NCBI GenBank assembly: GCA_964036045.1
Contig: OZ038379.1
Coordinates: forward strand, 8,742,001 to 8,806,000
Reading direction: 5' to 3'
DNA from: Eutreptiella sp. 'Long Island Sound 2002'
Lineage: Eukaryota > Protista > Euglenida
Length of the DNA stretch: 64,000 nucleotides
In this document: in pieces, positions 1-64,000 of the stretch
Layout of the letters: the number at the start of each line of letters is the position of its first letter
How positions within the stretch are numbered: position 1 is the first letter of the stretch
Program-made: the position numbers and the translations under genes
Notes under the pieces: model-generated
Seen by the model: only the letters and a program-made list of their open reading frames with translations
Databases searched by the model: none
Told to the model about the DNA's origin: nothing

Positions 1-310
1 CCCGCGCTGCGCCCCTGCTCAGCCCCGCGCTGCGCCGCTGCGCAGCCCACGCTGCGCCCCTGCGCGGCCCCACGCTACTGCGCCCCTGCGCAGCCCCACG
101 CTGCACCCCTGCGCAACCCCGCGCCCCGCCCCTGCGCGGCCCCATGCCGCGCCCATACGCGGCCCCACGCCGCGCTCCTCCGCGGCCCCACGCTGTACCC
201 CTGCGCGGCCGCACGCTGCACCCCTGCGCGGCCCCACACTGCTGCGCCCCTGCGCCGCCCCACACGGCTGCGCCCCTGCACCGCACCACGCGGCGCCCCT
301 GCGCAGCCCG
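1..310. repeat. GC-rich degenerate tandem repeat
   Basis: Recurrent cgcccctgcgc(a/g)gcccca-like units; the ORFs here are low-complexity artefacts. Confidence 0.7.
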
Positions 311-616
311 GGCAGGGAGCAACCCCCCCCCCCCCCTCAAGGAACGGCCGCCCTCGGGAGCCCTCGCCCGGCCCCCGAGGGCCTCCCGGGGTTCGCCCCA
401 GAGCCCGCCCGGCCCTTCCACGCCCCCCCTCACCAGCCGCGCCCAGAGGCCCGCCCGGTCTCCCCCGCGCCGGCCCACAACCACCAGGGACCCGGCCCCC
501 GGAGCCCCGGTGCCCAGCCCCGCCCGCCCCCCGGTATCCCTCCGCCGGGGCCCGTCCCGGTCCGGTTCGACCGCGAGGGGACGGCGTGGCGCTCCCCCCC
601 GCCTCCACCAGGATTC

Positions 617-816
617 NNNNNNNNNNNNNNNNNNNNNNNNNNNNNNNNNNNNNNNNNNNNNNNNNNNNNNNNNNNNNNNNNNNNNNNNNNNNNNNNNNNN
701 NNNNNNNNNNNNNNNNNNNNNNNNNNNNNNNNNNNNNNNNNNNNNNNNNNNNNNNNNNNNNNNNNNNNNNNNNNNNNNNNNNNNNNNNNNNNNNNNNNNN
801 NNNNNNNNNNNNNNNN
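617..816. other. Assembly gap (200 N)
   Basis: Run of N. Confidence 1.
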
Positions 817-924
817 CGTCGGCACACGCCCCGGCCAGCGTGACGCCGGCCGACTGCTCCCTTGCGCCCTGCCCAGGGAGAGCGTGTCTAGCAATTTCTC
901 CCGCCGGCACGTGCTGGGTGCCCT

Positions 925-934
925 CAACAACAAC

Positions 935-984
<50 letters not shown>
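925..984. repeat. (CAA)n followed by (TA)n microsatellite
   Basis: Directly visible. Confidence 0.95.
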
Positions 985-5280
<4,296 letters not shown>

Positions 5281-5283
<3 letters not shown>

Positions 5284-6433
5284 AGCAAGCAAGCAACAAG
5301 CAACAAGCAACAAGCAACAAGCAAGCAAGCACTTCTCCTTTCCGTTTTGGCCATTGCTCGGCCTCATCGCTCCGGGCTCTACTCTACTCTAGCCATCCTA
5401 GAGCCTAGGTGGTGCCCTTGCCAAAACCAAGTTTTGAGCCAAAAACTCACCGGTGGCGCCCCGGGGCGGGGGCGCCAAGTTTGGAGGTGCCCTCCCAAAA
5501 CTGCGCATTTCGTGCCTCAAAACAGCCTTTTTTGGCCCAAAACCGCCCCGAAACCCCGTCAAAACGGCCAGACGAAGGCAAACGGTTGCTACACTCCATG
5601 TGCGGCTTGACTTCACCGTGACCAAGAGCTCTTTGTTGCCCCCTAACTCCACGATATATCCGAGAAACGGCCCAAAAAGGCGCCAAAAAGCCCCAAAATT
5701 TGCGTCATGTGCACCAACACCCCGAAACCAAGAACGGGCCGTATCTTGGGCTACATGGCTCAAATCCGAATTCCGAGGGCACCTAGTCCACCCGCAACCC
5801 CCCACTTTTTGTGGTTTCCAAGCCTAAGAATCGCCCAACGAGCCACCTAGACCCCGGTACCAGTGGTCACTTGGTGGAGCTAGAGAGCAGCCCAGCCCGC
5901 GCACGGCGGAGGCCAACGGTGGGTCCACCAGGGTCCCCGGGGCGAAAAAAAAGCTTTTTTCCAAAGTTGTTCCTAGACCACTTGGGATGCTCAAACATGT
6001 GTTTTTAGCCCGTTTTGAGCCCGTGGTGACGCGTTTTGGGCCATTGAAAATCCCAAAATGCCTTGAAAAGGGGCCGTTTTGGGACCAAAAATGGGTCCAA
6101 AATGTGTCAAAAACGCATTTTTCCAAAGTGATCCTGGACCATTTGGGATGCCGAAACAAGTGTTTTTAGCCCATTTTGAGCCCATTTGGACGGGTTTTGG
6201 CCCATGGAAATCCCAATATTCCTTGAAAAGGGGCCATTTTGGGAGCAAAAAAGGGTGAAAAATTGGTCAAAAACACATTTTTCCAAAAGTGATCTTGGAC
6301 CATTGGGGGTGCACACACAAGTGTTTTGAGCCCATTTTGAGCCCGTTCCGCTACGTGTATGCACAAAGTTGTACCCTTCGCACGTACCTTAGAGTGGAGC
6401 CATGTAGAGTATGGGAGAGGGGTGTAGATTAGA

Positions 6434-6436
<3 letters not shown>
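5281..6436 (+). mobile_element. (TA)n-embedded non-autonomous element, copy 4 (left terminus missing)
   Basis: Begins directly in the CAAG microsatellite without the ttactacacccc terminus. Units start at about 5977, 6139 and 6299. Right end ggagaggggtgtagattagagga followed by (TA)n at 6437-6505. Confidence 0.85.
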
Positions 6437-6505
<69 letters not shown>

Positions 6506-6507
<2 letters not shown>

Positions 6508-7544
6508 GACAATCGCGTGACACTTCACTCCACAGTTCCCCTCAATAACCATTATCGGGAATACAATAACCCTCAACCCATTGTGTGGTAAGGTCACCGC
6601 CACCACAATCACCAACTCATCGCCGGTGCCGTGAAAAACGGGAAAACCGGGGGAAACGGTGAAAAATAGTGAAAACGGTGAAGAAAGGTGAAAACTGCTG
6701 AAAAATGGTGTTTGACAAGGTTCTTGTGCCTTCCCAATGCGTTGCATACAATAGACAACATCACTAACACTATTGCCATTTGTAATTCACTTTTTACGGT
6801 GCATTCACAAAACCGTTGAATCCAAATGAGACATTTGCTTTGTGCAAGCCATGTTGCATACTATATTGCTTCTCAGAGCGCACAATATTCCACACGGAGA
6901 ATGTATGCTGAGAATAACAAGAGGTGTGTGTGATGCACAATGTTTGGATTGCATATGCATACATGGTGGGCAACCGTTCTTTCATGCTATCCCACCACCG
7001 GTGAATATCAAAAATATGGGTGTCCTCGACAGGGGAGGCTTTGTACACCACCCAATCACCACTTTCAACCGACTGGGCATGCACGTTCTGAGGGAACATC
7101 AAAGGGTACATGTCAGGGTCGGTGGGCAGATTTGGCACTTGCCTTGGGTGCAACATGCGATCCTACTTTGCAAATTCCACGTGTTTGGAGACATATTTCC
7201 AAAGTTTCGCTTGCACTGCCCCCAGGCAGTCCAGAAACTGCTTGGTCCGGTGACCACCATCACAAGCATTCACATCACCGGCCGTTTCCTGGTGCAACCG
7301 CACATCTGTGAGGTCATGCAGTATGTTCTTACTCACCAATTCTGCGGCGCGGCGCAATGCAAACATTCTGGGGGATCCATGGTGCTATGGGAATGGACAA
7401 AGCCACATGCATATGCAAACACTCATCCCACCATGTGCTTGTTAAACTTTTTACAAACCTACTCACCACCAGTTACTGACTAAAAAACGGGCACATGGTG
7501 AACTCACCGAACTCACCAGCAAAGTCAGTGACGTTACAGCCCTG
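6506..7544 (-). mobile_element. hAT DNA transposon remnant
   Basis: Minus-strand terminus CAGGGCTGTAAC at 7544-7533 (hAT-like CAGG start). Internal transposase fragment present. The opposite TIR was not found; the element abuts (TA)n. Confidence 0.65.
6794..7366 (-). pseudogene. hAT transposase C-terminal fragment (dimerization domain), one in-frame stop
   Basis: RWWDSMKERLPTMYAYAIQTLCITHTSCYSQHTFS matches the hAT dimerization pattern WW..LP.L...A...L..P.TS...ER.FS. ORFs 7163-7366 and 6794-7156 are in one frame separated by a TAG. Confidence 0.75.
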
Positions 7545-7951
7545 GATTTTGTACCAGATGATGGTGATGGGGGGCACATTCATTGAGGGCGATTGTGTTC
7601 CAGACTGTGTACCAGATTGTGGTGGTCCATAGGATGGTGATTGCGGAGGATTATCCTAGATGATGGCAATGGAGGCGGTTGTGTATCGTTCAATGCAGAT
7701 TGAGGGTGATTGTGTAAAAGACGAACGCGGCTGAGGGCCATTGTGTGCCATACAGTGGTCATTAGGGTGGCATCAAATTTCTGCCTATGGGCTCCAGGCC
7801 TGGGACCACAGTGCGCAAATGAAGAGGACCGCATATTCAAGCAGACTTGCCAACTGATAGTCCCAAATAAATACGCAGCCAACACAATGCAGCGCAATGT
7901 AATGGGGGTTGAGTATGACTGTGCACCACATAATGGTGATGGAGAGGCATC

Positions 7952-10900
7952 TCAGCTGAGGCAGCTTGGGGGTCTACTTGGCATCATTTTGCCCTCGGAC
8001 ATTGATCTTCTGTCAGCCTGTCGGAAACCTTCTCATCACATCTTCTTGTTTGTGACGTCACAACAAAAACCCTGGCGCTGACAAAAACCATGGGTACCAG
8101 TTGTCCGGATGCACCCGTGGTTGTGGAAGGGGGGCCAGAGGATGCACACCTCCTTCCCGTTTGCAGCAACGTCCACATGCGCACCAAGGCGCGCCACAAA
8201 TGCCTGGACGATAATTTGATTCATGTCTACATCATCGACACTTAGAACCGTCATTTCTGCAAACTGCGGGGCGTTGTCCAGATGAGCGTTGCTCGACTTG
8301 ACGTCGCAGCTTTTCTCTGGACTTGGGTCGTCCTTGTCTGCAAGAGCTCTGTCATCAGTACCACTTTGCTTGAACAACGTCAGCAACATGTCCTTCAAAT
8401 TTGTTTGCAGTAGCGAGGATGTAACATGCCAGACATTGGTTGTCCCGACCATAGCGTCGGACACGTTTCCAACCAAAACCCATGGGAGACCTGCATTGAT
8501 ATTGAGCTCATGCAAATCAGTGTCAATGCCATTGAGAAGCGTGGATGCGCAAAGGACGACGTCAAACTTGTATTTCGGCTGGCGAAGCGTGCCCTCGTGT
8601 CTTGATGTCAGGAGAAGCTGGGCCACCTCCACTGAACGAACGGACACAACCTACACCAGACGGGGACAAAGCAGCATCGTGGTCATGTTATAATATAATT
8701 GAGTTGTGTTCTACTTGCCCTTCTGAAAATGCAGTGGGTCTGGGCGTGGTTGTAGCCGCGCAAGACGCACACAAACCCGCATGCCAGCACAATTGGTGCC
8801 ACTGGTGTCCCCAGGGCCAGATGGGTCACATTGCGCTTACAGTCTTGCAGTCTTGGGCATGCAGGAGGCAATTGCCACGTCCTGGGTGATGCAGTGGGCC
8901 GGTGCCGCTCCTGCTGCATGCAGCACCACCCCATACACACGCCAGTTGAGAATGACATGCCGATGCCCATTCCTTTGCCTATGCCACACCAATGCAATGC
9001 TCGCCTCATCACGCATCAGCCACAAAACACACGGTACAAGGCACCACATCACAAAGAGAGAAGCAGGACTGAGTGAAAACGACATAGGCCCACAAGACAC
9101 ACATTACACCAACATACTCCTCTACACAAATAACACTGTGTACGCTGCGCACCAGGGGGGGGTTCCTTGGGAGCAAGGAAGACACCTTGCCTGTGGTCTA
9201 TGTGGTTCTGAGTGGTGTGAAATCTGGCCTGGCTACGAATGGACAGCGGTTAGCAACGGACACCGATATGGCAATCGTTGTTCCTACCTCGCTTGCAGCA
9301 CGCTTGCAAGCAGATGATCCCGGTCAGTAACTCCAGGTAGTGGACGGTAATTTCATGTAGCCAGTCGGTTGGCTGGTTAGGCGGTACCTTCGAATTTGTC
9401 AGACGTGAACCCACCTGTTACTAAGGGGCGGCGCAGGACTGACGCCCACACAACTTCCACTGTGGGGGGTTTGATTTGTCAGTACAGGCAGGGGAAGGCA
9501 GCACCGATGGCTTGCCATCCGCTGCCTCGTCCCAGTCTGAGTGGTACGACAAGTCCCCCATGTGGTCCCGGACCGGTTGGTGATGGCAGTGGGCGGTAAT
9601 CCCCGGTTGTCGCCGATTAACCGATCGCAGTTGACAATTAACCGATGGCGATTGGCGGTTAGCACAAATTGCAGGGCAATGGGGAGGGAGGTGTTCAGCG
9701 TGCTTGAGACCAAAGGAAGACAACAACAGAAAGGGCTCCTGAAGCACCCCGCTGCCCAACAGTTGAATCGGTCATTGCTTGGCATACCTTCATCGCCAGG
9801 GACTCACAGTGTCCCCGCAAAATTTCCGTTTCGCCAAGACCGGAATCGATAATCAACGCGCTCTTCCCCTTTGCTTCAGGCGGCGGTAAGTGAACTGTGC
9901 CCTGGCTGCGGAGTGTAAAGAAGAATTTGGAGCCTTTGTCGGGAACACTGCTGAACTCCAGCTCCGAGTCCATTGCGTTCAGCAAGTGCCGGCAGATCAA
10001 AAGCCCCAGCCCCGTGCCGCCTGGTTGTCGGGAAATAGAACTGGTGACCTGGCTGAAAGCCTGCATCAGGTGCTTGCAGTCCTGCGGGCTGATGCCAACC
10101 CCTGTGTCCGCCACCAGGAACTGCACCTGCATTGCATCTTCGGTGTTCATGACCCGACACGTCAGTCTTACCGAGCCCTCCTTTGTAAATTTAACGGCGT
10201 TGGACAGCAAGTTAAGCAGGATCTGCCGCAACCGGTGGTCGTCCCCCTTGAGGGTGAGATCGTGAGGCAGTAGGTACCCCAGGTGCAGCTTGGCAGCCTT
10301 GGGCATCGCTGCAACTGTTGCAAGAGCGGACTCAATACACGTCCTCAGATCGAAATCGGCGATTTCCAATTCTAATTTGTGGTGCTGCATTTTCGCTAGA
10401 TCCAAAATGTCGTTCACAATCCTGCATGGGGCAGGAGAGGGCTTGCAGAGAATGATGGAGAAAGTGACCGAAAGCTCCACAGAGAAAACAGGTCGATTTC
10501 GGACCCCAGACACTGGGTTGTGTACAGGGGTGTGCATTTGGGAGGGAGGGGGGATGGGATTAAGTACAAAAAAGCCTACCTTTCACAGTAGCAACACTGT
10601 TTCCCCTGGGCATTCTCCATTTCTTGGAAAATTGCTGTGAACTCCTGCATAGCTGTCAATCCCGGGATGCCTGCGACTATTCCGAGAGGGTGTTGTTTCT
10701 TGCTGAAGGGTTGCTTTGAATCACTGAAGGGTTGCTCTGAAAATGAAACAAGCAAAATCATTGTCGATATTCAAGGGGGAGCGCCTGACGCAGCACGCGC
10801 AGGTGGCTATTTGGCAACACCTGTGCAAAAGGTGTTGTGCTGTCATTTGAATCTGTCCTCTCGCTGGGCACCTCTGCGGATGTACTTAAAGGGACCGTGA

Positions 10901-13044
10901 AGGGTCAGCAAGCCAGCCACCATTTCAAATATTACGAGGTGCGTGCCAATTGTATTGTGCTCTTGATTGTGCTATCTTTGTGGGAAAGAGGGGTGTTTAT
11001 GGCAGTTTTGTGGCCGAAGTGCTTGCTCTCCTTAAGGTCCATTTTGCGAGGGTGTCAAAGTGAAGCCATTCTGGGTGTACTCGCCAGACTTCTGGTTAGT
11101 GTGTATCCGCGTAACGTGAAATACACAAACAAAATTTCTGGGATACACAACCGGTCCAGAAAAGTTGTTTGGGATACACACATGGTACACACACAACAAA
11201 AGAAGAAGACATATATCTCGGTCATTCCCTTGAGAAGGGGTTTGTGGGTGTTAAAAGTGTGAGTAGCTTTGCTTGTTTCATGGTGTCCTGCAGACACCAA
11301 CAAATAGGACATCAGGATTGACATACAAAGAAAGACAGCGTCACAGTCAAAGACATATCAGATAATTGCTTACCAGGAATTGAACCACTGACTATGCATG
11401 CCCTCCCACCTTAAGCAAAAATCTGCCCGGTACACAAAAAAGGGTTACACACCTGATACACAAAAAAAAGGTCCGCGATACATCGGATACAGAAAAAAAT
11501 ATTTTTGGGATACGCGCTAGCCAAAAGACTGGTACTCGCTGCAAAGGCAGAGCGCCGTTTGTGTGGCGTGCGCATGGCGCCAAATACCCTTCTACCCCTA
11601 CCCCCCAAGCAACTGTTGTCTTTTGTTTGCACGCACCATGCAGACCATGCACCTAGGTCAATCACCCACACTTAGAAAAGTAGGGATATAAAACAGATGG
11701 AGTTTTAATGTTTGAAGATGTGCATGGGGACGGCCCATCTGCATGAATGACAGTGCTCGTAGGGGGAGTAGCAGGCACAGTACACGTGCCGGGCACTGTG
11801 CACGCATGCCGCACACACTGTGTGTACATTGGGGTTGTGTCAAGAGCCCATACCCCCCGTCTTTCTGTGACAGTTACAGGGCACTCCAGTCCAGTAATGA
11901 GAGCAGATTGAGGACTGTCTGGGGCCGCCCTGCAGCAATTGAACTACGGCCGTCACGGGGCCTTCGGCATTCTGGACTATCATGCCTGTCGATGAGGGAA
12001 CAAGGGTGTCCACAAGCACAAACATGAGGGTTGACAGCTGGGAATGGCACGTGTGTGTCGGCCACCACTTTCCTGCCGCTGGACGAAATTGTGCCAACCG
12101 CTTGTGTGGGGATTGAGGTTTGAAAAAGGCAACATGCCCCCCCTCCCCCCCCCCGCCCAAGGCTGAACGAAAGAAAGGTCCTCTCAACTAGGGCTACCAT
12201 GCACAAGCCAAAGCCGACATACCCGGAACCCTCAGCCAACAGGGGTGAGGGCTTAACACTTCACTGCCATCAGCACAATCATTCCCAGGACACCTCTCAT
12301 GCAAAAGAGGCTGCAAAGGGTTGGGGATGTAAGGAGGGTAGGGAAATCAAAAGGGCTGCAGATAGGGTGAGGTTACCGTAGATTTCCGTCCGCACAGGCA
12401 GCAATGTTGTCAACGTAACCCATTTGCTCAGACTTCGTCTTGATGGCGTGGTCGCTGGTGAGCGACTGCTTCAGCAGGGAAGTAAAGCTCAGGACGCCAT
12501 GTAGTGGAGTACGTAACTCATGGCTGATCTTGGCAACGAAGAGGCTGGCTTTCAGGTTCCGGTCAATCAAAGCACTGACGATATTGGCAAGGGCACCTGT
12601 GTTCTCCAGTAGGTTCTCAGAGATGGACTCATGCGCGATTGTGTCAATGCAACATAGCGACCCAAAGCAATGCGTCGTACTTGGAGGAATAATGGGATAC
12701 CCAATGTAACACCGCATTCCCGGTTCCCCGGTCACAAGGGGATTGTCGCAGAAAGAGGGGTGGGCTTCAGCGTTGAGGACAATAAGTGGCTTTCTGTTTT
12801 CGACAACATGGTCACAGAACGACACCATGCGGCTGATCTCAGGCACTTTCAGGCCAGTTCTGGCCTTGAACCACTGCCGGGTGTCATCCACCAGGGAAAC
12901 AAGGGCCATGGGGAAGCCCGAGATCCGACACAACATCTGCGTAATGTCATCGTACTCCTTCTCCTGAGGCGTATCAAGAATGGCTGCCTTTCGGAGCCAT
13001 TCCAAACGCTCAGCTTCATCAGATCGCCTTCTTGCGGGTGCCAT
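7952..13044 (-). CDS. GAF-sensor hybrid histidine kinase (GAF-HisKA-HATPase_c-pseudoREC-REC), spliced gene
   Basis: Exons 13044-12377, 10421-9788 and 8650-8150, with a tentative last exon at 8017-7952. Introns are GT-AG with matching phases (CG|GTAACC...CAG|G, AAG|GTATGC...TAG|GTT, GAG|GTGTGC). Motifs: ILDT..E..YDDIT/RQWFK (GAF), SHELRTPL (H-box), LLNLLSNAVKFT (N-box), DTGVGI and GGTGLGL (G boxes), VLSVDD..MNQ (REC). Confidence 0.9.
8150..8650 (-). CDS. Histidine kinase exon 3 (pseudo-receiver end, start of receiver)
   Basis: 501 nt, phase 0/0; ends TVLSVDDVDMNQIIVQAFVARLGAHVDVAANGKE|GTGTGC. Confidence 0.85.
9788..10421 (-). CDS. Histidine kinase exon 2 (HATPase_c)
   Basis: Acceptor catgcAG at 10424-10422; IVNDILD...NAVKFT...GGTGLGL; donor GTATGC at 9787. 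Confidence 0.9.
12377..13044 (-). CDS. Histidine kinase exon 1 (GAF + H-box)
   Basis: ATG at 13044 preceded by cccgtcAG; donor GTAACC at 12376. Additional upstream exons cannot be excluded. Confidence 0.9.
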
Positions 13045-14562
13045 AGCATAAAACCCTGACGGGTGCACAGAGGACTGCGCATGGGCGAGTCAGCAATTAG
13101 CTGAGGAGTGCAACGCAGTGCGAGCACCCTGCAGCTCCATCTCTGCCTGCCTCCGCAGACAACTTTTGCAGCAGGGAAATGGTGGGCAATGGAGGCAAAT
13201 GGGAAGGGAAGGAGGCGTGCGGGGCAGAGGGAGGGTTGCCATAAAGGCTGAGTAAGTGTGCCTGTTGGCACTTCACTGTTTTGGGTTGTTAGAGCCCTGG
13301 TGGCACAGGGGGGGGGGGGGTTGCTTTGAGATGGGACTGCACAGCGATTTCAACACTCAGAACGGCACCACGGCATGAAGGGCACTAGAAGTAAAATCAG
13401 GCTCAAGAAAAGAGTCCTCACAAGGCCATGGCCAACATTAGTGTGCCGCATTGGGAACAAAACTAGGTGTCATAGAATAAAGTGGATCCGGCAGGGCCAT
13501 AGCCAACGTTAGTGCCACCATTTAATTGGGAACTGGCCAAAAGAAGGATACGGAAACGGGCAGAAAGGATATCCACTCAAATGCACTCACGAAGACCGCT
13601 ACGTGCACTGGCATAAATGGAAATACTCTCTATGGCCACCAAGGCATTGGGATGCAGCCAATATACAAGCATGTTTATACGCTCCACCTTTGGTACACCA
13701 AATAGGAGGAGCAAAATATAGTACCAGAAGAAGCCTACAAAACATGCACCCGCAGAATGCATGTTTGTAGATGAGGTCAATCTTCATATCGAAGGACTTG
13801 GGCTTTGAACCAGGATTGGAGTTCCGCTGACAAGCCTTGGGCAACTCAACCACCAGCCAGTTGCCCAGCTTATTGCTGAATTGCTGGCCACGCTCCAACT
13901 GGCCAGATATATCTTTGGGGTAGCTATCCGGCACCTTGCGCCACTCTCCACGGATGAGGACCTTTGGACAGGTGCCCTCCTCTGTCCTTAAATTGTTTCT
14001 GCCCCCATGGGCCTGGCACTTGCTGCCTTGCCCCGGGGCCTAGCACCCCCCCCCCCCCCACTCCCGGACGCCACACTCCGGAATGGCTATGGAAGGTTGC
14101 GCCCTCGGCTCTGGGTCTTCCACGTTTTGCTCAAAGGAGGCATCCTTGCCTTTGAGTGCACCTTCAACTTGGGTGCGGGGGGGGGGGGGGGGCATAGAAG
14201 GGCAAGGAAGCCGAGTCACCGTTTCCAAATCATCACCAGGTGGTTCAGTGACCCACACATCGCAATTGGCATTAACAATGCCCAACACAAAGTCAACAAA
14301 ACCCGGAGGCATTGGGGTGAGGCGAACATCCGAAAAAGAACCCGATGATCCACCACCAGGTTTGTGAGGTGCAGGCTCTCAAAATCACAAGACCAACCGT
14401 TCCTTTAGAATCCAAAGGCGCGGTGCTTGGGTGTAAAGCCGTGCTTCTTGAGCGCCGCTAAGAAAAGGCGGATCAAGGAAATGGAGCTTAAGGGCTCCCA
14501 ATCCCACATGATGAAACACTCCAACCGGACACGACAATCGAACCAATACACACAAACCAATG

Positions 14563-14646
14563 CCATATCCCCAACGAGAAAGGGTCCAGTCCATATCCCC
14601 AACCGGAAAGGGGCCAATCCATATCCCCAACCGGAAAGGGGCCAAT
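14563..14646. repeat. 28-bp tandem repeat x3
   Basis: Unit ccatatccccaaccggaaaggggccaat. Confidence 0.9.
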
Positions 14647-17600
14647 GCTTCAGAGCAAGGGACAAAATCAGGCGGTGGCCCACAAAGGGGAAGATTGGCT
14701 GCACGCCCACTGCCGTCCGGGGGGGGGGTGGGGGGGGGGATTCAGAGCGGAGGACAAAAACAGCAGTGGCCCACATGTGGGCAGATTGGCGACATCACCC
14801 AAGCGTGTAATTTCTTTTTGGGGTAAAATCATGTAACTTTGCGGTAAACGCAAGTACTCGCAATTACTAGCTTACTGGCAATAACAACAACAATAACAAT
14901 AACAATAACACGACGTGACATTTTTTCTCTTACTCGCATTTACAGCAAAAAAACGCGAATTGCATTATACACCTACTAATTTGTTGAGGATTACAAACGA
15001 CCACTGTACCTAGGTCAGGGAGTAACTACCATTTGGATCTGCGACTGAGAAACATTCCGTCCGATATCGAAAATAGAAAAAAAAAGACATCCGAATCAAA
15101 TGTGGTGGGTCTCTTGTACGAATTTGCAAACCTATAGAGTGTACGCTCAAATATACTATGTCACCAGATCGGCTTTCTCTCATTAGTAGGCTAAGAGCTT
15201 TGCTCGCCATGTATTGGGCCGCATCTAATGTGCTGGAACGACCATTTCAGATCCACACACAAGACCATGAAATGAAATTCCAATGCCTTCAACAGTGCAG
15301 CTCGAAGAGAGGGTGACAGTCAGCTAATCAGTCAGTTAGTCAGGCAGGCAAGCAGTCAGTAAGACAGTCAGTCGGGCAAGCAGGCAGGCAGGCAGGCAGG
15401 CAGAAACACACAGTTTGGGGTTTTTCAGTGGCGGGTCTCGGCTACAAGCAGCGGGGAGCTTGTCAGTATCCACAGCAAGCTATGGTTGAATGGTAATGCA
15501 ATTCACCGCCAACTTGCAGAGCGGTGGCTCGAATCCCGTCTGGCCGGCGGTGCCGGCGGTGCCGATCGACCTGTCAGCTTTGCCAAATCTGACCCTCGTT
15601 CAAATCCTTCTGAGCACCAACTTTTGCCCCCCCCCCGCCCCCCGCCCGCCCCCCAAAATGTGATATCCAGTTTCAGGGGATAGAGGCCTCAGAATCAAAA
15701 AATCCATTGGGGGATCGTTTTATTGGGCAAAATAATGATTTTACAAGGGGACATCCTATATCATGCCTTGGGGTCTGCTACGGGAATAACCCCCAAAAAG
15801 GAGGGTATACGACGCATGTGCCTTGATCTAACAACCCCTCTTTGAGGTGATTCCCAACAGAGCCACGACACTGGGCAGAGGAAACTTGGTGAGCTTTTCT
15901 ATGCTGTTGTGTGCCTGCATGGTGCCCCCATAATACCAGAACAGCATGCACGCTTGCGCAACGGAGAAAAACCGGGGAGGTGGTCTAAAAGATGATTCTG
16001 GGGGCCAGAGCCCATATGCGCCGACTATACGGCCCCCCTGGGGACCACCCGCCAGGCTACTTCTGCACAGTGTCTTGTATAATCTGACCGGACTAAAGAC
16101 GTGTGTCTACCTCGCCCTGCCTCTCAACCTTTCCCCTCCCTCGCAACCCCCAACAATCACAGAACCACCGATTCCTTGCAAGACAAATCATTGAAACGCC
16201 GCACTGGCACATTTGACAACATGCACATTGTCTCACAGAACAAGTCCATACACTTGCAAACAGCAAGTATGTGGAAGAACACCGTGTTGATACCACCAGC
16301 ACCACTAAAAGCAGAAGGCAAATGAGAATGAGCACTGAAGCCCCGTTTCTGGATCATATCATACAACAATCGCAAAGGAGGTCAGAGGTTAGAAAAGGCA
16401 CTTCGCAACCTCAAAACACAGTGGCAACCACGGAAAGGTTCCACACTGAGAATTCAGATGCGTGTCATCGGGCGAATCCTCATGCACCAAGCAGTTAGGT
16501 GCTCACGCTCCAGCAGAATGCAGCAGAAAGAGCGCACGCAAGCAAGATGCCACATGGTAATGGGGTGCAGAAGGGAAGGAATGCAGATTACGGAGCTTAG
16601 CCCATGGGTTAGGTGTGAACAGGCCGCCAATCGCCAGACGACGTATGCTGTGGATGCATGAGGGCCCCACTTCACCGGTAGAGCAAGAGGCTCCTGGCAG
16701 TGAGACCCAGGTTTGGTGGAAGGTGGCTTGGCCAGCCCTGTTTGCAGCCCGTTGGGCTGTCTGACATCCTGCTGTGTGATATGTAGAGACAGTACGGAGC
16801 ACAACACGACGCGGCATCCACAATGGCTCAATGTAACACCATCCGGGCCTGTGCACAAACCAATAGATGGGCGGTTGACGACGTTGAACGTGCACGTGAC
16901 CTTCGACTGCTACTCCACAGTCTCCCATCACCATCCCTGCCTCCAACCCGGTGGTGCGCACAAAAGAAGCAACGGGACGCGTTGGGACGTGGTTGTGCAA
17001 CGGCTGCCGCATGTGGGAAAAGGAACACAAAACTGTGAAGAGGATCAGCGACTTTGAGCTCAAGCGAGACTCGAAGGAAAGGTCGGAGAGGTACACAGCC
17101 GTGTGCACGACGATTCAATTCCAAACCGGCTGCCAGGCGTCCTTTTCCAAAGAAGACACGGAAACCAGCAGCCAACCCCACCCACGAAACAATGTGCCGG
17201 CGCTTGGCTGCGGGCCCTGGCTGCAGTGCCCTGGCGGGAGTGCGACTCCCGCGACTTTCAAAAAGCGATTGGATCACCATAATGCACGTCTGAATGCCAC
17301 CATCCACGAGGCTAACCCTCCCAGTGGATCGCAGGCAAGCCCTGGCTGCAGAACAGATGACGCCACGAAGGGCCAGCACACGACCCAGGGTTCATCTCCA
17401 GTCCCCATCTGCCACGGGACGCCTTTGCCTGCCTCACGCACGCTCTCGCCCGTGGGGCCGGTCATGTGGCCACCTTTTTCGAGGCGAAACCGCGCGTTGG
17501 TTGAATGCGGGGGCGATGAGGGGGGCATGGCCGTCACACGCACCGGGGGCGAACAACCGTCGTCCCCCGCTGCGAGCCCCCGTGGCAGTACCTGGGGAAG

Positions 17601-18156
17601 AATGGGGCGGGGGGGGGGCTTAGGAGCGCGGCGCTCTGCCTGGCTTGGTACGGGGCCGTCGAGCACCGCCGACCGCCGAACTGTCGGGTATGCACCCCCA
17701 GTGCCACAGGTCATCATCATATGGGACTGGTCGCCACGCGACTCAGAGACGAGGCGCGTGCCATGGGCATTTCTGAGCTGCGGGGAGCTCAGACCGGAGC
17801 AGAGTGCAGGGCTGAGGCCGGGGCAGACCGCTTCCTTGTGGGGGCAGTGCAGGGGCCAGCAGGTGTGGGAGGAGGGGGCCTCGTTTGGTGCGGGTGAAGG
17901 ATTGCAGTGGCCGGTCTCAGGGCCCTCACCCGGTCCTGTCCCAGAAACCACCCGCCCATCGGTGGACCGCGCCCTGATGTCATGGCAGATGACCGCCCGC
18001 ATCATCCGAAGTGCAAACAATGCCCTCATCAAAGTTCGCTTTTCAAAGGCAGCGCCTGCGAAACCCAGCGCTGCTGTCAACGAAACAAAAAACCAACGCC
18101 GTCCGTATGGGGAGAGGGGGGGCGTGGGCATGACCCGGGCTGAATGGGACGTTCAC

Positions 18157-18195
<39 letters not shown>
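18157..18195. repeat. (ACAG)n microsatellite
   Basis: Directly visible. Confidence 0.95.
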
Positions 18196-18196
<1 letters not shown>

Positions 18197-20772
18197 TGCG
18201 TATGATTGGCAATGAAGACATGTGGGGCATGGAACGCTAGGTTGTGATGTTCCATGAATGAAAGCAACAAGCGCCCATAGAAGGCAGGACAGGCGGGGAT
18301 TCAGGACAAAACAATAGCCGACCAATGAAAAGCACCACAGTGCTGCTGCACTACCATCGCCACAGCTACACATTGGAATTGCACCATTTTTATCTGCAGG
18401 GGATCTCACGACGGCGTGCAAACAAGACTCGTGCAGGCTGGGGGTCGAGATTTCCTGGACGGACCCCGCGCTTACGTGCTGACCCTTGCCAGAGCATTGG
18501 CGTGGGGCACTGGCTCTGGAGGTGCACATGCAACACATGGGGGCATGTCCAAGGCCCCCCCTTGAGGGCTGCGCATTCGATCTGGACAGTTTTCATTTTC
18601 ACGGACACCCAGGCCCCGCCGCATGTGCCAGTCCCCAGCCTCCCCACATGCACCCCAGGGTCTGCAATGTGCCGCGCCCCGTGGGGATTACCGAAATGCT
18701 GCCATTTGGACCCCGGTCATGCTGGGCACAAGGCGGTGGTCCATGCGGAGGGAGTCGATGAATAACTGCGCGAATTCCTGTGACGAGAACCGGACTGCGA
18801 CTTGGAGAGAGATCAGAACCCAGACCGACGAGAAATCACGTGACAACCGATTGCGCTGGTCGCATGCTCATTGGTACGCGCGCGTGCGCGCACATCACCC
18901 CTGCGCATCCGAGTGACGACAGGTCCCACGGCATGTGGCCCGTTGAGTGTACGTACTGGGGTGCAGACGCGCAGTGGCTGCTCCGACCCCCCCCCTCGCA
19001 TTGCCGTGCCCAGCACTGGGAAAGCCGAGGCTGAGGCTGCTCGCAGCTCCTCCCGACCGTTGGTTGGGGCAGTGCTGCGGGGATTGTCCCGGCATCCCCC
19101 ACCGAACACATCCCACAGCTCGACCCGCCCTTGGGCGGGGTCCTCCACCGATCACGTCCCGGAGGGGGGGCTGCACAGAGGCCCGTGGGGTATCACCTGT
19201 GGTCCGTGCCCGTTGGTGACCTGAGGGATGTCACGTGTGGCAGGAGCAAGCGCCGGGGGTGGAGGGGCTGGAGGGGGGTGGGGATAGCGGGACGAGGGGC
19301 TGGGGCGCCAATGGTCCCGTCCACATTGCACCCGGTGGCAGTCCGCCGGACTGTGGGCTGTGCTGGATGCCTCAATGCCGTGCAGGGGCAGGGGGGGGGG
19401 GGGGTGCGTCGCCGTAAAGGCACAGTAGATGTGCCGGCAAGCAGACGCTGCTGAAATTTGGTGAGTGAGAGCGGGTCGGTTGTCCCTCTGCTCACGAGTG
19501 CTACTCCTGCCCCGTGGCGTTCACTGTCATGCCGGCGCCGGCAATGCTCCACACCCGGTCACTTGTGTGGAGGGTGCCCTTTGATTGGAGGTGAAGCCCC
19601 AAGGCCCAGGAGGTTTCCGCATCACCAATTGGTCCCCATCGGTGGTGTGCTGCGTTTTCAGGCAGTTTGCAGCCCCCCCCTCACCACCCCACCCACCCGC
19701 AAGGCCCAGCCCCCGCCCACACCCCTTCCCGCGCGCGCCTACACACAGGACGACGGTATCTTCCACCCACCTGCGCTTCGGTGGGGTCTGGTGGCTGTCG
19801 ATAGTCCGCTCGGCCTTGGAACCGGACAGTCAGGTAGTTCAGCCTCGTGGTGGGGCAGGGAAGGAAGCCCACACCCGAGGGCCTGCTCCTGCATGAGGCC
19901 GCCAGCCCAACCCAACCCAACCCACCACCCCGCCCCGTTTCTTGCAGTGCGCTGACGGCAGCGGCATTAAGGCAGGTCACGGTAAGTGGGGGGGGGGGGG
20001 GCTGGGGGGGGGGTGAGGGTGGAATGTGTGTCGCACTTCTCACACTAGCCTCTTGTCTCCTTCGGCCTCTCGTTTCCAAGTGCAGCCCTGGGGCTGGCAT
20101 CCCCTCCCTCCTTCACCCCCTGTGCGTGCCATTCCCCCACCAGCGCGATCTCCGGGCACTCTCTGAGAGTCCGCCTGGCGGTCACCTGTGCTCCGCGCAC
20201 TCCGCGCCAAGGAAGGGGCTGGGGGTGGGGCCAGAGCGGGGCGACGGGGGCGCTGCGGGTGACCTCACTGCCATCCCAGTTCCGCATGACCGCGTGCGAT
20301 GGGGACCAGCCGGAGGCATGTCCGAAGCGGTCGCACGATCCGTCACAAACACGGCAGACAAATGGCACCGCAAACACACACCTCTTCGGACAACCCCTCG
20401 GGCCTTGGCAGGTCACCCACCCCCTTGACCTGCAACACAACAGGAAGCGGGACCTGAGGTTGCTCAGCACGGGCACTGCGGCCTGCAGACGGGCGCCATG
20501 CTCACCCAACGCCCAGAAATCCCCGACACGGCCGACAACGTTCCCGGGGGAAAATGGGAACATAGGTCGGAAATGGAGGGAGATGGGGGGGGTAATAGGG
20601 GAAATGGGTTAGTTTTCCAAAAACGACGCATCTTCACCCATCTTTCCATATTTCGCCGTGTTTCAGAATGGTCTTCCGGCAAGCTTCCGTTGGTGGGAAT
20701 TTCTGGGCCTTGCTCACTGACTGGTGGGGCGGGGCGGGGGGGGCATTAGGGCAGAGGGCCAGCCCCAGCCGA

Positions 20773-21040
20773 CCCCCTGTGTGACATTCCGTCTGGTTGT
20801 TGTTCCTTTACGGGGCCCTGGACGGTCACCCGTTCTTCCCTTCGCATGTTGCGTCGGGTCGCTGCTTTCTGTCGGCCGCTGCGGCCGGTGCTCTTGCTGG
20901 TGTCGTTTCCGCGTTCGCGGAGCCCAGTAGTTGGTGTGCTGGGAATGTGCTGAATGTGGCAGTATGTGCCGTTTGCGCGTCAGCGGCGCCCAGTAGTTGG
21001 CGTATCGAGGATGTGCTGGTTGTTGCCGGGGTCGTTTGAC
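20773..21040. mobile_element. Interspersed repeat fragment sharing the CCCCCTGTGTGAC terminus with the 37764-37952 hairpin element
   Basis: Shares ccccctgtgtgaca, tttacggggccctggac and cacccgtt...cgcatg motifs with 37764-37952. No second terminus seen. Confidence 0.55.
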
Positions 21041-21455
21041 TGTTTTTGCTGTCCACACACCTCTGTCCACAGGCCGTCCGTAGCCTGCCTCGCTGTGTTT
21101 CTGTGTGCGTGAGGCCCAGGTGCCCTGTTCCTCCACGCGCTGTCCCGCCCCCCCCCCCAATGTGAAAAACTGTCCTCAGAAAAATGCCTTTCAGTCAAGA
21201 GACCCGACGTTGGAGGCCGGTCTCAGGGACACAAACTGTTGCTGGGCGTCCGACCCTTCCACTCTGCCGCTCAACAGGGGCCTGCGGGGCGCGACGGGCA
21301 CCCAAGCGGGGCTGACGGAGCGTCGCCGGCGACCGCAACGCCCCAACGCGCTCGTCCGGAGGGCAATGAGCGATGAGGGGGACCATGTCCGCAGACGGTG
21401 CGGCGTGACCCACCGCGCGCTTTCCTGGCACACGGGCATCCCCCAAGGCCATGAC

Positions 21456-21976
21456 TGTTGTTAGACGGGGCGTCTTAGCAAATCTAAGACGCATGCAAGA
21501 CGCACCGTCTGTAGTCTGTAGACGCGGTCTGCCCCAAGTAGACGCGGTCTGCCAGGTGTAGACGCGGTCTGCCCCAAGTAGACGCGGTCTGCCCCAAGTA
21601 GACGCGGTCTGCCCCAAGTAGACGCGGTCTGCCCCAAGTAGACGCGGTCTGCCCCAAGTAGACGCGGTCTGCCCCAAGTAGACGCGGTCTGCCCCAAGTA
21701 GACGCGGGCTGCCCCAAGTAGACGCGGTCTGCCCCAAGTAGACGCGGTCTGCCCCAAGTAGACGCGGTCTGCCCCAAGTAGACGCGGTCTGCCCCAAGTA
21801 GACGCGGTCTGCCCCAAGTAGACGCGGTCTGCCCCAAGTAGACGCGGGCTGCCAATTGTAGACGCCGTCGGCATGTGGCCCCCTTCCCCCAGAACGGTCC
21901 GCCGGCATCGTTTACCCGTGCACATGGAAGGCGCATGTCAGACGCCCACGAATCTAAGACCCCCCGTCTTACAACA
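21456..21976. mobile_element. MITE-like element with 23-bp TIRs (TGTTG...CAACA) filled by a 20-bp minisatellite
   Basis: Left tgttgttagacggggcgtcttag vs reverse complement of right tgttgtaagacggggggtcttag: 21/23 match. No clear TSD. Confidence 0.75.
21518..21866. repeat. 20-bp tandem array, ~17 copies
   Basis: Unit gtagacgcggtctgccccaa, nearly perfect, with no spacers. Confidence 0.97.
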
Positions 21977-22874
21977 CCCCCCCCCCCAAGGCCGTCTCGG
22001 GCAACGCACAGACCACGCGTATCGGCCCTCGAGGCCTCACGGCTCCGGGGAGGCCCGTCCGCACCGGCTCCAATGCCACACACCCCCCAACCGCCGGTCG
22101 AAAAGGAGAGGCAGCGTGGGGGCAGCGCCGGTGAAGCTTTCCCGACGTCTCTGTGCGCGAGAGGGGGGGGGGGGGGTGGCGTAAAAGCCAGCGCATCGAA
22201 AAGGGGCGGGAAGTCACCGCCTTTTGTGGCGGAGCCGTAATTTGCAGTCACGGCTGCTCTGGGCAGGCCTGGTGCCCACTGGTAGCGCCGGGGGGGGGGG
22301 GGGGGCAAATTGTTTTAGAGGCTTTGGGGGCGGTATTGAAGTGGCTGTTTCATTTGAGCATTTTTCATAAACGCAGGTCCGGGGGGTGCACCCCCCATTT
22401 ACGATGGACCACTCAGGGCGGAAAATGGGGGAACACGGAGGCCAAAAAAAAAGGTTTCCAGATGCCGCTGGCGCCCAAGTCGGGTGCTCGTCATTGATCA
22501 CCGACGTGTGTGGGTTGGGGGGTCCCTGAGGGGGGGTCCTCCCCGACCCGTAAGCCCCCCCCCCCCCCCGTGAATCACATCCCCGCGGCACTTCTCCACT
22601 GGCTGTGCCCTCTTGATGTGGCACCTCAAGGGGGCCACTCGGGGGCTTTTCTGGACGAGAATAGCCTCCCGGTGCAAAACCCCCACCAAACACAGTGCGG
22701 TTTCCCTGTGCATGTGACATGCCTGTGTTGCCGTGGAAACCGGGCCACCGGCTGAGAAGGGGGCGTGCATACCCTCGCATGGTGTCACTTTCGACCGCGC
22801 GACTGCGGCTGTTGCTTGGGCTGGGGGTCTGCGGACCCTCGAGCCCGAGTGCCGAGGCGCGGGGGGGGGGGGGG

Positions 22875-23008
22875 GTAGGTGAGCATGACCCGCAGACTGC
22901 ACAACCCCCGGATCCGTCCCACGGATGTGCCCCATCGACGTCCACAAAGGCGGACACAGTGGAACGGGTTGAGGGCGAGAATCCACAGAAGCACGGAGAA
23001 GCTGATGC
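22875..23008 (+). repeat. Dispersed ~135-bp repeat (inverted copy at 35008-35141)
   Basis: gtaggtgagcatgacccgcagactgcac...agcacggagaagctgatgc is present at both sites in opposite orientation. Confidence 0.85.
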
Positions 23009-23614
23009 CGCGCCGTCGCAGGGGCGGCAGTCCGCGTCCCGGACGCGTCATGTGGATGCGGTGGACGGGGCAGAGGGGCACGACAGCGGGAGGACGCAGG
23101 CGATGCCTTGGGTGCTGCGTGCAAAGCGCTGGAGCCGGGCCCCGCAGCCGCACAGGCCGAGCATCGCGCCGCGCGTGGGCCCCACTGAATGAGCGCACGT
23201 CCGGCCCCGTCGCATGAGGCCCGAACAAACGAGCGCGACCCCCTCAGCGCAGGGGGATCACCAGACCCCCCCCCCAAGGCTTTGAAAGAGCCTGACTGCT
23301 CCATCCATCACGCGGCCGAGACTCATGCGGGGCCCCGTCCGTGGCCTCCATGGGCCCTGCCCATCCTCTGCCCCCCCCATTGGCACACCTTCCCGTCCAC
23401 TTCATGACTCATGACCATGAAAGAGCACCCCACAGACCGCACAGTCCTGCACATGCGAAAGCCAGAGAAAGGCCGAGTGCACGCAGCAGACGTGAGCCGC
23501 CCACAGACACAGCAGGACTATATTGTGCATCCGCCCGCCCCGTTGTCCATGCCGGAGTCATGCCCCAAAGTATTACGGCCCCTCGGGGTGGCTGGATCCG
23601 CTGCTGTGCGCGTA

Positions 23615-24030
23615 CCCCCCCTCCCCCTGTGCCCAGGAACCGGCAATGTTTGACCGCGGAACCAGCGGGCGGTTCTTGCGCACGCTTTTCCCACAAAATT
23701 CGACCGCGGAACCAGGGGTTGGTTCTTGCGCATGACCGTGGGCAGCCCCGTACCGCGGAAAGAAAATTTTTTCCGGCGCGTTGCGCCGTGACATGCGCGC
23801 CCTCTCCTTTCCCACAGTTAACCACGTTGACAAATGAACACCAAAGGAGTGATGGGGGGACCCGTAGCAACACACATGAAATGATGTCCTGCACACCTGA
23901 ATAGCTGTCCTACATCCACCAGAACCATGAAAAACCCAATACCCTGGTAAAAAAAAGGGGTGCGAGAATTCGACCGCGGAACCAGGGAGCGGTTCTTGCG
24001 CAAGGTGGTTCCTAGGCACGGGGGGGGGGG
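23615..24030. mobile_element. MITE with CCC...GGG TIRs and TA target duplication
   Basis: TA|ccccccctccccctgtgcccaggaacc ... ggttcctaggcacggggggggggg|TA. Three internal (c/t)gaccgcggaaccag..ggttcttgcgca repeats. Confidence 0.8.
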
Positions 24031-24061
24031 TACCGACCGCCTATCAGTTCAATGGCAATGA

Positions 24062-27000
24062 TCAAGAGAGCCGCCGGGTGCGGAGAGAGGGCTGCAGGGT
24101 GCGGGTGTGGCATTGGCGCAGGGCATTGACGTAATGGTTGTCAACAACCCTGAAGCAGGCAACTACCATCCGGGCGTGTGGTCGTGGAGTGGAGTGGAGT
24201 GGAGGACGGCCGGTTGAGGTAGGATGTGGGGTGGAATGGAGTGAAATGCGCAGTGGAATGGAGGGGGGTGTGACCTAATTAAAAAACAGACAAATGCAAA
24301 CCAGAGGCAATGCACTCCACAGTCAGGCATAAGTGCATCTTTATTCTCTATGCCAAACCTGGTTAAACCTCAAGACACACACTGTGTCTGAAACAGAAAA
24401 CAGAACATCATGTCTGACTACATTAGTCAGACAATCACAGTCAGTAGCTGTCAGTCAGACATCAGCAATCAGTGTCGGATAAAGACACCATGGAATGGAG
24501 GGGGGGGTGGGGGCTGGACTGGACGGTCGAAGGGAATGTGGGGGTGGGTGGAGAGGATTGGAGTGGGGGCACGTGCAGTGGTGTGGGGTGGTGTGTGGCG
24601 TGCATTGTGGCGCAGTGCAGTGCAGTGTAGCGCAGTGCAGTGCAGTGCAGTGCAGTGCAGTGGGATTGAGTGGGGCAGAGTGGACGGCAAATTGTCTTGG
24701 GAGTGATGTGTAGCATGGAACAGAGTCATGGGGTCCGGGGCGGGGGCACAAAGGAGCACCTCAGCTGCGCTTGCTGATCGGGGGCCACGAGTCGTGCGGC
24801 CACAGTGTACGGCACCACAAATATGTGATGCGGAAACAGCTGCAACAAAGAGAGAGAAGGAGAGACGTTGCGCACCAGCGCCGCAGGGCGCAGCAAATGC
24901 AGCTTCGACGACTGTGGGGATAGGGGGGGGGGCTGGAGGGACGGTCGAGTGGCGTAGGCGTGTTTGAGTGTACCCCTGGACCCCGACCAATGCGGATCAG
25001 GGGGAGGGGGGTAACAACATCCCCTCGCAGAGGGTGGGGGGGGGGGGGGGAACCATGGGACACCCCTGGGCACGAGCGTGTAGCAGTACACTCACTGCGG
25101 CCTACCGCCGGGGTTTGCTTTTGTGACAGCCGCGCATCGCTTTGACACGTCTGCAAACACCGCATCCCCACACCCCCACTCCGGGCCTATTCACGTAACC
25201 CCCCCCCACTCCCCCATGGGGCCCACCACCCTTGCACGGTCCCTTTGGGGGGGGGGGGGGGTCACTTGCCCCCAAGAGCCCCTAAGAACAGTTTCCTCCG
25301 ATTACAACGGAGGGGGAAGGTCCGGTTTGGGTCCTCGCGGATGCCCCCCCCCCCCACCCCCCCAGCCCCCCAGCGGTGTGTTTTTGGTGACCGCTCCTCC
25401 CGGGCATTGGGGGTTGGGGGCACTGTTGACCGTTCTGGGGGCGGCGGGGTACTGTCATGGCGTGGCCCCGTCGCTCCACTAACATACAAATCATTGGTGC
25501 GCGTCAGACAAGCGCTAGCCCACAGGAAGCGTGAGAATGAGGGGGTTGGGTTGGGTTGGGTCTGGGCCTGCGCCAAAGGTGGGGTCCCACGGCCTGTGTG
25601 ACCGTACCTCACCGGCACGCCCGGGCCCCGACTGCTGACGCTCGCCGAACCTCACCAAAGGCGCTGGCGAGAGGGAGTGACAATGGGGGGGCGGGGGGGC
25701 TGCATAGAGGCTGGTCGGGTACCGCACAGTACGGCCCGTGCCCAGTGCCATGTGGGTCAGTTCTGGGGGGGGGTTAGGGGGTGCAGCCTTGAGAGTGCAG
25801 GGGATGGGGGGGTCCATAAAGGCTGGCTGGGCCCCGTGCAGCACAACAACACGGCCCAGGCCGGGCGGCCCTTTTGCGGATGGGGTCGGCCAAGTCGCAT
25901 ACTTTCGCTTTTTCTTCGAACGTGGTCGTGTACGTGAGCATCAGGTCGAACTTGCCCCGGAACGGTTTTGCACGTTGTTGCAGTCCCTTGAGGATGACGG
26001 AAAGGGGGGGGGGGTGAGGGAGGGGCCTCGCAAACAGGCGCCTGCCCTATGCCGATTGGACCACTGTCCGTGGCCCCGCTCTGCGCCCCAACGCTACCGG
26101 CCATCCGCTGCGCCGGACGTCACGCCGCGTGCGCCACGCCGGTACGCATCCGCGCACACGTTGGGCTGCCCAGGAAAACAAACACAACACAAGAAAAGCG
26201 GTTGGAGAGCACTCCTCAGGAGCCGCAGAGCAGCCCTTGACATCTTCCGTTGTGCAGTGGAGTTGAAAGGGGGTGCGGAATGGCCTGTACCCAGTGCGCG
26301 GAAGAGCAGCGCGTGCCTGCCTGGGGGAGGGGGAGGCGTGAGTGTGGGGTATGCGGGGGCTGTGTGTGCAACGTCGGGTGGGCGCACCCAGCGCTTCAGC
26401 AAAGGCACGGGCTACGATGCGGATGCATTAGCTCGATTGGGATCGGGGGGGCGTTGGGGGGGGGGGGGGGTTGGCGTGACCCCCAACAAATGCACGCAGG
26501 CCGGCCGGCAGGCAGACAGGGAAGGACCTGTGCAGAAGTACGTGGGGCAGGAGGGGGGCAAAGCGCTGGGGGCCGTCACCGGTCGTGTAGCGAGGGGACA
26601 GAGACATGCAGCACGCGCCATCAGACAAGGACTCCCCCGGCGTACCGCACAGACCAGGGGTGGTCAGAGGAGGCCCTCGGGGCCCATCCGGGGCTTCGGG
26701 GCCGGGGCCACGGCTCAGGGCACACACCAACCCCCGAACCGCACGGACACACGGCCCCCCGTGGCCACCGTTGCCCATGTGGTCGCCACACGTGTGTCTC
26801 CCCCAGCGCCCCGCCTCCGCGCCACGCGCCGGTGCCGGTCCGCTCGTCCCCGTGGCAACGCAGACCACACCCCCCATCGGCATCCGCGTCCTGCTGCGCC
26901 GTGACCACTGCAACACGCTCACTCGCACACGGTACCCTCCCCACCCCTGTCCGCCCCCCCCCCCCAAAGGAGAGGCGGATCCCCCTCACCCCCGGGGGGA

Positions 27001-29760
27001 AGGTTGCCAAGTGAGGCCCCCCACCCCAGCCCCCCAGGGAACCGTACCACCACCGTACACGCACACTGTGGGGCACAGAAATGGCAGCTGAAAATGAAAT
27101 AACAAAGCAGAAGAAACGTTCATGTGCAGAGATTGTCAAGGTCAATACACAATGAGAACGGAAAGCAAGTGTGCCAACGATAGGACAAGCGTGCGTGTGT
27201 TCCATGGGCTGCCAATGTAGTGAAACTTACTCCTTGAGTGGCTTGGTGTAAAATTTCTTCGCCCTGCTCCATTTGACCTTAACTCATGAACATGGTCCCG
27301 CCGAAGTACAGGGGATACAAGTGGCAGTGCCTCACAACACATGGACCCTCAAGACAACACAGTGACCCGCAACAAAATTTTAGTGTTGACCAAGTGACGC
27401 CCCCCCCCCCCGACCCCCCGCGGAAGGGCAGGGGAAGGGGGGAGGACAATGGGGCGAAGGGTACAACGGGGGTGGGGTGGGGTGAGGTGAGGTCCTGGGC
27501 ATCCTCCAGGTGCAGCGCACCATAATTATGATGATGAGGGCTGTGGGATTAGAGCGCCGGATGCCCCGCTGTTGCACTCGTGCCGTGCTGGTGGTCATTC
27601 CCCGGTGCCCAAAAGGATTCGAACCGGGCACCTCTAGTTCAGGGGTGTCATGTTGCACCTCGTTTCCTCTTAAGTGATGCCACGGACTCCTTCACTGCCA
27701 GACTTCTGACCGGGTCATCCCCTTTGCCTGGCCAAATGCCCCTTCCAGTACCGCGGCGCTCTCCAACCGCTGAGGTCGCATGAGCGGACGGCGTCAGGCA
27801 GACCGCCACCCCCGTTGTCTGGGGTGTGCTGCGACGGAACGCACGCGCGGACGGACGGACCACACGCTGAGCGGCGCAACGGGCGACTGGGGGGTCGCGG
27901 GCCCACCTGCTCGTCGAGAGGGGCACGCCCCTTATCCAACGCCGATGTCTCAAAGAATACGTGCACCTGCTTCTTGGGGGCCTTCCCGGCGGCCGAGGCC
28001 ACGGCCTGACAGAGAACATGGGGGCCCATGGCGTTTGGCAAAGCAGTGGAGGGGCTGCCGCTTGCAGATCACGAAGACAGTCGTCCCAGACCCACAGTGC
28101 GCGGTCTTCGGGCCGTCACAGAACTCCTTCCCAATCCAATCCAAGATGCCGTCACCCCCCGTGCCCCCTCCCTCTCCCCCTCGGCCTGCGGCGTTTTCCC
28201 TTGTGACTGCCCCGTACCGCTGGGCTGAGGGGCTGGGAACTGCTGCGTCGCACTGGGGGCACATGGGCCTGGCAGCCAGTGGGTGGGCCGCCACAGGTGC
28301 GAGAGGACCCGTATCGTCACGAAATGAAGACCCAAACCCAAATTTCTGCAAATTCTCAGGTGCCACCGGACAGCCCACAAACGGCAATTTCAGGGCTTTC
28401 GGGGGCTAGGGCGCGCCAGCAATCCACTGCTCGCCGAGGGTTCTTTTATCGGTTCGAGAGGTGTAGAGGGTTTCAGACACCAATCCCGCCTACTGCTGCG
28501 CACCGATGGGAGGATGCCTCCTGCCGACCTGAGTTACTGTGTACCGCGACCGCCTCGAGCGGTGTACTGTACGCCGTGCATAAGCGGCTCCTCTAGTCCA
28601 CTGGGACCAAACATTGTGGGGGGGAGCCGATCGCCTGTCGGGGCGATTCTTACTCTCTGACCCTCCACCCCCCCGTGAACCGGTGTACAGGGCTGCCAGC
28701 ACCACATTGAATACACAATCAGGGGTGAATGGGGTTTCACTGGGGCGGGGGGCGGGGGTTACAATAGAGCCCCTTGGATTCTTTGGCCCTTGTTGGGGTC
28801 TGCACGTGGCAAACGGTGCAAGAAAATCAGGCCACAGAATCAAACTTGATAACCCCGGTACCATGTGGTCCAACGTGTCGTGCCTTTGTCACAATGGAAC
28901 GGGAAGTGCGTACCTGCTGCTCAATGCACATGCCCTGCGGTGGACCGTACATTCTATCGTTCGAGTGACATGCGATGGACATGCATGCGTCATGGACATT
29001 GTTAGTGGTAGGCCAGCGTCGACAAAATTGTCCTTCTGGCGCCTTCGGCGCGAATGGAAACAACAGCCCGTGTCAATTGAACCCATTCCCCAACTCCCCC
29101 AACCCCACCCCACGCCCCCAGTAAAAGTCCATCGTCCCCAGCGACCCAGTGTGGTCTTTCATGGACAAAAGAATGCTGGGGCCCCGTCACGCTCCACGCA
29201 GCATGGGGAAGCACTCCTTGGGGGAGTGCTGCTGACTGTCGCCTGTCCATTCCCCAACCGACGTCTAATCGCCAGCGGTTGCCGTCGGTTCCCCGGAACG
29301 TTCCATCGGTTAGTCATCAACTGCTGTTGGTTGGCCATCAAGCGCCCCTGCGGCGAGGCAGCAGAGGACCTGGAGTCGCTTGTACCAGCTTGCCACCAGG
29401 ACTCCCGATGTGAGCGGTGTCAATGGACCGTGTGAGCGCAGGTCACACACACCGACCGCAGTCCCGCCCCGGAGCCCACAAACACCGGCACACCTTTGCG
29501 AGCACCTCGTGATCGGGTGTCAATTGCTCGAAATCCCCACAGAACATCAGCGGAAGGGTGCTGCTCTCGAGACATGGGGCGGGACCATACAGCGTCGTGC
29601 GGTCCCCATGCACATTGAACCATTCCTTGGGGGCCATCAGATCCGTCAGGAATGGAATCACCTCCGCGGGCATGGCGTGCATGATCTGCACCATGAGCCA
29701 GTCCACCAGCTTGGGCACCTCATGGCGATACAGGTACTCCACATCGGGATCCTCCGCCAT
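24062..29760 (-). CDS. Multi-exon gene with N-terminal RIIa/Dpy-30-like docking motif; remainder uncharacterised
   Basis: Exon 1 at 29760-29494 (EYLYRHEVPKLVDWLMVQIMHAMPAEVIPFL, donor AAG|GTGTGC). Phase-compatible candidate exons: 28934-28914, 28005-27907, 27769-27728 (GC donor), 25986-25903, 24839-24760 and 24149-24062, each with an AG acceptor and usually a pyrimidine tract. The gene may continue further downstream. Confidence 0.6.
24612..24660. repeat. (GTGCA)n microsatellite
   Basis: Directly visible. Confidence 0.9.
26935..27461. mobile_element. TA-flanked TIR element, shorter relative of 38134-38859
   Basis: TA|ccctccccacccctgtcc ... ggacaatggggcgaaggg|TA. Internal segments (gtgtaaaatttctt..ctgctcca, gggatacaagtggcagtg, gttgaccaagtgacg) match 38340-38820. 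Confidence 0.7.
27522..27690 (-). mobile_element. tRNA-derived SINE-like sequence
   Basis: Minus strand has CTGAA..CTAGAGGTGCCCGGTTCGAATCC (resembles a tRNA-Phe 3' half, with B box), a short body and a (CAT)n-like tail. Confidence 0.35.
29494..29760 (-). CDS. Exon 1 of RIIa-like motif gene
   Basis: ATG preceded by ttttgcAG. Pattern YL..H.VP.L...L...I....P....FL is typical of RIIa/Dpy-30 dimerization-docking helices. Confidence 0.75.
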
Positions 29761-32700
29761 TTTGTTGTGTGCAACTGCAAAACGGAATCAGCAATCCTGT
29801 TCTGATGCGGGCGATTTCCTGTCCACCCACTCCCTTATGCACACGTTGACTGGCGGATTGCGGAGCTCCCGAAGCATGGGGGAGGCGGTTCAGTTCAGGT
29901 GCAGACCCCAACCCCAACAGGGGGGGGGGGGTCTCCAAAACTTTCGGGTTTTGGATGCACTTCTGAATTCCCTTTTTCACTCTGAGCATTTTGAATATAC
30001 TCCATTGGGGCTAAATCTCCTTTTACCAATCACCATGAAATGGTAGGGCATTCCGGCAGATGCACAACTGAACCATCAAAGGCACCTGGCGAGCCGTGTA
30101 AGACACATCGCACTTGAACATGACCCATTGTTTCTATTCCACTGTTTGGAACCCAGTTCTAGGTGTTCTAGGCGCATGAAATGAAGGGAAATGGCTGTGT
30201 AACTGCCGCATTGGGGAAAACCAAAATATCTGTGCGGCCCCGGGGGAATGTTTGCCTGGCGCGCTACCTTTCAATTAACTATCCCGACTTCAGCCCCCGA
30301 GATTTACCCTCTGATGGAGAAGGCCCCCCAAATAGACCATGATGGACTGCGCACCTTCCCTACAAAGCACGTTGCATAATTAGACAATAGCTGTGAATTC
30401 AACAACTCCAAATGTCATTTGTATGGTACTTAACAGACGGTGCTTCACCTTTACCTTTCCCATAGATTTCGCTGTGGTAATGAGTCCCCAAGCCGCAAGC
30501 GGTTTGGACGGCGTTCCTGCCTCACGTCACAAGAACGAAGCGCAAACTCAGTATTCGCTATATCACCCCTGCCTTCTCGGGGTCCCCATGGTGGGGAGAA
30601 ATCAATATGGCTCAATCATGGTCGGTCACAGATACTGGATGCCCCCGCCCAGGCAATTCCAGCCAATGTTCCAGGTGTTGTCCACAATCAACTGCTATGC
30701 TACATCCAGTCGTTAAGACACAGCCTGATATGTACACGAGCATCCGACATGCCGCTTCCTGGAAGCGGGTGCACACTGGGAGCAGGCGGCAGCTGCCAAG
30801 CCTGATAGCATAACATATAACCTTCGTGTGCCAGCGCCAAACACATAGGGCACCTGTCGTGTCAGAACAAATAGGGCATCACAATGAACAAAACCAAGTA
30901 TGGTGCCCAGCGTCACAACGACCCAAAAGCAAAGTGCCCTAGGAAAAGCCCCGTTCACTGCATGAGGTCGAGGGGCTCCGATTCCCGTCCCCGTTGTATG
31001 CGGTGTCAGGCGCCGGTGGGGGGGTTTGGGTCTCTGTGGATCCGTGCTCGCTGCAGGACGTTGAAGGGCTGCGCCTCCCCCCCCTTGTATGCGTGATCCT
31101 GTCACAAAATGGGGTTGTGGGGGTCCCCGGCCCTTCCGAGTGATTGGTGACTGTGGGAACACTCGACAGGTGGCTGTGCGTAGACTCCTCGCTCCTCGGG
31201 CTGTCTGGCATCTCAACTAAACCCAATTGCAGCCACACATCACTCTCATGCCCCTGATCCGAAGGGACATCCGGGGTTTCCTCTCTTGGTCCTGGTGAAG
31301 CAATACACTGCTCAAAATTCAGTACGATTGGGCGCGGGGGGGACACACCCCGGGGGGGGAGAAATCAATATGGCTACATTACCCCTGCTTTCTTGGGGTC
31401 CCCATGGTGGGGAGAAATCAACCTAGTAAGGAGTGGATGTGGTGGAAACGAGCAAAAAATGGAAGAAAATTGGTGAAACTGGGTGAGAACCCAAACATAC
31501 CATATCCCGAATGTGAAAGAAGCATCAAAATACCCGTTGTCAAATAATGCCCATAGTATCACAAAGTATGGGGTTCTAGGACGGCTAGACGTCCAAATAG
31601 TTGTAGTGCACCCCCTAAAAGGTCACCGGTGGGGCACGGGTCAAAAAAGATGCCCGGCGCGCGCCCGGCTAACGCTCGCCCCCCCGCTGCCATCTTTGGG
31701 ATAAGTGAAATGGCTACATAACTCATGCACTTCCATTACTAATCAAACCCTTGTTCAAATCTGAGCATTTGGGGGATAAACACAATGGGGAGAATTCTGT
31801 ACCCCAGCCCACAGAGGCCGAAAAAACTGTCCAGGCACCATTGGTGCCCAAATTGGTTGTTCATTGTTCACCGTTGGGGGGATCAATGGTCGGTAATGAT
31901 TGACTGAATGTCCCCGCCATAGACACGTTAGTCCGATCAGTGCAACGGGTTTCAGCAATGTGTCCCCTTCTTGGTTGGGGTGCTCCACTAGTATGTACAC
32001 TCAAACATGTACATGTTGCTGCTGTTCACCATTGGGGTGCGCATGGGGGTCCGCAGGTGGGGCGCTGGGGTCGGCCCGAAACGTAGGCGCCCCTTGTGTC
32101 CCGAAGGGTAGTGGCCTTGCATCTTTCTCAGCTTGCATATCTCTTGGGAACAGGGGAATCCGGCCAATGTGGAGCCTGTTTCATGGTCTGGGGCACTGTT
32201 GTCTTGTTGTTGCCCACTGCATCACACAGAGGGGGGGGGGGGGGTATTGGAAAGCCCATGGAAGGGGCTATTGACAACACTCCGGGTCTGCATGCTGAAC
32301 TGGTCGCTTTTTGAAGGTTGGGTATTTGCTTGGTGTCCCTCATGTTGATGTACAGATTCACTCTAGATTGGCATATGATGGCCGTCCCCAAGATCTGCGT
32401 ACTGGCATCTCCTGCATCTCCTTCCTCTGTCCCCTCAATCCATTGTGCGCATTGGAATGGAACATCTGCCTTGTGAAATGACCATAGAAGAGAGTACTCC
32501 TCAGATGCCATCTGATGCTCTCGTCGTTGTGTGCCCAACTCCAAGCTGAGAAGGGCTTTCATCCGTGCAAAATGGTGCCACGAATTGATAGGCTTTGAGC
32601 ACCGTCTGTGAGGGTTTCACCGGGATGTGTGGGGACCTTGTGGTTGCTCCAATAGATGTACCCATTGAACCCGTACCGAGGGCAGTGAAAAACCACGTCT

Positions 32701-35196
32701 AGAGAGTGCTCATGTCTGCCAGATATGTCTATTGGTTGTTTTCTTTCGTGCAAACACACCGGTATTGCAAACTCTCACCGCTAAACATGTAAGAACACCC
32801 CCCAAAAAAAAATTAAGAGCACAAGTAATACCTCACCAATGCATCTCCAAAAGCCTAGTAGCTGCGAAATTCGCGGCTATGCGCCTTCAAAAAGCCTGAA
32901 AAGGACGCTTTGTGCGCGCAGGACAACAATGCCAATCACTCCCTGATGCGCCCAGCTCTGCCCATAACTTTCTGGACCGCATCTTGTCCAATTTGTTGGT
33001 TCATGAGGTATCTTATGCTCGTGCAGCAACCATCATTAATGACAAGGAAGACTGCTGTTTTCCTCTCATTGTCTGAAACAGCCCCAATATAGAATGCATA
33101 TATAGATAAGATAAGAATATAGAATATAAAAATATGAAAATATGATATGATATGATAATATATAATATAAGGTAATATAGAATGCAGAATATATAGTATA
33201 GAATGACAGAAGATGCCAAGCCATCTCCTCCATTGCCTCCCGAATTCATATCCGTACTTTTCTGAAATTCATGTTTCCCCACCGCATGCAATTCCTCTCC
33301 GCCCCCTCTCCCGATGCCGTTGGCAACCATGGGGAAGGAGTAAATCATGATTCACAGCTGCAACAAGTTGGTAGACTTTGGGATGCTACGTACACATCGG
33401 TTCCCGGGCGAGACATAGTCAAGTTGAGGAATCCAGGTCAAGTCATGTACGACACATCCTTCATCAAAGGACACAATTGGTGAGTGTTATCATGGTGCTG
33501 AGCGACAGCTGACGGCATCGACTCACTGTCTGCGCACTAACCATGGGAAGGAGCCTCTTGGGGTTGGGGGGGGCGGGGTCCGCAGGCACCAACATCAGTC
33601 CCACTTCCACGGATGAGCTGCGGTCCCCAACTTGGAGGTTGTCAGGCGTTTCCAAGGACGTGGCATCATGGATTTGAGGCAAGGGGCGGAGGCCTTGAGG
33701 GACTACTTGAGGAGGATCAATGTGCTGTGCAATGCCCGAGGGTGTTGCCCCAGGGACCGACTGTGAGGAATCCGGTTGGATTTCAGGGCTGCTTAAGCAG
33801 AGCGGTACTCAATGGATCCTGCACTTTATGACTAAAGGGGGCCAAATGTCTGATCCCGGTCGGGGACTCCCCTTTTCACGACGGGATACAACACAACATA
33901 AATTCCCAGCGACATTTCCATCACCACAAGCCATAAAATGCATAACACCATTAGTCTCGCTTACAATATTGATGTGCACCACCTGTGATTGAACATGTTG
34001 GGAGGCGTTGGACCCCAAGTTTGAAGGTAATAAGCACCATGGAGGAAATTTCGGGGTCCAGCGGTGGGTGGCGGGGGGGGGGGAGGTCAGGGGGTCCAGC
34101 CAGGGGTGCGGCCAGGGCACCCAGATTCCCAACCAAAATCTGAAATTGCCGAAAGTCGGGTCCGAGAACTTGGGGGGGGGGGGCTTGGGTGCGGGTTCTG
34201 TGCGGGTTCTGAACCAGAGCCAGGCGTGTTGCCTTCACTGTTCGTAGACATGGGATCCCTCCCCCTCCATGTCTCCTACCACCATCTCATCAACACTCAC
34301 AGCAACCAACCCCTGAATCCCAATGGCACATATCTACGCCCAGCAAGTCGCAAGTGCATGCGTTCTGATTGTCATGGGCCGGCTCGACTGGGGCAAACAT
34401 CTGCAGCCCCTTGTGAAATTGATGGCCCCCCTTTGACGTGGATACCCCCCTGTGAAGTTGATAGGTTGATAGGCCCCTGTGAAGGCCCCTGTGAAGTGGA
34501 TAGACCCCTTAGGATTGCTGCGCAGCGACTGAGAGACTCGGAAAGCAGAAGAGATCGATTGAGGGACTCAGCATGCAAAAGCACAAAAAAGAGAGATTCA
34601 TGCGGGTTGTGATGTATCACTTGTATGGGAGCATGCATGTCGACCCACCCCCTCCCTGTCAACTCTGTCAAGTGGATAGCCCCCCACTATGGAGTTGATA
34701 GGCCCCAGTTTGACCCCCTGCCCCCCCTTTTGTTGTTTGTAGGCCCCCCGTTGATGTTGATGCTGCTCCCCCTTTGACGTTGATAAGCCCCCCCCCATGA
34801 AGTTGATAGCCCCCCCCCATGAAGTTGATAGGCCCCGCCCCCCTAAGACACGTGCAGGCCCCTGCTACCGCTGCAGCCTCCCACTACACCTGCGGCTTCC
34901 AGCTACCCCTGCAGCCGGCTGCACGCACTTGCTACTTGTTGTGCTGAAACTGCGGTCGTGAAGTCCGTGAAACACGGAGTTTGTGCTTCTGATCGTAAGA
35001 TATGACAGCATCAGCTTCTCCGTGCTTTCGTTGCTTCTCATCCTGAACCCCTTCCACTGTGTCCGCCTTTGTGGACGTCGAAGGGGCACATCTGTGGGAC
35101 GGATCCGGGGGCTGTGCAGTCTGCGGGTCATGCTCACCTACCCCCCCCCCAACCCCCCTCTCCCTCCCCCTCCGCGGCTGCAGCCTCCCCATTCCC

Positions 35197-37296
35197 TCAC
35201 CGAAGCAGATCCGCCGGGCTCCCCTCCCGGTGCACCACCAGGGCGTAGTTCCGCGCGCGCTGGTGCCCGCCGGACCACCCCCCGAGGTCGAGGTCCAGCG
35301 CGTTGATGCGCTGCACATACGCGTCCCTGAGCTCCGGGTCTTCGATCTTGGCCGCCATGTCGCGGGCGTAGGAGAGCTGCCGCCGCAGCGTCTTGACCGT
35401 CAAGGGCACCGCGAAGTGCTTGGCGGCCACGACGCGGAACTCGGGGCGCCGGGCGATCTGGTGCCGCACCCACCGCTCCGGCAGCTCGCGGTACGTCGAC
35501 TCGCCGGCGAGCGCCGCGGCGGTGTCGCCGACCGCCTCGACGTCGAGCACGAGCCGGTCGCGCGAGCCCGCGGCGCGGTCGAGGACGAGCTCGTACGGCT
35601 CCAGCCCCACGACCAGCAGGTGCCCCCCCGGGCGCACGGCGCGGAGCAGGCGGTCCATCATCTCGTCCGCCCCGTACGCCCAGTGCTGCTCGACGGCGCC
35701 GAGGAGGTAGTCGGCGACCACGACGTCGAAGCGCCGCGCGCGCAGGAAGGGCTCGTCGCGCCAGTTGCCGAGCGCGACCTCGACGTCCGGGACCGCGGCG
35801 ACGGCCTGCCGCAGGGCCGCGGCGCCGTAGGTCCCGTCCGCGCTCGCCGTGACCCCAGTGACCGTGCGGTACGCCTGACGCAGCAGCCAGCACATCGAGC
35901 TGAACCCCGCGCCGGCGTCGAGCACGTCGCCCCACGACTCGAGCCCCTCGTTCGCGACCGCCGTGGCGAGCCACGCATAGATCCCGTCCGTCTTGTGCTT
36001 CCGGCACTTGGCAGGCACCGCCCGCCCGCCGTCGTGCCGCCGCGACTGCTCGGCGTCTGCTGAGGCAGGGGCGGGACCAGAAGGGGCGTCGGGAGGGGGA
36101 TGCGCCCCTGCGGGGGGGAGGCGAAGCGCCATCGCCGCCATGTCCAGCGTGTGGTGCGTCAGCCGGAGGTCCCCCGAGGAGACGTACGGGAGGCGGGTCC
36201 AGCGCACGAGCTCCAGCCGCGGGTGGCGGCGGAGGATCGCCTCCAGGAACACCGCCGCGCTCGGCTCGAACGCCGGCGCGGCGTCCCCCTCCGCCGCCGG
36301 GTGGAGCGCCAGCGGCGCGCGCGGCTTCCGCGTCGCGGGCCGGCCGTACGGCGTCCCCACACGGCCCTCGTACACCGAGGCCCGGAACGGCAGCACGGCG
36401 GCCAGCAGCAGCAGCCCGCCCGGCGCGACCCGGCGCACGGCCGCGTCGAGGAGCGCCGCCGGCTCGTCGCACCGGTCGAGCACGTTCAGCAGCGCAGCGG
36501 CGGAGAAGAGGGCGGTGTCGCTCAGCTCGGCCGGGGAGCCAACCGCCCGAAACCCCCTCGCGAGCAGCTGCCTCTGCAGCGGGCGCGCGTTCTCGAGGCA
36601 GGTCACGTGCTCGGCGTCCACGCCCAGCGCGGCCGCCAGCTTCGCGGTCTCCGTGCCCGTCCCGGAGCCCACGTCGAGGAGCGTCCGCGGCGCACCGGAC
36701 GCTGGGCCCGCCACGTCCCTCACGAGCGTGTGCAGCTGCGCCTCCGACGCGGCGTAGAGCGTCGCCAGGCGCACGAAGCCCGAGGCTTCCGGGCGACTCC
36801 AGCCCAGGAGCCGCTGCAGGGCCCAGAACAGCTGCGTCTTGGCGTACAGCGCGACCTGCCCCGGCCGGCCCGCCGTCGCCGCCGCCGACTCGTTGAGGAA
36901 GCGCGCCAGCCCGGCGTCCGCCGCGGAGGGCGCGAACGTGGCGGCGAGCCGGTCCGCCGCCGCGTGCACCGCCTCGGCGGCGCTCGCGCGGCGCGCGCGC
37001 GAGCCGCGGAGCCAGTCGACGTCGACGGCGTACGCGCGGGCCGTGATGGGCGCGCCCCTCTGCGGTACCGGCGCGCTCGTGATCATCAATCCCGCCGCGA
37101 TCGCGATCAGCGCCACCAGGAGGGCGAGCAGCGTGCCCGGAAGGGCCGCGGGCGGACGGGCCTCGCTGCCCCGTGACCTTGGAGCCTCGCTGGCCGTGTC
37201 CGCACTAGCCCCAGGCGGCTGGGTCACGCTGCTCCCTGAACTTGGTTCCGTGCTGGCTGCCAATTGGCGCCTTCTTCTCAGCATTAGTCTCAACAT
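35197..37296 (-). CDS. METTL9: Intronless tandem methyltransferase: TM helix + METTL9/DREV-like histidine methyltransferase + second class I SAM methyltransferase
   Basis: 699-codon ORF from ATG 37296. LLDVGSGTG, LNVLDRCDEP..LL, AVLPF and WTRLPYVSSGD...LD match METTL9 LLDLGAGDG, LNLLDRCDQP, LVLPF and FTRLPYLCEGD...LD. Second domain: WGDVLDAGAG...GNWRD...FDVVVADYLLGA...LLVVGLEPY. Polypyrimidine tract + CAG at 37328-37326. Confidence 0.85.
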   Translation of the reverse strand: MLRLMLRRRRQLAASTEPSSGSSVTQPPGASADTASEAPRSRGSEARPPAALPGTLLALLVALIAIAAGLMITSAPVPQRGAPITARAYAVDVDWLRGSRARRASAAEAVHAAADRLAATFAPSAADAGLARFLNESAAATAGRPGQVALYAKTQLFWALQRLLGWSRPEASGFVRLATLYAASEAQLHTLVRDVAGPASGAPRTLLDVGSGTGTETAKLAAALGVDAEHVTCLENARPLQRQLLARGFRAVGSPAELSDTALFSAAALLNVLDRCDEPAALLDAAVRRVAPGGLLLLAAVLPFRASVYEGRVGTPYGRPATRKPRAPLALHPAAEGDAAPAFEPSAAVFLEAILRRHPRLELVRWTRLPYVSSGDLRLTHHTLDMAAMALRLPPAGAHPPPDAPSGPAPASADAEQSRRHDGGRAVPAKCRKHKTDGIYAWLATAVANEGLESWGDVLDAGAGFSSMCWLLRQAYRTVTGVTASADGTYGAAALRQAVAAVPDVEVALGNWRDEPFLRARRFDVVVADYLLGAVEQHWAYGADEMMDRLLRAVRPGGHLLVVGLEPYELVLDRAAGSRDRLVLDVEAVGDTAAALAGESTYRELPERWVRHQIARRPEFRVVAAKHFAVPLTVKTLRRQLSYARDMAAKIEDPELRDAYVQRINALDLDLGGWSGGHQRARNYALVVHREGSPADLLR

Positions 37297-37763
37297 TTAG
37301 TCTCTGGCCTGGGGGCTGGGGTTTGCTGCGGGAGGAAGGGCGTGAGGGGAGGAAGGCAAGGAGCTACCCTCAGGGACATAGGCATGGGCATTGGCGGGAC
37401 AGGGCACGGCAACCCTCCCAAAGCCCCCCCCCCCCCACCAGATGGCGATTATGATTACGATTAACCGGTCTGGCTGGACCAGTAGATTTATGAGAGGGCT
37501 GATGGCCAAAAAAAGCGCCAAAACAAACTACTAACCTGGATGCGGAACAGGGATATGCAATCTGCTTTCAGGTCCATAAACCACTGAGGCGCTGCACTAC
37601 TCTGCTCAATCCGTGCTCATGGGTGGCATAGAGTCTGATGATGACAACGATTACTATTGATTGCACAGCTGCACATTCATCGAAATCTGCTAATACACGT
37701 ACCTGTAAAGCGAAAAGAGCAACCATGATCGTCATTCTGTCATCACCGCCTCCCGGCTCAGCC

Positions 37764-37952
37764 ATCCCCCTGTGTGACATATAGCCCATCTGTGATTTTT
37801 TACGGGGCCCTGGACAGTTCCCGGTACAGTCTTCACCGCATGATCGGATTTCGCATGAGCAAACTGGCATATCATGCGGTGAAGAATAAACGGGTGACTG
37901 TCTAGGGCCCCGTAAAAAAACCACAGATGGACTATATGTCACACAAGGGGAT
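37764..37952. mobile_element. ~190-bp near-perfect foldback (hairpin) MITE
   Basis: atccccctgtgtgacatatagcccatctgtg..tttacggggccct.gacagt is mirrored by the right arm; the inner arms tcttcaccgcatgat/atcatgcggtgaaga also pair. Confidence 0.85.
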
Positions 37953-38133
37953 CACCCACGCGCGACATGGGCCTCCGTGCACACGGAGGGACAAAAAGCA
38001 CTATTGTATCAATAGCAACCAATGTACTACCGCCAAGGTAGCGGTGGGACTAGACATGGCTGCGGCGCTCGGCGTGGTGCCGGCGGCTATGGAGGACGGC
38101 CCATACAAAAAGCGGTACTACGCTCCCCTAGTA

Positions 38134-38859
38134 CCCCATCCGCCCCTTGTCGTTCCCCACCCCAGGGAAGACGGTCCCCCACCACCCCCTGGGGGACGGT
38201 CACCAAGTGACGGTCCCCCACCACCCCCTGGGGGACCACACCCCAACGTACACACACATTTGCAGGCAGAGAAATTGCAGCATAAAACGAAAGAATTCAG
38301 CATAAGATACGTTCAAAGGGCTGCCAATGTATGGAGACCTACTCCTTGACCGGCTCCGTGTAAAATTTCTTGGTCCTGCTCCACTTCACCTTGAACTCTT
38401 GCACATGCTCTCCACTTTCCACTGGAATGCTTTGGGCAGCATTCTTGGCTGGTGGTTTTGCCTTTTTGGTAGAAGGCTTGGCAGGCGCAAGCAGATTTTT
38501 GGGAACCCAGTTCCCTTCGGGAATGTCCCTTGTAAAATACAACTTGTTCCCAAAACTGTGTCCCATACCCCATACACCACGGGCACTCTTCACCCACACA
38601 ACCTCCGTGTCAGAATTCAGGTCACTATCATCATCCGTCACCTTTGTCCGGTCCCAGGGGGAAACATGGTTGTGCTATCAAGTTCCATTTCAGCGACAGT
38701 AAGCAAAATGTCCCGCCATGAGTGCAAGGGATACAAGTGGCAGTGTCCCACAACACAGTCACCCACACAACAACACACCGAGCCGCAACGAAAAATTTTG
38801 TGTTGACCAAGTGACGGTCCCCCACCCCCCCCTTGGGGAACGACAAGGGGTGGGGAGGG
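38134..38859. mobile_element. TA-flanked TIR element carrying a short ORF (38339-38641, minus)
   Basis: TA|ccccatccgccccttgtcgttcccca ... tggggaacgacaaggggtggggaggg|TA. Subterminal ccaagtgacggtc motifs near both ends. Confidence 0.75.
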
Positions 38860-39116
38860 TACGACCAGTGGGAAAGAGCTCCCGGGCCTTGCCATCTCCG
38901 GGTTGGCTGCCCCGCTCTAGTCTCTGTGTTCCTATGCCTGGCTGCGCTGTGCTGCTAGGCCCGGTCGAGCATAGGCACTCGCGCAAAAGCCCGCAGCGGT
39001 GTTGGGGATGGTTCCCGCCCGTGGCCGGCTGGGAGCCGGGCACCGCTGTGATCAGTAGAGTCGACCTGCCAGGGTCCTCCTGATAAGGCTGAGCACACCC
39101 TAGTAGTGAGTGCCTG

Positions 39117-39389
39117 CCAAGCCGCTGTCTTGACCCCACCATTTCCGTTTCTCCATGGCAGCGGGTTGTGGTGGTCAAGACATTAAGGATCCATACGGCA
39201 TTTGCTTAGCCCCCCCCCCCCCGACCGTGGTGTGGCACCCATGCTGCAGGCCCCCGGTGGTGGTAGCGGCAATCACCACAGTGGCGATCTTTTTTGAACG
39301 TCCGCCAAGCTGCTGTCTTGACCCACCATTTCTGTTTCTCCATGGCGGCGGGTTGTGGTGGTCAAGACACTAAGGATCCATACAGCATT
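39117..39389. repeat. Two ~85-bp direct repeats, each an internal hairpin
   Basis: 39117-39201 and 39305-39389; stem tgtcttgacc(c)cacc / ggtggtcaagaca. Confidence 0.85.
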
Positions 39390-39958
39390 AACCTTCGCTC
39401 ACCCCCCCCCCACCCCCTTGCCAAAGTCGTCACTATTATATACACCCCTGGTATATGGGCATGCTTGGGGGGTGGAAGGTGGGGGGTTCTATTCTGTCCA
39501 CGAACCAGGTTTGCAAGTTTTTGAACAGGATGGGGAAATATTGTCCTCGAGGGAGGGGTATGAAATCACCTGGTAGAGGCTATTATATCAAAGTCACGCA
39601 CGCCTACATGCATGGGAAAACGCCACATACAACCACTTTTGGTTCCCTTTGTGTACCCTTCCCCGAGGTGTTGAATTGTCGGTTTAAACCTTTAAAAAAT
39701 CATTACTTCATTGAATAATAGTATCCCCCAAGACCCCCTAGACCCCCCGAAACCCGAAACCTGAAAAGAGGGGATGGGGGGGGGGGGTTCAAAAACTTTG
39801 AGAAAACGCCCCGCCCCCCCCCCCCTCTTTTTGGTTGAAAACCATGAACCTTTTGTTCTGCCTGCCCCACCCCTCCCCCTGGACAAAGCAATCAGGACAG
39901 ATGCACTATTCCACGGACAGCACCCTGCAGCCCCGTCTCCATCGTCATGGCTCCGCAG

Positions 39959-41149
39959 TCACTTCCTTCGGCCTTTACACCCGTGCTTCTCCCTGTCAAA
40001 CCACCAATGGTGGCCACCACACTCCGGGCATGCCGTTTTTGGAGGGTTTTCGCAATTAACCCAGTCTCCTGTTTTCTTGCTGCGGAAGTGGCGCTTTCCG
40101 TCTATCCACTTGAACTCCGGCTGACTCGTGCTCCCCTGCGTGCCACCTCTGCTTTTGCGCTTTGAGTGGCGCCCCGATGAGCTGGAGCTTGCCAAGGATG
40201 ATGTATCGGACGCAATGTCGCTGCTACTGTCCGTGGACGACGAATCCGAGTCGGAGGACCTGCGCCTCCCTTTTCCCCTCCGAGATGATCGGCGCTCCTT
40301 CATCTCCTTCTTTTTCTCCTTTCGCCTCTGTTTTTTGGCCTTCTTCTTGTTCCTCTTTTTGACCTCCTTTATTTTTGCCTTGACCGCGTCCTTACCCGAC
40401 TTGTCGCAATCAAGGAGCAATTGCCAGACATCGTCAATGATCGTGGACACCTCTGTCGCAGTCTCAGACTCCTCGGCCTCCATTAACCTCTCAACCAGGC
40501 GGCACAGTTTGACCGTCCACCGCGGGGCCCCGGGCCTCTTTCTCATCCACCTGGCATTTTTGAAGCTGGGCTCCTTGTACGTCAGTTCGTCCTCCTCGTC
40601 CTCCTCAGCCGCGGCCGGCCCCCCACCTCCTTCGCGCTCACCGGCTCCGGCGTCCGCCTCCTCGTCCAGAGCCATACCACTGTTGGTCTCGGGCTTTGCG
40701 TTCTTCCCCTGAGAGTGTCTCTCACCCTTGATCCCCACTCCTCTTCTCCTGCTCGCCGATTTTCCAGGCGGCTTGGCGATTAAGTCGCAGACAGCGAACC
40801 CGACGGCCGCCTCTTCCGCAGACAGGCTGAACGCAGTCACCTCTACTCCCCAGGCAAGTGTCAGCCCATACAGCAGCGCGTCGACGTACCGCTGCGGATC
40901 AGGGGATTGAAACGAGATCCCCGGCGTCTCATGGAAGGTCCTGGCCAGCTTCACCGCACTCTAGCTGACTCCGTCCCGAGACCATCCTGTCACGCCCGCC
41001 ACCAGCACCTCTGTACGATGCTGAAGCGGGATCATACGGGCCATCCAGGGCGTCTGAATCAGGTGGGCCCATGCTGTTGACTTCGCCGCGGGGTCCTCGT
41101 CTTTTAGACGTCTCCAGTCCCAAGCCCCATCATTTTTGGCCGAGCCCAT
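39959..41149 (-). pseudogene. Retroelement gag/ORF1-like reading frame with one in-frame stop
   Basis: ORFs 40961-41149 and 39959-40954 are in one frame separated by TAG. Intronless; Lys/Arg-rich and Ser-rich linker; C-terminal CPECGGHH zinc-knuckle-like motif. No pol downstream. Confidence 0.5.
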
Positions 41150-42399
41150 TGGATGACCCGATGTACCCCCGCCTTTAAATTATAAAAAGGCTAAGGAGGG
41201 GAGGAGGGAGGAGGGGAAGCAGGACAGGGGGGGGGGGGAGTGCTGGGGGCCCGGTGGCAGAACTTTCGTTACCCCGCTGCGCTATACTAACTGCAGGTTT
41301 TCTCAATTTAGAGACGAAAGGTCTTTCCTTTTGGTTTTCTCAATTTTGAGCCGAAAGGTCTTTTCAGGTCGTGACTTCATGGGGTTTGGCTGGGCGGAGT
41401 AGGACGAGCACTTCTGCGGTTTATGCAGCTTTTGTCATGTCAGCGATTTTGGCGGATTTTGTGACCTTTTGGTACCCTCTGAGGGGGGTGGGATACGGAT
41501 GTCGTCCATGCTAGGATATAAAAGGACGTGTTTTGCAGCCTCTAGTCTTGCCGAGGGCCGGTCATGGCCTATTTGAAAGACGCAAAGTTACCTTTGAAGA
41601 TTTGAAGTCACCTTTTTCACCAAAAATGGCCTTCATGGGTTGGCTGAAAAATCGCAATTTTGGGGGCACCGCCGACAGCCCTAAGGACCCTTGGGGCAAG
41701 CCTAGGTGGTCATTTGGTGACAATGGAAAAACACACAAACCCATGGGGAGCCATGTAGCCCCAAGTTGGCCCTTGTAGTGGTGCCTATTGGCCTCTAAAA
41801 GCACCGTTTTGCGCTTATGTGCACCGTGGTGGGCAAAACTTGGTCCCATTCCACTTGTTTCTGCTATAGGGACCCCCTAAGCAATGGTGGTGGCCCCGGG
41901 TTCCATCTCTAGATACCCCCAATCAGCCTTGACGAGTCCTTACTAGCCATTTTAAGGTCAGCATGGGTTGGTCGGAAAATTATGATATCTGGGTGACCTC
42001 TGACAACCCCAGGGACCTTTGGGCCAGGCTTGATCATTTTGTGACAATGGGAATACATATAAACCCAGAGGGGGCCATTTTCACAAATCAAGCCCACCTA
42101 TAAGTCCATATGTGCAGACGGATAGGCGACAAGGTGGGAGCCACTTGGTCCTGCCTTGCTCGGGGCAATTTCTGTGACCGATAGACTTGCTGAAGGCAAC
42201 AAACAAAGCAGCATGAGAAGGCCTTTCCAAGTGCAATTTGATCAAAAGGGTATGTCACACTGTTTTGTTGAATGCCTCATTGCCACATGGTCCGGACCTC
42301 TGGTTGCGAGCTACGCTCTGGCTGGTGTCAGCAGTGATGACCACATCTTGACCATGTGGTAGTTGGAACACCTGCCGCATGTTCTTCCATTGGGTGAAA

Positions 42400-42560
42400 T
42401 TTTGGTCGTGGACTCCCCAAACAAACCTCAAACCATGTACAAAAGAGCAAATACAAAGCTGTCCATGGGTTGCATTTGGGTTGTTTTGGGGAACGGTTTG
42501 AAGTCTAGAACACACATTGGAAGAGTTTTACAATACATTTTTCCATGAGGGCTAGTGATT
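42400..42560 (-). pseudogene. pogo/Tigger-like (DDE_1) transposase remnant
   Basis: FKPFPKTTQMQPMDSFVF resembles the lP.nTT..lQPlD..vf motif of DDE_1 transposases; the surrounding frame is broken. Confidence 0.4.
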
Positions 42561-43256
42561 GTATATTTGGATTCTCCACATCAAAACGCACAATATTACC
42601 CCGTTTCACTGTTGGCTGAAGTGACAACATGTTGGGGCACTAATGGCAACGTGAACATCTACCCTATAGGCAACAGCTTGGGCAACAGGCTTGACCGCTG
42701 TTTTTGGCGATTTTTTCAGCATGTGTTGCATCTTGGATGTCTTCCACTCGCTTGTGAAGAAGAAAGTGTCCTTGCCACTGTGGGTGGGATTAAGGGGCTT
42801 CTGCAAACGCAGCAGCATGATGCACATTCAGTGATTGCACCCCCCCATCCCCTAGGCTCCCCATCATAAGAGGTGTAATTGTCAAAGGACAACCAGTTAC
42901 ATGCAATGTTTTGTGGTGCACCTACCCTTTTGCAACTAGATTCAACCCCATCATCACCAATGTGCTCTTTTGTGCCATGGAGTGCACTGTGTTATGGGTG
43001 AGGCAGGCCACGCCCTTTTCAGGACCAATAAACAGCTGCCTGAAGGTGCTGTCTTTGAGGGAGTGTTTGTCCGGTGTGCTACTTTTGTGCCAAGTATCCC
43101 AACTTTAGCCCCAGTTTTACCCTCACCAAGAGAAGTTCCCCGAGGAAACCCCGAGAAAGTCAAGAGAACGACGGTCAGACGAGTTCCCGTGCTTAGACAA
43201 GCCTGTGCTTAGACAAGCCCGTGCTTGCGCGCGACGCGCGGCACCAAAACAATGTA

Positions 43257-44472
43257 CCCCCCGCCCCCCTTGCAAACTCCCGGGTTAGCGCGCGACGGTC
43301 TCCCGGGTGGGGGGGGGAGACGGTCGCCAAGTGACGGTCTCCCGGGGGGGGGGGGGGGATTGCAAGGGTATTTCAAGGCAAACTGTGGTGCCCTCCACTG
43401 ATGCAAGCAAAGAGAACATGTGTGAAGCGACTTTCGCGTTGATGCCAATGTGCTTCATCCAACACAAATGTTATTGAGGATCCAAAGGAACGGTAAAGAA
43501 CTTCTGGGTACGTGTGTGGGCTGTGCCGGTGTTTGGGGTTGCGGAGCCATGGGGGTAACATCCGGTGACTCTGGAGACTTGGGTGATTCAACCGCCACAG
43601 CCTCTAGCCTTGAGAGTTGAGCACTCTCATGATCCACCGTAGTGCACATCTTGGGTCTGAAGTAGCAACACAACACACCTATACAACGCCTTTGGAGAGA
43701 GAATATCACAGAACACACACAGGTGCTTGATTTGAAGTAATGGGAAAAGCAATGCAAGGCCATGCGTAAAGCAGATGGGCAACACAAACCAGCAGGGGGT
43801 ACGTCGCCAAAAACCTGCCCATACCTCACCCTAAGCACAATTGTTGCAACAGGGCATGTATACAGTGTATACACTTATGGCAGCGGGCTTGCGCAAGGGG
43901 AGAGGGTATGGAGGTGGTGGCATGTCCATTGGTTGGAAGTGGGTGGGGGTGATGACAATGGTAAAAGTGGTAGTGATGGTGATGGTGAGGTATCGAGGGT
44001 TGTGCTGCAGCCAGTTTGGCTAGAAAGGGAAAGGGGGGGCGTGCACTATGCATCTTTTTACGCTGAAATGCCAAAACCAACACAATACCAAGCACGATCC
44101 AAGATTACTCCGTACTAGGGACTCGGGGATGGAGCTCCATCAACACAATATACGAACTTTTTGTCAACAAAAATCTTTTCTGATGTCTTGTCCATGATGA
44201 AAGTCATCATGGACCCCTTTTTGGCCACCGGTGCAGGGACATGGCAATGCTCCCTATTCTTAGCATCCCTTTTCATTACCCATGGCTGACAATCACATCA
44301 AAACAAACAGCATTAGGTTGCAGTTCCCCCTTTTCCCTCTGCGATCGCAGCACAACCCCGTCACGTTACATTTCTGACCACGAAAACTGTGGTCAGAAAA
44401 AACCTGGAAAATGACGGTCAGACAGGCTCCCGTGCTTGGACAAGGGGGTGCTTGCACAAGGGGGGGGCGGGG
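43257..44472. mobile_element. Probable TA-flanked TIR element of the CCC...GGG group
   Basis: TA|cccccgccccccttg ... caaggggggggcgggg|TA. Left end carries ggtcgccaagtgacggtc as in 38134-38859. Confidence 0.45.
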
Positions 44473-46816
44473 TACATTCACCATCACAACCACCTCTTTC
44501 ACCTCATAGGAGCACCACGTGCGATCGTCCTCCGAAATGGCACCAGCTGCTGTGCACAAAATCGCAGGCTCCATTTCCAGGTTTCAAGTGCAAGCAACAA
44601 TATAAGCTCAATTAGGCACCCCTGCCCCCGGAGAACTCAGCTACACACAATGGTCCCTCACGCACCCTAGGGGGACCAGTGCCAAAACAACGATTCCCTC
44701 ACCTCTCCCCAGCCCTGAAAGAACATCAAGGGACATGGCACACAGAGCAAGACATGCACACAGCAAAGGCTCTTCATGCACAAAGCATAGCATATGTTGT
44801 GGGATGTGCTCCACTGATTACCCCCTTCTTACGCAAGCATTGCCTTGCCAGTATGAGATTCCCAGCTGCCTATTGTCCTCTGACCGCCGTTTTGTGATCA
44901 AGAAGACAAGGACAAGATGACATGTTTGTGAGCGGGCTGTAGTGGTAAAGAGGCCTGTGAAGAGTCGGCTACGCTCATACCAGGATTCTGCTGGAGGCGG
45001 CGGCCAACTTCTGTTTTTTGCGTGTGATTATTAGGGAACATTGCGGTCATGTGGGCCAAACCCCCAAAAAAGGGAGAAACCTGTGTGAGGTGTGCATAAG
45101 TGTGACCTATTGTAAGCATAGGCTCCCCATCTGACAGTCGTTTGTTGGTGATGTCTCCGTTGGTATTGGCGGCTGGCAGAGGGGAAGTAATGGTCATGCA
45201 GGGGAGTATCCAATTGGACAACGGAGGTTGCTCTTGACTTTTTTTTTGTGTTCGACTTTCGAAGTGTGCGACGTCAAACAGACGGCTGAAAGTGCCATGA
45301 AAGTGCTCAGGTAAGATCCTGGGGTCAAGTGTCTCTGAGATTTGGCAATGCCAAGCCTCCACAGGGTGAGTGTGTTAGTGAGGTCCGTGCATTTCAAATC
45401 CACTTAGTAGAGGACACCATGAGTACAGCATTCGCTGTCACGCCAAAAGGCATCATGTTGTAAGAGTCAGGTGTACGTGCAGAGTCGGTATCCAGTGGAC
45501 CACCGATTCATCCAGGTAAAAGACTGTTATACAGCCCAAGGGGGCGGAGACATAGTACACTGCTTGGTCGATCACAAAGGAAGAGGCATTCAGGAGAATG
45601 CCCATAATCTTAACTCGAGACCTGCTCTCTATCGTGCCATATCTGATCAACGAAATCGCTGGCGCCCGTGTATGCGAGCCGCATTCTACCACTCCTCGAT
45701 GACAGGTTATAGGTTTCACAAACACACATAAAGAGTGTAACTGGCCGGAGGTTGTTCTTGACATTCATGCGCTGTGGCATCCTGCTCCGAAATCACAAAT
45801 CGCCATCGATACGCTGTTGCAAGGGCAGGACAATGGAGCGACTTGTGTGTGTGTGTGTGTGTGCTTGTCAATCCACTGGGCAGCATTCAAGCCCTGGAAG
45901 CAACGGGTGCATCGAGTCTGCCGTGCTTCAACTGACACACGCGCACAGCGTCCAGAGTCCCCCCAAAGACACGAGAGCAAGTGACAAGAGCCGTGGGATA
46001 CTATTGCAGGAGCGCCGGGGTTCGCAACGCGCGGTCCCCCTCGTGCCATGACCGGCAGTGCCAGGCATGGGCCGACCCAAGGATGTCAGCTGCGAACTAA
46101 GGCGTCCCGCTTGCAGGCATACCAACGACCAGAGGCCCTGTTCTTGCCTCAGGGACCCTGCGACGTACGGACAACAACAACGACCACCTCAGAAGGGCAT
46201 CAGCACACGGTGCAGCAGACATTCGCCGGCGGTCCGGCAGAAAGGGGGCAGGACAGAGAATATGGTGGGGTCAACAGGGACTGCACGCCATTGGCACACA
46301 AACGATCCACAGCACCACACGTAATAAGGCCTGGGACCGGGCTCTGCACCCTTGCCCCCCTCCCCAAGCCCCCCCCCCTTGCTAGCACAGCGGTGAAAGC
46401 GTTGAGACTGACGGGAACAAAGCCTCCTCTTGTTCCAAGGTATCACACAGCACGCACTGGCAGAACACTAAACCGCGCACCGCCAAAATCCATGGTGCAA
46501 AAATGAGGAGAACCAACGCCCAGTGTTGCTTGGCCATAGAACAGTGGAAAGTTCAGCAATAGGTCCCCACCGACAGACCTATGCCCTCAATCAGCAAGTA
46601 TCACGCGGCGGAGCCGCGGCACACATTGTCCCATCTGTCCAGCGAAGCGCCACAGCTCTCCTTCGGATACGGCGCCGGAGGCGCCGCCACAGTTCTTCAG
46701 GATAGGTCAGGTCGCCCTCCCTACCCTCAGCAGGAACTGGGTTGAGCTGACAGGTACCTCCGAGACGAAGATAAAACCACCCCCCGTGTCGACCACTATG
46801 ATGAACCCCCAGCGAC

Positions 46817-46890
46817 CTGTCCGCCGGGTTTCGAACCCACGACCCATGACGTGGGAGACAAGCGTGTTTCCGATATGCTACCGTCCGATG
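46817..46890 (-). mobile_element. tRNA-Gly-like SINE head / tRNA pseudogene
   Basis: A-box-like TAGCATATCGG, loop CT-CCC-AC and B box GGTTCGAAACC. The stems do not pair well, so it is not a functional tRNA. Confidence 0.45.
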
Positions 46891-47114
46891 TGCTGTGTAC
46901 CGGCCGTGGAAACCACCAGGTCTCTCCCCCCCCCACCGACCCCAGCGGTTGCTGCTGCGGTATGCACTTAGTGCAGACCTTCAAGGCGGAAATGCCCGGT
47001 GGCGTGCTCGTCGACCTCGCCACCGACCGTGGCTTGGGAGCCACGCGTGTTTCTGGTATGCTCCTCCCCCGTTGTTGCCCCGTGCTCCAGAGGCGCCACT
47101 GGCACCCCTCCGTC

Positions 47115-48206
47115 TCAGGACTCGATCCCCCTCCGCCGTCTCTTCCTGCTCTCACTCACGTCCGTACTGAACCCATCACTGTCACTGTCCCACGTCCCCC
47201 GCAACCGCGTGTCACTGACATCCGTACTGAATGACATGTCTTCCGAGCTGGACAGAAAAACGTCTTCGTCGTCCGACGTTGACGATGCGGTCGAACTGCC
47301 GCTTGACGTCCCCCCGGAGTCCACCTCTGACCCCAGGTCCCGGTCGGACACTTCTGCCATGGGCTCCAGCCCCAATGCATCCCACTCCGTGACTCGGCGT
47401 CGTTTGGATAGGGGCAGCAGGTTATAGGGGTGCAGCTCCCGGCCCTGCCCCGCTAGTTCATCGGCTGCCTCATTACCGGCCACCCCGAGGTGCGATGGCA
47501 CCCAGCGGACCTGTAACTTGTCCCCCGCCTCCCCGCGAAGCCAATCAATGTGCTCCCACAAGTCTCTGTGCCCCACCTCCCCTGACGACGTGCGCCACCC
47601 GTGCCTCTTCCACTTGTCCGTCCACACTGTGATTGCCTTAAAAATGTATTCGGAATCCACCACCACCACCATCCGCTCCCCCGCCTCCCGACTGAGCATC
47701 GCATGTAGCACCCCTCGCAACTCCCCCCTGCTGATACTCTGTCGCTCATGAGCTGGCACGTGCGCCCGAAAATTACGATTACTGTTGTCCCCGAACCAAA
47801 CCCCATACCCTGCTTGCATCCAACCTCGGACGCGTTTCGCCGAGCCATCCGTGTACACTATGACCCACCCCTCACCCGACATCCCCTCTAGTTCCGCCAA
47901 CAAAGATGGTTTGTGGCTACCCCACTTTTCCTCCTTTAACTTCAGCGGGTCTGGTCGCGCTGACGGCAGCTTGGCCGTCGTGGGGGCTTGGGGCGCCCTG
48001 TGGAACATCGTCTTATGGTCCGCCCAGCTGTGGAGCTGTGCTATCAAATGGCGCAGATCGACTCGACTGCACGACATGTTGCGCTCCCCCCTCCAAATTT
48101 CCAACACACCCACCCAAACAGCTACAAACTCCTCCAACGAAACCTGCCGATGCTGATACTTTACCTCGCACCGCAGCCTCCACTGCGCACGCAGGCCTGC
48201 CCACAA
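47115..48206 (-). CDS. LINE ORF2 C-terminus with RNase HI domain
   Basis: All D-E-D-(H)-D catalytic residues are present; WKRHGW..V.HRDLW is typical of cellular-type RNase H1. Confidence 0.85.
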   Translation of the reverse strand: MWAGLRAQWRLRCEVKYQHRQVSLEEFVAVWVGVLEIWRGERNMSCSRVDLRHLIAQLHSWADHKTMFHRAPQAPTTAKLPSARPDPLKLKEEKWGSHKPSLLAELEGMSGEGWVIVYTDGSAKRVRGWMQAGYGVWFGDNSNRNFRAHVPAHERQSISRGELRGVLHAMLSREAGERMVVVVDSEYIFKAITVWTDKWKRHGWRTSSGEVGHRDLWEHIDWLRGEAGDKLQVRWVPSHLGVAGNEAADELAGQGRELHPYNLLPLSKRRRVTEWDALGLEPMAEVSDRDLGSEVDSGGTSSGSSTASSTSDDEDVFLSSSEDMSFSTDVSDTRLRGTWDSDSDGFSTDVSESRKRRRRGIES

Positions 48207-50540
48207 AACGAGGCCTTGCGTCGTCTGCAGCGATAGCAGAGGTTCCTCCAGCAGAAGCCTGCTGGGCTCTACTGCTCCCCCCCCCCCCCCTGCGCCAGGC
48301 CAAACGCCTTTCTCACCGTATCAAACATAAATGCCGAGAAGTAGCACCGCTTCAGCGTGTGCGCGTGGTCCTCCACCCGCCCGCACTTTGGACACAACTT
48401 ACCCCCCAGCCGCTCCATGCGAGCACCAACTGGCAGCTTGCGCCACAGAACCCTCCGTATAAAATCCAAATCCCATTTGGGGAGGTGTAGGCGCCCAAAC
48501 ACACGCCATACTTCCTCAGGCTGACGGGCCTCGTGGCGCGTGCGCTGCTGCATGGCCAAAAGGGTCCGTCGCTTCGCCCACTGCACCGACCAATTATCCA
48601 CCGGGGGGGTCGCCGGGACCGCAAAATTGGGTTCGTACATCCCCACCACCCTCAAAGCCGACTCCTCATAGATGGCACGCCATGTGGGGGCCACAGTGCC
48701 TAACAGCTGGGGTGGTATCTTGGACCCCGAGATGAGGTCACACCAGCGCAGCACCCCCCTCCGGTGCAGTGCCGGGCAGTAGTAGGTCAACCAAACCTTA
48801 TTACGAAAAAACACGCAGTGCCAAACGCCCAAGGACCACAATTCATGCAGGGGGGGGGGAGCCGGTGCCCCCCCCCCCCCCCCGTCGAACCACCGAGTAC
48901 GCCTTCACGGTACCCTGCAAAAAGGTAGGCTTGGGCAGATAGGCTTGGCTGGCTAGCTGTAGATAGGGAAGAAACGCCGGTTCCAGCACCAACCCCACTC
49001 GGTCGGCCCACCCCCGGAACGGCCGCGCATGTTGTTCTGCCAACGACGCTGGCCGCACCACTGCCTGAACAAACGTTTGGCTGTGTACCCAGGTCGCGTA
49101 CATACCCAATCCTACCTGCCCCAGACCCCCCTCCGCCGGAGGCAGAGCCAAGATCGGCATCGTGAGATGCCAGTAATTAATGTCCAGTGCCGCCCTGTGG
49201 ACCATGTTTAGTTGCGCCACCACATGCTCCGTCGGAGCATAGGCCCGTGCAGTCAAGTAGACCACTGGGGCTATCCACGTAGCGAACAGGTACGCCCGCT
49301 CCTCCATTCCCAGTGGCAACGTGGCCAGGGTGCGTGCCCGCGCCAGCATTTTTGCGACCACGGGTGCGTATGCACCAGCCGCTGTCACATTACCCAACTG
49401 GATGCCCTGTAGCTTCTGACCTGTTTGCTCATCTAAAAGCTCGAGGCCCATCTCAGTGTACCATTCTTCCTTTTTCGCACAGGCGTGCTCATACGCCTTT
49501 TTGGAAAGACCAACGCGAATACGCTTAGAATGGACGATATGCACTGCCACGTCCTTACCAGAGAACAGCTCCCCCAACTCCCAAAAAGCAGCCAACACGT
49601 ACGAGAAGAAAAACTTCAGGTGTTTATCCCGAAAGGCTGCAGACATGCTGACCTCCAGACGGTGCGCTGATTTTTGCACCGCAGAACCAGTATACCAGGG
49701 CAGCGGCAGAATAGCAAACCTTGGGTAGCGGCCGAACTCCTCCACCAGACGGGACGCCTGTCCATAGTCCAACTCCACGAACATGAACTTGCTCGCCTGG
49801 GCGTCCGACCCAGGCACGATATCGACCTCCTCGCGGGATTTGGAGATGGAGGCCAGCAACTGATCCTCCCAGGAAACGGCATACTGCAGAACCAGCACCT
49901 GGTACTTGATGTCCGGCTCCCGAAAAAGCACCCCATCCGCTGATTCCCCCGGCTGCCGCAGGTTGATCATTTTGTAGATGACGGATGCCGACTCAGACCT
50001 AGACTGATGTGACGTCCGAATAACCCAGGCATCATACGTCTCAGAGCGAGAAATGGACCCCAGCAGCCTATCGACCTGCCCGATGCGGTCCGGCAGGAAA
50101 GGCAATTGATCTTTCAAACGCATCGCATTATTGAGGAAGGACGAGCTATCAACGGCCGATGATTTTGCATACAGAATGACGTCCAGCTGCGCCACCGTCG
50201 TCAGCAATTTCACGATTTTACGCATGTAGTCAAGCAGATCATCCAACTGATCCGCAGCATACACCAGAAGCAAATTCGGGGACGCACCCCAGAAGACCGC
50301 CCGCATTTGCTCCACAGAGGTAACCTCGTCAAGAATCGAAAACTTGGAAGAAACGCGCGTGTGGTCAGGGAAACCAGCAGAAACAAACATGTCGTTTTGA
50401 ATGATGAAGTCCGGGTTGCAAAGCATAGACATGGCCTTCAGCTGGGCTGAATCTGTCGCCGTCCAGACTGGATCACCCGTCGTCTGGTGCGACTCTCGCA
50501 CGTCGGCGGCACTGCGTTGGCCTTTCGACGACGTGGACAT
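47115..50540 (-). mobile_element. Non-LTR retrotransposon (L1/Tx1-like) lacking endonuclease and RT core, with zf-RVT and C-terminal RNase H
   Basis: ORF 50540-48843: putative ORF1, then GIQLG...LALPPAEGGLG (post-RT region). 48841-48269: CPKCGRVEDHAHTLKRC (zf-RVT). 48206-47115: YTDGS, RGEL, VDSEY, WVPSH and GNEAADELA (RNase HI). The two frame changes coincide with poly-C runs (~48868-48883 and ~48275-48290). Confidence 0.85.
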
Positions 50541-50939
50541 GGCGAAGCGATGGCAGCTGCTGTCAGCCACCCAAGTGGTAAGAGCGTGGGCTCTCTGGGT
50601 CTATTCCGCTTGTGGGCGCGGTCGACACACTCAGCAAAAAAGCGGAGCGCAGGACATCATACTAGCGCCCACCCCCAGTGTTGCTTGGACATGGGCGACG
50701 CTTGGCCATAGATCGGCGATGGTCGTCACCCTCCAGAAGCACTCCGGTACACTCGCACAGGGGGAATCCTTGCACTGCGCGCGCACTACGCGCTACTTTT
50801 AGACTATGTTCCCCCCGAAGAGCCCCCAGGCACACCCCTTGGAAACGCCCTTAGAATTAGGTGACCCAAACTGCCCCAGCTCAAGAAAGTTGCAAACTAC
50901 CTTCCCTTCACATAACACACATCATGCACAAGTGGAAAA

Positions 50940-51365
50940 GCCATGAACAGCGCATTGCCCCTTGCTCCTTTTCGGCCCTTCACGATCCCAAATGAGAACA
51001 TCCGCCGATGTCCCGGGGGCCAACGGACAGATCCAAACGATGTTGCCAAGGCTGTCAATGGCAACCGTAACTTTATATACGCACCCGGCGTATTTAGGAT
51101 TAAACAGGACATCATAAAGGATGCGTCCTATGGAAGCAATGGGCATGCTATCCACGTAATGCGTCACAAAATATGGAAAGTGTGGGACGTGGTTCCACTC
51201 CGACAATCTTTCCGGCCATCGAATTTCAGCGACAACACCATTCAAGTGAGAACGAACACGATGCACACTTGCCCACCAAGCCTCCTCAGAGCACCCCGTT
51301 GCTCCAGAGAGGAGATTAGCACACCTATGAGGTGGAGTGTGCTTAAGGAAGAAAAAGAAGCAGAA
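50940..51365 (-). pseudogene. PIF/Harbinger (IS5-like) DDE transposase fragment
   Basis: FFLKH..(HTH-like)...YVDSMPI...KYAGCVYKVTVAIDSLGNIVWICPLAPGTSADVLIW matches the DDE_Tnp_4 pattern; truncated before the last catalytic residue. Confidence 0.75.
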
Positions 51366-52214
51366 CAAAGGGGGACGAAACCAGAAGTCAAAACCTCCGC
51401 TAGGGGTCACCATGATGCCCCTAGGGGCCCCTAGTATCTCAAAGTATGGGTCTCCAGTACGGCCAGACGCCCAAATAGTTGCACTGCGCACGCACTGCGC
51501 GCGCACTACGCTTAAGGCGCCCCCACAGTTCAGTATCACAAACGTGTGCATCGGCAACGTGTCCGTGCCCGAGGGCAGAACCAACCGTAGGTCACCAATG
51601 GTTGTCCTGATGGCCAGGGGCAGTTGTCTCTGCAGGGCAGTCGGGCAGTCAGAGAGAAATTCCCAGTTCATCTGTGGTGCACCCCCCAGCCAAGCAACCC
51701 CCGAAGCTCTGTCGGTGCGTGTCAACGCCGTTTGAACGAAATCCTGTTAGCGCCGGGCGGCGCTGTTTGGACAATGGATCCTGCGGTCATGAAAAGCAGC
51801 AGGGCGGTCATACACACATTGGGGCGGTCACAATTGGCAGCGAAACCGTCAAAACAACTGGTGGGGTAGTCGACAAAACTCGTGGGGTAGTCTGGGGGGC
51901 CTTTAACAACAACAACAACCCGTGCGGTGACACGTGGGTTTTAACAACAACAACAACAACCCCTTGTCCAAGCAACGGCAAATGACCAGAAGTTGACGGA
52001 ACCAACACCCAGTGCTGCTGGGCCATAATTCGACGATGGTCGTCACCCGCCAGAATCACTCTGGCATTGCAACAGTGCTTCATGTATCACGCGGCGGAGC
52101 ATTGTTCATGCTGTCCAGCAAGGCGCAGTCAGGTGCCGTCACGAGTTGTGCGTCCCGTCCAGCACGGCACCGTGCCGCGCCCCCACAGTTTAGGTCAGTC
52201 TCGTGCCTTTAGGC

Positions 52215-52440
52215 CACAACAGGATTTCTCTTGATTACCCTCCTGACCATCCGGCGCCGGGAGTCACTGACATCCGTACTGTAATCGGTCTCCAACACCA
52301 CCAGGGAACAGAGCTCATGTGTCCTATCCCGCGCCCGGTCACTGACATCCGTGGAGAACCCATCACTGAGCGACTTCGATGAGGACGACGATCCATGTCC
52401 TTATGGGTGTTGCTTGGGCAAGGGAGGGGTGGGGAGGGGC
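52215..52440 (-). mobile_element. 3' fragment of a LINE related to 47115-50540
   Basis: Minus translation SDGFSTDVSD...YSTDVSDSRRR parallels FSTDVSD...DGFSTDVSESRKRRR at the end of the RNase H ORF; shared gtcactgacatccgtac. Confidence 0.7.
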
Positions 52441-53539
52441 ATGTGTGCACTGTTTCGGCAGGGGAATGGACCGGCGGTCAGGCCGCTCCCATATTCGCGG
52501 GCGCCCGAAATATCATGCCGGCCAGTTCGCCAGCCAAGTGCCATTTTGGCACTATTTGGGTGTGCAGCGGGGAACAGCCCGTAATTTCAAATATACCTTT
52601 CCCTCCACTTCTCAGCAAGCAGAATCCATCTAAATTCGCTTGCGGCAAAAACTGCAATTTTTTTTGCCAGGGAATTGTGGTGTTTTGCACCGCCAGTCCC
52701 TGCGATCCGGCAGAGAACTTGTGGGGGGAAACGGGGGCCGACAACCGCCCTGCCTTGGCCCTCGCCCCCGACATTGCCCCACAACACGTGACAATGTCAC
52801 GCAGGGCGGTACATCGCCTGAGTAGCACTGCTGTCTGACCTGCTGTCCGCTGGGCAAGGGGAGCCTTGCGCACTGCACAGCGATGGCGACCTCCTCTCCC
52901 GCGGAGGGGTTTGCTCAAGCGACAGTCGCAGCAGTGGTCAGGCATGATCTGGGGTGTCCGTCAACCATCGACCATCACAGCAGTCGTTCAAACCACATGG
53001 GCAGTGACACATGGCAGCGGGGCAGAAAGCAAAAGCAGTAAGGCAGTCATAAGCAGCATTGGGCAGGCACCAAAGCACGTGGGGGACGGTGAGGGTGGGG
53101 TGGTTGGAGCCGGTCCCGCTGCGAACCACCACCCAGTTATCTGTCAAAGATTTGGGGCGGGGCTGTTGGGGGGGGGGGGGGTCAGGCACCTCCGAACAGT
53201 TGAGTATGCCGTCCAGGTAGCCTGATTCACGCACTGGCCCTCCCCAAAACCCGAGGGTTGCATCGGCTTGGGTATTTCCAGGCAATGGGTGTAACCTCGA
53301 GGGGAGCAGTCCTGAGGCGGTCATGGGGTGAGATGCACGACAACTTGAAATACTTGGTGGTCCTACGTCCTCATGGTTTTGGGACAAAAAAGAAATCGGG
53401 GCCACTTTGCGGCCCGAGTGAGACAAACTATGGTCCTGCATGTCACACCGCCGGGACTGCTATCTATCAAAACCCGTGGGCGGGGGGGGGGGGGGCACAT
53501 ACAAGGACCGGGCCTGGCTGCCCCTCGATGCATCAAAGG

Positions 53540-53900
53540 CAGTGGGGGGGGGGGTCATAAAAGAATTGGGGCAGACACAAAAAGCATTGCGGCAGTCATA
53601 AGAAGCATTGGGGTGGTTACATAGAAGCAGGATGGATTGTCATGAAAGCATCAAACACGGTGCGGCAGTCTGGAAAGCAGTCGCACAAGAAGCATCGGGG
53701 CAGTCACAAAAACGGGATTCATCAAACTTATCGGGACAGCCATGAAGGGCAGTGGTGCACAACAGTGGAAACCAGTGGGGCTGTCATAATACTCACTGGG
53801 ATAGCCATACAGGGCACTGGGTCAATGATAGAAAGCGCTGGGGCTGTCATAACAAGAATTGTGGTCAGTCATAAAACTCGTGGGCAGTCCCGGATCGGGA
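53540..53900. repeat. Degenerate minisatellite (gggcagtcataa..agcatt-like); related inverted tract at ~57510-57850
   Basis: Recurrent gggcagtcat/ggggctgtcat units. Confidence 0.5.
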
Positions 53901-55687
53901 GATTAAAACATCGTGCACTGCATCCGCTGGGGACTGGACCACCGGCCAGGCCTCTCGCTTGGTCCCGGGCACCGAACCTGCCCCTTTGCTCTTCGGGGAC
54001 AATGGCACTTGTCGAGGGCTTTGAGGGGGGTGCTGGGACCGACGAGGGTGCCCCTTTTCGACGCCATACCTCACCCCAGCGAGTCTTGCAACGGACGGAT
54101 ACGGGCGGTCACGGACGGCCCCCCAAATCAGACACGGACGCAAACCGACGCACCCCGACACAAAACGGACACACGCGGACACAACCAGTAATGCCACTCG
54201 TGTCCGGCAGCGGGACTGAGTTTCATCGGGGACCAGCCCCGTACCATGCGCCACCCATTAATATCCGCTCCAGTCACAACCAGAACTCGGTAGGGACAAG
54301 CTGCATCCCATGTCTGATCCAGTAAGACCCAGCTAACTCCGGTCATGTCCGACCCGGCAGTGGCTCATGGCAGCTCTGGACACAAGCCACTGGGGTACAT
54401 GGTGCCCTTGCTGCTTCTGCCCGAGCAGCAGCGGTCTCCAATCCATGACACTCCATGTGCTGCCGGCGCCGATCCAGCAGAAATAGACCGTCTCCGAAAC
54501 CCTAAACCGGCCGCCGAAGAGATCGCGATCGGTGTATTGGGAAAGGCGAGTCCAGTCTGGAAATCGGTTGGACTTGCCCAGCCCCTTCCAGAAGAGGGGT
54601 GAGATGGGGGTATGCAACCCCCAGAGTAACGGACGGTCGTCAGCGACTGCCTACCCATCCGCCCGTATTAAGTCTCCAGACACATTACGACAACACATGC
54701 GACAACGTGCAGCACTGATAACGTAACCATCGATGAGGTCGTCGAGACGACGCGGAGGCGGTAAAAGACTTCTCGCGGAGGGGGCGGGAGTGATGTCTGG
54801 GGAACGCAGCACGGACTGCCCCTTGCAATACCCCGGCTGCAACACGGCAGGGGGCCCGTCCCGTCGTCATGCCGGCACCCCGTAAGCGGTCGGAGGCCAT
54901 CCACCGGCCGTTGCGGAGACTAACCGACGGCAGTTGGGCACCAACAAAAGGCGCACGCGGGATGTGTGGGGGGGGGGGGGGGGGGGCTGGAGGGGTGTGT
55001 CAATGGTAGTCAAAGAAAAATTGCAAAAGCATTCACTGGTGGTGGGACACTCAGTTGGGGGGCAAGACATGGCGGCTACAAACCGATTGGCGGGCGTTGG
55101 GGCCGGACACAACCGCCCGGGGCTGAACACAACGTCATCTCGCCCAGGTGCATGCCTGGGCACCGGAAAAGCCAGGGTTTGGGGGGCCCACATAGTTCGC
55201 TCGGCATCCCCCAGTCCCATCGCATCCAACTACATCAAGGCCCTGTGCATCCGCAGTCGTCGCAGATGACGCCGGAACCAACGTCCCCCGGTGGGAGCCT
55301 CAGGTGGGGCATCAGCAGGAACGCACCCTCGGCACTAGGGCGCCCGGCACCCTGTGAACCAGATGGTGCGCTGCGAGGGATAAAGGGCAGGGCAGGCCTG
55401 CGCTTGAAGCAGGGGAGGTACCTCCCAAACTGGGACTGTCAGTTACGCTCCAACCGCCTCCTTCCAACTCCAACTGCCGCTGCAACGGTTTTGTAACCAC
55501 CGCTTCCTGCTCCCCAACCACTTTCCCAACCGTGGCCAACCGGTTTCCCAAGCGTTTTCCGCGAGCTGTGGCCCCCCTCTCCTTCCCGCGCAGGCCTGGG
55601 GTAAGCTGAGGTAAGGGCGTGTGCGAGCCCAAGGATCGCCGAGCACCCTCACCCCACGCCAGTCATTGCACCCCATCCCCGCGCCGC

Positions 55688-58600
55688 TCACCAGACGTGC
55701 ACGCCGCGGGGGTGCCCGTAGGGCAGAGGCGGGCCGTCCTCGTCCTGCGACCCCAGCAAGTCCTCGAGCAGGGCCGTGTGCTGCGAGACGCTGCCCCGCG
55801 AGGTGCCCAGCGACGCGGGGGACGGCGGGCCATCGAGGCCCGGCCGGGCCCCCCCGAGGCCCCGCGCGGGCGCAGGCCCGGCAGCGGGGCGGAGGCGGTA
55901 CGCGGGGTTGCGCGGGGCGAAGGCCGCCGTGCTCGTGGGGCTCAGGGGACTGAGGGAGGGCAGGGCCTGGGCAGAGGGGCCGGCGTGGGGGTGGGCGGTG
56001 TGGCTCGTGAAGGACAGCACCGCAGCGTCGCGGTCGGTCAAGACACCGTCGGGCCCGTCCGCGGCACCGCCGCGGAGCGCGCGCGCGGCGCGCCGTGCGG
56101 CGCTCCCGATGGCCCCGCTGTGCCAGACCTCCGGCACGGCGCCGGGGCCGCCGCGCAGCGCAGGCGAGTGCCAGGGCCCGGGGGCGTACGTCACGGAGTC
56201 GTCGGAGTCGTACTGCGAGTGCGGGAGCATGTGCGGAGGGCGCGAGGGAGAGTCGTGCGCGGCGCGGGGGAGGGGGCCGTCGGGGCTCTGGGCGACCAGA
56301 TGCGGCTGGTGGTAGTCGTCCAGGAACTGATCCAGCTCCAACATGTCCTGCATCTCCACATCCTCAAAGAAAGCCGCTCTGACCTGCGGAAGGATTTGGG
56401 GTTGGGGGTCGGGAACAGGACAGAGGGGAAAGACTGGACAGCCAAGGCAGGGCCCTTCAGCTGATGAATGGGTCGCTGTGTCCGCCAGATGCCGCTGCTT
56501 TTTCGGTGAATGCCACATTGGTCCCACTGCATGATCCCCGGTCCCTGTCCCCAAGACCCTACGCTTGCCAACTCCCAAGACGCTGTCCCTTGCAGTGGCT
56601 GCCACTGCGCCTGGGACGACCTGACAGGTCTGCCATTGAACCCCTGGGGAAGGCACTTCAGGAGCTGTCAAGACTGGGGGTGGACACACACCCAAACCCG
56701 ACCACCCAACCCCCCTTCACCCTCCAAGGGTCCCACTGCATGATCCCCGGTCCCTGTCCCCAAGACCCTACGCTTGACGCGGCCACCTCCCAAGACGCTG
56801 TCCCTTGCCGTAGCTCCAGCATCATCCTGCTTCCCACTCCCCCACGATGCTTCTTTGCAACCCCTCCATGCTGTTGTCTGCTGCAGGGCCCCATGCGGGG
56901 GGGGGCGGGGGGCTCTCCTGACTCCCTAAAACCTGGCCCCAATCACTTGCGGTGCGCGGTTCTTGGCACGCCGGGGGGGGGGGGGGGCAGACCCGCCCCA
57001 CGCTCCAGCTATCAGTCGAAGAAGAGGGGGGGGGGGGGGGCGGTTTGTGTGAACCTCTTTGATGGCCAGTTGCGGTGACGGCCGCCCGGGCCCACGAGCC
57101 GAGGGCGCGTTAAGGCTCTGGGTACATTTTCGCAGAGTTGCATTTCTATGCCGCACGATGACCCAGCGCAACGCCCACGTTGGGGCCAGCCCCCACTCCC
57201 TTCCTGAGAGCCCCCCGCCCCCCGCCCCCCCCCCCCCAATGTCTTGGAATGGGCTGCAGAGACACATCAGTGGGGCGCGGTGACCTGGTGCTCCAACATG
57301 TCCTGCATCTCCACATCCTCAAAGAAAGCCGCTCTGACCTGCGGAAGGATTTGGGGTTGGGGATCGGGGGTCGGGAACAGGACAGAGGGGAAAGACTGGA
57401 CAGCCCAGGCAGGGCCTTTCAGCTGATGAATGGGTCGCTGTGTCCGCCAGATGCCGCTGCTTTTTCGGTGAATGCCACACTGCGTTTTATTACTGTTCTG
57501 TGACTGCCTCACTGTGTTTTTACAACTGCACCAATTCTTCTTTTGAGAATCCCAATCCCTTTTTGTGATTGCCCCCAAGTCTTCTGATGAGCGCCCCCAA
57601 TTCTTGTCATGGCTGCCCCCAATTCTTGGCACGACGGCCCCACTGCTCCAATCATAGCCCCAATGCGCTCAAGGGCTGGCTCACTGCTTTGGGAGGCCAC
57701 CCCAGTGCCTACTGTGTCTGCACCAAAACCCTGTCTGACGGCGCCCTTCTTGTTGCTTTGTGTGAGTGCCGAACACTACCTGTGACCGCCCCACTGGTTT
57801 TATGTGACTGCCTCCCGCCTTTTATGTCGGCCTGCTGCTGTTTGTGGCTACCGCCTGCCACACACACCAGACCCCCCAGTATCCGCCTAGTTGACCCAAG
57901 GCCCCCCTGGTTGCCCCCTCCCCCAGCCCCCCCCTTCACCAAGGGACTGCAGTCAGTGTGATGTCCTCTGGCAGGCCTCACCAGCCTCAAGACTGGCGGA
58001 CCTGGTCCTGTGCTCTGGTGGCTCGGCCCCGACCTCGTGCATCATGTCTCGGACTGTGTACCCCCCCCCCCCCTTTGTAATAGCTACGCCAAAGTACGGA
58101 ATTAATACGGTCCCTACGCCTACTGTAGCTATTACAAGGGCGTGGCTTGCGCACGACACATACAACTACCGACACACACGTGAGAGAATGCATGGTATGA
58201 GTGCACCTTAACCTCCGCCCACGTTCCCAAAGGCATGCAAACACAAGAAAGTGTTCGAGACATGGAAATTCAGGTTCACACCCATGTTATCACAAGCTAT
58301 GGCCCCTTCATTGTGGCATCCACACGCTCACCGGTGGAACGTGTGAAAATCACTGGACGCCCAGGTTGAAAAAGAGAAGATTGCATGGTGAGCCGGTGCA
58401 AGAAAGGGGGATATAGTGCACAAATATCCCCCAAATCAGAGCTATGTGGGTTCAAGTGGGCAAACACTCACAACAAATGTGTCCATGACCCTATGTAGCT
58501 GGCAAATTTGTCACCAAACCCATGTGTTATGCGGCTGCACTACATTTGTACCGAATTAAAATTAGGTACCAAATTAATACGGTCCCTACGCCTACTGTAG

Positions 58601-61600
58601 CTATTACAAGGGCGTAGCTATTACAAGGGGGGGGGGTACCACTGCCCCTGTGTCTCCGACACCGTGGCACATTGTGGGACCTGCAGTGGCTGCCACTGCG
58701 CCTGGGACGACCTGACAGGTCTGCCATTGTACCCCTGGGGAAGGCGCTTCAGGAGCTGTCAAGACTGGGGATGGACACACACCCAAACCCGACCACCCAA
58801 CCCCCTTTCACCCTCCAAGGGTCCCACTGCATGATCCCCGGTCCCTGTCCCCAAGACCCTACGCTTGACGCGGCCAACTCCCAAGACGCTGTCCCTTGCC
58901 GTTGCTCCAGCATCATCCTGCTTCCCACTCCCCCTTCTTCTTCTTCTGCTTCTTTGCAACCCCTCCATGCTGTTGTCTGCTGCAGGGCCCCATGCGGGGG
59001 GGGGGGGGGGCGGGGGGCTCTCCTGACTCCCTAAAACCTGGCCCCAATCACTTGCGGTGCGCGGTTCTTGGCACGCCGGGGGGGTAGACCCGCCCCACGC
59101 TCCAGCTATCAGTCAAAGAGGGGGGGGGGGGGGGGGCGGTGTGTGTGGACCTCTTTGATGGCCAGTCGCGGTGACGGCCGCCCGGGCCCACAAGCTGAGG
59201 GCGCGTTAAGGCTCTGGGTACATTTTCGCAGAGTTGCATTTCTATGCCGCACGATGACCCAGCGCAACATCCACGTTGGGGCCAGCCCCCCCCCGATGTC
59301 TTGGAATGGGCTGCAGAGACACATCAGTGGGGCGCGGTGACCTGGTCGACATCGCCGTCGTACCGCGCCAGCAGCCGCTCGCACTCTGCAAGGTCCGCGT
59401 ACCTGCGGTGGAACAGGGCGACGGAGTGGAGGCGTGAGGTCGGACCCGAGGGAGCCCATGGCCCTTCCAGCTCATGTCAGGAACCCAACCATAGCCCTGA
59501 CCGCGTCCGGTGGGGGGCGTGCGGTGTAGTTCTGGACGCCCAACACGCGGATCCGTTGTTGTTGGTTTTACGTGTGAGTTTCTCACGCAGTTCTGAGCAC
59601 ACTGACTACACATAAACGGGGGAACGAGCAGCAGTTAACCACTCGCCCTTCGCGGAAAATAAAAGAGGATCGTCTGGCAGACGTATCAAGGAACACCCCC
59701 AGGCATCCGACGAGCCGTACCATTGTCGTGGGCCCCACTGCGTGGGCGACAATGACAGTCAGTTCCGGGGGCAGGGCATGTGTGGCGGAGAGGAGGGGCG
59801 TTACTGGACTGCCTGTTCCTTTGCTCATGAGTTGCAGCTACCGTCCCTGGGACGTCCATTCGCCTGCCAGGGGAGGCAGGCTTCAAACTCAGTCACTTCG
59901 GGGACGCGGAGCCCTGCGACCACAGCCAAGAAACAGACGCGCAGCCTCCGGATTGCGAGTTCGGTTGTTGTTTTGGCGCATTGGACTCCTCCACCAAATT
60001 CTTTGGTTGTTGCTGACCCCATGTGTTCGACTTGAGTCCTCAAGATGTGGTTCTTGGAGACGGGCATCCCACACGTCCACTGAACTGGATTCCTGAGAAC
60101 CCCAGGGCCCAAAAGCAACAACCCACAGCTCATGTATTTGGTTTCCCCGTGACATTCTGAGCATTTTGATGGCACATGAGCGGGGGCAAAAACGTGGTGA
60201 CCATTCACCACAAGTGAAATGGAAAAGCAGCGAATTCTGGAAGACATCGATTCCCCAAAGCACCCGCCAAGCCGCAATGTTGTTGTCGGCCCCACTTGTA
60301 GACCGACATAACTGCGGGTCCCTATGAGCGCAGGTTTCGGGGTCGGAGGGAGGGACGGGGGATCCGAGTCCCCACTGAAACACCCCCCGTGTCTGGAGCA
60401 CAGTCGGTGGTTTGAGGGCTCAAGGGCGCGCGAGAGACACAGCCGTAGCACAGGGCACGGGCGGGACACGTGCGAAGGGCATAGATACCCCAAATCGTTC
60501 AGTTGGGACAATGCTTCGGGGTAAACGGTAGACTCCGACCGGCTGCCCACGGTTTGCAGCGGAGACCCCCTGTCAGACGGGGCGGCAGTGCGGAGCGGTC
60601 GGAGGAATGTTGATTAGGCACGAGCACTGACGGTATGGCTGGCAAGGTGCGTTCAGTGTGAGAAAGAGGGGGTGCCCAAATAGTTCTGCTGCCGTTCCGC
60701 ACTCGGGGGCCCGCGTTCAAGGCCGTAATTCATTGCAATTGTGCCATGCCCCGGGGGAACGGATGTCGCGTGAGAACCATGTTGCCACGCATGAGGTGCG
60801 TGAGGACAGTGGCACGACGCCATAACCAAAACCATGTTATGACGAGGGACAAGGGGTGGTACGTGCAAACGACGTTATCGCAATGCATCCCCGAATCGTA
60901 GTGTGCCTTGGAGGTCAGGTGTCGTTGTATATTGCAATGGTAGGAGCACGTAAGCAGTCGCATGAAGGTGGACTGCCGCTATCTTTTGTCGGGAAACCTC
61001 GCCGCAACCTCCAGCCAGGGCGGTCCTCAAGAAATACTGGAGGGGGAAAATACCGTGGACTTACGCCTTAGCAAACCGAACCGCGCGCACCGCGATGGGG
61101 AAGGTAACAAGACACTGCACACAGCAAAATGTCAAACCATCCCGTTATACGTCCGTCTCACGTTTGTCGTTTGGTAACGAGGAGGTACATGGACCTTCGC
61201 CCGCGGTCGCTCCTTCATGGACAAGAAATTGACTGCCGGCGGTTGGCGTTCGACTACCGACGGTTGTCGGTTAACCGCTGTCGGTTGGCGGTCCTTAGTG
61301 GAAAAAACCCTTGTTCGAGGACCGCCTTGCCTCCAGCAACAAACCAGTCCCCACCACACAAGCGCGTGCACGCGCTCAACCATCCACGCACCCAGGAACC
61401 CACCAACAGACACGAATACAATCGCACTGGACATCCCTTGCACGACGGCGAGTCCGTGACAAAGGCCGGGAAGTCCCCGGGAACCCCCCCTAAGGGAGGC
61501 GGGCGGTAAAATTCAACCACACGGTACACGGCCAGGCACATTAAACATACACCTACAACTCAGTCGCCATTGGCACTGCAGACGGAGAGCTGACGACACC

Positions 61601-64000
61601 CAACTGCCAGTTGACCGCCAACCCTCAGCACCTGACGGTTCACAACCGGCATCAACCGCCAGCGACCGCCGGCAGTTACCAACCGCATTCAATTCGCCGG
61701 TCATCCAAACCGAGTGCCTGAATTTCCGAAAACTGCAACATCTGGTCCCTCATGAAACCCCGGTCGCCCGCTTGATAACGGGTGCTATCCCCCCGGGCCC
61801 CAGGTACTTCCCCTTCCGCCCTGTGCCACATACCTCGGCGTCCCACCGGCCGCGACTGCCGCACCCGCAGCCGTGGGCGTGGGAGTGCTGTAGGTGTGCC
61901 CCACGCTGTGGCTGCTCTCACTCCCGGAGCGCTCCGGTTCCTCCTCCGCGGTGGAGCCCCGGGCCGAGCCCCTCGGCCCCGCGCGGCACTCCGAGTGCGC
62001 GCGGCCGGAGGAGCCGCGTCTGGAGGCCCCGGGGGTGGTCTGAGCGGTGCACAGCCGCGCCGGCGCCGAGGCGCACGTCGGACCGGGATCGATGCGGGCG
62101 GCGTCCCCCGCGCCCGGCAGCCCTGCGAGGGCCCGCTGGGACGCCACCGCCGTCGACGCGGCGCTGTCCCGGCAGCGCGCGAGCGGGCTGAGGGGCGACT
62201 CGCCCACGCCCTCCTTGTGCCAGGGCCAGGGTGGCGTGGAGGCCCAGGCGTGGACCAGGGACCCCTGGCGCAGTCGGACGGAGCCCGGCGCAACTACCGG
62301 TTGGCGGTGGGAGGGCTGAGATGGTGGTTGTTGGTGGTCGCACTTGGGGTCGTTGAAGGTTGTCGGCGGTTGTGGCAGAGGTTGCTGCAGGTTGTTGGAG
62401 GGTATTGGACGCTGTTGGAGGTCGTTGGGGGTTGCTGGAGGTTCTTGGAGGTCGCGGCGGAGCTTGTTGGCGGTCACCGTGGGGCTGCCGGGAACGTCAG
62501 GAGACGGCAGCCGGCGGCTAAGCGCCGACGTCTTGGCCCGTGCGGACTCGGGCCTGTGCCATGCAGTGGCGGGGTGCTGCCCTGCCGCTGCGTCAGGGCC
62601 CGGGTCGAGGCCGGTCTTTGCGCGGTCGGCAGCGCCGGGGCGGGGGGCAAGGTCCTGCGCGGCACCGCCGTCCACGGCGTCCTGCAGCGGGACACGGCCA
62701 GCCCGAGACCAAGACCCGGTCTCGGGTTGGTCTCCGATCGGCGGCCCGTCCGTCGAAGCCGCTGGGCTGCGGCTCGGGTCTGCCAACTGCGTGGGCCTGC
62801 GCCGCGTGAACCAGTGGTCGGAGGCGGGCGCGGGGGACTGCGCGGGGCCCGACGCCAGAGGCATGGCAGGGCCGGTGGCGGTGGCGAGCGCGGCAGCGGG
62901 GGGGCAGGCAGAAGCGAGGGTCGCGTACTGGAGGGGGGCGGCTGGTTCCGGGGGGTGGGATGGTGGGGGGATTTGGGGGGACGTGGTCGGGTCATGGGTG
63001 GAGGCTGGCTGCCAGTGGCTTGGAGGACGCTGGAGAGCGGTTGGCGGTTGGCTGAGGGCAGTTGCAGGCTGGTGCATGGTGGCACTGATGGATAGCAGTT
63101 GGGGCTTGCAGGGCAGGGCCGAGGCGCAGTGAGACACTCCAGCATCTGCATCCCCATGGTTCCACTGGAGAGGCGGTGCGCTTGGGCCATCGCTATGCTC
63201 CTCAGCCCGAGGTTGGGGTTTCCCTCCTGTCTTCGCTACTTCAGGCGGTGAAGCTGAAGCTGGGACTGCAACTGAGGTGGTGGTGAGCGGGGTGACGAGA
63301 CGAGAGTCTGCGGTTGAGGCATTCTGCTGCCCCATAGTCCAGCACGGCACACCCTCCGTTTGCAGCAAACGTCCTGCCTGACACTTGGCCCTCGTGAAGA
63401 ATCTCCTCTCCTCCTCCAATCTCCTCTGCTCCTCCAATCTCCTCTGCTCCTCCAATCTCCTCTCCTCCTCCAATCTCCTCTCCTCCTCCAATCTCCTCTC
63501 CTCGTCCAATTTCCTCTGCTCCTCCAATCTCCTTTCCTCCTCCAATCTCCTGTCCTCCAATCTTTTCTCCTCCTCCAACCTCCTCTCCTCCTCCAATCTC
63601 CTCTGCTCCTCCAATCTCCTCTCCTCCTCCAATCTCCTCTCCTCCTCCAATCTCCTCTCCTCCTCCAGTCGCCTCTCCTCCTCCAATCTCCTCTCCTCCT
63701 CCAATCTCCTCTCCTCCTCCAATCTCCTCTCCTCCTCCAATATCTTCTCCTCTTCCAATCTCTTCGCCTTGTCCAATCTCATCTCCGCTTCTAACTTCCA
63801 CAGGTCTTCTGCCTCCTGCCTCATCTTCGCCGCCCGTGATCTCCTTTCCACAATTTCCAATCTCTGGCACCGCTCGCTGCGCTCCTGAGCGAACATGCTC
63901 CGTGACTGCACCTCCTCCATCCCCACAAGTTCCATTCGCTCCTCCTCCATCTCCTCCTTCAATTGCAGTTGCAATACCTTCCACTGCCACTCCTGCCTGA
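55688..64000 (-). CDS. Coiled-coil (EEERRL)n / Pro-Ala-rich protein with UBA/CUE-like segment; spliced, 5' end outside window
   Basis: Large exon from beyond 64000 to 61834 (frame open to the window edge; donor AG|GTATGT). Exon 59402-59342 (YADLAECERLLARYDGDVDQ), optional duplicated exon 57338-57285, and exon 56383-55692/55688 (VRAAFFEDVEMQDMLELDQF...). Phases are compatible. Confidence 0.75.
55692..56383 (-). CDS. Downstream exon of coiled-coil gene
   Basis: ccttccgcAG|GTC AGA...; ends either at TGA 55690-55688 or at donor TG|GTGAGC. Confidence 0.7.
56339..59346. repeat. Local tandem duplication spanning intron start, intron end and exon start
   Basis: 57295-57480 copies 56339-56517; 56592-57290 copies 58682-59346; 56520-56590 copies ~56730-56800. 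Confidence 0.9.
58061..58636. mobile_element. MITE with CCC...GGG TIRs and TA target duplication
   Basis: TA|ccccccccccccctttgtaatagctacgc ... gcgtagctattacaagggggggggg|TA. Internal direct repeat aattaatacggtccctacgcctactgtagctattacaagggcgt. Confidence 0.8.
59342..59402 (-). CDS. 61-nt exon of coiled-coil gene
   Basis: ccgcAG|G TAC...GAC CAG|GTCACC; phase 2 in, phase 0 out, matching its neighbours. Confidence 0.75.
59690..60850 (-). pseudogene. Decayed tyrosine-recombinase (DIRS/Ngaro-like) element in intron
   Basis: AIRRLRVCFLAVVAGLRVPEV resembles the integrase box I motif L...GLR..E. Flanking frames are broken. Confidence 0.4.
63407..63790 (-). repeat. 18-bp coding tandem repeat encoding (EEERRL)n
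   Basis: Plus-strand unit ctccaatctcctctcctc, about 20 copies, in frame. Confidence 0.95.

What the first reader, a model, noticed from the sequence alone, without database searches (positions are those of the whole stretch)
35197..37296. METTL9-type histidine methyltransferase fused to a second SAM methyltransferase
Seen: one uninterrupted ORF with a basic N-terminus, a hydrophobic helix (LLALLVALIAIAAGLMI), a METTL9/DREV-like domain, a Pro/Ala linker and a second complete class I methyltransferase fold. Known: METTL9 makes 1-methylhistidine at HxH motifs and is normally a single-domain protein. From memory, the second domain (WG..LDAG.G / GNW.D / ADYLLGA / VG.EPY / YRE.P..WV) resembles an uncharacterised family found in proteobacteria and some protists. 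Inference: a membrane-anchored dual methyltransferase that may act sequentially (e.g. two positions or two substrates); I do not know this architecture as described.
Basis: partly seen in the sequence, partly recalled or inferred. Interest (0 to 1): 0.75.

Follow-up and report, generated by a model that had tools for sequence, protein, structure and literature searches.

The report
Membrane-anchored METTL9-like double methyltransferase gene
An alga-type gene really does join a METTL9-like histidine methyltransferase to a second, unnamed methyltransferase behind a membrane anchor. In bacteria, free-standing relatives of that second half sit next to zinc-starvation genes whose products carry His-x-His loops, so the enzyme may tune zinc-binding histidine clusters.

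Summary
Window 35197-37296 (minus strand) is one uninterrupted 699-aa ORF. It encodes a basic N-terminus, one hydrophobic helix, a DREV/METTL9 domain (Pfam PF05219, E 1.8e-19), a disordered Pro/Ala linker and a complete second class I SAM methyltransferase domain (D2; AlphaFold pLDDT 95).

The same architecture recurs in at least 27 protein clusters: Cymbomonas, Aureococcus, an MMETSP transcript and many marine metagenome proteins. All are unnamed, and I found no paper describing it.

Domain 1 keeps the METTL9 SAM-binding and substrate-histidine pocket residues. Its N-terminal peptide-binding loop differs from canonical METTL9.

D2 matches no named family. Stand-alone relatives of about 250 aa occur in at least 209 bacterial species genomes, and also in diatoms and oomycetes.

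New here: in 46 of 80 bacterial loci the D2 homologue lies beside a ZnuD-like zinc TonB receptor. Every full-length receptor checked carries an alternating His (HxH) loop, and most have Zur-operator-like boxes. In Halomonas the neighbour is the zinc-sparing enzyme FolE2.

My reading, with shown and inferred parts kept apart below, is a two-headed enzyme acting on His-rich zinc-binding segments or zinc ligands. D2's substrate is unknown. RNA support for this exact gene is weak.

The parts
35197..37296 (-). Complete single-exon ORF of 699 aa plus the TGA stop: a two-domain methyltransferase gene
   Evidence: ORF; full-length relatives at 42-58% identity and about 90% coverage
37144..37296 (-). 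N-terminal extension, residues 1-51: Arg-rich start, then a Ser/Pro/Ala-rich disordered stretch. Most relatives lack it
   Evidence: pLDDT under 50 for residues 15-50
37075..37143 (-). Single hydrophobic helix, residues 52-74: a predicted membrane anchor or signal anchor, conserved in position across the family
   Evidence: hydropathy 2.63; comparable segments in 18 of the 19 relatives tabulated, i.e. the full-length fusions plus stand-alone P0046, P0058 and P0095; P0095's strongest segment lies elsewhere; helix; alignment
36133..36960 (-). Domain 1, residues 113-388: DREV/METTL9-type SAM methyltransferase. Residues equivalent to the human SAM site and substrate-His pocket are E235, N271, D274, R275, Y371, D376 and L384. 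H382 stands where human Y306 is
   Evidence: alignment to 7y9c and 8bvi; residue roles from PMC10073072 and PMC12269839
36025..36120 (-). Pro/Ala-rich interdomain linker, about residues 393-424; variable in length and sequence among relatives
   Evidence: alignment columns about 470-540; pLDDT under 50 for residues 401-423
35200..36024 (-). Domain 2, residues 425-699: a complete class I SAM methyltransferase fold of an unnamed family. Conserved features are motif I at D460/G462/G464, T483 in place of the usual acidic residue, N511-W512, D529-Y530, E566-P567-Y568, Y602-R603-E604 and R682-N683-Y684
37326..37360 (-). Pyrimidine-rich tract ending in AG, 30 nt upstream of the ATG. This may be a splice acceptor, either spliced-leader or 5'-UTR intron (inference only)
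   Evidence: sequence read directly

Best explanation
Shown: this is an intact, intron-free gene for a 699-aa protein. It has one N-terminal hydrophobic anchor helix and two complete SAM-methyltransferase domains joined by a flexible linker, and it belongs to a conserved, unnamed family of marine algae and protists.

Inferred, step 1: domain 1 is an active protein-histidine N-pros (N1) methyltransferase of the METTL9 type. The residues that hold SAM and clamp the substrate imidazole in human METTL9 are all kept. The N-terminal loop that reads the residues around His-x-His is different, so its sequence preference probably differs from canonical METTL9.

Inferred, step 2: domain 2 is also catalytically active. 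It belongs to a family whose free-standing bacterial members are part of the zinc-starvation (Zur) response. These genes lie in apparent operons with ZnuD-like outer-membrane zinc receptors that carry long alternating-histidine loops, or with FolE2.

Inferred, step 3: the fused enzyme therefore sits on a membrane and puts two different methyl marks on histidine-rich zinc-binding segments of zinc-handling proteins, or on a histidine-type zinc ligand. This would tune how tightly zinc is held. Neither the second mark nor the substrate is known.
For: **Gene and fusion**
- ORF and domain calls.
- 27 related clusters share both domains. They include Cymbomonas (P0003), Aureococcus (P0021-24) and a complete MMETSP transcript (P0016).

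**Domain 1 (human METTL9 residue = residue here)**
- Kept: E174=E235, N210=N271, D213=D274, R214=R275, Y295=Y371, D300=D376, L308=L384. All are invariant or nearly so in the family.
- Roles of these residues come from PMC10073072.

**Domain 2**
- pLDDT 95 and a class I methyltransferase fold with Z up to 18.8.
- Motif I, the GNW adenine site and many polar or aromatic residues are invariant from bacteria to algae.

**Zinc link of the bacterial D2 family**
- 46 of 80 species loci have a ZnuD-like TonB receptor directly adjacent, in co-directional, convergent or divergent arrangement. These match NCBIfam NF038289 at E 1e-192 to 1e-206.
- 25 of 36 receptor upstream regions match TGTTATNNNATAACA with at most 2 mismatches, against 51 of 1200 random windows. 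That operator shape is taken from Caulobacter Zur sites.
- Sites with at most 1 mismatch concentrate at these promoters.
- In Halomonas the order is box, FolE2, D2 homologue.
- A Zur gene lies beside one such cluster.
- A RefSeq plasmid repeats the receptor-D2 pair, with a COG0523-type GTPase nearby.
- All 37 full-length receptors carry 3-27 HxH motifs (median 8), and all include a GH[SNAGT]H motif.
- METTL9 methylates HxH in zinc transporters (PMC10073072, PMC13027442).
Against: - No enzymatic data exist for any member of either subfamily.
- Domain 2 lacks the usual acidic residue at the end of strand 2 (invariant T483). Its fold matches are generic and are mostly small-molecule methyltransferases.
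- The bacterial D2 proteins have no signal peptide, whereas the receptor's His loop is extracellular. Direct methylation of that loop would have to occur before export.
- 34 of 80 bacterial loci show no zinc gene next to the homologue.
- Gene neighbourhood in bacteria need not carry over to algae.
- Canonical substrate-loop residues of METTL9 (N118, R123, G124, M126) are replaced in domain 1, and Y306 is His in this protein.
- The model gives no fixed arrangement of the two domains (pTM 0.53).
- Membrane topology is undetermined: positive charges flank both sides of the helix.
- RNA support for this exact gene is one identical 187-nt contig in an estuary metatranscriptome.
Confidence: 0.42

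Rival explanations
1. Domain 2 is a small-molecule methyltransferase acting on a metabolite, lipid head group or metallophore-like zinc ligand. It is fused to the METTL9-like domain only for shared localisation or regulation, and the two domains do not share a protein substrate.
For: The best structural neighbours are small-molecule or natural-product methyltransferases such as NodS, TehB, BioC, Tam, UbiG and RebM. The bacterial homologues are cytoplasmic and lie downstream of an uptake receptor, which fits processing of an imported or exported ligand. The linker is long and disordered, and no fixed domain packing is predicted.
Against: Fold similarity is generic: Z plateaus at 16-19 across hundreds of unrelated methyltransferases. 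No biosynthetic genes for a metallophore recur beside the bacterial homologues. The fusion partner is a protein-modifying enzyme.
Confidence: 0.25
2. The zinc link is a feature of the bacterial branch only. In algae the fused enzyme methylates membrane or organellar proteins unrelated to zinc, for example ER or mitochondrial proteins as reported for human METTL9. Domain 2 would then be an unrelated second protein methyltransferase.
For: Eukaryotic D2 sequences form their own clade, well separated from the bacterial ones (SH-aLRT 95), at only 31-34% identity to the query D2 in the alignment. The Arg-rich N-terminus of this protein resembles a mitochondrial presequence (my reading of the sequence). 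34 of 80 bacterial loci lack zinc neighbours.
Against: Two independent lines converge on His-x-His and zinc. One is fusion to an HxH-specific enzyme type in eukaryotes. The other is adjacency to HxH-loop zinc receptors and FolE2 in three proteobacterial classes.
Confidence: 0.2
3. One of the two domains is a non-catalytic module, acting as a SAM sensor, scaffold or substrate-docking domain, so the protein is a single-activity enzyme.
For: Domain 2 has Thr instead of the canonical acidic ribose-binding residue. In this protein domain 1 has His where more than 90% of relatives and human METTL9 have Tyr306. Non-catalytic roles of METTL9 are reported in vertebrates (title and abstract of PMC12313917).
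Against: In both domains motif I and the putative active-site residues are invariant across distant lineages. That degree of conservation is unusual for dead enzymes.
Confidence: 0.08
4. This is a gene-model artefact: two neighbouring genes, or an unnoticed intron, merely give the appearance of one ORF in this genome.
For: There is no full-length RNA evidence for this locus. High GC content produces long ORFs in several frames.
Against: The frame is open and homologous to relatives from the anchor helix to the last strand without a break. Transcript-derived proteins of other species carry the same fusion.
Confidence: 0.03

Closest known systems
METTL9 / DREV (human METTL9, PDB 7Y9C/7YF2/8GZE; Ostreococcus tauri METTL9, PDB 8BVI)
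   Same: - Matches Pfam PF05219 above the gathering score.
- Same seven-beta-strand fold class.
- Keeps the SAM ligands (E174, N210, Y295 equivalents) and the substrate-imidazole pocket (D213, R214, Y295, D300, L308 equivalents).
- Has an N-terminal hydrophobic segment, which from my own knowledge human METTL9 also has; this was not checked in the papers read here.
   Different: - About 25-30% identity only; this is my rough estimate from the alignment, since the tool reports 40-48 bits but no identity figure.
- The N-terminal substrate loop (human N118, R123, G124, M126) is replaced by a family-specific DASGF..A.LY motif.
- Y306 is His in this protein.
- It carries a whole second methyltransferase domain, whereas every METTL9 characterised in the papers read here is single-domain (PMC12269839, PMC13027442).
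Stand-alone bacterial 'class I SAM-dependent methyltransferase / hypothetical protein' of about 250 aa next to ZnuD-like receptors (for example Novosphingobium resinovorum pHR1a WP_211151933.1; Xanthomonas, Luteimonas, Sphingopyxis and Alcaligenes loci L011-L084)
   Same: Homologous to domain 2 over its whole length (31-34% identity to this protein's D2). The LDAGxG, VTA, G[ND]W, ADYLLGA, GLEP and YRE.P..W motifs are shared, and the predicted fold is the same (ESM Atlas TM-score 0.80-0.86).
   Different: These proteins have no membrane anchor and no DREV domain, and are cytoplasmic. Their function is also unknown. No NCBIfam or specific Pfam model covers them.
Zur-regulated methyltransferases noted in zinc-starvation studies (P. 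aeruginosa PA1921 beside TonB receptor PA1922; M. smegmatis MSMEG_6055)
   Same: These are uncharacterised SAM methyltransferase genes that share Zur sites with zinc-uptake genes and are induced by zinc depletion (PMC4542158, 10.1101/2021.05.04.442697, PMC7174638).
   Different: I could not obtain their sequences, so whether they belong to the domain-2 family is untested.
Generic small-molecule class I methyltransferases (BH2331 1VL5, NodS 3OFJ, YcgJ 1XXL, TehB, BioC, Tam)
   Same: Best structural matches of domain 2 (Z 16-19, 150-235 aligned residues).
   Different: Sequence identity is 8-22%. No match stands above the rest, and the C-terminal substrate-binding region and conserved residues differ.

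Membership tests
METTL9/DREV protein-histidine N-pros methyltransferases (Pfam PF05219) | Sequence match to the DREV profile above Pfam's gathering score | tested here: met
   70.4 bits against a cut-off of 26, E 1.8e-19, residues 113-388, profile positions 8-260 of 265. The only PDB sequence hits are METTL9 chains.
METTL9/DREV protein-histidine N-pros methyltransferases (Pfam PF05219) | SAM-binding residues (human E174, N210, Y295) | tested here: met
   These correspond to E235, N271 and Y371, which are invariant or nearly so in 17 relatives. Their roles are taken from PMC10073072.
METTL9/DREV protein-histidine N-pros methyltransferases (Pfam PF05219) | Substrate-histidine pocket (human D213, R214, Y295, plus D300 and L308) | tested here: met
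   These correspond to D274, R275, Y371, D376 and L384, all conserved. The V241 equivalent was placed by eye at V301 and not checked further.
METTL9/DREV protein-histidine N-pros methyltransferases (Pfam PF05219) | HxH-reading elements (human N118, R123, G124, M126, C297, Y306) | tested here: not met
   The loop NGLLGRGSMF of human and Ostreococcus METTL9 is replaced by DASGF..A.LY in the whole fusion family. C297 is Ser, as in Ostreococcus. Y306 is Tyr in more than 90% of relatives but His382 here.
METTL9/DREV protein-histidine N-pros methyltransferases (Pfam PF05219) | 1-methylhistidine formation at HxH motifs | not testable with these tools
   This needs an enzyme assay.
Class I (seven-beta-strand) SAM-dependent methyltransferases (domain 2) | Rossmann-like fold with glycine-rich motif I and an adenine-binding motif after strand 3 | tested here: met
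   AlphaFold pLDDT 95; Foldseek E about 1e-10 to many methyltransferases; Z up to 18.8. LDAGAG and GNW are invariant. Methyltransf_11/25/23 score above or near their cut-offs.
Class I (seven-beta-strand) SAM-dependent methyltransferases (domain 2) | Acidic residue at the end of strand 2 binding the ribose hydroxyls | tested here: not met
   Strand 2 ends in an invariant Thr483-Ala484 ('VTA') in both algal and bacterial members.
Any named methyltransferase family for domain 2 (Pfam-specific, NCBIfam, PDB) | Specific profile or close solved relative | tested here: not met
   Only generic Pfam methyltransferase models match. NCBIfam gives nothing for six bacterial members. A profile search against PDB gives a best E of 0.0019, to CypM.
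Zur (zinc-starvation) regulon membership of the bacterial domain-2 family | Conserved adjacency to zinc-uptake or zinc-sparing genes and Zur-operator-like sites | tested here: met
   46 of 80 loci lie next to a ZnuD-like receptor. Operator-like boxes occur in 25 of 36 upstream regions against 4% of random windows. FolE2, Zur and COG0523 genes are neighbours in some loci. Actual regulation was not measured.

The most novel reading that the evidence does not exclude
Domain 2 and its bacterial relatives are a previously unrecognised class of enzyme that modifies histidine-rich (HxH) zinc-binding loops. The modification would be a second kind of histidine methylation, or another SAM-dependent transfer. 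Bacteria would deploy it during zinc starvation and marine algae would couple it to METTL9-type N-pros methylation, giving a two-step 'zinc-affinity switch' on zinc-handling proteins.
Probability: 0.22. Interest if true: 0.85.

Novelty: new variant of a known kind. Interest (0 to 1): 0.66.

Why it matters
Protein histidine methylation is a young field, with only four human enzymes known (abstract of PMC13027442). METTL9 is its only N-pros writer, and its best-documented targets are HxH motifs of zinc transporters.

A conserved algal family fuses a METTL9-like domain to a second methyltransferase. That second domain's bacterial relatives sit in zinc-starvation gene clusters beside HxH-loop zinc receptors. 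Together these facts give a concrete, testable lead to a new modifying enzyme for metal-binding histidine clusters.

It also points to a possible regulatory layer of zinc acquisition. Zinc is commonly regarded as a scarce nutrient for marine phytoplankton; I did not check this in the papers read here. In addition, the finding assigns a first functional context to a widespread bacterial 'hypothetical' or 'class I SAM-dependent methyltransferase' family.

Tried and rejected
1. **A specific solved or named relative for domain 2.** Foldseek against PDB, VIA-align wide, a PDB profile search, Pfam and NCBIfam gave only generic methyltransferase matches.

2. **Fixed packing of the two domains.** The full-length model has pTM 0.53 and a disordered linker, so it offers no support for facing active sites.

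3. **Origin from the green-algal plastid donor.** Cymbomonas is among the nearest relatives by identity. Neither the domain-2 tree nor the full-length tree resolves a sister relationship, so I do not claim endosymbiotic transfer.

4. **RNA evidence.** Only Logan contigs were available. The organism's own runs cover gene and flanks alike, so they look like DNA. The one RNA-library hit is a 187-nt identical contig at 35165-35351. This is too little to show the transcript's structure.

5. **A contig joint that skips 35158-37413, the whole gene.** It has only 18-20 nt on its shorter side, in low-complexity flanks, so I treated it as spurious.

6. **Topology by the positive-inside rule.** Both flanks of the helix are positively charged across the family, so this is undecided.

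7. **Context of bacterial DREV-like proteins (P0101, P0102).** Their neighbours are uninformative.

8. **The actinobacterial-type context of P0074.** It lies next to LytR-CpsA-Psr genes with no zinc genes. I did not pursue it.

9. **Emiliania huxleyi.** It has the anchor plus domain 1 only, with no domain 2 within 5 kb. The two halves therefore also exist apart.

10. **PA1921 and MSMEG_6055.** These could not be checked for family membership because no tool here serves those genomes.

I did not run the large all-protein profile search, because no claim here rests on the absence of relatives.
Full report
**1.

Window 35197-37296 on the minus strand is one open frame of 699 codons, from ATG to TGA. 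The region is 65-68% G+C against about 50% in the flanks, so other frames also carry long ORFs. Homology decides which frame is real.

Pfam places a DREV domain (PF05219) at residues 113-388, with E 1.8e-19 and 70.4 bits against a cut-off of 26. It also places generic class I methyltransferase models at about residues 457-563.

By sequence, the only solved structures matched are METTL9 chains: human 7Y9C, 8GZE and 9VPQ, and Ostreococcus 8BVI.

A single strongly hydrophobic segment lies at residues 54-72. It is predicted as helix 52-74 and is preceded by a basic, disordered 50-residue extension. A Pro/Ala-rich stretch at about residues 393-424 is disordered.

**2. The fusion is a conserved family, not a quirk of this locus**

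A word-based search found 27 clusters related over most of the length (E down to 1e-218, 42-58% identity, about 90% coverage). All carry both domains. They include:
- a Cymbomonas tetramitiformis 'hypothetical protein';
- several Aureococcus anophagefferens gene models;
- a complete MMETSP transcript (P0016);
- JGI proteins named only 'SAM-dependent methyltransferase';
- many marine metagenome proteins.

In the 17-sequence alignment the anchor helix, a short AP.P.RG.PI motif after it, both catalytic domains and the position of the variable linker are all conserved.

The two halves also occur apart. Emiliania huxleyi has the anchor plus domain 1 only, with no domain 2 within 5 kb. Domain 2 occurs alone in bacteria, diatoms and oomycetes, and some eukaryotic stand-alone forms have their own N-terminal hydrophobic helix.

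The papers I searched and read on METTL9 orthologues, structures and reviews describe only single-domain enzymes. None mentions this architecture or these organisms.

**3. Domain 1**

I mapped the residues defined in the human METTL9 complexes (PMC10073072) and in the Ostreococcus structure paper (PMC12269839) through the HMMER alignments onto the family alignment.

| Human METTL9 residue | Role | Residue here |
|---|---|---|
| E174 | SAM ribose ligand | E235 |
| N210 | SAM carboxylate / imidazole C2 contact | N271 |
| D213 | catalytic acid holding the imidazole N3 | D274 |
| R214 | substrate-His pocket | R275 |
| Y295 | substrate-His pocket | Y371 |
| D300 | substrate binding | D376 |
| L308 | substrate binding | L384 |

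All of these are invariant or nearly so in the family. This is good sequence evidence for an enzyme that methylates the N-pros nitrogen of an imidazole.

The N-terminal loop that contacts the middle and flanking residues of His-x-His is a different matter. In human METTL9 this loop contains N118, R123, G124 and M126, and it is conserved in Ostreococcus. Throughout the fusion family it is replaced by a different conserved motif.

Human Y306 is Tyr in more than 90% of relatives but His382 in this protein.

I therefore file domain 1 as a divergent DREV subfamily. It has an intact histidine pocket and a probably altered sequence context.

**4. Domain 2**

Residues 425-699, modelled with 30 aligned relatives, give a very confident class I methyltransferase fold (pLDDT 95, pTM 0.91).

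Structural searches return hundreds of methyltransferases at similar scores: Foldseek E about 1e-10 with TM-scores of 0.5-0.6, and VIA-align Z of 16-19. No match stands out.

A profile search against PDB sequences gives nothing better than E 0.002. NCBIfam has no model for the bacterial members.

Motif I (LDAGAG), the GNW site after strand 3 and the strand-4 motif ADYLLGA are invariant from bacteria to algae. So are many polar and aromatic residues in the C-terminal half.

One oddity is that the acidic residue normally at the end of strand 2 is an invariant Thr.

ESM Atlas searches by features and by shape put the domain with unnamed clusters of about 255-307 residues. These come from Pseudomonadota, diatoms and oomycetes, with TM-scores of 0.80-0.86.

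In a tree, eukaryotic domain-2 sequences form one clade apart from the bacterial ones (SH-aLRT 95).

**5. What the bacterial relatives sit next to**

A scan of one genome per bacterial species found 209 relatives, and the best 80 loci were fetched.

My own ORF calling and clustering, followed by tblastn, show a receptor gene directly adjacent in 46 of the 80 loci. It is a TonB-dependent receptor of about 700 residues. Three arrangements occur:
- upstream and co-directional with a gap of a few to some tens of bases in about 30 loci (Xanthomonadales, Steroidobacter, Alcaligenes, Sphingomonas, Croceibacterium);
- convergent in Sphingopyxis;
- divergent in Brevundimonas and Phenylobacterium.

These receptors match the NCBIfam model for the zinc-piracy receptor ZnuD over their full length (E 1e-192 to 1e-206, 640-686 bits). 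That is below the strict 950-bit cut-off of that 'exception' model but far above any other family.

I took the operator shape from the experimentally defined Caulobacter Zur sites, TGTTAT-N3-ATAACA (PMC4176598).
- 25 of 36 receptor upstream regions match with at most two mismatches, against 51 of 1200 random windows of the same loci.
- Sites with at most one mismatch number only 26 in 906 kb, and they cluster at these promoters.

Other zinc-related neighbours appear in individual loci:
- In two Halomonas genomes such a box precedes FolE2, followed directly by the domain-2 homologue. From my own knowledge, FolE2 is the zinc-independent GTP cyclohydrolase typical of Zur regulons.
- One locus has the Zur gene itself next to the receptor.
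- A RefSeq-annotated Novosphingobium plasmid repeats the receptor-homologue pair, with a COG0523-type GTPase 4.4 kb away.

All 37 full-length receptors carry an alternating-histidine loop. They have 3-27 HxH motifs (median 8), against a background median of 0 per 700 residues. The middle residues are mostly Asp, Glu, Gly, Ser or Pro, and every receptor includes a GH[SNAGT]H motif. That motif type matches the GHSH recognised by human METTL9 in SLC39A5 and S100A9.

**6. Reading**

Two independent kinds of association point the same way. In eukaryotes domain 2 is fused to an enzyme type specialised for His-x-His motifs of zinc-binding proteins. In three classes of Proteobacteria it is encoded with zinc-starvation genes, most often a receptor bearing a long His-x-His loop.

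The best-supported explanation is that the algal protein is a membrane-tethered, two-activity enzyme working on histidine-rich zinc-binding segments or a histidine-type zinc ligand. Domain 1 would supply N-pros methylation and domain 2 a second, still unknown modification.

Steps shown:
- gene integrity;
- conservation of the architecture;
- an intact histidine pocket in domain 1;
- fold and motif conservation in domain 2;
- the bacterial zinc neighbourhood.

Steps inferred:
- catalytic activity of either domain;
- the substrate of domain 2;
- carry-over of the zinc link to algae;
- membrane identity and topology.

Three points weigh against a direct receptor-loop substrate in bacteria. The homologues lack signal peptides. 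34 loci lack zinc neighbours. The nearest folds are small-molecule enzymes. For these reasons the small-molecule rival keeps substantial weight.

**7. Organism, expression and other checks**

Earlier notes of this scan call the genome a marine euglenid (Eutreptiella). I did not verify this.

Runs labelled with the organism hold the locus at 54-97% of sampled words and cover gene and flanks alike, as DNA would. An estuary metatranscriptome holds one identical 187-nt contig over the last 51 codons and 32 nt of the 3' flank. Expression of this particular gene is therefore only weakly supported. The fusion as a transcript is supported by other species' transcriptomes.

A pyrimidine tract ending in AG lies 30 nt upstream of the ATG. 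It could be a splice or spliced-leader acceptor.

Phylogenies do not resolve whether the gene came from the green-algal plastid donor.

The reads tool was given 3301 letters.

**8. Novelty and verdict**

The protein is a new variant of a known kind: a METTL9/DREV-family enzyme with an added methyltransferase domain. The family is present but unnamed in public databases, and I found no published description.

The zinc-regulon context of the domain-2 family also appears undescribed in the papers I could search. Zur-regulated 'methyltransferases' of unknown function have been listed in zinc-starvation studies: PA1921 in P. aeruginosa (PMC4542158; 10.1101/2021.05.04.442697) and MSMEG_6055 in M. 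smegmatis (PMC7174638). Their relationship to domain 2 could not be tested here.

Interest is 0.66. The anatomy is solid and the functional lead is specific and cheap to test, but the mechanism rests on association.

Noticed in passing
window 35120-35196 (just 3' of the stop codon on the minus strand): A G-rich low-complexity run. Logan contig depth there reaches 13,000-14,600 in run X3, and a 31-nt contig of depth 360 appears in the RNA run. This is a simple-sequence effect, not expression.
   Followed up: partly
window 37708-37900: A dispersed repeat upstream of the gene. Depth is 800-5000 and many contigs break or diverge at 37766 and 37798.
   Followed up: no
window 35158 to 37413: One or two contigs in runs X2 and X3 join these two points, which would skip the whole gene (2254 nt). 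The shorter side is only 18-20 nt, in low-complexity sequence, with extra letters in between. This is probably spurious, but a presence/absence allele is not excluded.
   Followed up: no
L008:5001-6122 (Emiliania huxleyi KB870141.1, EMIHUDRAFT_97165): A single-exon gene for the anchor helix plus domain 1 only. It has Gly where human METTL9 has D300 (D376 here), and no domain 2 lies within 5 kb.
   Followed up: partly
L070:4851-6732 and L077:4946-6771 (Halomonas): A Zur-operator-like box, then FolE2 (NF010200, 308 bits, scanned in L070; the L077 gene is assigned by clustering with it), then the domain-2 homologue on one strand. This looks like a small zinc-starvation operon without a receptor.
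   Followed up: partly
L013, L025, L028, L033, L036, L037, L040 at about 6755-6825: A second Zur-operator-like box lies just downstream of the domain-2 homologue in Luteimonas, Pseudoxanthomonas and Stenotrophomonas. It sits ahead of a small ORF of about 150-210 aa that has no family match.
   Followed up: partly
L001:2738-6759 (metagenome contig, actinobacterial-type context): Here a domain-2 homologue (P0074) overlaps the end of the second of two LytR-CpsA-Psr genes. No zinc gene is nearby, so this context differs from the proteobacterial one.
   Followed up: no
window 39959-40954 (minus strand): A 331-aa ORF with Lys/Ser-rich low-complexity stretches and a Cys/His-rich C-terminal end. It was not examined.
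   Followed up: no
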